In this document: in pieces, positions 1-57,983 of the stretch
Layout of the letters: every line of letters starts with the position of its first letter
Numbering within the stretch: position 1 is the first letter of the stretch
DNA from: a virus
Lineage: Duplodnaviria > Caudoviricetes
IMG/VR virus record: IMGVR_UViG_3300023174_005575
Location: 1 to 57,983 of that record
Length of the DNA stretch: 57,983 bases
Direction: 5' to 3' (one strand)
Position numbers and translations under genes: made by a program
Notes under the pieces: model-generated
Told to the model about the DNA's origin: nothing
The model's input: the letters and a program-made list of their open reading frames with translations, nothing else
Databases searched by the model: none

Positions 1-129
1 AAACTTTTCAAAATGGTCTATGATGCAGCGGAACAATATGGTGAGCATGGATTCAGCAACTTCCTAGCTGAACGTATGGATGCTCATAGAAAGCATGGAT
101 GGATGTTAAAAGCATCCATGCAGTCCTGA
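1..129 (+). CDS. dps: 3' end of a Dps/ferritin-like DNA-protection protein (partial; not in ORF track)
   Basis: Frame 1 reads KLFKMVYDAAEQYGEHGFSNFLAERMDAHRKHGWMLKASMQS*; the H-x-K-x-x-W-M-L C-terminal helix is typical of Dps. Confidence 0.75.
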   Translation, partial: KLFKMVYDAAEQYGEHGFSNFLAERMDAHRKHGWMLKASMQS

Positions 130-1329
130 TCAAAACCTACTAAACACATCCTTAAGAGCAATGATCAGCTTTTCGATCATGCCATCGTCATGGTATGGAG
201 TTGGAGCAAATCTTAGTCGTTCTGTGCCCACTGCAACTGTAGGATAGTTAATAGGTTGAACATAGATATTGTGATCATCTAACAAGGCATCACTCATGGC
301 CTTACAACGAACAGCATTGCCCACTAGCACTGGTACAATGTGTGATGTGGAAATATCCATATATGGTAAACCAGCTTCAATCAATGCTACTTTCAGTTTG
401 AGGGCACGTTCTTGATGCTTGTCTCTTAGTTCTTGATGTTCTTTCAACCACTTTACAGCAGTCAATGCACCAGCACAACTAACTGGGCTCATACTGGTAG
501 TAAAGATAAATCCGGCTGCTACGCTACGAATAGCATCAATCACATCAGAGTCTCCAGCAACATAGCCACCTTGCACGCCAAATGCTTTACCTAATGTGCC
601 GTTGATTAAGTCGATCCTAGACTCTAGACCTAATTGTTGAGCAACCCCTCCGCCTTGTGGTCCATACAATCCTACAGCATGTACTTCGTCGATGTAGGTA
701 ATGGCTTCGTATTCATCTGCTAGATCACAAATTTCTTTAATTAGGCCAATGTCGCCGTCCATGCTATAAACACTTTCAAATACGATACAGGGAGTTTGAC
801 CTTGAGCTTTAACTTCCTTTAAAATACGTTCTAGGTCTGCCATATCGTTGTGTTGAAATACGGTCTTTGCTGCTCGGCTATGACTGATGCCTACAATCAA
901 GCTATTATGATTTTGGCTATCGCTAATGTAATGAATGTCGGGAATGATCTTGCTCAACGAAATCAATGTCCATTCGTTGGCCACGTAAGCACTGCTGAAT
1001 AGTAGAGCTTTGGATTTGTTATGCAAGGTAGCAAGTTCGTTCTCTAGGGCTACGTGATAGCTGCTAGTGCCGCCAATGTTTCTAGTACCGCCCGAGCCTG
1101 AGCCAGTTTGATCTAATGCTGTATGCATGGCATCAATCACTGCTTTGTGTTGTCCCATGCCCAAGTAGTCGTTGCTGCACCAGTTTACGATGTTTTTAAT
1201 AGTAAACTTGCCGTACCAGATAGCATTGGGGAATTCGCCTTTTTCACGAACAATGTTATTGAATACTCTGTATTTGCCAGAATCTTTAAGATCCTTAAGT
1301 AGTTTATGAAATTGAGTTTTATTAATCAT
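130..1329 (-). CDS. hemA: 5-aminolevulinate synthase (Shemin/C4 pathway, PLP-dependent)
   Basis: [45 protein letters not shown] (PLP Lys), [21 protein letters not shown] motifs. Confidence 0.95.
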
Positions 1330-1336
1330 AGTGAGC

Positions 1337-1354
1337 TATTTATATTGATAAATA
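1337..1354. promoter_or_regulatory. Back-to-back T4-like late promoters (TATAAATA on - at 1337-1344; TAAATA on + at 1349-1354)
   Basis: Both motifs lie in the 42-nt gap between divergent hemA and ORF 1372; the - copy is 7 nt from the hemA ATG. Confidence 0.65.
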
Positions 1355-1371
1355 TCACAAAGGAATAAGAA

Positions 1372-1659
1372 ATGGCAGCAAATGGCATAAGTGATTTACC
1401 TACCAAAGAGGCTAGACAAAAGGCCAAGTTAGATTTGGCTGCACTTGATAGAGCGAGAGTTGGCAATCCAAGAGCTGCGTATGATATTGAACAATTACCC
1501 ACACAGTATAGTGGTGACGATGTTGTAGATAATGCCAATACAGGCGGTCTAATCGAGGGTAGACCTTGGATCACCGGCACTATGGGTTTTGCTAATATTT
1601 TATTAGAAGACGGAACAGATTTATTACAAGAGGATGGCAGCCTCTTTTTTACGGAGTAA
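1372..1659 (+). CDS. Hypothetical protein, possibly virion-associated (C-terminal LLEDG/LQEDG motifs)
   Basis: 95-aa ORF with AAGGA RBS after a late promoter; ILLEDGTDLLQEDG motif; directly precedes a fibre-like gene. Confidence 0.6.
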   Translation: MAANGISDLPTKEARQKAKLDLAALDRARVGNPRAAYDIEQLPTQYSGDDVVDNANTGGLIEGRPWITGTMGFANILLEDGTDLLQEDGSLFFTE

Positions 1660-1662
1660 AAT

Positions 1663-2649
1663 ATGTCAGGCACAAAGATATCGGCGTTACAGTCATTAGA
1701 TCCAGTATCAGGAACCAGTGTTCTACCTCTTGTTAGTAGTGGAACAAATTACAAGGCGTCATTGCAGGCAGTTAAAGAATATGTGCTACAAGGCACAAGC
1801 GTACAGGGTGTACAAGGACGCCAAGGTATTCAAGGATCACAGGGTATTCAAGGACGTCAAGGTGCGCAAGGGACTGCGGGTGAAGATGGAACAAGTAGCA
1901 ATTTATTTTTTTATAATGCTAATACAGGAGCATTCAGTGGTAATCCAGGAAGTGGTTCTATTATTTGGAATAATGCTTCACAGAAAGATTCCACAGCAAT
2001 ATTAATCAGTCACCTTAATAGTTCTAACGTTGATATTGATATCTTTTTAGCCTTGTTAAGACCTACAGAAAAGTTCACAGTTCAGGATGCTAACGTAAGC
2101 TCTAACTATCAAACTTGGAGAATTACGGGATCACCAACAAATTACAATGCAGGCACAGCTTCCAGTTATTGGAGTTTTCCTGTAGAGTTAGTATCTAGTG
2201 CAGGCACTGGTACTACCGGATTCGCCAACCTACACGCATTATTTGTTGCACTGGTAAATGGTGTGCAAGGTGTGCAAGGTGTGCAAGGCATATCCGGTGT
2301 TGGGTCAAGTGCATTAGTCAATGCTGGCACATTTGTCACAATGGACAACTTAAAAGCCACAGTGACAACTAGCGGTAATCGTGGATTGAGTTTGGCCGCA
2401 GTATCAGGATCTTTTAATATACGTATAGCCGGTACCTATGCTATTGCTGGTGGTACAGGTGGCTCAACAGCTAGTGTGAATATAACTACCACTCCGACGA
2501 CATCAATATTCGGTTGGGACTTTGTTGGTGCTGGTGATTTAGCAACATATGTTATTACAGACACAACTAACAATAGAGCCTACCGCGTCACAATGCATAT
2601 AGGTTATCTTTATAACGATAATACGATCTGCATCGAGAGATTAGTATAA
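1663..2649 (+). CDS. Fibre-like virion protein with short collagen-like G-x-Q repeats
   Basis: N-terminal KISAL motif; QGVQGRQGIQG repeats; Gly/Thr/Ser-rich. Confidence 0.65.
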   Translation: MSGTKISALQSLDPVSGTSVLPLVSSGTNYKASLQAVKEYVLQGTSVQGVQGRQGIQGSQGIQGRQGAQGTAGEDGTSSNLFFYNANTGAFSGNPGSGSIIWNNASQKDSTAILISHLNSSNVDIDIFLALLRPTEKFTVQDANVSSNYQTWRITGSPTNYNAGTASSYWSFPVELVSSAGTGTTGFANLHALFVALVNGVQGVQGVQGISGVGSSALVNAGTFVTMDNLKATVTTSGNRGLSLAAVSGSFNIRIAGTYAIAGGTGGSTASVNITTTPTTSIFGWDFVGAGDLATYVITDTTNNRAYRVTMHIGYLYNDNTICIERLV

Positions 2650-2680
2650 TCATAAGTAAGAATAATTACTAAATAACATT

Positions 2681-2971
2681 ATGAGAGCAGCAGAATTTTT
2701 AAGAGACGTCGTGAATATGTTATCCTCTATGGATGGTGAGGAAGAGCACAATGACGGCGTAGAAGTTAACATACACGGTGGACATCAGTCAGTCGAGCTG
2801 CCTAGTCATCATGAGCATGAACACGAAGGTCCAGAATTGGATCCAAATCCAGTAATGGTTCCCCCATTGCAGCAAAAAATAGAAATAATGAAAAAGATGG
2901 CAGGATTGCCAAATCAAGCAGACAAGTTCACAGCCATAGTAGCAGACGAAGACGAGCCCTTCGAGGGATAG
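2681..2971 (+). CDS. Hypothetical acidic protein (MRAAEFL N-terminus, KKMAGL motif)
   Basis: 96-aa ORF starting 5 nt after TAAATA (2670-2675). Confidence 0.7.
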   Translation: MRAAEFLRDVVNMLSSMDGEEEHNDGVEVNIHGGHQSVELPSHHEHEHEGPELDPNPVMVPPLQQKIEIMKKMAGLPNQADKFTAIVADEDEPFEG

Positions 2972-2981
2972 GGAGTAGCCC

Positions 2982-5900
2982 GTGTCCTTCACACAAAAAT
3001 TATTCACCAGTTTCCATAGTTATCCAGACGGCAATACTCGTATAGGCGAGCTCAACCGTATTTGGTATGACAGCAATACTAACACCTTACGTATACAATT
3101 AGACACTGTCACTCCTGGTGGTACTATTATTGCTGGAGGTGGTCAAAGTGATTATACCTTATTACCTGCCACAGAAACTAGACTAGGCGGCGTCAAGATC
3201 GGTGATAATATATATGTTGATGGCGAAGGCAAGATTAGTGTGAATCTTGAAGATTATGCCACAACTGAATATGTTACCAATCAATTAGAACAATATAATG
3301 ATTTAGGCAATCTCAGTATAGGTGGCCCAGATGAGCAAACCATATCTGGATCAGTGCATAATGCCGATATCGTATTAAACCCCAATGGTGGCAGTGTACA
3401 AGTGCCCAATCTTAAAGTAGGCGACAATGGCAATATCTTAAACAGCAATCTCTATATTGAAGCATATATCACGCAGTATGAACTAGTCAGTATAGTGGAT
3501 AGCAGCACTGGCCTAAGCGACAATTTATTAACTGGCACTTATGGAAACATAAATGGAGTTGTTGCACCATGGACCGTATTCGAATTAGCGCCAGGAACTA
3601 GTGGTATTCCTATCAGTGCTATTCAAATTAATGACATATTAACTGGTGTAGGCATTGTGCCCAGTGTGGTACAGGATCGTGGAAGAGCTGGAGAAGGTGA
3701 TCCTGCTGAGTGGAGTAACTATGTTATTGTAGGCTTGGATCTATCTTCATTGGGACAGCTATTGCCATTAACTGGAGCCGAGTTTGATCTATTACGACCA
3801 TTAACCAAAGCTAACTTTAACGTTCAAAGTGCCAACGATAGTGATATATTTTTAGATAGTCGTGGACTAGGCGATGTTATTGTTAACACCAATATAGTAC
3901 CAGTGACCAATAACATTAGTACTCTTGGTACACCTACCAAACGTTGGAAAAGTATCTATTTAGGTCCAGGTACTATCTATATATTTGACGAAACCTTGGG
4001 TAAGGATATTGCCATTGGTGCTAGGGATAATTTGTTATATGTTCAGAATGGTGCTGGACTCAGTGTAGGTGAGTTCACATTGGTGGACAATCAAATTAAG
4101 ATTGCCGATCCTACTCGAGATATAGTAGTTGGTTCAACAGATGCCACAGGCTATGTGGATTTTAATCGACCAATTAGAATAAGAAACAATTTAGGTAGAA
4201 CGGTATTTGATGTTAATAGAGAGGGGCTAACAGCCATATATAGTCCAGTCAGTTCAGACCCAACCAAATCCACATTAAGTATTGTTGGTACTAGTAATGG
4301 ACATACACAACCACGTGCCACACTATATGATGGCACATTGATTCACCTAACGGCGCAGGATGGTAAGAGTTCGCGCATAAGTTCAGATAGCTTTGGTGTA
4401 GGCACTTATCCATTGTATGCAGGCAGAGCCGCACGTGGCACAGTGGATGAACCTAGTGCCATGGTTGCTGGTGATGTGCTGTCACGTTTTTCAGCTGTGG
4501 GTTGGGGTACTACTGGTTATGTGAATAGTATCAGCAGAATTGATGCTGTAGCTGCTGAAAACTTTACTGATACTACAGCAGGTACTAAGTTTGTGTTTCA
4601 AAATACTCCCATTGGTTCTGCAACTATCCAAAAGTCAGCCACTGTTGATAGTACAGGGTTATCTTTCGTTGGTGCAGTAGATACAGAATCTGGTATAACA
4701 TTTAGAGATAACACTAGACAAATTACAGCAGCCATTCAAAGCGACTGGATTCAAACTGACAACACCAAATTAGATTATATCAAGAACAAGCCCGAAGTCA
4801 TACAGGGTCTACAGGGTGTACAAGGCGATATAGGACTGCAAGGTGTCAAAGGGGTTGACGGAACCAGTGTAAGAATATTAGGTTCAGTCAGTGACATAAC
4901 TGAACTACCTGGCTACCCTACAAGTTATCTTGGTGATATTGGTGATGGATATCTTAACATAGTTGATGGCAGTCTGTACTTTTGGGATGGCGCCCAATGG
5001 AATGATGTAGGCGACATACGTGGGTCACAGGGCGTACAAGGTACACAGGGTACACAAGGTCGCCAAGGTCGCCAGGGCATACAAGGTATACAGGGTACGG
5101 ACGGATTTCAAGGTATACAAGGATTCCAAGGAACTACTGGATTTCAAGGCACTTTTGGCAGTCAAGGTATAACAGGTAATCAAGGTATACAAGGACGTCA
5201 AGGTACTCAAGGTACATTAGGTCTACAAGGCACAACAGGTGAACAAGGTGCTCAAGGTATAACAGGCAATCAAGGTACACAGGGTATACAAGGACGCCAA
5301 GGCATACAGGGTACACAAGGTACACAAGGACAGCAAGGTACACAAGGTACACAAGGTACTCAAGGTATAACAGGTAATCAAGGTACGCAAGGTATACAGG
5401 GTACACAAGGCACTTATGGAGCAACTGGTGATACTGGCCTACAGGGTACACAAGGTACACAAGGTATACTGGGTAATCAAGGCATCCAAGGACGTCAAGG
5501 TACACAGGGTACTCAGGGCATACAAGGTATACAGGGAACACAAGGTACAGACGGTGCTCAAGGAACACAGGGTACACAAGGTATACAAGGACGCCAAGGC
5601 ATTCAAGGTACTCAAGGTACTTATGGATCAACTGGTAATCAAGGTATACAGGGCATACAAGGTATGCAGGCCAGTCAAGGTATACAAGGAACACAAGCTG
5701 CCCAAGGTGTACAAGGTATACAAGGAATTGGATCAACATACGGAAACTTAAACTCTAACATACTGATCTATGTTCAAAATTCTGCATATACATTGACCAG
5801 TGCTAAAAATACACTGCTCAGTCCATTTGGATTGACTAATGGAGTCACCGTAATTTCTAACACACGTTATCAGTATGAGATGGTGTTTAATTTACAGGCC

Positions 5901-6266
5901 AATAAAGCAGGTGTGCTAAGTTATGCATTGGCTGCAAATGGCGGCCTAGTACTAGCACAGCATAATTACACAGTGATTGGCAACAAGACCACTACGATTG
6001 ATGGATATACAGCTGGTATTACCATGATGAGTAAGAACTTAACTTCATTGTTTACCACAGCACAAACAGTGGCAGATACTAACAATACCTTTGCACATTA
6101 TGCAATTTGGGGTACTATTGATGTGACCACAGGCGGCTCACTTAACTTTATGATTAGCCAAGATCAAAACACTCCTATAACTTGGAGCGTTCTAGCTGGC
6201 GCTTACGTTAAATTATTACCCATAGGACCAATTGGAGCTGATTCAGCCAACGGTACTTGGAGTTAA
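2982..6266 (+). CDS. Collagen-like tail/head fibre protein
   Basis: 1094 aa; LGGVKIGD and LGTPTKRWKSIYL fibre motifs; long (G-x-Q)n tract. Confidence 0.8.
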   Translation: MSFTQKLFTSFHSYPDGNTRIGELNRIWYDSNTNTLRIQLDTVTPGGTIIAGGGQSDYTLLPATETRLGGVKIGDNIYVDGEGKISVNLEDYATTEYVTNQLEQYNDLGNLSIGGPDEQTISGSVHNADIVLNPNGGSVQVPNLKVGDNGNILNSNLYIEAYITQYELVSIVDSSTGLSDNLLTGTYGNINGVVAPWTVFELAPGTSGIPISAIQINDILTGVGIVPSVVQDRGRAGEGDPAEWSNYVIVGLDLSSLGQLLPLTGAEFDLLRPLTKANFNVQSANDSDIFLDSRGLGDVIVNTNIVPVTNNISTLGTPTKRWKSIYLGPGTIYIFDETLGKDIAIGARDNLLYVQNGAGLSVGEFTLVDNQIKIADPTRDIVVGSTDATGYVDFNRPIRIRNNLGRTVFDVNREGLTAIYSPVSSDPTKSTLSIVGTSNGHTQPRATLYDGTLIHLTAQDGKSSRISSDSFGVGTYPLYAGRAARGTVDEPSAMVAGDVLSRFSAVGWGTTGYVNSISRIDAVAAENFTDTTAGTKFVFQNTPIGSATIQKSATVDSTGLSFVGAVDTESGITFRDNTRQITAAIQSDWIQTDNTKLDYIKNKPEVIQGLQGVQGDIGLQGVKGVDGTSVRILGSVSDITELPGYPTSYLGDIGDGYLNIVDGSLYFWDGAQWNDVGDIRGSQGVQGTQGTQGRQGRQGIQGIQGTDGFQGIQGFQGTTGFQGTFGSQGITGNQGIQGRQGTQGTLGLQGTTGEQGAQGITGNQGTQGIQGRQGIQGTQGTQGQQGTQGTQGTQGITGNQGTQGIQGTQGTYGATGDTGLQGTQGTQGILGNQGIQGRQGTQGTQGIQGIQGTQGTDGAQGTQGTQGIQGRQGIQGTQGTYGSTGNQGIQGIQGMQASQGIQGTQAAQGVQGIQGIGSTYGNLNSNILIYVQNSAYTLTSAKNTLLSPFGLTNGVTVISNTRYQYEMVFNLQANKAGVLSYALAANGGLVLAQHNYTVIGNKTTTIDGYTAGITMMSKNLTSLFTTAQTVADTNNTFAHYAIWGTIDVTTGGSLNFMISQDQNTPITWSVLAGAYVKLLPIGPIGADSANGTWS
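5022..5733 (+). repeat. 9-nt-period collagen-like coding repeat (consensus close to GGTACACAA), about 75-80 G-x-Q triplets
   Basis: Direct reading: caaggtacacaaggtatacaagg... encoding GTQ/GIQ/GRQ/GNQ. Confidence 0.9.
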
Positions 6267-6295
6267 TTAAATAATTAATTAAACAAGGAACTGAT

Positions 6296-6496
6296 ATGTT
6301 TAGTATAGTAGACCTAATTGATGAGGAAGGTACTGAAACCCTATTCACTCCATGTAGACTATGTGGACATGCACATCATTGCAACAAACCTAAATGTAAA
6401 GAATGTGAATGTGCCACTTGTGAATGTCCTAATTGTGTGGCCCGTATGGAAGGCACACATCCTGATCAACAACCTAAAAGCACACGTTTTATATGA
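6296..6496 (+). CDS. Small Cys/His-rich metal-binding protein
   Basis: CRLCGHAHHCNKPKCKECECATCECPNC (9 Cys, 3 His); AAGGA RBS. Confidence 0.65.
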   Translation: MFSIVDLIDEEGTETLFTPCRLCGHAHHCNKPKCKECECATCECPNCVARMEGTHPDQQPKSTRFI

Positions 6497-7254
6497 AATT
6501 TTTTGAATTGACTGACAAGCCTCGCCCAGATGATGGTAGTGAACCTATCATCAAGGCCTTTGTGAAGTTTACCAGTCAAAAACTAGGCTTGAAAGAGCCA
6601 CCTAAAATTAAACTACATAGAAATCCCAAGCTGGCCAGTCAACGTCGTAGCTTTGGTGGATACATGCCAGGACAGGGCATAGAGATTAACATTGGCAATA
6701 GACATATTATGGATGTGTTACGTACTCTAGCACATGAAATGGTACACTACAAACAAGACATCAATGGCCAACTCAAACCAGACAGTGGCAGAGATGGTAG
6801 TGATGAAGAAAACGAAGCAAATGCCAAGGCCGCTGTGGTCATGCGCCTATGGGCTAAGATGAATCCTGAATTATTTCAACACGCTACCATATTGGCAGAG
6901 AGCCAAAAGAACAGACTAACACCTAAGCACATACATAAAATAGCAGATAAGAAAGGCATTAAATGGGATGACGAGCCAGCCTTCTTAAAACTAACTAGAC
7001 GTGTTGCTGGACATAGATATCTAGATGACTTGGATCAAGATGGTTTATTCAAAATGAAAAACTATTTGGATAACCTTGATGAGAACTTTGCTGATGGCCG
7101 TAATCCTCAAGACAAAGGGGATAGTGCTAGACATGGCATACCCAAGAAGGCCAGTTTAGGCACATTGGATAAGATAGGTCATGGATCAGGGCGTAAAGCA
7201 CAATTAGCCAGATGGCAGGCCAATATGCGTAGAGGAAGAAACAAGCATGATTGA
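6493..7254 (+). CDS. HExxH zinc-metallopeptidase-like protein with basic C-terminal extension
   Basis: [11 protein letters not shown] followed by a downstream ENEANA Glu motif. Confidence 0.65.
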
Positions 7255-8149
7255 TTCAAAAGCAGTTAAAACTTGGCTACTTGGTCTTCAACAAAACATA
7301 GTATATATGTTGGAAATGAACGAAGAGTCAGCCAAATTCAAAGCAGACGAATGGAGTAAACCTACTGGAGAAGGTATAACTTGCATACTGGAAGGTGGAC
7401 AACTACTTGAGCGTGGAGGAGTTGGGTTTAGCCATGTAACAGGCAATCAACTACCACCATCGGCCACAGCAGCACGCCCACACCTAATAGGCAGAAAGTG
7501 GGAAGCAATGGGAATGAGTCTAGTGTTTCATCCACTCAACCCATATGTACCAACCGTACATTTAAATGTGCGCTTCTTTGTGGCACAGGCCACAAGCAAC
7601 GAACCAGCAACGTGGTGGTTTGGTGGTGGTATGGATCTTACTCCTTACTATGGTTTTGATGACGATGCTGAGCACTTTCATCGTACTTGCAGCGATGCAT
7701 TGCGTCCATTTGGTGAAGACGTCTATGCCAATTATAAAAAAGCCTGTGATGAATATTTTTATCTCAAACATCGTAATGAACCTAGAGGCATAGGCGGCAT
7801 ATTCTTTGATGACGTAGACACACCAGACTTTGACACAGCATTTGCCTTAACTAGAGCAGTGGGCGATAACTTTTTGTCAGCTTGGATGCCTATTGCACAG
7901 CGAAGACGTGACTCGGCATACGGGCCAGAACAAAGAGCATGGCAAGCATATCGCCGTGGCAGATACGTAGAGTTTAACCTAGTATGGGATCGTGGCACAT
8001 TATTTGGCCTACAGAGTGGAGGCCGTACAGAAAGCATACTGATGAGTATGCCACCCAATGTTACTTGGAGTTATGACTATAGACCAGAAGTCAATAGTCC
8101 AGAAGCTCTATTATATGAGCGTTATCTAAAACCCAAGGATTGGATATAA
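7247..8149 (+). CDS. hemF: Oxygen-dependent coproporphyrinogen III oxidase
   Basis: [73 protein letters not shown]. Confidence 0.96.
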
Positions 8150-8170
8150 AAATAGGGCCCTAAGGCCCTA
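8149..8170. terminator. Intrinsic terminator hairpin between convergent genes
   Basis: TAGGGCC-CTAA-GGCCCTA with an A-run on the 5' side (U-tail on -); same core as 53566-53581. Confidence 0.7.
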
Positions 8171-8189
8171 CAGTGCTAGGCACTAAGTA

Positions 8190-8459
8190 TTAACGTGACT
8201 TGGCGCCTTGATTGACAAAGCCGTACATTTTTTCTGCTGTGGCTAGTACTTGCTCAAGTCCAGGAAACTGTGGCATATCTACTGTGGTAACGACTGTTCC
8301 TGATTTTTCATCACGCTGCGCTGAAATTTGCCAGCCGTTAAATTTAGCGTGATATTCATCCAACATAAGGCTTTTAGCCATATCGAGGATTTCTGTACGG
8401 ATCTCGTATCCGTTCTTGTTGAACTTCACTTCTGGAAGCTTTGGTGCAAAGTCTGACAT
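8190..8459 (-). CDS. Hypothetical protein
   Basis: 89-aa ORF with AGGAG RBS, a 5' leader hairpin (GGCAGCAA-GG-TTGCTGCT) and upstream TAAATA. Confidence 0.75.
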   Translation of the reverse strand: MSDFAPKLPEVKFNKNGYEIRTEILDMAKSLMLDEYHAKFNGWQISAQRDEKSGTVVTTVDMPQFPGLEQVLATAEKMYGFVNQGAKSR

Positions 8460-8544
8460 AATAATCTCCTATGTGTATGTCTGTATAAGCAGCAACCTTG
8501 CTGCCTATGTATTTATTATACAGGTTAGAATAGATAAGAGCAAG

Positions 8545-9120
8545 TTATTTCCGTACTCTATCTATCCGTTCCTTAATGATCTTTACTACTTCGTCACTCA
8601 ATACTACTTCATAGTGATTGAAGTTAACTTCAACTAACTCCATGTCAATATGGTGTTTCATACTGCTAATTGTAACTATTCCATCATTGTCCTCAGGAAT
8701 AAAAGGACTCTGTCCTTTCATAGTGACTACATTGGTCCAAGGATGTTGTATCTTAATAGAGTCTGCTCGACGCATAGCCCAACTGCTAGGCCCTATATCA
8801 CGCATGAGTCTACTGAATGGCATGAAGAATGTTAGTACATCGGCAACTTCTGCACCACCATATGGAGTGCTCAGTGTAACAGCACCAAGTACTCGTTTAG
8901 GAATAGTATTGGCAAGGTGTAGGCTATAAATGCCGCCTAGGCTATGTGCCACAAAGAATATGTCATCCACAGTGGCTAATCGTTCTAACATGTCACTTAA
9001 ATTGTTTTCAAATCCTTTGCGGCTGTCGTAGTTAATGTCTACTCCCTTGCCTACTTTACTGCGGATATAGTTAAAGCTATCACTGGTAGCACTGGCTCCG
9101 TGTATGTATACCGGCTTCAT
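8545..9120 (-). CDS. Alpha/beta-hydrolase (esterase/lipase-like); start revised to ATG at 9120
   Basis: YIHGA oxyanion motif, AHSLGG nucleophile elbow, TLSTPYGG, NDGIV, C-terminal His; TGATG overlap with the cupin gene. Confidence 0.85.
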   Translation of the reverse strand: MKPVYIHGASATSDSFNYIRSKVGKGVDINYDSRKGFENNLSDMLERLATVDDIFFVAHSLGGIYSLHLANTIPKRVLGAVTLSTPYGGAEVADVLTFFMPFSRLMRDIGPSSWAMRRADSIKIQHPWTNVVTMKGQSPFIPEDNDGIVTISSMKHHIDMELVEVNFNHYEVVLSDEVVKIIKERIDRVRK

Positions 9121-9533
9121 CACTTGCTCCAAGGAGTTACTGGTGGTACGGCACAAGGGGCTTCGGCGTCAACGCTGCCAAAATCAGCTGGGCCAACTAT
9201 TTCCAAATACTCCATATCTTCACTGTAGTCAAACAAATAGTGTACAATACCAGGACGTTGATGAATGCAGTCGCCTGCCTGTACTAGTGTTTCTTTATCC
9301 TCATACATAAACTTGGCCCATCCTTTCAACATATAAACTATTTGAAAGTCTGCCACGTGGATATGCCACCCAGTGCCTTGTTCGGGTGGCATATTGGCCT
9401 TGGTTATATGTGCAACTACTCTACCGTGTGTGGCATCTGCTACTCCTAAGTCTCTATATAGAAAAAAATCTCTTAGGCCTCCGCTTTTGAATTCTGCTTC
9501 GGAGGCTTTGGAATGCGAAAATTTAGTAGACAT
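9120..9533 (-). CDS. Cupin-domain protein
   Basis: GWHIH...FQIVYMLKG and GDCIHQRPGIVH cupin motifs. Confidence 0.85.
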   Translation of the reverse strand: MSTKFSHSKASEAEFKSGGLRDFFLYRDLGVADATHGRVVAHITKANMPPEQGTGWHIHVADFQIVYMLKGWAKFMYEDKETLVQAGDCIHQRPGIVHYLFDYSEDMEYLEIVGPADFGSVDAEAPCAVPPVTPWSK

Positions 9534-9683
9534 AATCTTACCTTTAAAGTATATGTTTATTTAAATCTTTCTGGGAAATTTATTTGCGGCCATCTTCATG
9601 GATGTACCTCAAAATTATTACAATTCCACTTTAAAAAGTATCTTACTGCAATAATAAAATTTAGTAGATTCATAATAACTTTT

Positions 9684-9803
9684 TTAACTTTTATAAAAAG
9701 ATAATGCAGCTTCATACTTTCCTAATCTCGCTAACACTGTAGCTTCTTTGGCTCTACTAAATTCTTTTAAAAATATACTAATAAAATTAAAAAACGATTT
9801 CAT
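9684..9803 (-). CDS. Small hypothetical protein, 39 aa (not in ORF track)
   Basis: MKSFFNFISIFLKEFSRAKEATVLARLGKYEAALSFYKS*; ATGA overlap with the upstream gene's stop. Confidence 0.55.
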   Translation of the reverse strand: MKSFFNFISIFLKEFSRAKEATVLARLGKYEAALSFYKS

Positions 9804-9964
9804 AATGCACCTCTGCGACCGTATGTGAATTGACGGATAAGATTGTCCACATCACCACCATGTGCAGGATTGTGAGCAATGATAAATCTTTCCAAATCTG
9901 TTTGATGACTGCTGAAACGGTCTAATAAATTGACTAACTTGTCAAATACTGCGAAAATAAACAT
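9800..9964 (-). CDS. Small protein resembling DUF3563; start revised to ATG at 9964
   Basis: AAAGGAAA RBS before MFIFAVF; LERFI...DVDNLIRQF resembles DUF3563 (recalled, not searched). Confidence 0.55.
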   Translation of the reverse strand: MFIFAVFDKLVNLLDRFSSHQTDLERFIIAHNPAHGGDVDNLIRQFTYGRRGAL

Positions 9965-10144
9965 TTTGTGTTTCCTTTTGGTTAAGTAGATACTCATGGT
10001 TTCTACTGAGTATTTAGTTATTGTAGCAGGATTTATGCTGCATTGCAACAAGAATCAAGGTATTTTGCCTAAGAAATATACAACCATAATCAGCTTATTA
10101 AATGACTTTGTTCAGTCACTATAAATAGTTGGACGGGAACGGAT

Positions 10145-10414
10145 ATGAAGAAAAGCACTAGAAGCATTCTTGAAGAGCTAAACGAGATCAGTTTGATCCG
10201 CAACAAGGACCACCTTATCGAAACTAAAGGTGTGAACCTAATAGCCAGTGCTGCTAATCTTTTGAAGTTAATTAAAGAACAATATGATGTAGAGACTGCT
10301 GGTGAATTAGAGCGTAGGTTTATTAACGCCATACGCACCAGTGACGGGGACAAGTTCAAACGTGGCATGAACAAAGTACACGAAAGTCGTAAAAATAATA
10401 AGAATTCAATCTAA
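10145..10414 (+). CDS. Hypothetical protein
   Basis: 89-aa ORF after TATAAATA; followed by a terminator. Confidence 0.75.
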   Translation: MKKSTRSILEELNEISLIRNKDHLIETKGVNLIASAANLLKLIKEQYDVETAGELERRFINAIRTSDGDKFKRGMNKVHESRKNNKNSI

Positions 10415-10416
10415 TC

Positions 10417-10445
10417 AAAATTGGGTCTAAGTTGCCCAATTTTTT
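10417..10445 (+). terminator. Intrinsic terminator
   Basis: AAAATTGGG-N9-CCCAATTTT followed by further Ts. Confidence 0.6.
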
Positions 10446-10510
10446 AAAATTTGGTAAATACTTTTACACAACCCGTAGAGTTCGCGGGTTAAGGCAACGA
10501 GGAGAATATT

Positions 10511-10900
10511 ATGCCACAAGTTTTTAAAGCCAACCCAGCGTATATCGCAAAGGGTACATTATACAGCACATTACAACTAAAAGTATTTAAGATTGCATAC
10601 AGCACAATTACTGATGTTGATTCAGGACAGAGTGATCACACTGCTCCAGGCACATACAGTGATGGTTTATACAGTAAGGCCACAAGCCTAGCACAAGAGT
10701 TTGGTACAACTGGTGCTCTTTTCCAAGTAAAGAGTGACGGTACATCAATGATTTTTGTTGGTGACGGACATGCCCTAGACGTTGACATCGTAGCAGTTAG
10801 AGCAGACAAGGCTCTAGGCGGAGCTGGTACACTAACAGGTTCTGGTACAACATCCACTGTTACAGTAACACAACTAACAAGCCTATACGGCGTTTCTTAA
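10511..10900 (+). CDS. Hypothetical, probably abundant structural protein
   Basis: Own late promoter (TAAATA 10455-10460), leader hairpin AACCCG/CGGGTT, GAGGAG RBS and strong 3' hairpin; Gly/Thr/Ser-rich. Confidence 0.65.
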   Translation: MPQVFKANPAYIAKGTLYSTLQLKVFKIAYSTITDVDSGQSDHTAPGTYSDGLYSKATSLAQEFGTTGALFQVKSDGTSMIFVGDGHALDVDIVAVRADKALGGAGTLTGSGTTSTVTVTQLTSLYGVS

Positions 10901-10919
10901 TTCTCAATCGGGATGGGAA

Positions 10920-10953
10920 GGCAATTAAGGACACCGAAGTGTCCTTAATTGCC
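10920..10953 (+). terminator. Perfect 15-bp hairpin (terminator or 3' stabiliser)
   Basis: GGCAATTAAGGACAC-CGAA-GTGTCCTTAATTGCC. Confidence 0.75.
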
Positions 10954-11013
10954 ACTTATATTATAATATAACTAATTTTTACTCAGCTATAAATATTTTT
11001 TATACATAGGACT

Positions 11014-11382
11014 ATGATAATGGCCACTATTGAAGAACGTGTAGGTGTAGTTGAAACTAAAGTTACCTATTTAGGTGAAAAGATTGACGATCTCAAACAA
11101 GATGTCAAGAGTGTACACGATGCTGTTGAATCTATTAGTGATGATATGGATAAAAAGCTTGACAAAATGTTGGATATCTACAATGTCAATCGCGATACCT
11201 ATTACGAAAAGCTAGAAGAAAATAAAGAAGAAGCTAAAAAAGCCAACACTAAGGTTCTTGAAAAGTTAGATAATTTAGAAGACTTTAAGAATAGATGGGT
11301 TTATTTGATCACAGGCGCTGCCATAGTAATAGGTTTTGTAATGGGTCATTTAAGCGACTTAGTTAGAGTACTAGGCAAATAA
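11014..11382 (+). CDS. Coiled-coil protein with C-terminal TM helix (XhlA/holin-like architecture)
   Basis: Heptad-rich N-terminus; WVYLITGAAIVIGFVMG hydrophobic segment. Confidence 0.6.
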   Translation: MIMATIEERVGVVETKVTYLGEKIDDLKQDVKSVHDAVESISDDMDKKLDKMLDIYNVNRDTYYEKLEENKEEAKKANTKVLEKLDNLEDFKNRWVYLITGAAIVIGFVMGHLSDLVRVLGK

Positions 11383-11415
11383 TTCCTTAGTCATTAACTA
11401 CGCATTAAATAGCTA

Positions 11416-11811
11416 ATGCGTTACACAATCTATACTCTTGTGGATATTACCAATACAGGGCAATATCGCAATGACGAACATAAACAGCAAGCACGTAGCC
11501 AACAGCAGAATTTCGATACTGTAGTACAGACTGTTGGCATGCGTAGTAATCTTTATTATGATTATCCACCTAAGGTTATTATAGACTTTCCAGAAAAATA
11601 TGGCATGAAGGGCAAAGACCTATGTAATATTTGGGTTTTTGATTGGAGTGTGGAATTAGAGTTTGTGTTTGTAGAAGACGGCGACGATGTGGCCTTACTA
11701 AAAAAGGACTTTGATCTAGTGCCTTACATACCAGGACTGACAGAAACCATAAAGACTAAACCCAGCGTGTTTAGGCCTGGCGTCAATATTAGTTTCGAAA
11801 TGTTAAGATAA
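11416..11811 (+). CDS. Hypothetical protein
   Basis: 131-aa ORF starting 4 nt after TAAATA. Confidence 0.7.
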   Translation: MRYTIYTLVDITNTGQYRNDEHKQQARSQQQNFDTVVQTVGMRSNLYYDYPPKVIIDFPEKYGMKGKDLCNIWVFDWSVELEFVFVEDGDDVALLKKDFDLVPYIPGLTETIKTKPSVFRPGVNISFEMLR

Positions 11812-11818
11812 ATATGGC

Positions 11819-12526
11819 ATGCACGAAGATCTTGTTAGTACAGCAGTTATCTTTCATCAACACCTTAATGCTAAACTATGGCGTAAGGGAGTACTCAAGC
11901 CCATTGTACGTTATACATTATTAAAGATAGCTAAGAATTTTATAGAGTATATTGGCATTGATCAATTACACTTACAAGACATTACCTTAAGTGGCAGTAA
12001 TGCTGGATATACCTATAGTAGGAATAGTGATATTGACTTGCATCTTGTAGTAGACATACCCGAAGACAAGAAGATCCTGCTCAAACAGTTGTTTGATGCA
12101 AAGAAGAATCAATATAACTTTCAGCACAGCATACAGATTAAAGGTATAGATGTAGAACTATATGTACAAGACAGTCAACAACCACATACCAGTGCAGGTA
12201 TATATTCTGTATTAGATGATCGTTGGTTAAAGATCCCAGAGACTGTGGAAGACATTGTGGATAGAGCAGCAGTCAAAGAAAAGTATAAACAGTTTGTAGG
12301 CAAAGTACGTGTGGCCTTACGCAGTGATGACTTGGATAGTGTTAAAGAAGTATTGGACAGTATTAAAAGACTGCGTCAACATGGGTTAAGCACAGGTGGC
12401 GAGCTCAGTGCAGAAAACATAGCGTTTAAAGTGTTACGAGCCAAAGGTCACATAGAAAAACTTAGAAATCACATAAGTAATATAGAGGCCGAAAGATTAA
12501 GTTTGGAACAACAATATGAAAATTAA
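11819..12526 (+). CDS. Pol-beta-superfamily nucleotidyltransferase
   Basis: LSGSNAGYTYSRNSDIDLHLV (GS...DxD) plus a third acidic residue in VELYVQD. Confidence 0.75.
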   Translation: MHEDLVSTAVIFHQHLNAKLWRKGVLKPIVRYTLLKIAKNFIEYIGIDQLHLQDITLSGSNAGYTYSRNSDIDLHLVVDIPEDKKILLKQLFDAKKNQYNFQHSIQIKGIDVELYVQDSQQPHTSAGIYSVLDDRWLKIPETVEDIVDRAAVKEKYKQFVGKVRVALRSDDLDSVKEVLDSIKRLRQHGLSTGGELSAENIAFKVLRAKGHIEKLRNHISNIEAERLSLEQQYEN

Positions 12527-13064
12527 AGAAATACTTGGCGAAAATATGCCAGAATTGATGCCTGCCACAGTGGTCAATGCCAGTAATACAGAAGTGACTT
12601 ACAAGCAAGATCCTAAAAATCCGGCAAGTCCTGAGATCAAAGTGCCGATCAAGCCAGGAGTAGTATCGGTTAATCCAGAAACAGGTGATACTGTAGTAAA
12701 TCCCAATGCCACCCAGGCTAATGCGCCTGACCCTGCAGATGCTCTTAAGCCAGGAGCACAGGTTAAGGTAGCAGGTGCTCCAGGGGCCATGAGTCCTAAT
12801 CCTACACCAACAAACGGTGCAACACAACCCCCTGCAGGTACGCCACCAGAGCAAGGTGGACAACAAGCTGCACCAACCACAGAGAATTTTGGTGAAGAAG
12901 ATCCCATAGCCAACTTAGAAAAAGAATTCAAAAGTCTAAATGAACCTTTAGATGAATCAGCCTATATAACCAAACTAGCACATCGTGTAGCTGGAGTAAG
13001 TGTACTGAACAAACAAACTGTGAACCAGGATGTTTTAAATTTAAAAAAATTAGCAGGAATCTAA
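12516..13064 (+). CDS. Hypothetical Pro/Ala-rich protein (MKIKEIL...LKKLAGI)
   Basis: 182-aa ORF overlapping the preceding stop. Confidence 0.7.
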   Translation: MKIKEILGENMPELMPATVVNASNTEVTYKQDPKNPASPEIKVPIKPGVVSVNPETGDTVVNPNATQANAPDPADALKPGAQVKVAGAPGAMSPNPTPTNGATQPPAGTPPEQGGQQAAPTTENFGEEDPIANLEKEFKSLNEPLDESAYITKLAHRVAGVSVLNKQTVNQDVLNLKKLAGI

Positions 13065-13065
13065 A

Positions 13066-14517
13066 ATGAATAATATACAAATCTTTGCCAAGGCTCTATT
13101 GGAGCAAATCGAAGTAGCTAGAGTAAGACAACTATCTGGTCTAAAAGAATCAGTCAATGATAAACATGCAGATACTGCTAGGGCAATTAGTATCTTTCAA
13201 AAGTATATGGGGTTGGATCAAACTGGACAGCCAGATCCAAAAACTATGAATACCATCAAAATGGTGGCAGAAGTAGGGAATCCAGTGAAAGTACCACCAG
13301 GATCGGCGCCACCAAAACCAAGCGGAATTTCTGGAACATTTAATGCAAAAGCAGAATGGGATGCGAAATACGGTGCTACACATAATCCCGATGGTACACC
13401 AAAAGCACCAGCACCAACAAGCAGTGCGGCTCTCAAACCATCTGGAACAACAAATGCAGCTACCGCTATACCAACTGGTGGGTTAGAGAATCCAGCTAAT
13501 CAAGCAAAACCAACAACAAAACCGCCAGTAGCAACACAGCCAGCAGCAACTAAGAAACCATTTGTACCAGATCCAGAAGGTGTGGACTTGGCACAAAAAA
13601 TGAAAATGGATGCACAGGCTATTAAAAACTTTCAAAAGAATCAAGGATTAAATCCAGACGGACAAATTGGACCAAAAACAACAGCGGCCTTAAAAGTAGC
13701 AATGGCCAAGCAACAGGTAGCATCGGACATGGCTAAAGACGGTCCGAGAGATCCTGGAACAGGCGAACTTTTAAGCACAGCAGTAGATTTAAATAAACCA
13801 TCAGGACCAGTTACTCCGCCAGGACCAGTTACTCCGCCAGGACCAGTTACTCCGCCAGGACCAGTTACTCCGCCAGGGCCTGGACCAACACCTGCTCCAG
13901 CAGCAAATACACAAAATATGGGCGACGGTAGTCAACTTACTACTGATCCCAAAACAGGTGCTGTAGCTGCAACTGATAGCGATGGTAATCCATACATACC
14001 AGGAAGCAATCCTAATCTTCCTAAGAACAAAACTACTACACAAGACATGGGTGATGGTAGTAAACTTACTACAGGGCCAGGCGGTGTTGCAGCAACTAAT
14101 GATGACGGTACTCCATATGTGCCAGGAAGTAATCCTAATCTTCCTAAGAATAAACCAGCACCAACACCAGCACCAGCACCGACAGGTATTCAAGCAGTTG
14201 GCGACGACGAGGGTAACACGACTGTTACTCGCCCAGATGGCAGTACAATGGTAGTTGGCCCAGATGGTAAACAAATCATGCCTGGAAGTAATCCTAATTT
14301 GCCAAAAAATCAAGGTTTAATAAACAAAGGTCTAAATTGGTTAACAAACAAAGGTCAATATCAAAAGGCAGGCGGATTCCAACCTCCACCAGGAGCAGCA
14401 AAACCAGCAGCAGCACCACCTCAGCAAGGTGCTTTTGATTACACTACAACAGGTGAAAGTAGACTTAGAGAAGATCCAGAACTCACAGCTATGCTACGTA
14501 TTGCAGGACTTAGATGA
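13066..14517 (+). CDS. Pro-rich protein with two peptidoglycan-binding (PGBD-like) segments and internal repeats
   Basis: AISIFQKYMGLDQTGQPDPKT and AIKNFQKNQGLNPDGQIGPKT; (PGPVTP)x4; three DG..(Y/M)xPGSNPNLPKN repeats. Confidence 0.7.
   Translation: MNNIQIFAKALLEQIEVARVRQLSGLKESVNDKHADTARAISIFQKYMGLDQTGQPDPKTMNTIKMVAEVGNPVKVPPGSAPPKPSGISGTFNAKAEWDAKYGATHNPDGTPKAPAPTSSAALKPSGTTNAATAIPTGGLENPANQAKPTTKPPVATQPAATKKPFVPDPEGVDLAQKMKMDAQAIKNFQKNQGLNPDGQIGPKTTAALKVAMAKQQVASDMAKDGPRDPGTGELLSTAVDLNKPSGPVTPPGPVTPPGPVTPPGPVTPPGPGPTPAPAANTQNMGDGSQLTTDPKTGAVAATDSDGNPYIPGSNPNLPKNKTTTQDMGDGSKLTTGPGGVAATNDDGTPYVPGSNPNLPKNKPAPTPAPAPTGIQAVGDDEGNTTVTRPDGSTMVVGPDGKQIMPGSNPNLPKNQGLINKGLNWLTNKGQYQKAGGFQPPPGAAKPAAAPPQQGAFDYTTTGESRLREDPELTAMLRIAGLR
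13802..13873 (+). repeat. Four perfect 18-bp tandem repeats (CAGGACCAGTTACTCCGC)
   Basis: Direct reading; encodes GPVTPP x4. Confidence 0.95.
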
Positions 14518-14726
14518 AAATCAACGAACTGATAAAGAGTTTTGAAATCTATACTACTAACGAGGAACGTGCCTTATTAGACAAACTAACTAGGCCTACT
14601 TTGCTAAGTACTATGCCCCAACGCGAACAACAAATAGCCGAAGTAATGATACGTAAGCACTTGTTGATCAAGATAGGGCATAAGGATCCAAAGGTTGTAG
14701 CCAATGACTATCAAGCAAGTCGCTAA
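14514..14726 (+). CDS. Hypothetical protein (MKINELI N-terminus)
   Basis: 70-aa ORF with ATGA overlap. Confidence 0.7.
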   Translation: MKINELIKSFEIYTTNEERALLDKLTRPTLLSTMPQREQQIAEVMIRKHLLIKIGHKDPKVVANDYQASR

Positions 14727-15144
14727 GAAATTAGAAAAGTTTTTGGAAGAAGTCAATGACATAATGCCATTGACTATACTGCCAGATGGCAGTGTGGCCT
14801 ACAAGAACTATGTTATTAAAAAGAACAAAGATGCCAGCTGGACATTGAGTAGAATACAGAATCAAAGCAAAGTATTCATAGACGACTTTAACTTAAAAAG
14901 TAGCGCATTGCTGGCAGCTAACTATCATAGAACAAATAGAATTGATCTATTAATTGAAACTAAAATACTAGACGAGCACTATTGGGCCAATTACAACGAT
15001 CATTTGACTTTTAAAGAGCTATATAAGAAAACCAAAGACCTAGTCAAAAGAGATTTATACTTATGGCGAGGCGAATTGACTAGAGATCGAGCAGACTACT
15101 ATCGTGATAAAATAAGCAATGCGTTTGCTACGTCATTTAGATAA
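14704..15144 (+). CDS. Hypothetical protein
   Basis: 146-aa ORF in the co-directional run. Confidence 0.7.
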   Translation: MTIKQVAKKLEKFLEEVNDIMPLTILPDGSVAYKNYVIKKNKDASWTLSRIQNQSKVFIDDFNLKSSALLAANYHRTNRIDLLIETKILDEHYWANYNDHLTFKELYKKTKDLVKRDLYLWRGELTRDRADYYRDKISNAFATSFR

Positions 15145-15170
15145 ATAACTTAAATATTTAGGAACCCAGT

Positions 15171-16136
15171 ATGAATATCAAAGATCTTCATAAACCACTT
15201 ACCAGTAGACAACTTAATGAAAGTTTATCCCAAAAGTTTGGATACAGCATTAACCTCGAGCGCTTTACCACAGAGCAATTGCATGATGCAAGAAACAAGC
15301 TAAGAACTGCTCAGAGTCAATTTGAAACTAATGAGAGTTATGACAGTGTATTAAGCAGTCACAAGTATCAAAAGAACAAAATGTTTCTTGATGTGATCAA
15401 TCAAGAAATTGCCGAGCGTGAAACACGTGAAGAAGATGATGTGGAAGAGGGTACTAGAGGTAAGAAGAAAAAGATGAAGAATCTAAAAGAATATCACAAT
15501 GCCATGCGTCGTCTACAAGGACATGGATTAAATAAAGGCTGGGTTCAGAACGCAAGACAACGTTTAATGATGGAACGTGATGCTGATGAGGAAGTTGTTA
15601 GCGAACTAATCGTACGTTATGATCTAGACGAGACCACAGCTAAGAGTGTTGTAAGAGATTTAATTATCACGGAAGGCGAAGAGGAAAAGGCAGAACTAAT
15701 CATGGCCAGTAAGGACATGGTTGATCGTATTACAGGCTGGTTAGAAGATATTGCTTCAATGAAATCAGAAGCTATGTTAGATTTATTAGACTCTATAAGA
15801 GATGAAATGGGCAGCGACACCAGTACACAATTTGAGCAGACAGTTCGTCCAGCATTGGATGAAATCTATTTGGCACTGGAAAAGAATCGTCAGGCACTAG
15901 CACAGGCTGTTGGCATCTTAACAGGCACAGGTGGCCCAGCTCCAAGTGGCATGGGTGCTGGACCAGGACTAGCAGGTGGCATGGGTGGCATGGGTGCTGA
16001 AGAAGGTCCTCCAGAAGAGGCAGCAGGTGCAGCCCCGGAAGGTGGAGCAGCTGGTCGTGCCATGAGAGAAAGTATGTACAGCCGCAAGTTGGCCACTATC
16101 CTAACTTCCAAAAAAAAAAGTAACAGAAGCCACTGA
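15171..16136 (+). CDS. Acidic coiled-coil protein (possible head scaffold/core); ends just after an A10 slippery run
   Basis: 321 aa; helical and acidic, several (L/I)-x-E sites, Gly-rich linker; late promoters at 15142 and 15151. Confidence 0.65.
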   Translation: MNIKDLHKPLTSRQLNESLSQKFGYSINLERFTTEQLHDARNKLRTAQSQFETNESYDSVLSSHKYQKNKMFLDVINQEIAERETREEDDVEEGTRGKKKKMKNLKEYHNAMRRLQGHGLNKGWVQNARQRLMMERDADEEVVSELIVRYDLDETTAKSVVRDLIITEGEEEKAELIMASKDMVDRITGWLEDIASMKSEAMLDLLDSIRDEMGSDTSTQFEQTVRPALDEIYLALEKNRQALAQAVGILTGTGGPAPSGMGAGPGLAGGMGGMGAEEGPPEEAAGAAPEGGAAGRAMRESMYSRKLATILTSKKKSNRSH

Positions 16137-16443
16137 TAAGTTGTTTGACCTATTGGTGGCAAAGAAAAATGCCGCCGATAGCAGAGGTAATCCAGAAATT
16201 ATTAGTTGGAGAGCTCTTGGTAATGAAACACAAAATGCCATAGGACAGCGCATTGATAGTGTAGACAAGTTTGCTCCTAGGTTCGATGCCAATCCCAGTT
16301 TCAAAGAAATATGTAGTTTTGATCCGCAAGGAGTCAAGTTAAAGACCAGTAAGGAAACAGCCAGTCAACAAAGCGGTGGTGTAACGGGCAAGAGCACAGT
16401 GAGTCAAATGGCTAAAAAAGCAACGGCAAAAAGAATAGGTTGA
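16120..16443 (+). CDS. ATG-less reading frame (VTEATDKLFDLL...), possibly a frameshift extension of ORF 15171
   Basis: Frame is open from 16105; only TTG/GTG starts with no RBS; begins at the A10 run. Confidence 0.55.
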   Translation, partial: VTEATDKLFDLLVAKKNAADSRGNPEIISWRALGNETQNAIGQRIDSVDKFAPRFDANPSFKEICSFDPQGVKLKTSKETASQQSGGVTGKSTVSQMAKKATAKRIG

Positions 16444-16468
16444 CAAATCTTTAACTCTGTAGTATAAT
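16440..16468 (+). promoter_or_regulatory. Consensus sigma70 promoter
   Basis: TTGACA(16440-45)-17 bp-TATAAT(16463-68); ATG 5 nt later, so probably leaderless. Confidence 0.85.
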
Positions 16469-16473
16469 ACGGA

Positions 16474-17190
16474 ATGACTTTACTAATAGAACGATATCAA
16501 TATACCAAATTATCCAGAGATGACAGCACAGGCAAGCGTTTATACGCTTGCCCAGACGGAAACAAAGTTCCCAGCGTTACCACTGTACTAGATAAAACCA
16601 AACCAGAAGAAGCCAAACAAGCACTACTCAATTGGCGACGTAGTGTGGGTGAATCCAAGGCTCAACAGATTACTACAGAAGCAGCCAATCGTGGTACTCG
16701 TATGCATACCTTCCTTGAACGTTATGTCAAGGGCGAAGGCATCAAAGACACGGTTTCTAATCCCTATGCACAACAAAGCTTGGTAATGGCCAAAAAGGTC
16801 ATTGAGAAAGGTTTTGGACATATTACAGAAATATGGGGTAGCGAAGTGCCTTTGTACTATCCTGAATTGTATGCAGGTACTACCGATTGTGTGGGCCTAC
16901 ATCAGGGTGAAGAAAGTATATTAGACTTCAAACAGACTAACAAGCCAAAGAAGATAGAATGGATTGATGATTATTTCCTTCAGCTCACTGCTTATGCACT
17001 AGCACATAATCAAGTACATGGTACTAATATACGCAAAGGTGTTATCATGATGTGTGTTAAGCCACCAGAGATTGCACCAGGGCAGTGGGGTGAGCCTGAG
17101 TATCAAGAGTTTAGATTGTTGCCAGAGCATTTTGATTATTGGACTGATCGTTGGTTCAATAGACTAGAAGAATACTATTCGAACATCTGA
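16474..17190 (+). CDS. PD-(D/E)xK exonuclease (MGME1/Cas4-like fold, phage type)
   Basis: PSVTTVL, RGTRMH, SEVPLY, YAGTTD, ILDFKQT, QLTAYA motifs. Confidence 0.85.
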   Translation: MTLLIERYQYTKLSRDDSTGKRLYACPDGNKVPSVTTVLDKTKPEEAKQALLNWRRSVGESKAQQITTEAANRGTRMHTFLERYVKGEGIKDTVSNPYAQQSLVMAKKVIEKGFGHITEIWGSEVPLYYPELYAGTTDCVGLHQGEESILDFKQTNKPKKIEWIDDYFLQLTAYALAHNQVHGTNIRKGVIMMCVKPPEIAPGQWGEPEYQEFRLLPEHFDYWTDRWFNRLEEYYSNI

Positions 17191-17216
17191 TAAATATCCT
17201 ACAAGGGGATAATTAT

Positions 17217-18842
17217 ATGGCCGTAGTACAAATTTCCAGAATACAGGTCCGTCGTGGAAGAGAAAATACTGAAACAGGTATACCACAATTAGCCAGTGGG
17301 GAAATGGCCTGGGCCATAGATACTCAACAATTATACATTGGTAACGGAGCAATTAGCGAAGGAGCTCCGGCGGTTGGAAATACTAGAATATTAACAGGTG
17401 CAGATCTTATTGGCGAACGTAATATTTTAAATATTGCTGATTACGTTTATAAGAAGGATCTTACTTTACCGCCTAGAACAGTTCAAGATAGGCTAGACGA
17501 AAGAGTAAATTTTTCTAGTTTCAATGACACTCGTCCTAGCAAGAATAAAACTATGGCTGATAATATTCAAACAGCCATTGATTACTTATATAAGTCTTCA
17601 TTAGATAAACGAGCCATATTAGAGTTTGGGCCTGGAACATTTGAGTTTGATACTACTATAAGAATTCACAGTTTTACACATATTGTGGGTTCTGGTTGTG
17701 GGAGGACTATTTTTAAGTATACAGGCACAGGAACAGCTTTTCGATTAGTTAACGATGACACAACTTCGTCTTCAACACCAGCTAATACAGGCGACAATCA
17801 ATGTAGATTTGTTACCCTAACCGGATTTACTTTAATTGTAGACAATACCAATACCACAGCAATGTCAATGAATTCTGTAAAGAACAGTAAATTTAGTGAT
17901 TTAGAAATAAAAGGCAATTGGGTTAACAATATTCAAGGTCAGAATTTTTCTAATAGTAAGGCTTTTGATATGTTGTCTACTACAGAATTAATTACTTGCA
18001 ATGATAACGAGTTTAACAATATTGATATTTCTAAATTTAGAGTTAGTATAAATGCACAAGGAGATATCGAGTCGAATTTTATTCAAAATTGTAAATTTTC
18101 TATCAATGAAGTTGCAATAAATTTTGGACAAGGTGCTGATCTAACCTCCTATGGACAAATATATGGTCCCAGAAACAATACTATTTCAAACAGTATTTTT
18201 AAAAATATTCAAAAACAAGGTATTAAAATATACAATGGATCAGGGAACGTCAGTAGTCAAAACAAATTCACATTAGTTGGTGATAATTTTGGTAATAGTT
18301 TCAATTCTGCTTATGGTGTAGTAGAATTTGATGTTCCGGGAAATCTAGTTAGTAATGACAACTCAGACAGACATACTGATTTATCCAATGATCTTTATCC
18401 TAGACCCTATATTGGCGAAGTAATTGCCAAGGCCAATTATACAAATCCCTTCACTAATGTAAAATTATTAGAGTATACAACAACTCCTACTAATATTTTT
18501 AGACTACCTATTGCACAGACTTGCCATTTAGAAGTCGAGTATCTTTATCAAAGCACTAATAGAAGTAGAATAAGAAGAGGTAAATTATCGATTTTAGCAG
18601 ATGCAAACAATCGTAACGACGATGATACTCCTTCAATAGAACTCATAGATGATTATGATTACCATGGAGTAGGCTCCGAAGATGATTACACAATAGAAGA
18701 TACTCATTTAATTTTTACCGCTAGCTCTAGAACATATTTTGGAACAAGATATGTTGTAGAAGTGTTTTATCAATATAACGGGGAAACCCTTAGCCAAGGC
18801 GATCAAGCCAAACTTACTTACACATATAAGATTTTGAGCTAA
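17217..18842 (+). CDS. Tail fibre/spike with beta-helix (pectate-lyase-like) region
   Basis: IQVRRG...LASGEMAWAIDTQQLYIG fibre N-domain; FGPGTF...IVGSG and Asn/Ile-rich beta-helix repeats. Confidence 0.7.
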   Translation: MAVVQISRIQVRRGRENTETGIPQLASGEMAWAIDTQQLYIGNGAISEGAPAVGNTRILTGADLIGERNILNIADYVYKKDLTLPPRTVQDRLDERVNFSSFNDTRPSKNKTMADNIQTAIDYLYKSSLDKRAILEFGPGTFEFDTTIRIHSFTHIVGSGCGRTIFKYTGTGTAFRLVNDDTTSSSTPANTGDNQCRFVTLTGFTLIVDNTNTTAMSMNSVKNSKFSDLEIKGNWVNNIQGQNFSNSKAFDMLSTTELITCNDNEFNNIDISKFRVSINAQGDIESNFIQNCKFSINEVAINFGQGADLTSYGQIYGPRNNTISNSIFKNIQKQGIKIYNGSGNVSSQNKFTLVGDNFGNSFNSAYGVVEFDVPGNLVSNDNSDRHTDLSNDLYPRPYIGEVIAKANYTNPFTNVKLLEYTTTPTNIFRLPIAQTCHLEVEYLYQSTNRSRIRRGKLSILADANNRNDDDTPSIELIDDYDYHGVGSEDDYTIEDTHLIFTASSRTYFGTRYVVEVFYQYNGETLSQGDQAKLTYTYKILS

Positions 18843-18897
18843 CTAACATTAGCAATAATTTTAATATTACTGTAAAATAACTCTAAAAAGTCAATCT

Positions 18898-21231
18898 ATG
18901 AATAAAATTACAGTCAAGAAACGAAACGGGGTCAGTGTTCCTTTAGATTTAAGCAAATGGCAGACACAAATTGCCAAAGTATGCAGCGGTGTAGCTGATG
19001 TTAGTCAAAGTATGATAGAGATCAAAGCACAGCCGCATTTTTACGATGGTATTACCACTAAGGAAATTGATGAAATTACCTTACGTGCTATCGTTGATTT
19101 GATTGATATTGAAAGTAATCCAGATACGGGCAATACTAACTATCAATATGTGGCGGGGAAGCAACGTCTCAGTATGCTACGCAAAGATGTATACGGCAGC
19201 TATGATGTTCCTAGGCTCTATGATATAGTTAAACGCAATGTAGCAATAGGCCTATATACTCCTGAACTACTAAAATGGTACACTGAGGCAGATTGGAATA
19301 CTATTGATTCCTTTGTTCGACATGAACGTGATGAAGAGTACAGTTATGCTGCTATTGAACAGCTAATTGAAAAATATCTTGTGCGTAATCGTAGTACTAA
19401 AGAAATTTATGAAACACCACAAGTTCGTTATATTATTGCGGCAGCAACTATCTTTCATAAGGAAGAGCCGTTGAGTGCTAGAATGCGTTATATTAGGGAG
19501 TATTACAATGCAGCCAGTGATGGGTTATTTACTTTGGCGACTCCAGTATTGGCTGGTCTCGGAACCCCTACTAAGCAGTTTAGTAGTTGCGTTCTCATAC
19601 GCAGTGATGACGATTTAGACAGCATCTTTGCCTCAGGCGAAATGATGGCTAAATATGCCAGTAAACGTGCAGGCATTGGATTAGAGATTGGTAGACTACG
19701 CCCATTGGGTAGTCCAATTAGGGGAGGCGAGATCATGCATACTGGCATGATTCCGTTCTTAAAGAAATGGTTTGGGGATCTTAGATCCTGTTCACAAGGA
19801 GGGATTAGAAATGCTTCAGCGACTGTATTCTATCCGGTCTGGCATCACCAATTTGATGACCTTATTGTGCTCAAAAATAACCAAGGCACAGAAGAAACCC
19901 GAGTCAGACATATGGACTATGGTGTCGTACTCTCAGCATTCTTCTGGCGTAGGTTTAAGAACAAAGAAAATATTACGTTCTTCGACCCAAACCAAGTACC
20001 GGACCTCTACGAAGCCTTCTACTCCAATACAGAAAAGTTCGAAGAGCTCTATGTAAAATACGAAAATCAAGCAGGTCTTCGTAAAAAAGTTATTAGTGCT
20101 GAAGAAGTATTCAAAAGTGGCATATTAAAAGAACGCACAGATACAGGACGTATCTACTTGGTGTTCATTGACAACGTAATGAAGCAGGGCCCATTTGATC
20201 CTGACTATCATACAATTTACCAGAGTAATCTTTGTTGTGAAATTCTACTTCCTACTCGCCCATTCAAGCGTTTGGATGATAACGATGGCCGTATCGCTCT
20301 ATGTACCTTGGGATCGATTAATTGGGGTGCGTTCAGAAATCCCGAGGATATGCGCCGTGCCTGTCGTATTCTCCAGCGCAGCCTATGTAACATACTTGAT
20401 TATCAGGACTTCCTCAGTATTCAATCCAAACTGAGTAATGACGAAATTCAACCATTAGGGATTGGAGTAACTAACTTGGCCTATTGGCACGCCAAGCGTG
20501 GCTTTAAGTACGGTGATAAGGATGCCCTACAAGATGTTAAGAGTTGGATAGAACATCAAGCTTATTACTTGACTGAAGCCACTGTAGAGTTGGCCAAAGA
20601 ACGTGGCCCATGTAAAGACAGTCATAAGACAAGATATGGGCAGGGCGTATTCCCTTGGGAACTCAGAGCTGATGCAGTTAATGATCTAGCAGAGTTTACA
20701 CCAGAACTTGACTGGGAAACCCTACGTGCTAATATGAAACAGTATGGTGTACGCAATGCCACAATGATGGCTATTGCTCCTGTAGAGTCCAGCAGTGTGG
20801 TAATTAACAGCACTAATGGTATTGAAATGCCTATGAGTCTAATCAGTGTGAAAGAAAGCAAAGCAGGCAGTTTCATTCAAGTTGTTCCAGAGTATCATAG
20901 ACTTAAAAATCGTTATCAACTCATGTGGGAACAGAAGGATTGTGTTGGCTATTTGAAAACAGCAGCAGTATTGGCTGCCTATGTGGATCAAAGCATCAGT
21001 ACCAACACATTCTATAGTCCCAAACATTTTGCAGACCGTAAAGTGCCTAGTACATTAATTGCTAAGAACCTAATGCAAGCACATATTTGGGGATTGAAAA
21101 CATTGTATTACAGTTTGATAGATAAGCAGGGTAGTAAAATGCCCGAACCCACACCCGAAGTACATTACAACGGGTTTGACAATCACAGAGAGTTAATCGA
21201 GGACGAGGACTGCGAGGCCTGTAAATTATGA
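18898..21231 (+). CDS. nrdA: Ribonucleotide reductase class Ia alpha subunit
   Basis: N-terminal ATP-cone (VKKRNG), TPVLAG, QFSSC, SQGGIR, QSNLCCEI, CTL, C-terminal CEAC. Confidence 0.97.
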   Translation: MNKITVKKRNGVSVPLDLSKWQTQIAKVCSGVADVSQSMIEIKAQPHFYDGITTKEIDEITLRAIVDLIDIESNPDTGNTNYQYVAGKQRLSMLRKDVYGSYDVPRLYDIVKRNVAIGLYTPELLKWYTEADWNTIDSFVRHERDEEYSYAAIEQLIEKYLVRNRSTKEIYETPQVRYIIAAATIFHKEEPLSARMRYIREYYNAASDGLFTLATPVLAGLGTPTKQFSSCVLIRSDDDLDSIFASGEMMAKYASKRAGIGLEIGRLRPLGSPIRGGEIMHTGMIPFLKKWFGDLRSCSQGGIRNASATVFYPVWHHQFDDLIVLKNNQGTEETRVRHMDYGVVLSAFFWRRFKNKENITFFDPNQVPDLYEAFYSNTEKFEELYVKYENQAGLRKKVISAEEVFKSGILKERTDTGRIYLVFIDNVMKQGPFDPDYHTIYQSNLCCEILLPTRPFKRLDDNDGRIALCTLGSINWGAFRNPEDMRRACRILQRSLCNILDYQDFLSIQSKLSNDEIQPLGIGVTNLAYWHAKRGFKYGDKDALQDVKSWIEHQAYYLTEATVELAKERGPCKDSHKTRYGQGVFPWELRADAVNDLAEFTPELDWETLRANMKQYGVRNATMMAIAPVESSSVVINSTNGIEMPMSLISVKESKAGSFIQVVPEYHRLKNRYQLMWEQKDCVGYLKTAAVLAAYVDQSISTNTFYSPKHFADRKVPSTLIAKNLMQAHIWGLKTLYYSLIDKQGSKMPEPTPEVHYNGFDNHRELIEDEDCEACKL

Positions 21232-22328
21232 GTAAAGAACAATATAACCTAACCACTAAGACAGACTATTTAAATCGTAAAATGTTCTTGGATCCAGCTG
21301 GTCCAGTTACTATACAACGTTTCGAAGAAGTAAAATACAAAAAGATTGTAGACTTTGAACAGACAGCCCGTGGGTTCTTTTGGGTGCCAGAGGAAATCAG
21401 TTTGACCAAAGATGCCAGCGACTTCAAAGATGCCAGCAGTAGCATACGTCATATCTTTACCAGCAATTTGCTACGTCAAACAGCATTGGATAGTATACAA
21501 GGTCGTGGACCAGCACAGGTGTTTACTCCTTGTGTAAGTTTACCAGAGATGGAAGCACTGATGTATAATTGGAGCTTCTTTGAAACTAATATACACAGTC
21601 GTAGCTATAGCCACATTATTCGTAATATCTATAATGTACCTAAAGATGTGTTTAATACTATCCATGATACCAAAGAGATAGTGGACATGGCGTCAAGTGT
21701 GGGTAACTATTATGATCAATTGCACATAATTAATTGTCATAAAGAGCTTGGCGAGACAATCAGTGAAAAGGTACACGTTAGATCTATTTGGTTGGCACTC
21801 AATGCCAGTTATGCTTTGGAGGCATTTAGATTTATGGTGTCATTTGCCACCAGCCTAGCCATGGTAGAGAATAAAATCTTTATTGGCAATGGCAACATTA
21901 TTAGTCTTATCCTACAGGATGAACTATTACACAAAGGCTGGACTGCTTGGTTAATTAATCAAGTAGTAAAAGAAGATGCAAGATTTGCTCAAGCAAAACA
22001 AGATTGTGAACAGGAAGTATATAGTATGTACTTAGATGTGATCCGTGAAGAAAAAGCCTGGGCAGACTATTTGTTTATGAAAGGTCCAGTAATTGGATTA
22101 AATGCTAACATTCTAAAAGATTTTGTGGATTATACAGCAGCCGCAGCCTTAAAAGATATTGGCCTAAAGTACATGAGTCCCGCACCCAAGACTACTCCTA
22201 TTCCTTGGTTCAATAAACATAGTGATACTAGCAAAAAGCAGACAGCTTTGCAGGAAAATGAATCGACTAATTATGTTATAGGAATTATGGGCGATAGTAT
22301 TGACTATGATGAGCTGCCCATGTTATAA
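21228..22328 (+). CDS. nrdB: Ribonucleotide reductase class Ia beta subunit
   Basis: FFWVPEE, LDSIQGR, ETNIHSRSY, LEAFRF, DELLH, QENESTNY. Confidence 0.96.
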   Translation: MSKEQYNLTTKTDYLNRKMFLDPAGPVTIQRFEEVKYKKIVDFEQTARGFFWVPEEISLTKDASDFKDASSSIRHIFTSNLLRQTALDSIQGRGPAQVFTPCVSLPEMEALMYNWSFFETNIHSRSYSHIIRNIYNVPKDVFNTIHDTKEIVDMASSVGNYYDQLHIINCHKELGETISEKVHVRSIWLALNASYALEAFRFMVSFATSLAMVENKIFIGNGNIISLILQDELLHKGWTAWLINQVVKEDARFAQAKQDCEQEVYSMYLDVIREEKAWADYLFMKGPVIGLNANILKDFVDYTAAAALKDIGLKYMSPAPKTTPIPWFNKHSDTSKKQTALQENESTNYVIGIMGDSIDYDELPML

Positions 22329-22346
22329 TCCTTAAAAGGAGATATA

Positions 22347-22589
22347 ATGCTTACAGTATATACAAAATATGACTGTCCATTTTGTGACAGAGCCAAAGCC
22401 CTATTGGAAAGTAAAGGCGTACCTTACAAAACAATCAATGTACAAGATGATCCCACATCTAAAGAATTTCTAATGGATCAAGGCCTGCGTAGTGTGCCAC
22501 AGATATTTGATGGCACTACCTTATTGCCAGGAGGGTTTCAAGGCTTAGATAGCAAGCCAGCAGAGTTTTTCGAACAATATAAAGGATAA
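22347..22589 (+). CDS. Glutaredoxin
   Basis: CPFC active site, SVPQIF, GG; follows nrdB; TTGACT-18-TATAAT promoter at 22300-22329. Confidence 0.92.
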   Translation: MLTVYTKYDCPFCDRAKALLESKGVPYKTINVQDDPTSKEFLMDQGLRSVPQIFDGTTLLPGGFQGLDSKPAEFFEQYKG

Positions 22590-22591
22590 AA

Positions 22592-22882
22592 ATGTTAGTT
22601 GAAAATAATTTTAAAAACAATGATATTATCAGTTTCAAAGTAAGTAGCGGAGAGGAAATTTTAGGACGTTATGTACGTGAGGATGGTATCAATTTTTATG
22701 TTACCAAGCCCAGTGTGTTAATGATGAGTCAGCAGGGTATGGGCATGGTGCCATACATGATGACAGTGAGACCTGAAGAGGAGTATGCCATTGCTAGAAC
22801 AGCAGTTATCACTTTTGCTCGCACAGATGATGATATTGCCAAGCAATACCTAAGCAAAACCAGTGGAATTCAATTGACCTAA
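22592..22882 (+). CDS. Hypothetical protein (possible Sm-like fold)
   Basis: IISFKVSSGEEILG...YLSKTSGI pattern. Confidence 0.65.
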   Translation: MLVENNFKNNDIISFKVSSGEEILGRYVREDGINFYVTKPSVLMMSQQGMGMVPYMMTVRPEEEYAIARTAVITFARTDDDIAKQYLSKTSGIQLT

Positions 22883-22967
22883 GCTTAGTTAATAACCAAG
22901 CCGTTCTTAATAAATAGTTTTATGGGCGGTTTGGAGTCAGTCTCCAAGCAAATCGCTGGAGACAAGA

Positions 22968-25900
22968 ATGGCAAAAAAAATACAGCTACGAAGAGATACG
23001 GCAGCAAATTGGAGTAGAGTTAATCCTAAACTAGCTCAAGGTGAAATCGGCGTCGACATAACCAATAAGAACTTTAAAATTGGTGACGGTATCAATCTAT
23101 GGAATCAATTAACCTACGCTGTAACTTCTAGTAAATTATCCAACCTGTTAGGAACTACTTTTGTTTCTACAGGTACAGATCAGTACCCAACATACACAAT
23201 ATTTTATAATAATGGTTCTAACACTGTTAACATAAGTCCTGCACTGTTTGAAATTCAGAACGGTGTAAATGTTAGAGTTTTATCTGCCACAGAAAGTACG
23301 GATAGCACCACAGGCGCCTTAGTAGTTACAGGTGGAGCAGGAGTAGGCGGCGATCTTAATGTAGCTGGAGATATTACAGCTAATAGTATTAGCCTTGACC
23401 AAGCATTAAGTACAAATTTAGTTGGTAATGTTACTGGCAATGTCACTGGCAATTTAACAGGTGCTATCTATTCAGTAAATGGCACTAGAATTTTAAACAA
23501 TGGCACCGATGGTACAAATGCCAGTTTTAACGGTCATGTAAACGGCACTATTACCAGCACTGGTCAAAGTACATTTACTAGAGCTGACATCAGCAGTGGA
23601 TATATTGATAATACAATTATTGGTAGTATCACACCTGCATCAATTATTGGCACAACAATTAGAGCTAATACTGGGTTTGTTGGCGATTTGTATGCCAACA
23701 ACGGCTCTTCTAAAATATTAGAAAACGGTACAGATGGTACTAATGCTTCTTTTACCGGTAAACTAATTGGTGACATTTACGCTGCTGATGGTGTAACAAA
23801 AATATTAGAAAACGGCACAGATGGAACCGATGCCGTGTTTACTGGTACAGTGAATACTACCACAGGAGTTACAGGCAGGCTTATTGGCGATGTCTATGCT
23901 GCCGACGGTGTAAACAAAATATTAGAAAATGGTAGCGATGGCACTAATGCTGTGTTCACTGGAAAATTAATCGGCGATATCTATTCTGCTGATGGTGTAA
24001 CAAAAATATTAGAAAACGGCACAAATGGCACAAATGCTTCTTTCAATGGATCATTGAGTGGCAATGTTACAGGTAATGTTGCAGGAGACCTAACTGGTGA
24101 TGTTTATGCCAGCAATGGCACAACTAAAGTATTAGAAAATGGCAATGGTACTACTGTTCCTGCTGCTTTTACTGGTAACATAATCGGCGATATCTATGCT
24201 GCTGATGGTGTAACAAAAGTATTAGAAAACGGCACAGATGGATCAAATGCTTCTTTCAATGGATCACTGAGTGGCAATGTTACCGGTAATGTCGCGGGTA
24301 ACTTGACTGGCGATGTTTATGCCAGCAATGGCACAAGTAAAATATTAGATAATGGCACAGATGGCACTAATGCCGTATTCACTGGCAATGTTAATAGCAG
24401 TGGCAAAAGCACATTTAATGAAGTAGCAATTTATTCAACCACAGGTACTCCAGGTACTATAGATAATACAGAGATAGGTAAGACCACACCATCTCCTATT
24501 GCTGGGACTACAATTACTGGCACTGTGATCACTGCTACAGATAAGTTTGTGGGAGTATTTCAAGGTAACAGCTCAGGTAGTTTCACAGGTGATTTAAAGG
24601 GTGACATTATTGCCAATAATGAAGTTAAGGTATTGGATAACGGCACAGACGGATTTAATGCAACCTTTACTGGATCAGTTACTGGAAATATAAACAGTAC
24701 TGGGCCCAGTAGTTTCAGCAATGTTACCATTTCAGGTGGTACTATTAATACTACGCCGATTGGTGCTACTACTCCAAGTAGTGTAAAGGGTACTACTATC
24801 ACAGCTACTAGTGGATTTAGTGGTGCTTTAACTGGTAATGTCACAGGTAATGTCACAGGTAATGTCACAGGTAATGTCACAGGCAATGTCACAGGTAATG
24901 TCACAGGCAATGTCACAGGCAATGTCACCGGAGACATAACCAGCACTGGAACAAGTAGCTTTAGCAATATCGGTGTAACTGGTGGAAATATCGATAGCAC
25001 CCCGATAGGTAATACTACTCCTACCACTGTAAAAGGTACTACAATCACAGCTACTACTGGATTTATTGGAGACTTAACTGGCAATGTTACCGGTAACCTG
25101 ACAGGTAATGTCACTGGCAATGTCACTGGCAACTTAACTGGTAATGTTACCGGAGACATAACCAGCACTGGAACAAGTAGCTTTAGCAATATTGGTGTAA
25201 CCGGTGGAAATATCGATAGCACCCCAATTGGAGCAACAACCCCAACCACAGTAAAAGGCACTACTATTACTGCAACTACTGGGTTCGGTGGTGATCTAAC
25301 TGGAAATGTGACCAGTACTGGTCCCAGTAGTTTTAGTAATATAACCGTAACAGGTGGTAGCATTAATACTACAACAATAGGTGCTACCAACCCAACTACT
25401 GTAAAAGGTACTACAATTACAGCTACAACTGGGTTCGTTGGCAACTTAACTGGTAATGTTACAGGTGACTTAACAGGCAATGTCACAGGTAATGTCACAG
25501 GTAATGTCACAGGTAACTTAACTGGCAATGTAACTGGCAATGTAACCAGTACAGGAACAAGTAGTTTTAGCGATATTGATATTACTGGTGGTAAGATTAA
25601 TAATACCCCAATAGGTGCCACTACGCCAACTACAGTAAAGGGTACTACAATCACAGCTACTACTGGATTTATTGGAGACCTAACTGGCAACGTAACTAGC
25701 ACTGGATCAAGTAGTTTTACTAATGTTGCAGTTACAGGCGGCAGTATTAATAATACTCCAATAGGGGCTACAACACCATCCACAGTTGACGGCACAACGA
25801 TCAAAGCTAATGAACAAATTATTAACAATGCTGGCCAACTTAAATTTAAAGAACTTGCCACAAATGGTGTAACATCAGTTAATTTCAAAGCACCTGATTA

Positions 25901-28900
25901 CTTGTTGTCATCTTACACAATGACATTGCCTACAGCATTAGGTTTAGATGGCTATGTATTAGGACAAAATGTCACTGGTGAATTGGAATTTGTCAGTCCA
26001 GATGCATTTGGTGGCGGCAAAGTAAACGTCAGTAATGTCTATGGCGATGATGACAACGACGGTATTAACAAGCCAGTTAAAACAGTTAAAAGAGCACTGC
26101 AAATAGCCAGTGGTATTGTTTATGATAGCAATGGCAAACCTAATGATAAAAAACTAGTGGTGTCAGTGGCCAATGGCGAATACTACGAAGACAACCCTAT
26201 TATTATTCCAGACAATGTCAGTGTACAAGGTGCTGGACTAAGAGCCTGTAACATTCGTCCACTAAATGCTAACTTGGATATGTTACGTGTACGTAACGGA
26301 TGTTACTTTACTGGATTTACCTTTAGGGATAATCTAAACGTCAATGGAGCACCGCAATTTACATTTGATTATGCTGTAAGCTTTGACGATCCTACAGATC
26401 CAAATTGTGATAGAACCGGCTATGTCAATATGCCTACCGCTCGTCCTACTATTACAATTTCTCCCTATATTCAAAACTGTAGTATTATCAGTTTCTTAGG
26501 CGGTAATGGTGTATTGATCGATGGTAACAAGGTTAACACACCTAACAAACCAAAAAATCCAAATGAAGTAGAAAATCCAGTAGAAGGTCCAGAACCAGAA
26601 CAGGGCAAATCCATGGTGGCCAATGCCTTTACCATGTTGAGCTTTGGTGGTACAGGCTGGCGTGTGATTAATGATGCTTATGCACAGATTGTTAGCTGCT
26701 TCCAAATCTTCTGCTTGAATGGTAGCTATTGCCAAAGCGGTGGATATTTGAGTATTACTAACAGTGCCACTAACTTTGGTAAGTATGCCCTCAGAGCCAG
26801 TGGATATAGTCCCAATGCATTCTCATTTAATAGAGGCGTAGTAGTTGGCACTGGTACTAGTGGCGCACAACAAACTATTCAAGCTATTGGTTTTGGTCAA
26901 TTACCTGTACAAGATTATGTGATTAGATTTAGGGATAATGTATATAAAAATGCCTATTTCCTTCTACAAGAATATAAGTCACTTTTACAAACACAAGTTA
27001 TAACCTGGATATCTACACAAGTCAGTGGAAATATTAGCCCGTTCACTTCTAGCTTTGTCTATGACGAAGACAAATGTCATAGAGATGTTGGGTTGTTGAT
27101 TGATGCTGTGGCCAACGATGTATTGACAGGCGGCAACAGTAGATCAGTTGAAGCAGGTCGAAGTTATGCCGATGCGGATGTGGCTGCATTGACAGCACAA
27201 AAGGCGCAAAACATAGCAGCATTTGAATACTTAAAAGGTCGTGCCTCGGCAGTTGTAACAGAACTGAATATTGGATTTATAATAGAAGAAAAATTCGATA
27301 TTATTATTGGCATTATTGATGATCCTGCATCAGCACCAGACAGTATATCTTTTAGTAATGTAGGAGATATATCTGCTGATTATCAACCTATATCAGCTAG
27401 CGATTATGTGAACTTTAATGCTAATACTAATGTTAATTTTGTTGATAATGTATTCAATATTAATAATCATGGATTATTAAATGGTCAAAAAATAATTTAT
27501 AACAGTAACGGTAATTCGACTATCCCAGGCCTGAACAACGAACAAACTTATTATGTAGATTTCGTCACTATAAATCAATTTGGGTTATTTTATGATAATA
27601 GTTTAACTACTAGAGTTAATATATTAGGCAATAGCACTGGACAACAAAGATTTGTTAAAAATGTCAAAGAGTTTTATGTAGACTCAATTGTTGACAGCCA
27701 CACTGACTATCAAAAATTAACTTTAGATGCAACCTTTTCGACACAATTTGTTACAGGCAGAGTTATAGAAGGCACAACTGGAGGTAGTCCAAATAGAGCA
27801 TATGTTTATAATTATGATATATTAACAAAGGAATTGATAGTCAGTCTGGATTATGTTACTGTAAACAATGTAATATCAAGAAGACCATTCAATGATACCA
27901 GTGTGATCAATTACGATCATGCATCTTCACCTAATAGTAATATTTCAGTAACTGCTGTTGATTCAATCAATACATTATATACAGTAGATGTAAAAATATT
28001 GCCAGTGACCAATGGTACTCAATTGGTTAATTTAGGAACTTTGCCAGAGAAACAGATTTGGTTACATAGACCCAGTATTGTCAACAGTAGCAGTCACTCT
28101 TGGGAATATGCAGGATCCGGTACAGACTATAATGCCTTGCCACAAAACGGAGGCAAGGGAGATGCCATATACGAACAGTTTAGTGATCTTCCAGGTAGAG
28201 TATATACTTCAGGAACTAACGAACTTGGTGACTTTAAAGTTGGTAACTTCATTAAGGCTGAAAATAAAACTGGTAATGTAACATTTACTAACACAGTTAC
28301 AATTGGTGCATTGGCCGCACTGAGATTGGCCGTGGGCAATGTGACCATCGAAGAATTTAGCACAGACATTGGCCTTGGCGACAATGAAGTAGGCGGTCCT
28401 AAAGATACAAGACTAAGCACACAGTTGGCAGTAAAGAGTTATCTAGCAAATAGACTGGGTGACTTTATTGATAAACGGGTCAGTACCAATAATGTGTCCG
28501 GAGCTATTCCGCAGTTAAACAGTTTGGGACAGCTCAATGCTGATATTATTCCTCCTGTAAGAAACTTCTTAAGCTATCGCAGTCAAGGTTATGATAGTAG
28601 ATTAGTACAGGTTCAAAACATTCCGGCAGTAAATCTACTTAACGGTGATCTTGCAACAGAAACATATAGTATACAAGAGTTAACTTTAAATCGTGCCATA
28701 ACAGCAGCAGATGGCACATTAGTTGAGCAAAACACCACAGGAGCCAAAGGCGTTATTATAGGTAATGTGGCTGCTGCAACCTTAATAACTGTGGGTAGTT
28801 ATTTAAACGCCACATTCAATGCTGTGTTTAATACCACAAACACATTGGTCATAGGCGGTGATAGCACACCAAGTGATACTAATCAATCAGTTACCCCTAG

Positions 28901-31784
28901 TAATGTAGGCACAATTACTACTGGTCAAACTGTTAACTATATTCTATCGGAGCAAGAACCTAGTCAATTTTTAATATTAGATCCTTCAAAGAGTTATGAC
29001 TTCACAGGAATAACATCAGTAGTTGGTACTAACTATCAATCTATAGGCGATGTAACTGGTACAGGATATGGTGTACTTTACACATTAGATAATACAAATA
29101 TTATAGGTGGTTCAGGCTATACTCCAGCTTCAGGTTTCCAAGTTTATACTAATGTGCCATTAGTAGCAATCACTGGATCTGGTACAGGAGCCATCGCAGA
29201 CATCACAGTAACCAACGGCTCGGTCACTAATGTCTACTTGGTTAGAGGAGGTACTGGTTACGCTGTTAATGATCAAGTACGTGCTGCATATACTGACATT
29301 GGTGGTACTTATACTGTTCAATTTAGTATCAGAGTAACCAGTATACAGAAAAGACTGTATGTGACCACAGTTGGATCTCAAAAATTCATAGCCAGTAGTG
29401 TAGTTCCAGAATATATCTTTGATAACAATGCACTGGTTAATACATTAACTTTGACAACTACCAGTGCAAAAACATTCAACGCAGCTTCTTCGGGCGGGGA
29501 TGTTGATTATATCAATAGCAGAATAACTATCAGTAGTCACGGACTGTCTAATGGTGATCCTGTAAAATATACTTCTTCACCTTATCCTAACATAGGTGGT
29601 TTAGTTGGTGGCACTGTTTATTATATTAAAGTATATAACAGTAACACAGTTGAACTGTGTAGTGATTATACAATACAAAATAAAATCTCATTTGTTAGCA
29701 GTGGTACAGGCACGCAAAGTTTAACCGTAAATGCAATTGACCTTATTAAAGACACCGTATACTTGCCTGCACATGGGTTTGTCACAGGCGATCCTATTTG
29801 TCTAACAGGTGCAGCATTGCCAAATGGTCTACCATCTGGTAATTTTTATTTTATTGGATCTGTAACTGAAAATAGTTTTACACTACATCAACTTAAGGCA
29901 GATGCGTTATCCAGTATTAATGGGCAAACTGTTAATGCCATAAACTTATCTAGTACTGGAAGTGGCACTGCTACATTTACTTTACAAAACGTACAGATCG
30001 TAGGAACAGTTAATACTGGCTCCCAAACTTCCATTAACTGGAGCAGTTTAAGTGCCAATAACATTGATGCCAGCAACATAGTTAGTGGTATAGTTAATAC
30101 CAGTAGATTAGCCATTGGCACAGCCAACACAGGAACTTTCCTAAGGGGTGATAGCAGTTGGGCTAAAGCTGTTCAAACTTTAAAAACAGGCACCAATAGT
30201 CCTATAAGTTTAACAGGTGATTTTTTCACAACTGGTGGTACTAATAACTTCTATGCTGATGTTACATTAAACATTGATCCAGTAGATGGAACTCGTGGTG
30301 ATCAACTATACTCCAACAGTGGTGTAGTAGCATTCAGTAAAAGTCAATTTAATATAAGCGATGGAGTTACTGCTGGTAAAGTCTATATCAAAGATAATGT
30401 AATCGATGCTGCCACAGTAAACGGTAATAACAGTAGTTATCTATTAGATTCAGTTAACCATACTACACAGCCGGTTAACAAAGGCGGTACTAATTTAACC
30501 AGCTATACTACTGGTGACATGATATATGCCAATGCTAGTAGTTCGTTTGGCAAGTTAAACATTGGAGCAGTCAACAAGGTCATGGTCAGTACAGGCTCTG
30601 CACCGAGTTGGAGTGATACAATTAGTATAAAGGGATTGACGGTCAATGGTGATGTTAATCTTGAAGGTGGCATAGTTACAATCAATTCCGGCAAAGTTAA
30701 GATAGCTGATAAAAATATTGAATTAGGTGTAATTGCAGCACTGAATAATTTAACTGGCACTATTGCTGATTCGGCTAGTTTAACAACCATATCAGGAATG
30801 ACCAGCACAGCTGGAATCATTGGGGGAATGTTATTGACTAAGGTCAGTGGCAGCGGTGACGTTGGTCCTAATGCCAGAGTGGTTGATGTATTAAGTAATA
30901 CTGCCATAACTGTACAAGCAGATAGCAGTAATACTATAGGATCAATTACATTTAACCTTGGGGGTGTATCTGATTACTCGGCCGATAGTGGCGGCATTAC
31001 TGTACATGGTGCTGACAATAAAACTTTTGTTTGGAAAAGAACCACATCAGCATGGACCAGCAATGATAATTTAGATTTAGATTCCGGCAAGGTTTATAAG
31101 ATTGCAGGAACACAGGTACTGTCATCCTCAAATTTAGGTGCAGGAGTAACAGGCTCCAGTCTAACAACAGTGGGCACAATTGGCACTGGTACATGGCAAG
31201 GCACTATTGTCAATCCTACATATGGCGGCACTGGAGTTAATAATGGTATTAATACATTAACCTTGGGTGGTAGTTTATCTACTACAGGAGCATATAGTAC
31301 TAATTTAACAACTACAGCCACTACCAATATAACATTACCAACTACAGGCACATTGGCCACATTGGATAATCTTGAAACATTTACTAACAAGACATTGACC
31401 AGTCCAACCATCACAGGAACTGGTTCGATTGCTGCTGGTGAAGTTACATTGGACAATGAAACAGTTCTAATAGATTCAAGTACACTGACCACAACTACCA
31501 CAGCCACTGATCAAGTAGCAGCTACGGTTAATGGTGTAAAATATAGAACTGTGGAGTTTACAGTGTCAGTGACCAGTGGCGCATACTATCATGCCTTAAA
31601 GATTCTAGTAGTGCATGATGGTGCCGCAGTATTTTTGACACAATATGGAGAAATCTTGTCCAACCCTAGCCAATTATTGGCCACATTCACTGCTGATATT
31701 TCAGCTAATAATATTAGATTGTTAACTACACCAGTGTTCAACGACACTGTGTATAAGGTCGCAATCAATGCAATTTCAGTATAA
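22968..31784 (+). CDS. Giant tail-fibre/adhesin-like virion protein (2938 aa)
   Basis: KIQLRRDTAANW N-domain; GDIY(A/S)xDG/ENGTDG repeats; GNVT repeats; three HG(L/F)xxG(D/Q) modules; C-terminal YRTVEF...TQYGEI domain. Confidence 0.85.
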   Translation: MAKKIQLRRDTAANWSRVNPKLAQGEIGVDITNKNFKIGDGINLWNQLTYAVTSSKLSNLLGTTFVSTGTDQYPTYTIFYNNGSNTVNISPALFEIQNGVNVRVLSATESTDSTTGALVVTGGAGVGGDLNVAGDITANSISLDQALSTNLVGNVTGNVTGNLTGAIYSVNGTRILNNGTDGTNASFNGHVNGTITSTGQSTFTRADISSGYIDNTIIGSITPASIIGTTIRANTGFVGDLYANNGSSKILENGTDGTNASFTGKLIGDIYAADGVTKILENGTDGTDAVFTGTVNTTTGVTGRLIGDVYAADGVNKILENGSDGTNAVFTGKLIGDIYSADGVTKILENGTNGTNASFNGSLSGNVTGNVAGDLTGDVYASNGTTKVLENGNGTTVPAAFTGNIIGDIYAADGVTKVLENGTDGSNASFNGSLSGNVTGNVAGNLTGDVYASNGTSKILDNGTDGTNAVFTGNVNSSGKSTFNEVAIYSTTGTPGTIDNTEIGKTTPSPIAGTTITGTVITATDKFVGVFQGNSSGSFTGDLKGDIIANNEVKVLDNGTDGFNATFTGSVTGNINSTGPSSFSNVTISGGTINTTPIGATTPSSVKGTTITATSGFSGALTGNVTGNVTGNVTGNVTGNVTGNVTGNVTGNVTGDITSTGTSSFSNIGVTGGNIDSTPIGNTTPTTVKGTTITATTGFIGDLTGNVTGNLTGNVTGNVTGNLTGNVTGDITSTGTSSFSNIGVTGGNIDSTPIGATTPTTVKGTTITATTGFGGDLTGNVTSTGPSSFSNITVTGGSINTTTIGATNPTTVKGTTITATTGFVGNLTGNVTGDLTGNVTGNVTGNVTGNLTGNVTGNVTSTGTSSFSDIDITGGKINNTPIGATTPTTVKGTTITATTGFIGDLTGNVTSTGSSSFTNVAVTGGSINNTPIGATTPSTVDGTTIKANEQIINNAGQLKFKELATNGVTSVNFKAPDYLLSSYTMTLPTALGLDGYVLGQNVTGELEFVSPDAFGGGKVNVSNVYGDDDNDGINKPVKTVKRALQIASGIVYDSNGKPNDKKLVVSVANGEYYEDNPIIIPDNVSVQGAGLRACNIRPLNANLDMLRVRNGCYFTGFTFRDNLNVNGAPQFTFDYAVSFDDPTDPNCDRTGYVNMPTARPTITISPYIQNCSIISFLGGNGVLIDGNKVNTPNKPKNPNEVENPVEGPEPEQGKSMVANAFTMLSFGGTGWRVINDAYAQIVSCFQIFCLNGSYCQSGGYLSITNSATNFGKYALRASGYSPNAFSFNRGVVVGTGTSGAQQTIQAIGFGQLPVQDYVIRFRDNVYKNAYFLLQEYKSLLQTQVITWISTQVSGNISPFTSSFVYDEDKCHRDVGLLIDAVANDVLTGGNSRSVEAGRSYADADVAALTAQKAQNIAAFEYLKGRASAVVTELNIGFIIEEKFDIIIGIIDDPASAPDSISFSNVGDISADYQPISASDYVNFNANTNVNFVDNVFNINNHGLLNGQKIIYNSNGNSTIPGLNNEQTYYVDFVTINQFGLFYDNSLTTRVNILGNSTGQQRFVKNVKEFYVDSIVDSHTDYQKLTLDATFSTQFVTGRVIEGTTGGSPNRAYVYNYDILTKELIVSLDYVTVNNVISRRPFNDTSVINYDHASSPNSNISVTAVDSINTLYTVDVKILPVTNGTQLVNLGTLPEKQIWLHRPSIVNSSSHSWEYAGSGTDYNALPQNGGKGDAIYEQFSDLPGRVYTSGTNELGDFKVGNFIKAENKTGNVTFTNTVTIGALAALRLAVGNVTIEEFSTDIGLGDNEVGGPKDTRLSTQLAVKSYLANRLGDFIDKRVSTNNVSGAIPQLNSLGQLNADIIPPVRNFLSYRSQGYDSRLVQVQNIPAVNLLNGDLATETYSIQELTLNRAITAADGTLVEQNTTGAKGVIIGNVAAATLITVGSYLNATFNAVFNTTNTLVIGGDSTPSDTNQSVTPSNVGTITTGQTVNYILSEQEPSQFLILDPSKSYDFTGITSVVGTNYQSIGDVTGTGYGVLYTLDNTNIIGGSGYTPASGFQVYTNVPLVAITGSGTGAIADITVTNGSVTNVYLVRGGTGYAVNDQVRAAYTDIGGTYTVQFSIRVTSIQKRLYVTTVGSQKFIASSVVPEYIFDNNALVNTLTLTTTSAKTFNAASSGGDVDYINSRITISSHGLSNGDPVKYTSSPYPNIGGLVGGTVYYIKVYNSNTVELCSDYTIQNKISFVSSGTGTQSLTVNAIDLIKDTVYLPAHGFVTGDPICLTGAALPNGLPSGNFYFIGSVTENSFTLHQLKADALSSINGQTVNAINLSSTGSGTATFTLQNVQIVGTVNTGSQTSINWSSLSANNIDASNIVSGIVNTSRLAIGTANTGTFLRGDSSWAKAVQTLKTGTNSPISLTGDFFTTGGTNNFYADVTLNIDPVDGTRGDQLYSNSGVVAFSKSQFNISDGVTAGKVYIKDNVIDAATVNGNNSSYLLDSVNHTTQPVNKGGTNLTSYTTGDMIYANASSSFGKLNIGAVNKVMVSTGSAPSWSDTISIKGLTVNGDVNLEGGIVTINSGKVKIADKNIELGVIAALNNLTGTIADSASLTTISGMTSTAGIIGGMLLTKVSGSGDVGPNARVVDVLSNTAITVQADSSNTIGSITFNLGGVSDYSADSGGITVHGADNKTFVWKRTTSAWTSNDNLDLDSGKVYKIAGTQVLSSSNLGAGVTGSSLTTVGTIGTGTWQGTIVNPTYGGTGVNNGINTLTLGGSLSTTGAYSTNLTTTATTNITLPTTGTLATLDNLETFTNKTLTSPTITGTGSIAAGEVTLDNETVLIDSSTLTTTTTATDQVAATVNGVKYRTVEFTVSVTSGAYYHALKILVVHDGAAVFLTQYGEILSNPSQLLATFTADISANNIRLLTTPVFNDTVYKVAINAISV
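24834..24929 (+). repeat. 12-bp tandem repeat (GGYAATGTCACA) x8 encoding GNVT
   Basis: Direct reading; shorter GN(V/L)T blocks recur to about 25550. Confidence 0.9.
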
Positions 31785-31820
31785 CAATAAATATACTACT
31801 AGATAACTTGGAATAAAAAT

Positions 31821-34583
31821 ATGACCGCGACTACTAAACGATTTGTAGCAAAAAATGGATTAGACAACAATGCTAATTCTATTTCAAATTTAGGTGCAAC
31901 AGGAGCATCATTGGCCTTAAATGGTCAATACGCAGTTACACTAACTAGTACTGGTATAACTGGCGTTACACTACCTACAACAGGTACATTGGCTACATTG
32001 TCAAATGATGAAACACTCAGTACTAAAACCATTGCTTCTAGTACTGGTCTTAAATTTGCAGGATCAACTAGTGGAACTATTACAGTTCAAGCCGCTGCGA
32101 CTGCCACAGGAACGTTGACGTTACCAGCAGTGGCCTCTAGTGACACATTGGTTGGCAGAGCCACTACTGACACATTTACTAACAAAACATTTGATGCAGC
32201 TGGAACTGGTAATGTATTTAAGATTGGTAGCGCAACGATAAGCACAACAACTGGAACTGCTGGCACAGCAGTTGTATTAGCTACAAGTCCCACATTAGTC
32301 ACTCCTACATTAGGAGCTGCCACTGCTACAACAATCAATAGGGTTACAATAACAGCACCAGCTACTGGTTCAACATTGACCATTGCAGATGGCAAAACTC
32401 TAACAGCCAACAATACATTAACATTCACTGGCACTGACTCAATTAGCGTAGGATTCGGTGGCGGTGGCACAGTGGCTTATACGGCCAATAAATTAAGTGC
32501 GTTTTCTGCAACAAGTAGTAGTGAATTAGCCGGGGTAATCAGTGATGAAACTGGCACGGGTGTACTAGTATTTGGAACTAGTCCTACCTTTACTACCACT
32601 ATAGATGGCGGTGCAACATTTGGAGCTTTTGCTAGTTCGACAGCATTGACTGTGGGATACACCGGAACATCAGCCAGTACTACAAATATTTCAAATGGTG
32701 TAAATACCAGTGGAGTAACTAAAACAGTTAATATTGGTACAGGTGGAGCAACAGGTTCCACATCCAATATAAACTTAGGCAGTGCCAGTGGTGGCACTAC
32801 CACAGTCAATGCTGATTTAAGTGTAGCTGGCAATGCGGTAGTTACAGGAAATTTAACAGTTAATGGTACTACTACAACATTCAACACGAATGTATTGTCT
32901 GTTGATGATAAAAATTTAGATTTAGGTTCAGTTGCAGCAGTAAGTGTAACAGGTACTATAGCAGCTGGATCCGCCGTTGTTACAAGCCTAGCCAGTACAG
33001 CAAATATTATTCCTGGTTCGTCAGTTACTAGTTTAAGTAGTGCAGGAACAGTTACGCTACCAGCAAGTACAACAGTTTTATCGGTTGATAGCGCAACACA
33101 GATTACATTAAGCCAAGCATTAACGGGCTCTGGTACAGCAGCAGCAGCAATTTTAAATATATCCGGTGCAACAGATACTACTGCCAATGGTGGTGGTATT
33201 ACACTTAAAGGTGCTACAGATAAAACTATTATTTGGGATAGTACCAATAGCAATTGGACCAGCAGTGAGCATTGGAACATAGCCACTGGCAAGGCATTTA
33301 AAATCAATAACACTAGTGTATTAAATGCAACAACATTAGGATCAACAGTAGTTGCTTCAAGCTTGACTAGCGTAGGCACAATTGGTACTGGTACATGGCA
33401 GGGTACTGTAATTACAGGAACTTATGGCGGAACTGGTGTAAACAACGGCACTAAGACAATAACTTTAGGTGGCAATCTAACAACCAGCACAGGCAATTTA
33501 ACACTAACTGCTCAAGCAGGTGGATCTAGCGTAACTGTGCCAACCGCAGGCACATTGGCCACATTAGCTGGTAGTGAGACATTAAGTAGTAAAACATTGA
33601 CGCTGCCAATTATCGAAGGCACAGGTGCTAACTTTAGTGGATCAACTAGCGGAACAACTACCCTATTAGCTACAGCAATAGCAGGAACTACCACAATAAC
33701 ATTACCTGCTGTAACTGGTACGGTTGTAACAACTGGTGATACTGGCACTGTTACCAATACTATGTTAGCTGGATCAATTGCCAATGCTAAATTAACTAAT
33801 AGCAGTATTAGCATTAACGGCCAACCAGTTAGTTTGGGAGGAAGTGTAACTGTATCTGCAACAGCAACCGCAGCATTAACCATTGGCACTGGCCTAAGTG
33901 GAACCAGTTCCACTTACAATGGATCAGCAGCAGTGACCATTTCTATAGATACTGCTACTACAGTTGATAAGACAACATCACAAACTTTAACTAACAAAAC
34001 ACTAACAAGTCCAGTTATTAGTACAATTAGTAATACTGGTACATTGACATTACCAACAATCACTGACACATTGGTTGGCAGAGCCACTACTGATACATTT
34101 ACTAACAAAACATTTGATACAGCCGGTGCTGGTAATGTATTACAAATTAATGGCACACAAGTAAGTGCAGTAACTGGTACAGGAGCAGTTGTGTTAGCTG
34201 CAAGTCCAACAATTACTGGTACACTTGCTACATCTGCTATTACTATTGACAGCTTATTATTAGAAGATACTGCTTCACTTAGTGCAACTACCACAGGAAC
34301 CAATCAAGTAATTGCTTCAGTGGCCAGCGCCACATATAGAAGTGTGGAATTTTTAGTTTCGATTACTTATAGTACTAGCTATCATTTAACCAAAATTTTA
34401 GCCATACATGATGGCACCGCAGTATATATGACTCAATATGGCGAAATATATTCATCAGCTAGTTTGGCTACATTTGATATGGATATATCTGGAGGTAATC
34501 TTAGATTATTAGCTAGTCCAGTAACTGCATCAGTAGGAACACCAACAGTATTTAAAGTAGCCATTAAAGCAGTAGCAGTTTAA
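31821..34583 (+). CDS. Thr/Gly-rich tail-fibre protein (920 aa)
   Basis: TLTNKT(L/F)/TLP repeats; C-terminal domain paralogous to that of ORF 22968; internal ~55-nt duplication (about 32141 and 34064). Confidence 0.8.
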   Translation: MTATTKRFVAKNGLDNNANSISNLGATGASLALNGQYAVTLTSTGITGVTLPTTGTLATLSNDETLSTKTIASSTGLKFAGSTSGTITVQAAATATGTLTLPAVASSDTLVGRATTDTFTNKTFDAAGTGNVFKIGSATISTTTGTAGTAVVLATSPTLVTPTLGAATATTINRVTITAPATGSTLTIADGKTLTANNTLTFTGTDSISVGFGGGGTVAYTANKLSAFSATSSSELAGVISDETGTGVLVFGTSPTFTTTIDGGATFGAFASSTALTVGYTGTSASTTNISNGVNTSGVTKTVNIGTGGATGSTSNINLGSASGGTTTVNADLSVAGNAVVTGNLTVNGTTTTFNTNVLSVDDKNLDLGSVAAVSVTGTIAAGSAVVTSLASTANIIPGSSVTSLSSAGTVTLPASTTVLSVDSATQITLSQALTGSGTAAAAILNISGATDTTANGGGITLKGATDKTIIWDSTNSNWTSSEHWNIATGKAFKINNTSVLNATTLGSTVVASSLTSVGTIGTGTWQGTVITGTYGGTGVNNGTKTITLGGNLTTSTGNLTLTAQAGGSSVTVPTAGTLATLAGSETLSSKTLTLPIIEGTGANFSGSTSGTTTLLATAIAGTTTITLPAVTGTVVTTGDTGTVTNTMLAGSIANAKLTNSSISINGQPVSLGGSVTVSATATAALTIGTGLSGTSSTYNGSAAVTISIDTATTVDKTTSQTLTNKTLTSPVISTISNTGTLTLPTITDTLVGRATTDTFTNKTFDTAGAGNVLQINGTQVSAVTGTGAVVLAASPTITGTLATSAITIDSLLLEDTASLSATTTGTNQVIASVASATYRSVEFLVSITYSTSYHLTKILAIHDGTAVYMTQYGEIYSSASLATFDMDISGGNLRLLASPVTASVGTPTVFKVAIKAVAV

Positions 34584-34614
34584 ATAGCTTAAAATTTGAG
34601 GAAAAGGGAATCAA

Positions 34615-36051
34615 ATGCCGGCAACCAAAAAGAGTTTTTCAGTAAAGAGTGGATTAGATGCAAACGCCAACTCTATTAGTAATTTAGGTGCATCCAGTTC
34701 GTCTTTGGCACTCAGCGGCGGACATTCTGTTGTACTAACCACAGGTGGTGCAACTACGTTAACATTACCGATAAATGGCACTTTATTATATGATGGTGGT
34801 GCATTAGGAACTCCAGCAAGTGGAAATTTATCCAACTGTACATTTCCTACATTAAATCAAAATACAACTGGGTATTCTTCAAACTTAGCAGGTGGTAATA
34901 ATACTACATTATTAGGAGCATTGCCATATCAAAGTGCTGCCAATACAACAACTTTGCTAAGTCCAAATACAACTACAACTAAGAAATTCTTACGTATGAC
35001 AGGAACTGGCACTAATGGTGCAGCACCAGCGTGGGATACTTTGGTAGCTAGCGATGTTCCTACATTAAATCAAAATACCACAGGTAGTGCTGCCACATTG
35101 ACAACACCACGAGCAATTAACGGCGTAAACTTTGATGGTAGCGCAGCAATTACCGTAACAGCAGCCGCTGGCACTTTAACTGGTGCTACATTAAACAGCA
35201 GTGTTACAGGTAGTAGTTTGACCAGTCTTGGTACGTTGACAAGTTTATCTGTTTCTAATAGCACAGTGTCCAGCTGGACATCCACAATGACTAGTGGAAC
35301 ATTGGGAGGGACAGCTGGTAACCAAGTATTAGTACAGCGTCTAACTAATAATAACGGTAATATAAACTATTTAGAAATAACAGACACAAGAACAGCAACC
35401 GGTTCAGATTGGACTACAGCCGGAACACGTATACAAGAAAAAGTCGATAGTACTTGGATGGGATTTATTCAATTTAATGGAAATGGAAATAATGGTGGTA
35501 TTACGTTTGGCACTGGTACAACTACGGTAAGTGCGACCTCAATTTCAGAACGTCTTAGAATTGATTCCAGCGGTAATGTATATCCTGTAGCAAGCAATAC
35601 ATATAACTTAGGCGGGGCAAGCAACCTTTGGGCTACAGTATATGCTACAACATTTAACGGTACAGCAACAATAGCACGTTATGCTGACTTGGCGGAAAAT
35701 TATACCTCTGATCAAAACTATGATTATGGTACAGTATTAATGATCGGTGGGGAAAAGGAAGTGACCATAGCTGATGCGGATACACAACGGCTTGCTGGTG
35801 TAGTATCACAAAATCCAGCATATTTAATGAACAGTGCCTGTGAAGGTGAATATGTAGTAGCAATTGCTCTACAAGGAAGAACTCCAGTGAGAGTTAAGGG
35901 TAAGGTAAATAAAGGTGACTTTTTAGTGTCAGCAGGAGATGGATATGCCAAAGCCACTGACAATCCTAAAATTGGTTCTATCATTGGCAAAAGCCTAGAA
36001 TCATTTGATGGACAATATGGCATGGTAGAAGTAATGGTAGGTCGACTATGA
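34615..36051 (+). CDS. Tail-fibre protein with C-terminal autocleaving-chaperone-like domain
   Basis: N-terminus paralogous to ORF 31821; TPRAINGVNFDGS; ERLRIDSSG; YADLAENY...IALQGRTPV...KGD.LVS tail. Confidence 0.75.
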   Translation: MPATKKSFSVKSGLDANANSISNLGASSSSLALSGGHSVVLTTGGATTLTLPINGTLLYDGGALGTPASGNLSNCTFPTLNQNTTGYSSNLAGGNNTTLLGALPYQSAANTTTLLSPNTTTTKKFLRMTGTGTNGAAPAWDTLVASDVPTLNQNTTGSAATLTTPRAINGVNFDGSAAITVTAAAGTLTGATLNSSVTGSSLTSLGTLTSLSVSNSTVSSWTSTMTSGTLGGTAGNQVLVQRLTNNNGNINYLEITDTRTATGSDWTTAGTRIQEKVDSTWMGFIQFNGNGNNGGITFGTGTTTVSATSISERLRIDSSGNVYPVASNTYNLGGASNLWATVYATTFNGTATIARYADLAENYTSDQNYDYGTVLMIGGEKEVTIADADTQRLAGVVSQNPAYLMNSACEGEYVVAIALQGRTPVRVKGKVNKGDFLVSAGDGYAKATDNPKIGSIIGKSLESFDGQYGMVEVMVGRL

Positions 36052-36872
36052 AAACTTTAATAAAATCAGCATTTTTTTTACTAGCATTAACACTAACAAA
36101 TACTACTCACGCTTGGACACAACGTCCAGTGTTACCTGTTCAGCAATGCGAACAACACAGTCCATATGGATTTGCCACTACAAAAAGTCAACTAACTCCA
36201 ATTTGTCGTCAAGCTTATTTGAGTGCTTATGATGCAGCAGCTAAAATACCTAAGTATGTTAGTTACACATTAGAACCCAAAAATGCATTAGGTTGTGTTG
36301 AACGTACTAATGCTTTTGTAGCTGATGCCAGTGTGCCTGGCGGCCCCACACCAGATGATTATGTAGGCACGGGCTATGATAAAGGACATGCTGTTCCGGA
36401 TGGCGATCTCAGTTGGGATCAACAGGTAGAATATGAAAGTTTCCTAATGACCAATATGTATCCACAGGCTGGTTCTTTGAATAGAGGCATATGGAAATTA
36501 TTAGAAACTTCAGTTCGTGGATGGTCTGTGCAATTAAACAGTAGTTATACCATATATGTAGGTGCAGTATACGACAATAACGATAAAAAAATTGGTAAAA
36601 ATATTGTTGTTCCACATGGATTCTATAAAATTGTAGTTAATAACTCAACTAAAGAAGTTGCTGGATGGGCTTTTCCACATGTTCCTCCATACCCTAATTT
36701 AGGCAATGATCTTATCAAGTTCAGAATGCCTATTAGTCAAATTGAATCAGCAGCTGATGTAAAATTTGGGTTTCCTAAAGGTGCCGTAGAATTATCTCCA
36801 GGTAAAGAGTGGCCAGTAAATTTTGGTCAGTTAACTACAGACAAACGTAAAAAGTGTGGTAAAGCAGATTAA
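36048..36872 (+). CDS. Secreted DNA/RNA non-specific endonuclease (NucA/EndA beta-beta-alpha-Me family)
   Basis: Signal peptide (..THA/W); YDKGH, FLMTNMYPQ..LNRGIW..LE, VPHGFYKIV. Confidence 0.88.
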   Translation: MKTLIKSAFFLLALTLTNTTHAWTQRPVLPVQQCEQHSPYGFATTKSQLTPICRQAYLSAYDAAAKIPKYVSYTLEPKNALGCVERTNAFVADASVPGGPTPDDYVGTGYDKGHAVPDGDLSWDQQVEYESFLMTNMYPQAGSLNRGIWKLLETSVRGWSVQLNSSYTIYVGAVYDNNDKKIGKNIVVPHGFYKIVVNNSTKEVAGWAFPHVPPYPNLGNDLIKFRMPISQIESAADVKFGFPKGAVELSPGKEWPVNFGQLTTDKRKKCGKAD

Positions 36873-38119
36873 TGGCTGAATATACTACTGACATAGAAAG
36901 AATAGCAACAGCTTTAGAAAGGATTGCTACTTCTTTGGAATTTTTTAAAGATAATGGAGTATTGACCAAAGGTACAGCAGATGAGTTAAACACTCATTCT
37001 TTGGCTAAAACTATTTTAAGTCAAGGAACTTCATTAACTGATGCAGTAAAATCTGGAAAAGCAATTCAAGATGCCGTTAAAGATTTAGTTGCCGATCCCG
37101 ATGATCCCACTAAAAAAGTACCCAATCCTCCTAAAACTTTACTAGTAAAAGGTGTATGGAATTCTTCCCAAAGATATTTAAAAGAAGAAATGACTTCATA
37201 TAATGATAAGATTTGGTTATGTTTAAGAGATAATTTTGGCATTATTCCAGAGGATGATCCCAGTTACTGGATATCTCCAAGTTGTAACGATATAAAAAAT
37301 ATTCAAGATGCTCCGCCTTTGCCAAAAATTGCCAATGACATACATTCTACTACTCCGGAAGAAGGTGAAGTAGTATGTAATCCTGATACTGGTGAAAAAT
37401 CTATAGGTAAAAAGGATGGCAGTACAACACCATTAAATGATAATTCCTTAAGAGAAGTAGAAGGCATTCCTACTGCAAAAAATGTAGGCAATTGGTCTAG
37501 TCGAAAACAGTATGCAAAAAATGACGTTGTAACTTATAATAATAAATTTTGGGTTGCCGATGAAGATCCTCTGGCCGGAATGGCTCCTTCGGAAAATAAT
37601 GGATGGTATGAAACTAAAAAAATTAGTGAAATTCCCATATTTTATCCACCAAATGATCTTCCTACCCCGCCCACCCCAACTTATACATTGACGTCAGTTA
37701 CGTCTAGCGTAAATGAAGGAACTACTTTAAGATTTAACTTGGGCGGCACAAATATTCCAGACGGTATATATCGTTGGAAAGTGACTAACACTACTGATTT
37801 TTTAACAAATACAGAATTATTTACAATTACAAATAACTCTGGATACTTTATAGTATATTTAATGCCCGATTCTTTAACTGAGGGGCCTGAAACGTTTACA
37901 GCATCTGTTTGGTTAGATGACACATTATTAGTAACAAGCGATCCAGTTACTATTAATGATACAAGTACTACGCCTACTCCTCCTCATACTGTTTGGAGCG
38001 CCAGTGTTCATTATTCCAAAGATGATGTTGTAGAATTTTGTGGCATTTACTATGTGGCAAAAGTAAATACTTTTAGAACAATACCAAGTAGAAGTCCTAC
38101 TGATTGGAGAGTATATTAA
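36872..38119 (+). CDS. Protein with CBM5/12-like carbohydrate-binding repeats and a Calx-beta-like segment
   Basis: Three W-x4-Y-x3-(D/E)-x-V-x-(Y/F)-like modules; SVNEG...DSLTEGPETF. Confidence 0.6.
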   Translation: MAEYTTDIERIATALERIATSLEFFKDNGVLTKGTADELNTHSLAKTILSQGTSLTDAVKSGKAIQDAVKDLVADPDDPTKKVPNPPKTLLVKGVWNSSQRYLKEEMTSYNDKIWLCLRDNFGIIPEDDPSYWISPSCNDIKNIQDAPPLPKIANDIHSTTPEEGEVVCNPDTGEKSIGKKDGSTTPLNDNSLREVEGIPTAKNVGNWSSRKQYAKNDVVTYNNKFWVADEDPLAGMAPSENNGWYETKKISEIPIFYPPNDLPTPPTPTYTLTSVTSSVNEGTTLRFNLGGTNIPDGIYRWKVTNTTDFLTNTELFTITNNSGYFIVYLMPDSLTEGPETFTASVWLDDTLLVTSDPVTINDTSTTPTPPHTVWSASVHYSKDDVVEFCGIYYVAKVNTFRTIPSRSPTDWRVY

Positions 38120-38424
38120 TGCCAGGTGTAGCAAGAGAGGGCGATTCCACAACAACTGGTCATGGTTGTAGCGCAACAACCACAATAACTGGTGCAACAG
38201 GCGCCGGTGCTGGAGTATTTGCAAACGGTATTCCTATAGAGTGCGTGGGAAATCCTACAGCACCACATACTATCAAAGTGGGAAAATACTGTATTCTACA
38301 TCCCGCAGTAATCAATGCAGGTTCGCCTAATGTATTTGTAGGCGGAGTTGCCGTTGCTCGAATTGGGGACTCCACAGACGGTGGAGCAATTACTTCCGGG
38401 TCTGCAGACGTCATAATCAACTGA
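38119..38424 (+). CDS. PAAR-repeat spike-tip protein (T4 gp5.4-like); start revised to 38119
   Basis: VAREGD..TGHGC, VFANGIP, GSPNVFVGG..VARIGD, GSADV; TAATG overlap. Confidence 0.9.
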   Translation: MPGVAREGDSTTTGHGCSATTTITGATGAGAGVFANGIPIECVGNPTAPHTIKVGKYCILHPAVINAGSPNVFVGGVAVARIGDSTDGGAITSGSADVIIN

Positions 38425-38475
38425 AAATTTTCACACCTTGCTTTATAGGCTTAAATAAGCATATACAACAAAGGA

Positions 38476-39981
38476 ATGTCAGTGGCAGATAAACTAATCA
38501 ATTGTTTCACTTATCAAGGAGAACGTGAATTACTAGAGTTCCGTCTCAAATATCTATATGATAAATTTAATGAATTTGTAATTTCAGAGGCAGATTACAC
38601 ATTATCGGGCAATCCAAGAGAATTTAGCTTAGAGCGTGACCTAGACGAGTTGGGCATTCCCAAAGATAAAATTAAAATAGTTCAAGTTCGTCAAAATGAT
38701 TTGCCCAAATATGGCAAAACAATGGAAGAGCGATATGATGCATTATTTGATATTTTAGGTAAATCAGTATCTCCTAATGCCGTAGTGTTTGCCAATCACA
38801 TAGATGAAGTACCTAACCTTGGATTTATCGATTACTATACTTCCATTAGTTTAGGTACTCCTACACATTGTATTAGACTGCCACTAGCACATCTAAGTGG
38901 GCATATCAATTGGATCCTACAAAGTGCTGCCACTGGCGAAATAGTACAAAATCGTCAAGGATATGTGTGCCGCAGCGAGCATTTTAGAGTACATAGTGTC
39001 AGTGATTTCCGTAGAGAAAAAACTAGGGATGGACGTTGGACTTGGGTCGATGTGCCTAGTTTATACTTACAAGATAATAATTTAATTCAAGATGCTGGTT
39101 GGAAATTCCAATGGATGGGCAGTAATGATAGAAAATGGCAAACTTACATTGATAGCCATTTCTATTGTGAACATAGCAAATTGGGGCATGAACTTAGACA
39201 AAAGTACATGGCTAATTATGTGCCATTAGATGGCTGCCAAGATCCTGTGGCTGTAAGGGGTCATCACTTAAGGCCTTATAACACAGGCAGTGTTCCAAGA
39301 ATAATCTATGATACACCGCATTTGTTCGAATATTTTAGCCCCACGTTCCCAGAAGGTGCTGAAGCTAACTATCAACCATTTAAGTTTGATTTTGAGCACA
39401 TGCCAGCTATTACACTAGGAGCACAGGCTAAAAAACGTATTTGGATCGTTGATGATTTCTATGATGATCCTTATTCAGTACGTGAGTTTGCCATGCGACA
39501 GGACTATTATGATGATCCTGGATACATAGGCAAGCGTACTCGCAAACAATTTTTCTTTCCTGGTCTCAAAGAAAAATTTGAAGAAATCATGGGACTAAAA
39601 ATCTCCAATTGGGAAAGTCACGGAATGAATGGGCGTTTCCAGCACAATGTAGCAGGCGAGTCAACAACTTGGCACACTGATTTTCAACGTTGGGCCGGCC
39701 TAATCTATCTCACTCCAGATGCACCCTTCCAAGCAGGTACTAGAATGGCCGGTTACAAGAAAAATCGTGTAAGACATTGCAGTGATCCTAGGATCATGGA
39801 TTGTTTTAATCAGATCACTTTCTTAGATGGTACATTATATGAAGATGTGGACATTGTAGGTAACGTGTTTAATAGACTGGTAATCTATGATGGCGGGCTA
39901 ATTCATGCTGCTATGGAATATTTTGGAGACAATATCGAAAATTGTAGAATGTGGCACATGTTCTTTTTTGATACTCACTAA
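38476..39981 (+). CDS. Fusion of a degenerate GT17-like glycosyltransferase domain and a 2OG-Fe(II) oxygenase-like domain
   Basis: N: CFTYQGERELLEFRLKYL..FVISEADYTLSG, IDEVP, GWKFQW. C: IVDDFYDDP, HTD, GLIYLTP, NRLVIYD..IH, R..HMFFF. Confidence 0.65.
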   Translation: MSVADKLINCFTYQGERELLEFRLKYLYDKFNEFVISEADYTLSGNPREFSLERDLDELGIPKDKIKIVQVRQNDLPKYGKTMEERYDALFDILGKSVSPNAVVFANHIDEVPNLGFIDYYTSISLGTPTHCIRLPLAHLSGHINWILQSAATGEIVQNRQGYVCRSEHFRVHSVSDFRREKTRDGRWTWVDVPSLYLQDNNLIQDAGWKFQWMGSNDRKWQTYIDSHFYCEHSKLGHELRQKYMANYVPLDGCQDPVAVRGHHLRPYNTGSVPRIIYDTPHLFEYFSPTFPEGAEANYQPFKFDFEHMPAITLGAQAKKRIWIVDDFYDDPYSVREFAMRQDYYDDPGYIGKRTRKQFFFPGLKEKFEEIMGLKISNWESHGMNGRFQHNVAGESTTWHTDFQRWAGLIYLTPDAPFQAGTRMAGYKKNRVRHCSDPRIMDCFNQITFLDGTLYEDVDIVGNVFNRLVIYDGGLIHAAMEYFGDNIENCRMWHMFFFDTH

Positions 39982-40041
39982 TAGCCAATAATAAGGGCTA
40001 CAACACATAAACATGCTAAATTATTAACAAGGAGAAATATT

Positions 40042-40332
40042 ATGGCAGATAACAGATTCGTAGAATTCAAAGCAATTGCAGACACAATGGAAGGTGACTT
40101 CGAGAAGTTTTACGTTAAGGGAGTAGCAGCAGCTGGCACCCGTATTCGTAAGAGCCTACAAGAAATGGCCAAGTTGTGCAAGGAAGTTCGTAAGGACGTT
40201 ACCGAAGTTAAGAATGCTCGTAAAGAAGACAAGCCAGCAGCCAAGCCTTTGGCCAAAGCAGCCTTCAAGACAGCACCAGTAACAGAAACAACCAAAGCTT
40301 CTGTAACCAAGCTTGCAAAGAAAGTAAAATAA
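40042..40332 (+). CDS. Histone H1-like (Hc1-family) DNA-binding protein
   Basis: DFEKFY.KG..AAGTRIRK.LQE..K..KEVR core plus Lys/Ala-rich tail; AAGGAG RBS. Confidence 0.8.
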   Translation: MADNRFVEFKAIADTMEGDFEKFYVKGVAAAGTRIRKSLQEMAKLCKEVRKDVTEVKNARKEDKPAAKPLAKAAFKTAPVTETTKASVTKLAKKVK

Positions 40333-40369
40333 ATATATAATATATTCATTTTAGACTAAGGAGGATAAA

Positions 40370-40669
40370 ATGAAAAAAATATTATTTACAAGTTTATTAG
40401 CTTTCGCGATGCCGGTAATGGCGCAGCATCATCATGGTATGCGCCATTTCGATCATTATCAGCATAGACATTCAAACTGGGGGTGGGTGGCACCTGCGGT
40501 AATAGGCGGTGCAGTTGTGTATGGACTGACCAGACCAGCCCCTGTTGTTATTCAACAACCTCCAGTTTATATTCAACAACCAAATACTGTAATTATTGAC
40601 GGTGTAACTTATGTGCAACAAACAATGATTATCAATGGTGTTGCCCAAGAAGTATTGATTAAACAATAA
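40370..40669 (+). CDS. Small secreted/membrane protein
   Basis: Signal peptide (AMPVMA/Q), His-rich stretch, WVAPAVIGGAVVY, PVVIQQPPVY. Confidence 0.7.
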   Translation: MKKILFTSLLAFAMPVMAQHHHGMRHFDHYQHRHSNWGWVAPAVIGGAVVYGLTRPAPVVIQQPPVYIQQPNTVIIDGVTYVQQTMIINGVAQEVLIKQ

Positions 40670-40679
40670 TAGGAAAATT

Positions 40680-41129
40680 ATGGAAAATTTATATATTGAA
40701 GTAGTGGATGGAAAAATCATTAATCATCCAATTTTTGAATCAAACCTCATTGAGGTATTTCCTGATATTGAATTAAATGACCATGACAAGTACATTCCTT
40801 TTGAAAGAATTCCGCAGCCTGCTATTGGTGTTTTTGAAGTAAATGAAGGGGTTACTTATGAATTTGATGGTCCAAACAAAGTTAAAGATGTTTGGAAAGT
40901 TAGACCCATGACAGCTGAAGAAAAACAGGCTAAGATTGAACATTATCGTGCAATGCAGCCTTACCCAAGTTGGACTTTTGATGAAGAAACTTTAGCTTGG
41001 AGTGCTCCTGTTCCTTATCCTGGAGAAATTCCACAGCCGGGACAAGATGTAACTAATTTAAAAAGATATATGTGGGATGAAGATTCCCTAAGTTGGAAAG
41101 AACTTGATTTAGAAAGTTTAAAAGGTTAA
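40680..41129 (+). CDS. Hypothetical protein (WxAPVPYP...YxWDE motif)
   Basis: 149-aa ORF with AGGA RBS. Confidence 0.7.
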   Translation: MENLYIEVVDGKIINHPIFESNLIEVFPDIELNDHDKYIPFERIPQPAIGVFEVNEGVTYEFDGPNKVKDVWKVRPMTAEEKQAKIEHYRAMQPYPSWTFDEETLAWSAPVPYPGEIPQPGQDVTNLKRYMWDEDSLSWKELDLESLKG

Positions 41130-41130
41130 T

Positions 41131-41517
41131 ATGGCATACTCAACACAGGTAATCGATCACTATGAAAACCCACGCAATGTGGGTAAAATGGATCCTGAAG
41201 ACACTAATGTGGGTACAGGACTTGTAGGAGCACCTGCTTGTGGCGATGTAATGAAGCTACAAATTCGTGTGGAAGATGGCGTTATAACAGATGCCAAATT
41301 TAAAACATACGGATGTGGTAGTGCTATTGCTAGTAGCAGCCTAGTTACTGAATGGGTCAAAGGCAAAACATTAGATGAAGCTGGTACTATTCGTAATACT
41401 GATATTGCACAAGAACTGGCATTGCCACCAGTTAAAATACACTGTAGTATACTAGCAGAAGATGCTATCAAGTCTGCTATTGATGACTATAGAAAAAAAC
41501 ATGTTGACCCTAACTGA
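41131..41517 (+). CDS. iscU: Fe-S cluster scaffold IscU
   Basis: DHYENPRNVG, GAPACGDVM, FKTYGCGSAIASSS, LPPVKIHCS. Confidence 0.96.
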   Translation: MAYSTQVIDHYENPRNVGKMDPEDTNVGTGLVGAPACGDVMKLQIRVEDGVITDAKFKTYGCGSAIASSSLVTEWVKGKTLDEAGTIRNTDIAQELALPPVKIHCSILAEDAIKSAIDDYRKKHVDPN

Positions 41518-41821
41518 AAAGGCAGTAATAAGAGTTAAAGAGCTACTACAGCATAGGGGCAAAGGCCTCGGTATCAAACTGGGTGTAAGAACTAATGGAT
41601 GCTCCGGTATGAGCTATACATTAGAATTTATAGATTTAGTTGATGAAACGCTAGCTATATATGACTGTAATGGTGTTCATGTCTATATGGATCCAAAACA
41701 TACTATATACCTTAAAGGCGTAGAGATGGATTGGGTAACGAAGGGACTTAACTCTGGATTTGAGTTTAACAATCCCAATGAAAAGAGCCGCTGTGGATGC
41801 GGAGAAAGCTTCAGCATATGA
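41501..41821 (+). CDS. iscA: Fe-S assembly A-type carrier IscA; start revised to 41501
   Basis: LTEKA, GCSGMSY, F.NPN...CGCGESF. Confidence 0.93.
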   Translation: MLTLTEKAVIRVKELLQHRGKGLGIKLGVRTNGCSGMSYTLEFIDLVDETLAIYDCNGVHVYMDPKHTIYLKGVEMDWVTKGLNSGFEFNNPNEKSRCGCGESFSI

Positions 41822-42153
41822 AGCCTTGGACCAGAGAAAACACACAGGATTGGATCAACAAGTTAGAAAGTCGTCTAGAGGATATTGATTACTATCTGAG
41901 ACGCACAATAGAATGGTGTGAGGAAAACCAAGTTTATGACGACGAAAAAGTTATGAGCTGTGCCTTTATTACTTGTATATGGGTTAGTCATATGCGTGAT
42001 GAGCCCATTAGTTTTAGTGAATTGGTATCATTTTTAGGGATAGAAGGGTCAGGGTCGGAGGATGATAAGCTATATGATCTTGGCCCAACATTCAAAGACA
42101 TGGATCTTGAGGACATTTTGACCCTATTAGCGGGCAATCTTTCAAAGTGGTAG
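41818..42153 (+). CDS. Hypothetical acidic protein; start revised to 41818
   Basis: ATGA overlap with the iscA stop. Confidence 0.65.
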   Translation: MKPWTRENTQDWINKLESRLEDIDYYLRRTIEWCEENQVYDDEKVMSCAFITCIWVSHMRDEPISFSELVSFLGIEGSGSEDDKLYDLGPTFKDMDLEDILTLLAGNLSKW

Positions 42154-42179
42154 ACACTGACTAATTTAGACTATATACT
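42151..42179 (+). promoter_or_regulatory. sigma70-like promoter
   Basis: TAGACA-17 bp-TATACT. Confidence 0.55.
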
Positions 42180-42211
42180 ATAGCTTGTGTTTTTTACTTT
42201 TGGTGAAAATT

Positions 42212-42607
42212 ATGAGTATGCATTTAGAAGGGCCTTGGCTTAGCACTACGGGTAAGCGTAAGGGCAAACACAAGTTTAAAAATGCCGATGAGGCAAGGAA
42301 AGCGAGAGAGTTGGATGAAAGCTGGAAAGAACTCCAAAAGAAATGGAATGTCGAAGCAGAGGACAAAAAGCGTAATCGTGCGCTCACGGCTCCTGCATTC
42401 AAGCCAGCGCCAACATATTACAGAGGTATGGAGAACCCCCATATTCCCAGCCTCAACAATGGTATAGACACGGGTTCAGCGCTTAAACAGCCTGAAAAAG
42501 TCTATACCGGTTCAAAGATTAAGGGTATTGGTACTATGCATAAGAGCAACGCAGTTCCTATTTTCACCGATGATGAAGCAAGGGACATCGCTCATATGCG
42601 TCGCTAG
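42212..42607 (+). CDS. Basic hypothetical phage protein; start revised to 42212
   Basis: C-terminal YTG..IKGIGTMHKSNAVPIF motif recalled from T4-like phages. Confidence 0.7.
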   Translation: MSMHLEGPWLSTTGKRKGKHKFKNADEARKARELDESWKELQKKWNVEAEDKKRNRALTAPAFKPAPTYYRGMENPHIPSLNNGIDTGSALKQPEKVYTGSKIKGIGTMHKSNAVPIFTDDEARDIAHMRR

Positions 42608-42639
42608 TATTCTTATAATCCCGCGTAAAGGAGAAAAAA

Positions 42640-43170
42640 ATGATACGCATCATAAAAATCTTATTGGTTGCATTAGGATTGGCAGTTGTTGCATGGATTG
42701 GCTATAACGCTATCATGTATAAACTTAACAGTCCAAAAGAAATCAATATCAAAATGACGTCTATTACTGCCGATGTGCGTAATAAACAATTAGAGTGTCT
42801 AGCCAAAAACATTTACTACGAAGCAGGTGGTGAGCCATTTGAAGGCAAAGTGGCTGTGGCACAGGTCACTATTAATCGCAGTGAAAGTGGTCAATTTCCA
42901 CGTGACCTATGCAAGGTCATTTACCAAAAGAACGTGGTATATGAAAAGGTTCTATGCCAATTTAGTTGGTATTGTACAGCACCCAGTGCTAGAACCCCAA
43001 AAAATACCGCAGCCTATAAGGAAAGTGAGATAGTAGCACGACAAGTCTTACTGGAAGGTTTTAGACTGCCCAGTTTGAATAATGCTCTATACTTTCATGC
43101 CAAAAGTCTCAAGCCAGGGTGGGATCGTAAAAAAATAGCCACCATCGGTGGTCATGTTTTTTATCAATAA
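42640..43170 (+). CDS. SleB-like cell-wall hydrolase (Hydrolase_2) with N-terminal TM anchor
   Basis: CLAKNIYYEAGGEP..GKVAVAQVTINR, CQFSW, ALYFHA, IGGHVFY. Confidence 0.9.
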   Translation: MIRIIKILLVALGLAVVAWIGYNAIMYKLNSPKEINIKMTSITADVRNKQLECLAKNIYYEAGGEPFEGKVAVAQVTINRSESGQFPRDLCKVIYQKNVVYEKVLCQFSWYCTAPSARTPKNTAAYKESEIVARQVLLEGFRLPSLNNALYFHAKSLKPGWDRKKIATIGGHVFYQ

Positions 43171-43179
43171 GGAGTTAAT

Positions 43180-43503
43180 ATGAATTTTGGAATTCTACGT
43201 GAATTGGTAAATTTAAAACGAATGCGGGATAGTGTGGTCAATGGTATTGGTCATGCCAGCGCAGAAACTTTGGGTTGGGTTGGTGTGATCCTTATTCATA
43301 TGGCCACTATTCCTACCCTAGTAGCAGTATTGACTGGCTTAACTGAGAAGATGCCGCCCGTGGACATGGTCGGTCTACTTTGGTTGGGCTTGTTCATGTT
43401 CTTTGTGCGTAGTGTCATTGCCAAAGACTTGCTCAATATTATTACAATTGGGTTTGGATTCTTCGTTCAGGCTGGTTTAATGGCCTTAATCATCTTCAAA
43501 TAA
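43180..43503 (+). CDS. Small multi-pass membrane protein (possible holin)
   Basis: Three hydrophobic helices; follows the cell-wall hydrolase. Confidence 0.6.
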   Translation: MNFGILRELVNLKRMRDSVVNGIGHASAETLGWVGVILIHMATIPTLVAVLTGLTEKMPPVDMVGLLWLGLFMFFVRSVIAKDLLNIITIGFGFFVQAGLMALIIFK

Positions 43504-43515
43504 TAAAGGATCGAG

Positions 43516-43800
43516 ATGGATATTAAAGTATCGGGTATTACTTATAAAATACTCACTAAAACTGCCGAGGAAATGGGCGGGCATATTGGATTGGCAAATT
43601 TTAATACACAGGAAATTTGGATTCATCAAAATATGACCCCCCAAACTAAAATGATTGCTCGTTGGCATGAAACTGTACATATTTTGGAAAAGGCATATGG
43701 AGTGAAAATGAGTGAAGAGCAGGTTACTATTTTCACCCATGCATTGATTGCCTTGTTAAAGGATAACCCCGGGATCGTGGATCAATTTGACAAGGAGTAA
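43516..43800 (+). CDS. Small HExxH metallopeptidase-like protein
   Basis: QEIWI...RWHETVH...EEQV. Confidence 0.65.
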   Translation: MDIKVSGITYKILTKTAEEMGGHIGLANFNTQEIWIHQNMTPQTKMIARWHETVHILEKAYGVKMSEEQVTIFTHALIALLKDNPGIVDQFDKE

Positions 43801-43818
43801 TCTATTACTCAAAAAGTG

Positions 43819-43865
43819 TTGACAAAGTCGCTAGGTGATACTATAATAACACTATAGCGACTTTG
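43819..43865 (+). promoter_or_regulatory. Consensus sigma70 promoter embedded in an inverted repeat
   Basis: TTGACA(43819-24)-17-TATAAT(43842-47); CAAAGTCGCTA(43823-33)/TAGCGACTTTG(43855-65). Confidence 0.8.
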
Positions 43866-43888
43866 CTATGACACACAGAGAGGAATAG

Positions 43889-44050
43889 ATGAGTAAGTGG
43901 ATTTTGATAGGTGCTATTATTGTTTTGGCTCCTACCTTTGTTATCAATACCTTTGCCAGCTTTGTAACATTTGCAAGCAATCAAGGTAAGTCATTAGTAA
44001 CTGAAGTGGCTAAAGAAGCCAGTAAAACTGTTCAGGAGGTTTCACAATGA
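43889..44050 (+). CDS. Small membrane protein, 53 aa (not in ORF track)
   Basis: GAGGA RBS; MSKWILIGAIIVLAPTFVINTFASF...; ATGA overlap with the next gene. Confidence 0.7.
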   Translation: MSKWILIGAIIVLAPTFVINTFASFVTFASNQGKSLVTEVAKEASKTVQEVSQ

Positions 44051-44517
44051 AACGAGCACTACTTATTCCTATTATTGCAAGCCTTACAGCCTGCTCCAGT
44101 ATGCAAACAATTGAAGAGCGTAAGACGTATGCTCAACCAGATTGGTATGTGAGCTGTGCCCAAAGTGGTACAGAAGGTTATTTCTGGTGGACCAAAGAAT
44201 ATGCATATGCTTGTGGCGCAGGAGAAAGTGTTTTTGCACAGGCTGCCGAAGAGCAAATGTATGCTATTGCTATGAATAACTTTGCCAAGCGTATTAACAG
44301 CGAAGTCAATAGTGAGACAGAGATTAACTTTGTCAATGACAAAAAGACTACAAGGACTCGTATTTCCTATGCTGTAAAGAACACTACGATTCGTGAGCAT
44401 TTGAATCGTGAGATGGGGCAGTTTACCATGGCAGGACGTCATTATACTTTTGTTCGTCTTAAAATGCCTAAGGCTGTGTTTGATCAACTTATTCAAGAAG
44501 CAAAGGCTGGAAAATGA
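44047..44517 (+). CDS. Lipoprotein (LPP20-like)
   Basis: Lipobox LTA/C; QPDW motif; GGAGG RBS. Confidence 0.75.
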   Translation: MKRALLIPIIASLTACSSMQTIEERKTYAQPDWYVSCAQSGTEGYFWWTKEYAYACGAGESVFAQAAEEQMYAIAMNNFAKRINSEVNSETEINFVNDKKTTRTRISYAVKNTTIREHLNREMGQFTMAGRHYTFVRLKMPKAVFDQLIQEAKAGK

Positions 44518-44852
44518 AATACCTTGGGCTAATTCCTGTGGTATTAGTCGTAAGTTCTTTGGGTTCCGGGTGTGCCAGTACACCCGCTCCTAAAACTGCT
44601 AGGCAATACTGCTATACCAGTCAAGAGATTAAAACTCGCAATAACGAAAAAGTAGATAGTCAAACAACAGTTAGTTGTAATGATGATCCTATTGAACGAA
44701 TTCCCACTAGAGCCATGGGAATTAGCCCTAAATGTTTTGAAAATCCATATCGACATGTTTTGCCCAGTGGGCGTATTATTGAAGGAATGACTTATGCTTG
44801 TCAAAAACGCGATGGTACTTGGGAAACTATTGACGGTGATCGCCTTAGGTAG
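44514..44852 (+). CDS. Putative Cys-rich lipoprotein
   Basis: Hydrophobic leader ending GSG/C; four further Cys; ACQKRDGTW. Confidence 0.65.
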   Translation: MKYLGLIPVVLVVSSLGSGCASTPAPKTARQYCYTSQEIKTRNNEKVDSQTTVSCNDDPIERIPTRAMGISPKCFENPYRHVLPSGRIIEGMTYACQKRDGTWETIDGDRLR

Positions 44853-45189
44853 TGCCCTGCCAGTTCACGCTCAAAATCGTGCAACCGAATCTGTTATTAC
44901 ACTGTATAACATCTTTAACAAGATGTTTGACAGAGCTACGGATGTAGATAAACAAAAGATGCAAGGTGCTGTTTATACAGCATTGAATAATCTAGAAAAC
45001 GGTGAAGAGCTCAAATGGTATAATGACCAAAGTGGAAATCGTGGTACCGTGGAAATCGTAGTTACAACCACGATGAATGGAGAACTGTGTAGACGTTTCT
45101 ATGCTTCCTTTTACACAGATAGAAAAGATCGCCATTTTGAAGCCTGGGCTTGTTATAATGAAAGAAATCGTGCATGGAATGTTTTCTAA
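44794..45189 (+). CDS. Secreted protein resembling the 17-kDa surface antigen (RT0821/Lpp0805-like)
   Basis: Signal peptide (VHA/Q); AL...GE..W.N..SG..G...CR.F...AC...W pattern; start may be 44812. Confidence 0.65.
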   Translation: MLVKNAMVLGKLLTVIALGSALPVHAQNRATESVITLYNIFNKMFDRATDVDKQKMQGAVYTALNNLENGEELKWYNDQSGNRGTVEIVVTTTMNGELCRRFYASFYTDRKDRHFEAWACYNERNRAWNVF

Positions 45190-45202
45190 TAAATAATTCT
45201 AT

Positions 45203-46393
45203 ATGATTCTAGCCCTACTAACTTTTTTTGCAGGAATATCGATATCCACTATAGCTATATACTATTCAGTATTAGGATTGACTAGTATATTTGCGGCGGC
45301 GTTCATGCCCATAGTTATTATGGGCACCGTGTTAGAAGTTAGTAAATTGGTCACCGCATGGTGGCTTAAAGCTAACTGGCAAAGAGCACCTATAGCTCTA
45401 AAAAGTTATCTTTCTTTGGCTGTAGTGGTTCTCATGCTAATTACCAGCATGGGTATTTTTGGCTTTTTAAGCAAAGCCCATAGTGATCAAGGCCTGGTGT
45501 CGGGTGATGTGGCTGCCAAAATAGCAATATATGATGAAAAAATTAAAACAGCCAAAGAAAATATTGAAGCCAGCCGCAAGCAACTTAAACAAATGGACGA
45601 TGCTGTTGAGCAAATCATGGGTCGCTCAACGTCTGAACAAGGTGCTGACAAATCCAATGCTGTGCGTCGAAGTCAGCAAAAGGATCGAGCTGCGTTGGCC
45701 AAGGACATTGAAGCCAACCAAAAACTTATTGCTAGCCTAAATGAAGAGCGAGCACCTATTTCGGCAGAAGTACGCAAGGTCGAAGCAGAAGTCGGCCCAA
45801 TCAAATACATAGCCGCATTATTATATGGTGATAATCCTGATGCCAACTTACTAGAAAAATCTGTAGTTTGGGTAATCTTGACCATTGTGTTTGTATTTGA
45901 TCCATTGGCAGTATTGTTGTTACTGGCTAGTCAAATGAGTTTCCAATGGATCAAGGAAGATCCCAAAGATACGCCACCAGAGGAACCAGTTAGTACAGAC
46001 CCTACTCCAGATCCAGAACCTCCACTGAAACCTGAACCATATAGGCCCAGTTTTAAAAAAGCTAAGTTTGACTACAAGGGAAGTTGGCCTAGCAAAAAGC
46101 CCAAGGTTGAAGAGCCCATAGCGGCCACTATTCCGGAACCAATAGTAGAACCCGTAGTGCCTACATACTTAACTCCTGACAAAAGTTTTTGGGAAAAGCC
46201 AGAAGGATGGGTAACTGTTCCTCCACAAGTTTATATTCCAGAATCGACGGAGGATCATACTACTATGTATGTGACACCTGATGAGGCATTTAAAGGGTTG
46301 CCTACTAGTATAGAACTAACAGCAGTAGTTGATGAACCAATTAAAGACAAGAGTCAACTTCCAGAAGAGGATCAGATCGAAAAAAAAAAGTAG
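45203..46393 (+). CDS. Multi-TM coiled-coil membrane protein with Pro-rich tail; ends in A AAA AAG TAG
   Basis: Three N-terminal TMs, ITSMGIFGFLSKAH, coiled coil, EVGPIKYIA, IVFVFDPLAV. Confidence 0.8.
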   Translation: MILALLTFFAGISISTIAIYYSVLGLTSIFAAAFMPIVIMGTVLEVSKLVTAWWLKANWQRAPIALKSYLSLAVVVLMLITSMGIFGFLSKAHSDQGLVSGDVAAKIAIYDEKIKTAKENIEASRKQLKQMDDAVEQIMGRSTSEQGADKSNAVRRSQQKDRAALAKDIEANQKLIASLNEERAPISAEVRKVEAEVGPIKYIAALLYGDNPDANLLEKSVVWVILTIVFVFDPLAVLLLLASQMSFQWIKEDPKDTPPEEPVSTDPTPDPEPPLKPEPYRPSFKKAKFDYKGSWPSKKPKVEEPIAATIPEPIVEPVVPTYLTPDKSFWEKPEGWVTVPPQVYIPESTEDHTTMYVTPDEAFKGLPTSIELTAVVDEPIKDKSQLPEEDQIEKKK

Positions 46394-46614
46394 CCGCTGA
46401 TAAGGAAGATAGAATTATTCTTGTGGAAGATCAAAGATCCAAAAGAATAGCCTATCTCAAACAACTTCAGAAAGAAGAACTAAAAAAATGGAAAGATGCC
46501 AATGAAGAGGACACAATTAAACGTCAACTTAAATTGAAAAAAATGGGCTTAATTGATCGTCTTCCATGGCAAATTGATGAGTTGGAAGAATTAAAAAAGA
46601 AGAAGACATTATGA
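46390..46614 (+). CDS. Charged reading frame, likely the -1 frameshift extension of ORF 45203 (track start GTG 46423)
   Basis: The -1 frame is open from the A10 run through 46614. Confidence 0.55.
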   Translation, partial: VAADKEDRIILVEDQRSKRIAYLKQLQKEELKKWKDANEEDTIKRQLKLKKMGLIDRLPWQIDELEELKKKKTL

Positions 46615-47030
46615 ATTTAGGAAAAATTAACGTAATTACTCCGCCAGACAAATTGTACAATATGACTCCTAGTTTGTTATTGGTAAAACCAAGTTTGGAA
46701 CTAAAAGAACATTTTCAAAAACAAATAGCAAAATTTCCTAGTGAACTAAATGTATTTGTATTTGGCACTGAAGAAACTGATATTGATTGGTTATTAAGTG
46801 TACACAAGATGTCAGACATTACTGTGATAGATATAGATAATTGCGATGCAGTAACTAAAAGCTTTGTCACATTAATGTTGACATTTCCGGATAGTTACTA
46901 TATGACCAAAGACGAAGTTACTCCATATGGTTTGCTTTCAAAAAATAGGATTTATGATTTTGATTCAATACCATTTTTCATTCTAGTAGAAGAGGATGAG
47001 GAAGATGAACAAGAAGAGGAAGAAGAATGA
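46611..47030 (+). CDS. Hypothetical protein with acidic C-terminus
   Basis: 139 aa; VITPPD, IDWLL; ATGA overlaps at both ends. Confidence 0.7.
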   Translation: MNLGKINVITPPDKLYNMTPSLLLVKPSLELKEHFQKQIAKFPSELNVFVFGTEETDIDWLLSVHKMSDITVIDIDNCDAVTKSFVTLMLTFPDSYYMTKDEVTPYGLLSKNRIYDFDSIPFFILVEEDEEDEQEEEEE

Positions 47031-47254
47031 GCATGTTTCTTGGCAATAAAGTAATCTTAAAAGAATACGAAGATATTAATCGTGCCCTTAGAAGATTCAA
47101 AAACAAAGTTGACGAAAGTGGTTTACTAGACGAACTACGCAAGAGAGAATTTTACGAAAAACCTACCACTGAGCGGAAGCGGAAGCGTGGTGCTGCTATC
47201 AACAGATTTAAGAAGAAATTAGAGAAAGAACAATTACCACCGAAGCTTTACTAA
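47027..47254 (+). CDS. rpsU: Ribosomal protein bS21
   Basis: INRALRRFK..V...G...ELRKREFYEKPTTERKRK. Confidence 0.92.
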   Translation: MSMFLGNKVILKEYEDINRALRRFKNKVDESGLLDELRKREFYEKPTTERKRKRGAAINRFKKKLEKEQLPPKLY

Positions 47255-47275
47255 ACGCAAAAACTCTGTTATAAT
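47247..47275 (+). promoter_or_regulatory. sigma70-like promoter with extended -10
   Basis: TTTACT-17-TATAAT preceded by TGn. Confidence 0.55.
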
Positions 47276-47297
47276 ACAGTTTTTACAGTAGGTAATC

Positions 47298-47828
47298 ATG
47301 GCAAAACATCTCATGGTGGACTTGGAAACATTGGCCACCACTCCAAATGCTGCTATCCTAACCATAGGCGCAGTGACTTTTGACCCTAATAGCACTAAAA
47401 TCTATGACGAATTTTATCGTAGAATAGAACTAGAAAGTCTTGAACCATTGGACACTTACATTGACAATGGCACTTTGGAATGGTGGAGCAAACAGGATGA
47501 AACTGCTCAAGATGAAGCTTTTAATCCAGATGGACGTGAACCAATTCAAAGTGTATTAGAGGACTTTTATAAGTTTTGCATGGGTTCAAATAAGTTTTGG
47601 AGCCATGGTGCTACTTTTGATATTGTGATTCTTGAGTATTATTTTAGGAAAATCAATAAGCCATTCCCATGGAATTTTTGGGATGTGAGAGATACTAGGA
47701 CTATTTTTGACTTAGGTATGGATCCTGAAATGCCGCAGGCCAACAAGCATAATGCTTTGGAGGATGCCAAAAGACAGGCCATAGGAGTTCAAAATATGTG
47801 CAAAAAGCTAGGGAGAAAATTTACCTAG
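47298..47828 (+). CDS. DEDDh 3'-5' exo(ribo)nuclease (Rv2179c-like)
   Basis: MVDLETL, WSHGATFD, RDTRT, HNALEDA. Confidence 0.88.
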   Translation: MAKHLMVDLETLATTPNAAILTIGAVTFDPNSTKIYDEFYRRIELESLEPLDTYIDNGTLEWWSKQDETAQDEAFNPDGREPIQSVLEDFYKFCMGSNKFWSHGATFDIVILEYYFRKINKPFPWNFWDVRDTRTIFDLGMDPEMPQANKHNALEDAKRQAIGVQNMCKKLGRKFT

Positions 47829-47836
47829 CATAAATA

Positions 47837-47915
47837 GTTTTGTGCATCGCCCGGTTGGGGTTGCATAAAATGGGCGTGTTGCCCAAACCGTTCTTGCTTA
47901 AAAAGGAGAAAAAAC
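47837..47915 (+). ncRNA. ROSE-like RNA thermometer in the hsp20 5' UTR
   Basis: Three hairpins; the last (TTCTTGCTT-AAA-AAGGAGAA, 47891-47910) pairs U(U/C)GCU with the SD, leaving a bulged G. Confidence 0.65.
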
Positions 47916-48353
47916 ATGAACGCAATGACTCGTTTTGACACCCAAGCTCTAAACAGAGCACTTGTTGGATTTGATCGTATGTTTGACACATTCGAGACTA
48001 GATTCGGCAATCAACTCAGTTCAAACTATCCCCCATATAATGTAGTCAAAAAAGATGACGATCATTATGCTATTGAAGTAGCAGTCGCCGGCTTTAAAAA
48101 GAACGAAATTACTGTGGAAGTGGATGGTGATCAACTCACAATCAAAGGACAGCGTAACAAAGACGAAGCTGATGAAGTGCAGTATATGCATCGCGGACTC
48201 AGTGCTCGTGATTTTGTTCGCCAGTTTACTTTGGCTGAGTATATGTTGGTTCGGGGTGCTTCAATTCAAGATGGCGTGATTCGTGTTGATTTGGAACGAG
48301 TAGTTCCGGATCATATGAAACCACGCTTGATTGACATTGTAGAAATTAAGTAA
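47916..48353 (+). CDS. Small heat-shock protein (Hsp20/IbpA family)
   Basis: GFDRMF, NYPPYN, IEVAVAGF, YMHRGLS.R.F.R.F.L, P..MKPR.I.I. Confidence 0.95.
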   Translation: MNAMTRFDTQALNRALVGFDRMFDTFETRFGNQLSSNYPPYNVVKKDDDHYAIEVAVAGFKKNEITVEVDGDQLTIKGQRNKDEADEVQYMHRGLSARDFVRQFTLAEYMLVRGASIQDGVIRVDLERVVPDHMKPRLIDIVEIK

Positions 48354-48359
48354 TATAAT
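48331..48359 (+). promoter_or_regulatory. Consensus sigma70 promoter for clpS-heme oxygenase-bilin reductase
   Basis: TTGACA(48331-36)-17-TATAAT(48354-59). Confidence 0.8.
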
Positions 48360-48409
48360 TAGGGGAGGCTTTCTTCCCCTATAGTTAGCCTCCCCACTTT
48401 TGGAGATAA

Positions 48410-48733
48410 ATGAACATGTCCGATGATGTTAAACTAGAAGATCGAGTTCAACTAGACGAAAAGATTAAACAAAAAATCATTGAACCTAAAAAATGGAAAG
48501 TGATTTTTTTAAATGATAATCATACTCCCATGGAGTTTGTTGTTACTGTATTGATTGAAATTTATAAACACACAATGGAAGTTGCACAAGAACTTACACT
48601 TCAAATTCACGACACCGGTAGTGGTGTTGCAGGTACATATACATTCGAGATAGCGGAAATTAAAGCAGTAGAAACTACTAACTTGGCAAGGGCACAAGGC
48701 TTTCCGCTACAAATTAAACTTGAAGAGGAATAA
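48410..48733 (+). CDS. clpS: ATP-dependent Clp protease adaptor ClpS
   Basis: WKVIFLNDNHTPMEFVV, IHDTGSGVAG.Y..EIAE.K, FPL...LE. Confidence 0.93.
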   Translation: MNMSDDVKLEDRVQLDEKIKQKIIEPKKWKVIFLNDNHTPMEFVVTVLIEIYKHTMEVAQELTLQIHDTGSGVAGTYTFEIAEIKAVETTNLARAQGFPLQIKLEEE

Positions 48734-49282
48734 ATGAGTTTACGAGAGATCACTAAGGATCTGCACCACGAAGCAGAAACTACAAAATTTGCCAAACTAC
48801 TATTAAGTGGCAAAATTAGCAAAGAAGATTACGCAAATTATCTATATCAAATGTTACTGGTCTATGGCCCAATTGAGTTTGGCAATAGAATGGTTGGTAA
48901 CATGGACAACCTAAAAGGCATTGAAAGATTGCCTGCTATCTATAAAGATTTTATGGAATTAGCTGGACCAGATCATAAGTATGTTTGGCTACCAGAAAGC
49001 ATTGCTTACCACAACTATCTAGTTGACTTGATCAATGATGTTGATCGTAGACATTTGATTAAGGCACATTTATACTGCCGTCATATGGGCGACCTTAATG
49101 GTGGATTGATTATTAAGAAGCAAGTTGCTGCTATCAGCAGTGGACATTTCTATGAATTTGATAATGCTGCTGAACTTAAAGTGGCTATTCGTGCAGAACT
49201 AACAGATGACTTGGGCGACGAAGCTCGTGTGGCATTTGAATGGGCCATTAGAATGATGAAGGATTTGTATAATGGTGAGTAA
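48734..49282 (+). CDS. Heme oxygenase
   Basis: LREIT..LH..AE (proximal His), AHLYCRHMGDLNGG, FYEF, EARVAF. Confidence 0.9.
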   Translation: MSLREITKDLHHEAETTKFAKLLLSGKISKEDYANYLYQMLLVYGPIEFGNRMVGNMDNLKGIERLPAIYKDFMELAGPDHKYVWLPESIAYHNYLVDLINDVDRRHLIKAHLYCRHMGDLNGGLIIKKQVAAISSGHFYEFDNAAELKVAIRAELTDDLGDEARVAFEWAIRMMKDLYNGE

Positions 49283-49955
49283 AGTTTGGGATTCACTTAT
49301 TTCCGTACAGAACCTTCTTGAGGAAAGTTTTGCTAGAACTGGCGTTGAGCAGTTTGAAAAAGGCATGGAGCGGTTCAATCAACCTGGTTGGGTTAATCGT
49401 GTATGGAGTAGTGAGTCCTATCGTCGTGCTCACGTTGACGTAGTAGACGCTAGAGAGAAAAAGGGCTTATGGATGATGCATTGTTGTGTGTTTCCACATA
49501 CGCATAATCCAGCCCCAATCTTTGGCTTTGACGTCATTGCAGGAAAAAACAAGATCACTGGCTGTTTCTATGATTACAGCCCAACCAGTGATGACGTTCA
49601 TCCTATGACAGAGTGGTTCCAGCATGAAGTTAGTAAAATGGCATGGCACAAGCCTAGAGCATTGCCAGAGTGGGCACAGCGTATTTTCAGTCCCAGTATG
49701 GTAGCAGCAGGCAATGTGCAGGATGAAGAAGAGTTGGATCAAATAGTAGCCATGGCTCGTACTGGTGTTGACCATTACCTTGCTACGGTAGGCGAAACCA
49801 ATCATACTGCCACGGACACCAGTGATAGACAGAATTATTACGCACAGAATCAAAAACAAAACCCACATACTCCCAAAGTTATGGTTAGTTTGGGCCTAAG
49901 TGAGGATGATGTGCGAGTGTTTATTCAGGAGTGCCTCTTCCCAGAAATTGCATAA
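49272..49955 (+). CDS. Ferredoxin-dependent bilin reductase (PcyA/PcyX type)
   Basis: YRRAHVD, MMHCCVFP....PIFGFD, D.SP, RALPEWA..IFS, QN.Y..NQKQNPHT; overlaps the heme oxygenase gene. Confidence 0.88.
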   Translation: MVSKVWDSLISVQNLLEESFARTGVEQFEKGMERFNQPGWVNRVWSSESYRRAHVDVVDAREKKGLWMMHCCVFPHTHNPAPIFGFDVIAGKNKITGCFYDYSPTSDDVHPMTEWFQHEVSKMAWHKPRALPEWAQRIFSPSMVAAGNVQDEEELDQIVAMARTGVDHYLATVGETNHTATDTSDRQNYYAQNQKQNPHTPKVMVSLGLSEDDVRVFIQECLFPEIA

Positions 49956-49963
49956 ATACCACT

Positions 49964-51646
49964 ATGCGATTTACTGAATTTATCCGAGAAGCAAGTATCT
50001 TTACTAAGCCTGGTACATATACCTATGGCCATAAAGTTAATATTGCTGTTAACAACAAGCAAATTGGCCAGAAATTATTATCTGCCATTAAATTTCATAT
50101 ACCAGAATTCACAGGCGATGAAGATCTCGAATGGGTAGAGCCTATTAAAAGCACACCAGAAAATGAAATAATTCCTATAACTGTAGGAAGTGGCAACAAT
50201 CATAGATTTTTTAAGCTACCCAATGGACCAGTGATTGAACTTATCGGTGCTGATAAGGTAATACAAGGTGGGTTGACTCATGCTAAAGGACAAAAAGGTA
50301 GTACAGCAGAAAATGCGGGTGATGCCAGTGAACCGGTTTTAAGTGCCGCAGTAGTTGCCAAACTTATTAAAAGAGGGCAGAATGATGTGGAAGACATCGA
50401 TGCAGATGATGTTAAAAATATCTTGACCCAAGCTGTTAGTAATCCTAATTTAGAATTTCAAGTTGAAGACAAAAATAGCAAAGTCGCTGATATTATCAAG
50501 TTTACTATAATGGTTAAAAAACCAACATTAAATTTTCTTTCCGATCCAAATTTTTGGGAAGGAAAAATGGGAGAAATATTACCCAGTGTAATACACTATG
50601 CTAACAGTGGACATATGGATCGTTATGCCGATTACTTTTATAAAAACGGCAAAGTAGACATGATACATGTTAAAAGCGACGGTGTAAGTGAAGCAAAAGA
50701 ACGTAAAACAGACATCGAAGCCACAGTAAATGGACGTCCGTTAAAGGGTATGAATGTAAGTCTTAAAGCAGGCAGCCCACATATTGGCCAAGTAGGTGGT
50801 GGCCAAATTAGAAATCCAAAAGCTACCGGGTACATTTTAAATAATGCAAATGATTTATTTGGACCATTTGGAGTAGAGATTACTCCCCCAGCTCAAATTA
50901 CCGATAAAGTAGAATTTTGGGTTGATGCTTATAAACAAGCAGCCGAGCAACTTAAAGAAATGTTGTCAGGAGATGACGCAAGAACAGAAGCAGGTATTGT
51001 TGCTAAGATTGCTGATTTCGTCGCCAATCATGGCACTAGTGGAGATCCCAATATCAAGTTAGTTAGCTTAGGTAAAACAGGCATAAGCACTGTGCATAGT
51101 TTTAAAAGTCTAAAAAGAAAATTAATATCAAATAACATTGATTTGACTTGTGAGTACCGCGAAGGCAGAAGTAAAATTAAAAAACAACCACGCCCAGAAT
51201 TAAGAATATATGATAAAAATGGTGCTGGTGCTGTTATATACATTAGATACAGTTCTACAGAAGACGAATTAAAGATTTGGAATACTGTGGAAATGAAGGA
51301 GTTGTTAAAAAAATTAACTACTATAACTCACGAGAAAAGAGTTAGAGATCCTTCAGATTCCTTATCTGATGAGCCCGAATTAATTGAGCCAGCTCCTCCC
51401 CAACAACCAACACAACAACCAGCACAACAACTGCCGACTCAACAAGAACCAGCGCAACAAGAGCCAGTACAACAGAAACAAAGATTGGGTCACTTAAGAC
51501 AAGGCCCAGAACAAGAGCCTGAAACTGAACCTACACAAACTCCTAAGCCTGGAGGATTTTTCGCCAAGTATGGATATCCACAAAAATATCCAAAACAAAT
51601 AAAAGAAGAATTATTTTCTATTTTAAAGAACGCAGGCATAAGATAG
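49964..51646 (+). CDS. Large hypothetical protein with a possible PD-(D/E)xK-like nuclease core; start revised to 49964
   Basis: MRFTEFIRE start 5 nt after TAAATA; GDASE...KTDI...NVSLK; Gln/Pro linker; ends ILKNAGIR. Confidence 0.55.
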   Translation: MRFTEFIREASIFTKPGTYTYGHKVNIAVNNKQIGQKLLSAIKFHIPEFTGDEDLEWVEPIKSTPENEIIPITVGSGNNHRFFKLPNGPVIELIGADKVIQGGLTHAKGQKGSTAENAGDASEPVLSAAVVAKLIKRGQNDVEDIDADDVKNILTQAVSNPNLEFQVEDKNSKVADIIKFTIMVKKPTLNFLSDPNFWEGKMGEILPSVIHYANSGHMDRYADYFYKNGKVDMIHVKSDGVSEAKERKTDIEATVNGRPLKGMNVSLKAGSPHIGQVGGGQIRNPKATGYILNNANDLFGPFGVEITPPAQITDKVEFWVDAYKQAAEQLKEMLSGDDARTEAGIVAKIADFVANHGTSGDPNIKLVSLGKTGISTVHSFKSLKRKLISNNIDLTCEYREGRSKIKKQPRPELRIYDKNGAGAVIYIRYSSTEDELKIWNTVEMKELLKKLTTITHEKRVRDPSDSLSDEPELIEPAPPQQPTQQPAQQLPTQQEPAQQEPVQQKQRLGHLRQGPEQEPETEPTQTPKPGGFFAKYGYPQKYPKQIKEELFSILKNAGIR

Positions 51647-51674
51647 TTAAATAGTACTACTTATTGAGTACGAT

Positions 51675-52283
51675 GTGATTGATTTGAACTATCAAGAATT
51701 ATTTTTAGACATATACAAGACAAACTTTTGGAGAGACGCAGAATCTAGAAGTGGTACTGGCTCCAATTTATCAAGCACTCGTAAATTGGTTGAAGAACTT
51801 CCAGCTTTATTTAGAATGCTGGAAGTTACCAGTATTTTAGATATTCCCTGTGGTGATTACTATTGGATGCGTACTGTGCCTATGCAGGGCATACAATACA
51901 TTGGCGCTGATTTAGTGCCAGAAATTATTGCGGATGATAGACTAAAATATCCCAATGTAAGTTTTATAGAATTAGATATACTATCCGACAAGCTACCTAG
52001 TGTGGATCTTATCATAGTGAGGGATTGCCTAGTGCATTTTCCCGATGAAGATGTTTTTCGAGCATTGAATAATGTATATGAAAGTGCCAGTAAATATTTT
52101 TTATCTACTACATTTCCAAATCATTCCAATAAAAAAGATATTGAAATGGGTGATTGGCGACCACTTAATCTAGAAGATGCTCCTTTTAATTTGCCCAAGC
52201 CCTTGGCCATTATTAACGAAGGCCTAATAGGCGATTGTAACGATAAAAGTATGGCCGTTTGGAGTGTTGATCAACTAGGATAA
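51675..52283 (+). CDS. Class I SAM-dependent methyltransferase
   Basis: SGTGS, ILDIPCGDYYW, YIGADLV, DLIIVRDCLVH, RPLNL..APF. Confidence 0.82.
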   Translation: MIDLNYQELFLDIYKTNFWRDAESRSGTGSNLSSTRKLVEELPALFRMLEVTSILDIPCGDYYWMRTVPMQGIQYIGADLVPEIIADDRLKYPNVSFIELDILSDKLPSVDLIIVRDCLVHFPDEDVFRALNNVYESASKYFLSTTFPNHSNKKDIEMGDWRPLNLEDAPFNLPKPLAIINEGLIGDCNDKSMAVWSVDQLG

Positions 52284-52810
52284 AACCTAGTTACATTAAA
52301 CCAAACTTCACTATTTGGTTCACAACTGTCAGTACACATTAGTTCAACTGTATCAGTTTGACAGGTACGTTCAAAAGCTTCTATTACTCGTTGGCTATAA
52401 ATCCAAACTCTATCTGGACAAATATTCAACGCAATTTCTACATTTAAAGAATTTACTGAAATCTCATAAACCTGTATAGCGTGTACGTTATCATCCAAAC
52501 TGAAATCTCTAGCATATGAATCAGCATGTAACCAAGTTATAGGTTCATCAGGCAACACGGCTTCACTGGCTTTTAGTCCTAAAAACACTACATCGTTGAA
52601 TCCTGCTTTTACTAGTCTATCTTTGGTCTTTGGACCTATGCAATATATTTTACGATCTAATAGAGAACCACTATAATGTTCTATGGCATTATAGTGTGTA
52701 ATTAACACAGAAGAAGTAAATACTGGGGCATGTTGTATGCCCTTGCTTTCCAAACAAGGTATCCAAATGTTTTTATTTGGATCGATCATTTGGGTGTATA
52801 TTTGTCTCAT
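52271..52810 (-). CDS. Divergent, shortened uroporphyrinogen-III synthase (HemD)-like protein
   Basis: LITHYNAI, KIYCIGPKTKDRLVKAGF (HemD-type (A/C)(V/I)GxxT..L...G), IQVYE, IYS; only 179 aa. Confidence 0.5.
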   Translation of the reverse strand: MRQIYTQMIDPNKNIWIPCLESKGIQHAPVFTSSVLITHYNAIEHYSGSLLDRKIYCIGPKTKDRLVKAGFNDVVFLGLKASEAVLPDEPITWLHADSYARDFSLDDNVHAIQVYEISVNSLNVEIALNICPDRVWIYSQRVIEAFERTCQTDTVELMCTDSCEPNSEVWFNVTRFYPS

Positions 52811-52821
52811 AATGATAAAAG

Positions 52822-52909
52822 TAGTCCCTATTTACAATAACTGGGTAGCGAATCCGTTATTGAGGCTTAGGGATCAAGCCACATAACCCAAACGGTCCTA
52901 GGGTATGTT
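52822..52909 (-). ncRNA. Putative structured (pseudoknotted) 5' leader RNA, family unrecognised
   Basis: Downstream of TAAATA (52915-52920, -): three stems, with the loop UCCCU complementary to AGGGA near the hemD-like start. Confidence 0.5.
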
Positions 52910-52988
52910 AGCAATATTTACCAAAATATTAGCATTTTTCAAACTAAGACTATATAATATGCAAACATTCTTTACAAAGGAGAAATTT

Positions 52989-53543
52989 ATGAAGAAAATC
53001 GTTACTATCGCAGCTCTAATGGCAGCTACCACTTTGGCTAGTGCTGCTAGCATCACCATCGAAGGCCAAGATCAACAAGGTCATCGTGGTGCTCGTGATA
53101 GCACAAACTATTCACTCAGCGTCAAGTATCCAGTCAATAAAACTTTTGCTGCTGATATTGGTTTCACTGCTTATCAACAAGATGGTACCAAAGCATTGAG
53201 CAACAGGCTCGAAGCTGGTGTCACTGGCACTATGCCAGTTGGTCCAGTAAGCTTATATGCTCGTGTTGCAGTAGGCGAGAAATTCAGCAATGGTGCTGAT
53301 TTTGAGTACTACAGTGTTGAGCCAGGCGTTGTATACAATTTTACCGACAAACTAAGTGGTAAAGTAGGCTATCGTTTCCGTAATGGATTTGGCAACAATG
53401 GCAATTTTGACACTACTCACACTGCTCGTGCTGGTGTTAGCTATGCCTTGACCAAGCAGGACACAGTTGGTGTTCGTTATGACCAAGTTCGTGGTGACAG
53501 CTTTAACCACAGCTTTAACTTTGCATATACTCGTTCATTCTGA
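52989..53543 (+). CDS. Outer-membrane beta-barrel protein (porin-like); start revised to 52989
   Basis: AAGGAG RBS, signal peptide (ASA/A), alternating amphipathic strands, C-terminal beta-signal YTRSF. Confidence 0.82.
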   Translation: MKKIVTIAALMAATTLASAASITIEGQDQQGHRGARDSTNYSLSVKYPVNKTFAADIGFTAYQQDGTKALSNRLEAGVTGTMPVGPVSLYARVAVGEKFSNGADFEYYSVEPGVVYNFTDKLSGKVGYRFRNGFGNNGNFDTTHTARAGVSYALTKQDTVGVRYDQVRGDSFNHSFNFAYTRSF

Positions 53544-53560
53544 TCAGAGGCAAGGTAAAA

Positions 53561-53588
53561 TAAAAAGGGCCCTAAGGCCCTTTTTTAT
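53561..53588. terminator. Bidirectional intrinsic terminator
   Basis: TAAAAAGGGCC-CTAA-GGCCCTTTTTT. Confidence 0.85.
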
Positions 53589-53599
53589 TAAATAAAATT

Positions 53600-53836
53600 A
53601 TGAACCCACTTGATCTTAAAACACAACAAATAACCAATGCCATCTTTGAGGTGATAGAACTGGCCTATAGTCAAGGTAGAACCATAACATGGAGAACTAT
53701 TTTTGAATTTCTCCAATTACCAGACATAGCTTGGAAAGAACAACACGATCTCGATGAAAAAATTATTATCGAAAGTGAGAGTGATTTGGTTATTTTAAAG
53801 GCCATGTTAAGCAGTAATTTTGCCACCAAACATTAA
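53600..53836 (+). CDS. Hypothetical protein
   Basis: 78-aa ORF starting 5 nt after TAAATA. Confidence 0.65.
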   Translation: MNPLDLKTQQITNAIFEVIELAYSQGRTITWRTIFEFLQLPDIAWKEQHDLDEKIIIESESDLVILKAMLSSNFATKH

Positions 53837-53837
53837 A

Positions 53838-54479
53838 ATGACTCCTACAATAGCTTTATTCATTGCCGATCCTAAATGTTCAGTACAAAGCGGCAATGGA
53901 ATACTTAAAGCCTTAGGTGACTATTACAAATTTAAAATCTTCAGCAAAAATTCATTAGAGTCTGACTTCTTTGACAATGTAGACATGGTAGCAGTGCCTG
54001 GTGGTTTTGGCGATGCGGATTCATTTGACACGTTATTCAAACTTAACGCACCCAGAGTAAAACAGTTTGTTAAACAAGGTGGCAAATATCTTGGTATATG
54101 TATGGGTGCGTATTGGGCAGGAAAACACTATTTGAACATGTTGGATGGTGTAGATGCTGTACAATATATTCACAGGCCCAACACAGACACACGTAGACCA
54201 CATGCCAAAGCACAAACAGTATTATGGGCAGGTCAAGAAGAACAGATGTTTTTTTACGATGGATGTGCCCTAATTGGACCAAAAATAAATTCTTGTGACA
54301 TATGGAGTTTATATCCCAACGGTGACCCCATGGCCATTGTACAGGACAATATTGGTTTAATTGGATGTCATCCTGAAAGTGAACAGTTTTGGTATGACAG
54401 CTATAGTTGGATGCGTAAACACTGGCATGAAGGAAAACATCACGAATTGTTACTTGATTTTGTTAATGAACTAATGTAA
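53838..54479 (+). CDS. Class I glutamine-amidotransferase-like protein (BPL_N type); start revised to 53838
   Basis: VPGG, GGKYLGICMGAY (nucleophile Cys), GCHPE. Confidence 0.82.
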   Translation: MTPTIALFIADPKCSVQSGNGILKALGDYYKFKIFSKNSLESDFFDNVDMVAVPGGFGDADSFDTLFKLNAPRVKQFVKQGGKYLGICMGAYWAGKHYLNMLDGVDAVQYIHRPNTDTRRPHAKAQTVLWAGQEEQMFFYDGCALIGPKINSCDIWSLYPNGDPMAIVQDNIGLIGCHPESEQFWYDSYSWMRKHWHEGKHHELLLDFVNELM

Positions 54480-54525
54480 TATTTGCTACTAAATGTTGTA
54501 ATAAATATGTAATCTAGGAGCAATT

Positions 54526-54687
54526 ATGAAACAAAATAAACTAGTTCGTAAAGTCTATGAAGCCTGCATTGAAAACAATCTTGAACGATTACAGGAACTT
54601 AAGAAAAAAGAGTTTGCAAAAATCTTCAAGCGTAAGGGAAATGGTAAAACAACGTTCGGCTCCAAATGGTCTGTAATAAGATTGTAA
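54526..54687 (+). CDS. Small basic protein, 53 aa (not in ORF track)
   Basis: AGGAG RBS; MKQNKLVRKVYEAC...GSKWSVIRL*. Confidence 0.65.
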   Translation: MKQNKLVRKVYEACIENNLERLQELKKKEFAKIFKRKGNGKTTFGSKWSVIRL

Positions 54688-54721
54688 TAGGAAAGAGTTG
54701 TACGACTCGGTAAATATTGCT

Positions 54722-55510
54722 ATGCAGCAAAAAAAATTTCGAACAATTGCTATTAGTGATGTACATTTAGGCACTAAAGATTGCAAAGCCGAATATTTAA
54801 ATAATTTTCTTAAACACAATACCTGTAATAAATTGTATCTCATAGGGGATATAATAGACGCTTGGAAAATAAAACAAAATCGTCTTAAATGGCGTCAAAG
54901 CCATACTAACGTAATTCGCCGCATACTGGGACACGCCAAGCGTGGAACCGAAGTAGTTTATGTGGCAGGTAATCATGACGAATTTTTAAGACCAATGATA
55001 CCTTATGGGCTAAGTTTTGGTCGTATTAAAATCTGCAATCAAGCAGAACATATTGGCATAGATGGCAAGAGATACCTTGTGGTGCATGGTGATTTATTTG
55101 ATGGTATTACTAGGCTGGCACCTTGGCTCAGTATATTAGGAGATAGGGCATATGACTGCGTTCTTAACATTAACACTAAACTCAATTGGATTCGTCATCG
55201 TATGGGTTTTGGCTACTGGAGCCTTAGCCTGTACCTTAAGCACCGGGTCAAAAAAGCGGTAGATTTTATGTTTCAATTTGAACTAAATCTAGCCAGTTAT
55301 TGTAAAAAGAAGGGCTATGATGGAGTGATCTGTGGACATATACACAGGGCTGAAATTAAACAAGTAGATGGAATTGTCTATATGAATGATGGAGACTGGG
55401 TGGAAAGTTGTACAGCACTAGTTGAACATTGGGATGGTCGTTGGGAAATCATAACTTGGTCGGAGATTCAAAAAAATGACATGGCTATTGATACTGCTAG
55501 CAGTACATAA
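54722..55510 (+). CDS. PlcP-like metallophosphoesterase (LpxH-family phospholipase C); start revised to 54722
   Basis: ISDVHLG, GDIID, GNHD, HGD, CGHIH, NDGDWVES; His (not Arg) in GNxD; nearly adjacent to a GT4 gene. Confidence 0.78.
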   Translation: MQQKKFRTIAISDVHLGTKDCKAEYLNNFLKHNTCNKLYLIGDIIDAWKIKQNRLKWRQSHTNVIRRILGHAKRGTEVVYVAGNHDEFLRPMIPYGLSFGRIKICNQAEHIGIDGKRYLVVHGDLFDGITRLAPWLSILGDRAYDCVLNINTKLNWIRHRMGFGYWSLSLYLKHRVKKAVDFMFQFELNLASYCKKKGYDGVICGHIHRAEIKQVDGIVYMNDGDWVESCTALVEHWDGRWEIITWSEIQKNDMAIDTASST

Positions 55511-55658
55511 AACTAATCCCAATGATATTCCTGGACGAGTAACACTTGAGTTTGAAAGCCAAGCCGCATGTGAACGTAGTTTATCTAACATGGAGTATTG
55601 GCTCAAGTTTGACAGTTTTAAGGTGGAAGGCAGATGTATAAAAAAATCCTCATCATAA
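55476..55658 (+). CDS. Small hypothetical protein
   Basis: 60 aa; hydrophobic start, F.S..AC...C; overlaps both neighbours. Confidence 0.55.
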   Translation: MTWLLILLAVHKTNPNDIPGRVTLEFESQAACERSLSNMEYWLKFDSFKVEGRCIKKSSS

Positions 55659-56635
55659 CAGACAATGTACCATCACAAGTTAATGGCGTGGTTACAACAT
55701 TTAATAACTTGGAAATATATGCTGAACGTGACGGTTATGATTTTGTTTATCTTGATCCCCGGCAGTTTAATCATATTCCCTGTCCTGGCTATGGTGAAGT
55801 CAAACTTAGTTGGACATGGGGCATTGGACGCATTATTCAAAAAGTGGATCCGGATTATATCCATATTGCCACGGAAGGACCAGTAGGATTTGCTGCTCGT
55901 TGTTGGATGGACTATTGGGGCTGGCGTTATAACACCAGCTATCATACAAGATTCCCAGAAGCCATAAACAAAATTGCAGGCATACCTACAGATTGGAGTT
56001 ATCGTTACTTACGTTGGTTCCATAAGCATAGTGGCCGTGTACTAACTACTACACAGAGCATGGTAGATGATTTAGTCAGTCGTGGATTTAGAACTGATAT
56101 TAAGCCATGGACTCGCGGTGTAGATCGAGACGTATTTAATAGCACTACAAGAACAGCCACAAACAAAAGGCAACCTATATTGTTAAGCGTAGGGCGTGTC
56201 AGTAAAGAAAAGAATTTGGATGACTTCTGTAGATTGGACTACCCCAATGCTACTAAAATTGTAGTGGGTGATGGACCATGCCGTCGTCGTATGGAACGTG
56301 AATACCCAGATGTTGAATTCGTCGGGGTAAAGCGTGGATTAGAATTGGCTCAATATTATGCTGATGCAGATGCCTTTGTATTCACCAGTCGTTGGGACAC
56401 ATTTGGTATAGTAATGATTGAAGCCATGGCCTGTGGCACTCCCGTGGCAGCCTATCCAGTAACTGGACCACAGGATGTTATTGATCAAGGTCTAACAGGT
56501 TATATGGACGAGGCCCTTAAAACTGCTGTAGATCAATGTTTGAAATTAGATCGAGTTAAGGTGGAAGAAGCCAGCTTACGTTGGAGTTGGCAGGAATGTT
56601 GGAATATATTCAGAGATAACTTAGTATATAAATGA
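55634..56635 (+). CDS. GT4 glycosyltransferase, Agt-like (glycosyl-diacylglycerol synthase)
   Basis: ILIITD...QVNGVV, HIATEGPVG, YHTRFPE, VGRVSKEKN, DTFGIVMIEAMACG. Confidence 0.82.
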   Translation: MYKKILIITDNVPSQVNGVVTTFNNLEIYAERDGYDFVYLDPRQFNHIPCPGYGEVKLSWTWGIGRIIQKVDPDYIHIATEGPVGFAARCWMDYWGWRYNTSYHTRFPEAINKIAGIPTDWSYRYLRWFHKHSGRVLTTTQSMVDDLVSRGFRTDIKPWTRGVDRDVFNSTTRTATNKRQPILLSVGRVSKEKNLDDFCRLDYPNATKIVVGDGPCRRRMEREYPDVEFVGVKRGLELAQYYADADAFVFTSRWDTFGIVMIEAMACGTPVAAYPVTGPQDVIDQGLTGYMDEALKTAVDQCLKLDRVKVEEASLRWSWQECWNIFRDNLVYK

Positions 56636-56686
56636 TCTAGCCTCTTACTTAAATAATTAAGTAGGTTTTGCAAGGAAATAATTGCT

Positions 56687-57983
56687 ATGATCAAAAAAAT
56701 AATTGCCTGTTCAATATTTTCCAATTTTTTAATTTGTGCAAATGCTCAAACACTGATTAATCAAGGCGGATACGACTCCAAAACACTGGTAGATACTAAC
56801 AGCACCAGTAATAGTACTAGTACCGTTAATACCAATAATACTAGCACCAGCAATAGTAATAGCACAAGCACTAGTACGGTAAACAGCAATAGCAATAACG
56901 TTAACTCCAGCGTTAACACTAACAATAATATTCAAAGCGGCACAGTTACCAATAACAACGTCAACAGTGGCACAGTTACCTATAATAATAACAACAATAA
57001 CGTCAATAGTGGAACAGTAACTTATAACAATAACAATGTGAATAGTGGCACAATGACCAACAATAATAACAATGTCAGTGCCAGTACATCCGTTAACACT
57101 AACAATAACATCCAAAGTGGTACAGTAACCAACAATAACAATAACGTGAATACTGGAGATATGACTAATCGTAATATCAATACCAGCACAAGTACTAGTG
57201 TCAACACTAATAACAACATCAATAGTGGTACAATGACATATAATAACAATAATGCCAGTACCAGCACAAGTACTAGCAACAATGTCAATACCAATAATAA
57301 TATTAACAGTGGTACGATGACATACAATAACAATAATGTCAGCAATTCTGTCAACAAAAACCTTAATGTTAATCGAAGCACCAGCAATAATGTAAATCAA
57401 AACATTAATACTAGTACCAGTACTAATTACAACTATGGTACAATGACCAATAAGAATATTAATACCAGTACTAGTAATAATACAAACAAAAACGTCAATG
57501 TCAATACTGGCACAATGACTTATAACAATAACAATGCCAGTACAAGCACCAGTACCAATGTTAATACTAACAATAATATTACCAGTGGTAGTATGACTAA
57601 TCGTAATATTAATTCCAGTAACAGCACTAGTTCAAATAGTAATGTTAATACCAACAATAACATTAACACTGGCACAATGACCAACAATAACAACAATGTA
57701 AACACCAGTGTAAGTGCAAGCACTAGCAATAATGTCAATAACAGCAACAATGTTAATCAAAACGTACAAACTGGTGATATGACTAACCGCAATATCAACT
57801 CATCAGAAATTACACAGCGAGTCATACAACCTCCTCCCACAGCCATTGCTCCTACTATGATGAGTGGTGGTAATGCTGACCTATGTACAACTGGCGTAAG
57901 TGGTGCTGTACAAACACAAATCTTTGGTGTTAGCAGCGGATCTACGATAAGAGATGTCAATTGCGAAAGACTAAAGCTAGCCA
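56687..57983 (+). CDS. Secreted Asn/Thr/Ser-rich repeat protein (partial, runs off window; not in ORF track)
   Basis: AAGGA RBS and TAAATA at 56650; signal peptide (ANA/Q); repeats of N(V/I)(N/Q)(S/T)G(T/D)(M/V)T(Y/N)NNNN; then QPPPTAIAP...C..GVSG..Q...C; frame open for >430 codons. Confidence 0.85.
   Translation, partial: MIKKIIACSIFSNFLICANAQTLINQGGYDSKTLVDTNSTSNSTSTVNTNNTSTSNSNSTSTSTVNSNSNNVNSSVNTNNNIQSGTVTNNNVNSGTVTYNNNNNNVNSGTVTYNNNNVNSGTMTNNNNNVSASTSVNTNNNIQSGTVTNNNNNVNTGDMTNRNINTSTSTSVNTNNNINSGTMTYNNNNASTSTSTSNNVNTNNNINSGTMTYNNNNVSNSVNKNLNVNRSTSNNVNQNINTSTSTNYNYGTMTNKNINTSTSNNTNKNVNVNTGTMTYNNNNASTSTSTNVNTNNNITSGSMTNRNINSSNSTSSNSNVNTNNNINTGTMTNNNNNVNTSVSASTSNNVNNSNNVNQNVQTGDMTNRNINSSEITQRVIQPPPTAIAPTMMSGGNADLCTTGVSGAVQTQIFGVSSGSTIRDVNCERLKLA

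Follow-up and report, generated by a model that had tools for sequence, protein, structure and literature searches.

The pseudoknot in the leader of gene 32 of phage T4 is an autogenous translational operator, the rpsO pseudoknot is a comparable operator, and the put RNAs of phage HK022 modify RNA polymerase. To our knowledge, phage-specific structured leader RNAs are few and almost none of them is understood.

From IMG/VR intergenic regions, 8,495 candidate structured-RNA models have been compiled (Fremin, Bhatt and Kyrpides 2023; PMC10690425); according to the available text of that study, the T4 gene 32 leader pseudoknot has no Rfam model. A heme-catabolism cassette, hemO-pcyA/X, is known from aquatic phages (PMC11480375), and the available text of this second study mentions neither hemD nor riboswitch (0 occurrences each).

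The locus described here belongs to a virus record in IMG/VR that is 57,983 bases long (the whole stretch analysed, in the following termed the window), the completeness of which was judged to be 17%. The window encodes phage structural genes, tail fibre genes and a ribonucleotide reductase, and the DNA runs that bear the stretch are labelled as lake water or freshwater metagenomes. Upstream of a hemD-like gene it harbours a pseudoknotted element which shares with the T4 gene 32 leader its probable place at the 5' end of a phage mRNA, an H-type pseudoknot lying ahead of the ribosome-binding site and, possibly, transcription from a T4-late-like promoter motif. It differs from that leader by two extra hairpins (P1 and P3), by a fold only 4-6 nt from the Shine-Dalgarno sequence and by a downstream protein that is secreted and not nucleic-acid-binding. 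With pseudoknot riboswitches that control translation (preQ1-II/III, SAM-II/SAM-V and fluoride) it has in common a compact H-type leader pseudoknot, invariant unpaired nucleotides and an A-rich loop beside the second stem; in contrast to these, it matches none of their Rfam models, its Shine-Dalgarno sequence lies outside the conserved fold and its gene context is uninformative. As far as the available text of PMC10690425 describes them, the candidates of that study derive from the same data source and are likewise conserved intergenic covarying motifs, many of them upstream of genes. The element differs from both cases treated in the main text (GP20 and GP32 leaders) but may already be among the 8,495 models as an unnamed candidate. 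No description of the element was found in the available literature text.

Organization of the leader region

The element is located in a gap of 178 bases between the hemD-like ORF (179 aa; 52271-52810, minus strand), which is the next gene after the leader in the window, and a divergent gene for a porin-like outer-membrane beta-barrel (52989-53543, plus strand; Pfam Porin_4, 1.9e-7). A sigma-70-like promoter of the latter (52929-52958, plus strand; TTAGCA-18-TATAAT, 10/12) bounds the element on its 5' side. The conserved RNA core, supported by BLAST, alignment and a covariance model (117.9 bits for the window copy), comprises 86 nt on the minus strand (52825-52910; TAACAT ... TAGGGA) and is preceded, across four variable bases, by the promoter-like motif GTAAATA (52915-52921, minus strand). 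All further parts are on the same strand. Hairpin P1 (52881-52908; ACATACCC/GGGTTATGT) consists of ten pairs with one bulged U and the loop GGACCGU, and is directly abutted by hairpin P2 (52864-52880; GGCTT/AAGCC, loop GATCCCT). Within the P2 loop, TCCCT (52869-52873) forms the 5' strand of the pseudoknot and pairs with AGGGA (52825-52829), the 3' strand, which reads GGGG(G) in relatives and is there followed by a separate AGGAG. Hairpin P3 (52835-52862; CAATAAC/GTTATTG) has seven plus two pairs, one bulge and the nearly invariant loop AYUCGCUAC; it is joined to the pseudoknot 3' strand by UAAAU (52830-52834; alignment columns 87-91, invariant). The remaining 14 nt up to the start codon (52811-52824) are variable, differing between the window, L012 and L013-15, and contain no Shine-Dalgarno sequence.

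The resulting topology is that of a classical H-type pseudoknot with P2 as stem 1 and 1-2 nt crossing to stem 2, 0 nt between the 5' strand of stem 2 and the 3' strand of P2, and a long third loop that contains P3 and terminates in the invariant UAAAU. P1 and P2 have no linker between them, and the linkers of the hairpins measure 0-1 nt. The leader text, the three hairpins and the complementarity between P2 loop and tail are all present as quoted in the first-pass annotation for the minus strand of 52811-52920. Two of its accompanying remarks apply in part. With a GC fraction of 0.40 the element is GC-richer than the AT-rich promoter flank (52900-52999, 0.24) but not notably so than the window (0.39). 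The tail is literally the only Shine-Dalgarno-like sequence before the start in the window; the 14 bases between the end of GGGA and the ATG, however, exceed the spacing of a usual Shine-Dalgarno sequence.

Relatives and distribution

A search of a database of 5.8 billion proteins with the 179-aa protein yielded 17 relatives at E <= 0.001 among 39 scored candidates, and scans with the alignment of these relatives led to five viral and 16 metagenomic loci. The element was detected in 19 of these 21 hemD-like loci with 80-98% identity (BLAST of the 115-base leader), the two loci without a match being L019 and the doubtful, partial L027. L019 possesses an unrelated leader of 66 bases (best E = 0.42 with the covariance model, filters off). 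In 15 of the 19 element-bearing loci, the hemD-like protein is 41-48% identical to that of the window.

Between clades, the 86-nt core retains 83-93% identity, versus 51-73% for the coding sequence of a small protein encoded next to it (see below) and 58-84% for that of the hemD-like protein. Window and L012 differ at 1 of 86 core positions, while 466 of 540 positions of their hemD-like coding sequences are identical and 52 of 180 third codon positions have changed. As the core exceeds its neighbours in identity by far and the clades are separated by long branches, constraint on the element is much stronger than on its surroundings. A recent transfer of the whole module does not explain the conservation of the core.

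According to the covariance model built from the alignment, the element is present once in the window and once in G001, a complete record of 399,796 bases. The phages collected in GenBank yielded neither a DNA nor a protein match. When 185,579 bacterial and archaeal species were scanned with two exact patterns, 0 and 3 matches resulted, none fitting the covariance model; these three, together with two extra viral pattern matches that also fail the model, were read as chance. From IMG/VR, pattern scans contributed nothing further except L030 and copies truncated at their ends. The element belongs to large freshwater phages (jumbo phages) and provides a handle on late gene control in this uncultured phage group.

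Covariation analysis and fold

Taken by itself, the window copy does not fold beyond chance: its minimum free energy (MFE) of -26.5 kcal/mol corresponds to z = -1.89, 7 of 200 shuffles fold equally well, and the opposite strand reaches z = -1.90. The RNA structure is judged real on account of the comparison of 15 homologous copies, not of the single-sequence fold. For this comparison, the four helices proposed in the first-pass annotation were imposed on an alignment of 15 distinct full-length sequences (107 columns, 73 of them invariant). Standard pairs occupy 97.9% of the 435 pair cells. Both sides have changed in a compensatory manner in six of the 29 pairs, one in P2, two in the pseudoknot and three in P3. 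When the partners were shifted by 1-3 columns, 31-53% of cells were paired and 0-2 pairs were compensatory. In a control with 500 column shuffles, 0 attained the observed percentage paired, 0 the number of compensatory cells and 0 the covariation score, whereas 35 attained the simple tally of covarying pairs and 499 that of further pair types.

Eight of the ten P1 pairs never vary, one alternates between A-U and G-U, and the remaining pair is U-U in the window clade but U-A in the other sequences; with 0 compensatory changes, P1 is supported by conservation rather than covariation. The closing pair of P2 is U-A in seven sequences, C-G in seven and U-G in one, and all P2 cells are paired. In the pseudoknot, two of five pairs are compensatory (U-A to C-G), and P3 displays three such pairs (A-U/G-C/G-U, U-A/C-G and C-G/A-U/G-U) with 99.3% of its cells paired. 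RNAalifold, which cannot draw pseudoknots, recovers P1, P3 and the loop-tail helix unaided. About 19 core columns are variable; 12 of them constitute the six covarying pairs, and three more represent compatible one-sided changes. On the minus strand 13 cells are G-U, as against four A-C cells which would be G-U on the plus strand, and this bias shows that the RNA is read from the minus strand of the window.

Since the copies stem from about three clades, which stand on long branches in the protein tree, the number of independent compensatory events is modest; reading alignment and tree together, at least two occurred at each of the pairs 45/53, 61/84 and 65/80. The homologues thus bear out the pseudoknotted RNA that had been proposed from one sequence, all 15 distinct copies keeping the four helices and 6/29 pairs being compensatory, and we regard it as highly probable that the element is a real structured RNA.

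The statement that it matches no riboswitch consensus was confirmed by Rfam 15, which gave no match at the gathering score for the whole window and none even at E <= 10 for 52700-53050 on both strands. Models of self-cleaving ribozymes in Rfam (twister, pistol, hatchet, hammerhead, HDV-like) were likewise without a match, and ARAGORN detected no tRNA or tmRNA genes in the window. The element is a structured RNA family absent from Rfam 15. It displays the conserved, structured, aptamer-like fold with covariation that is expected of a riboswitch; the traits of autoregulation of the T4 gene 32 type are lacking, as the downstream protein bears a signal peptide and belongs to no nucleic-acid-binding family.

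Genes adjacent to the element

The gene following the element codes for a protein of 102-106 aa with a signal peptide in 17 of the 19 element-bearing loci. These proteins form a single family, characterized by a signal peptide at the N-terminus and a pair of conserved cysteines. Neither a Pfam or PHROG family nor a PDB fold (E <= 0.001) was matched, and their Atlas matches are viral hypothetical proteins only. In the distant clades, hemD-like gene, element and 102-aa ORF follow each other on one strand throughout, and the stop codon of the hemD-like gene falls within the first bases of the conserved core. The order in the close relatives L013-L015 is porin gene (divergent), element, 106-aa ORF and then the hemD-like gene, which overlaps the stop of that ORF. 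Only in the window and in L012 is the small-protein gene absent and the element directly adjacent to the hemD-like gene; no member of the small-protein family was found elsewhere in the window (a record 17% complete). The designation as leader of the hemD-like gene therefore describes the position in the window correctly but not the family, for which the small secreted-protein gene is the usual successor (17/19 loci). A leader specific for hemD is contradicted by the listing of downstream genes, which places the hemD-like gene upstream of the element in the distant clades.

Judging from these gene orders, the most parsimonious reading is that the element is the ancestral leader of the small secreted-protein gene, which would have been lost in the lineage of window and L012. 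The hemD-like gene of the window would have come under the control of the leader because the original partner gene was deleted, which would mean that a leader can pass to a different gene once this has happened. A comparison of 52811-52824 of the window with 2171-2504 of L013 shows that the start of the hemD-like gene, coupled to the stop of the small-protein gene by an ATGA overlap in L013-L015, is preceded in the window by an AU-rich linker without Shine-Dalgarno sequence. Since the loss, the element has been retained at 85/86 identity (window versus L012), a retention that also fits a function independent of the downstream gene. The possibility that the element is the decayed 3' end of the 106-aa ORF, i.e. 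a pseudogene remnant, was rejected, since an intact element lies upstream of that ORF in L013.

The small-protein gene family as a whole does not require the element: besides L019, no element match was obtained in L051-L062, 12 small-protein loci of more distant relationship for which DNA upstream of the gene was available. The search for distant loci covered 16 of 20 loci, the other four being contigs already known to hold the element; L043, where the small-protein locus begins at the contig end, is uninformative in this respect. L059 (1440-1500) and L061 carry an insert of 50 nt between GATAAATAA and the ribosome-binding site. Two segments of this insert, GGCTCTTCC and GGATGGTTCGCTACC, are similar to the 5' strand of P2 and the loop of P3; the best match of L059 to the covariance model (E = 1.8, filters off) is not significant, and the insert may be a decayed remnant of the element or due to chance.

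The hemD-like proteins of the distant clades possess a C-terminal tail ending in D/N-K-Y-x (e.g., L021, 3040-3058), which is absent from the window clade. As its codons are those of ATAAATA and the start of the core, the tail looks like an overlap of the reading frame with promoter and leader. On the other side of the element, the porin-like gene and its sigma-70-like promoter recur with 81-86% nucleotide identity in five other viral contigs (L002-L006), in each of which a different gene lies upstream of the porin promoter, so that the border of the element coincides with a mosaic junction. Depending on the locus, homology of the porin relatives to the window stops between 52917 and 52998, just outside the element; L004, which has no element, is 95% identical from 52917 onwards.

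Putative signals for transcription and translation

All 15 sequences contain TAAATA, four variable bases and then the invariant TAACAT. The extended motif is ATAAATA in the ten distant-clade sequences and GTAAATA in the window clade. ATAAATA, which behaves like a promoter motif, is similar to the consensus of T4 late promoters. Of the 15 ATAAATA sites in the window, 13 have an ORF of 60 aa or more beginning within the next 70 nt on the same strand, compared with 218/559 for permuted heptamers (pooled over 20 heptamers); one exception lies before an ORF of 53 aa, the other 79 nt before an Hsp20 gene. Virion structural genes are among those preceded by the motif. Examples of sites are at 15141, 17190, 22910, 31787, 45189 and 49952 on the plus strand and at 1343 and 8516 on the minus strand. 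The hexamer TAAATA as such is not enriched in the window (60 seen versus about 90 expected). Taking the ATAAATA-type motif as promoter, the 5' end of the RNA would lie at about 52908-52911, at the foot of P1. A second GTAAATA inside the element (52829-52835) could start a shorter transcript.

In every copy that extends far enough, the start codon lies 15-22 nt past the fold. Among the aligned copies, no conserved terminator was found between fold and start codon, and the U-run after the fold is not conserved. In the ten distant-clade sequences, an AGGAG is situated between G-run and ATG, 4-6 nt from the former and 6-8 nt from the latter, so that the G-run in these sequences is a structural strand and not the Shine-Dalgarno sequence. 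The window clade offers no better Shine-Dalgarno candidate than the G-run, L013-15 having only a weak AGAGAA. Masking of the Shine-Dalgarno sequence by the P2 loop, as suggested by the first-pass annotation, is consequently not the conserved logic of the element, for in the ten distant-clade sequences it is the G-run that pairs with the loop, separate from AGGAG. No other conserved helix masks the ribosome-binding site across the 15 sequences either. In the MFE structures of four of the 15, the P2 5' strand (GGCUC) pairs with the AGGAG region and P2 is open; this pairing shows no compensatory change and is absent from the window clade. According to these predicted folds, it would make the leader a two-state switch.

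Three lake metatranscriptome runs (X18, X19, X20) were compared with the stretch. One contig of 243 nt from X18 covers 52740-52982 with 0 differences at a depth of 2.3; it extends past the predicted start site and could reflect DNA carry-over. Contigs from X19 and X20 represent only the porin-like gene of related phages (52988-53446, plus strand), to which they correspond with an identity of about 90-95%; their first position, 52988, follows closely on the predicted porin promoter.

Tetrapyrrole-related proteins near the element

The 179-aa hemD-like protein remains below the Pfam HEM4 cut-off (17.4 bits versus 27.5, 31 residues covered); its L021 homologue scores 18.2 bits. For the AF2 (AlphaFold) model of the protein (pLDDT 84.8), the top 11 PDB matches listed are all uroporphyrinogen-III synthases (E 1.2e-5 to 3.8e-3, eight of them at E <= 0.001; TM 0.36-0.64; identity 11-15%), the matched HemD structures being about 70 residues longer. 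From this model, the protein is predicted to have a HemD-like two-domain fold.

Genes for a heme oxygenase (48734-49282, plus strand; PF01126, 6.1e-21) and a ferredoxin-dependent bilin reductase (49272-49955, plus strand; PF05996, 7.8e-17) form a pair 2-3 kb from the element in the window and in two distant-clade records, G001 and G002. This pair constitutes the likeness to the hemO-pcyA/X cassette (PMC11480375), whose tie to the leader RNA is one of neighbourhood only. In the window, the cassette sits in a freshwater jumbo-phage fragment, and a gene for a ClpS adaptor (48410-48733, plus strand) directly precedes heme oxygenase and bilin reductase, the three lying in a row. A tetrapyrrole ligand is a possible lead derived from this gene neighbourhood.

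Proposed function and alternatives

On balance, the element is probably a cis-acting 5' leader pseudoknot of a phage mRNA, representing a family uncatalogued in Rfam. The earlier view of a cis-regulatory RNA agrees with this as regards the conserved pseudoknotted RNA on the minus strand and its leader position, but not as regards any specificity for the hemD-like gene. In the model we propose, the mRNA would start a few bases past the ATAAATA-type promoter motif; P1 would stack directly on P2, and the P2 loop would pair with the G-rich tail, giving an H-type pseudoknot that holds P3. This fold, which is compact and stops 4-6 nt short of the ribosome-binding site, would be recognised by a small-molecule or protein effector, and the leader would act in cis on the next gene, most likely on translation initiation or mRNA stability. 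The ancestral next gene would be that of the small secreted protein, the loss of which in the window would have fused the leader to the hemD-like gene. The element is single-copy, conserved far beyond its neighbours and found in a fixed setting beside tetrapyrrole-catabolism genes in jumbo phages; with its 86 nt, the covarying pseudoknot is a compact and directly testable candidate for a new class of riboswitch or protein operator.

A riboswitch, in which the pseudoknot would be the aptamer for a small molecule (possibly heme- or bilin-related) and binding would alter how accessible the next gene's ribosome-binding site is, is possible though unlikely. The invariant unpaired GGACCGU, AYUCGCUAC and UAAAU beside covarying stems, the leader position, the proximity of HemD-fold protein, heme oxygenase and bilin reductase in both clades, and the nested fold of similar energy that joins GGCUC with the AGGAG region in 4/15 sequences are consistent with it; however, an expression platform conserved in all clades is missing, the next gene codes for a secreted protein that matches no Pfam, PHROG or PDB fold, and the family is narrow. 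That the element is, more specifically, a new riboswitch class of large freshwater phages sensing heme, biliverdin, phycobilin or another tetrapyrrole-derived metabolite is a distinctly improbable proposition. If it held, such a riboswitch would time the late expression of the secreted protein or, in the window, of the HemD-fold protein, and the proteins encoded nearby (heme oxygenase, bilin reductase and HemD-fold protein) would produce or use up its ligand. We know of no earlier natural RNA sensor of heme or a linear tetrapyrrole, so that an element of this kind would be the first, and a phage-specific riboswitch.

Recognition by a phage or host RNA-binding protein, with the leader serving as translational operator or mRNA stabiliser in the manner of the T4 gene 32 and rpsO pseudoknots, is likewise conceivable but not likely. 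P1 is invariant in both strands and in its loop beyond the needs of pairing, the pseudoknot ends 4-6 nt before AGGAG, and GGA motifs are shared by the P1 loop, the top of P3 and the Shine-Dalgarno sequence, all of which would suit a bound protein. No partner protein was identified, however, and autoregulation is unlikely because the downstream protein carries a signal peptide.

It is doubtful that the element is an independent small RNA, trans-acting or a decoy, released from a late transcript. The 85/86 identity between window and L012 despite loss of the ancestral downstream gene would be expected of such an RNA, and the invariant loops could serve as seed or binding regions, but the fold is followed by neither a terminator nor a conserved 3' end, and the element always stands directly before a start codon on the same strand.

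A role in transcription or processing, either as a promoter-proximal RNA that modifies RNA polymerase, as put RNAs do, or as a self-cleaving ribozyme, is very unlikely. The RNA would begin right past the promoter-like motif with hairpins stacked on linkers of 0-1 nt, and its compact, pseudoknotted form includes unpaired bases that are invariant. Against this stand the lack of any Rfam ribozyme match even at E <= 10, the lack of a downstream terminator that would need read-through, and the order of helices (hairpin, hairpin with loop-tail pairing, hairpin), which is unlike the HDV-like fold, a double pseudoknot with a different order of helix strands.

That a DNA site (operator, replication or packaging signal) rather than an RNA is conserved is suggested by the divergent promoter region that surrounds the element in the window clade, but is extremely improbable in view of the compensatory changes in three helices, the 13 G-U cells tolerated on one strand only and the position between two co-directional genes, with no divergent promoter, in the distant clades.

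A further leader in the window was noted at the Hsp20 gene (47916-48353, plus strand; Pfam HSP20, 1.2e-19), which is preceded by an ATAAATA site and then a leader of 79 nt (site and leader together 47830-47915, plus strand). This leader has no Rfam match, and its fold reaches z = -1.1; it contains UUGCU shortly upstream of AAGGAG, an arrangement that recalls ROSE-type RNA thermometers.
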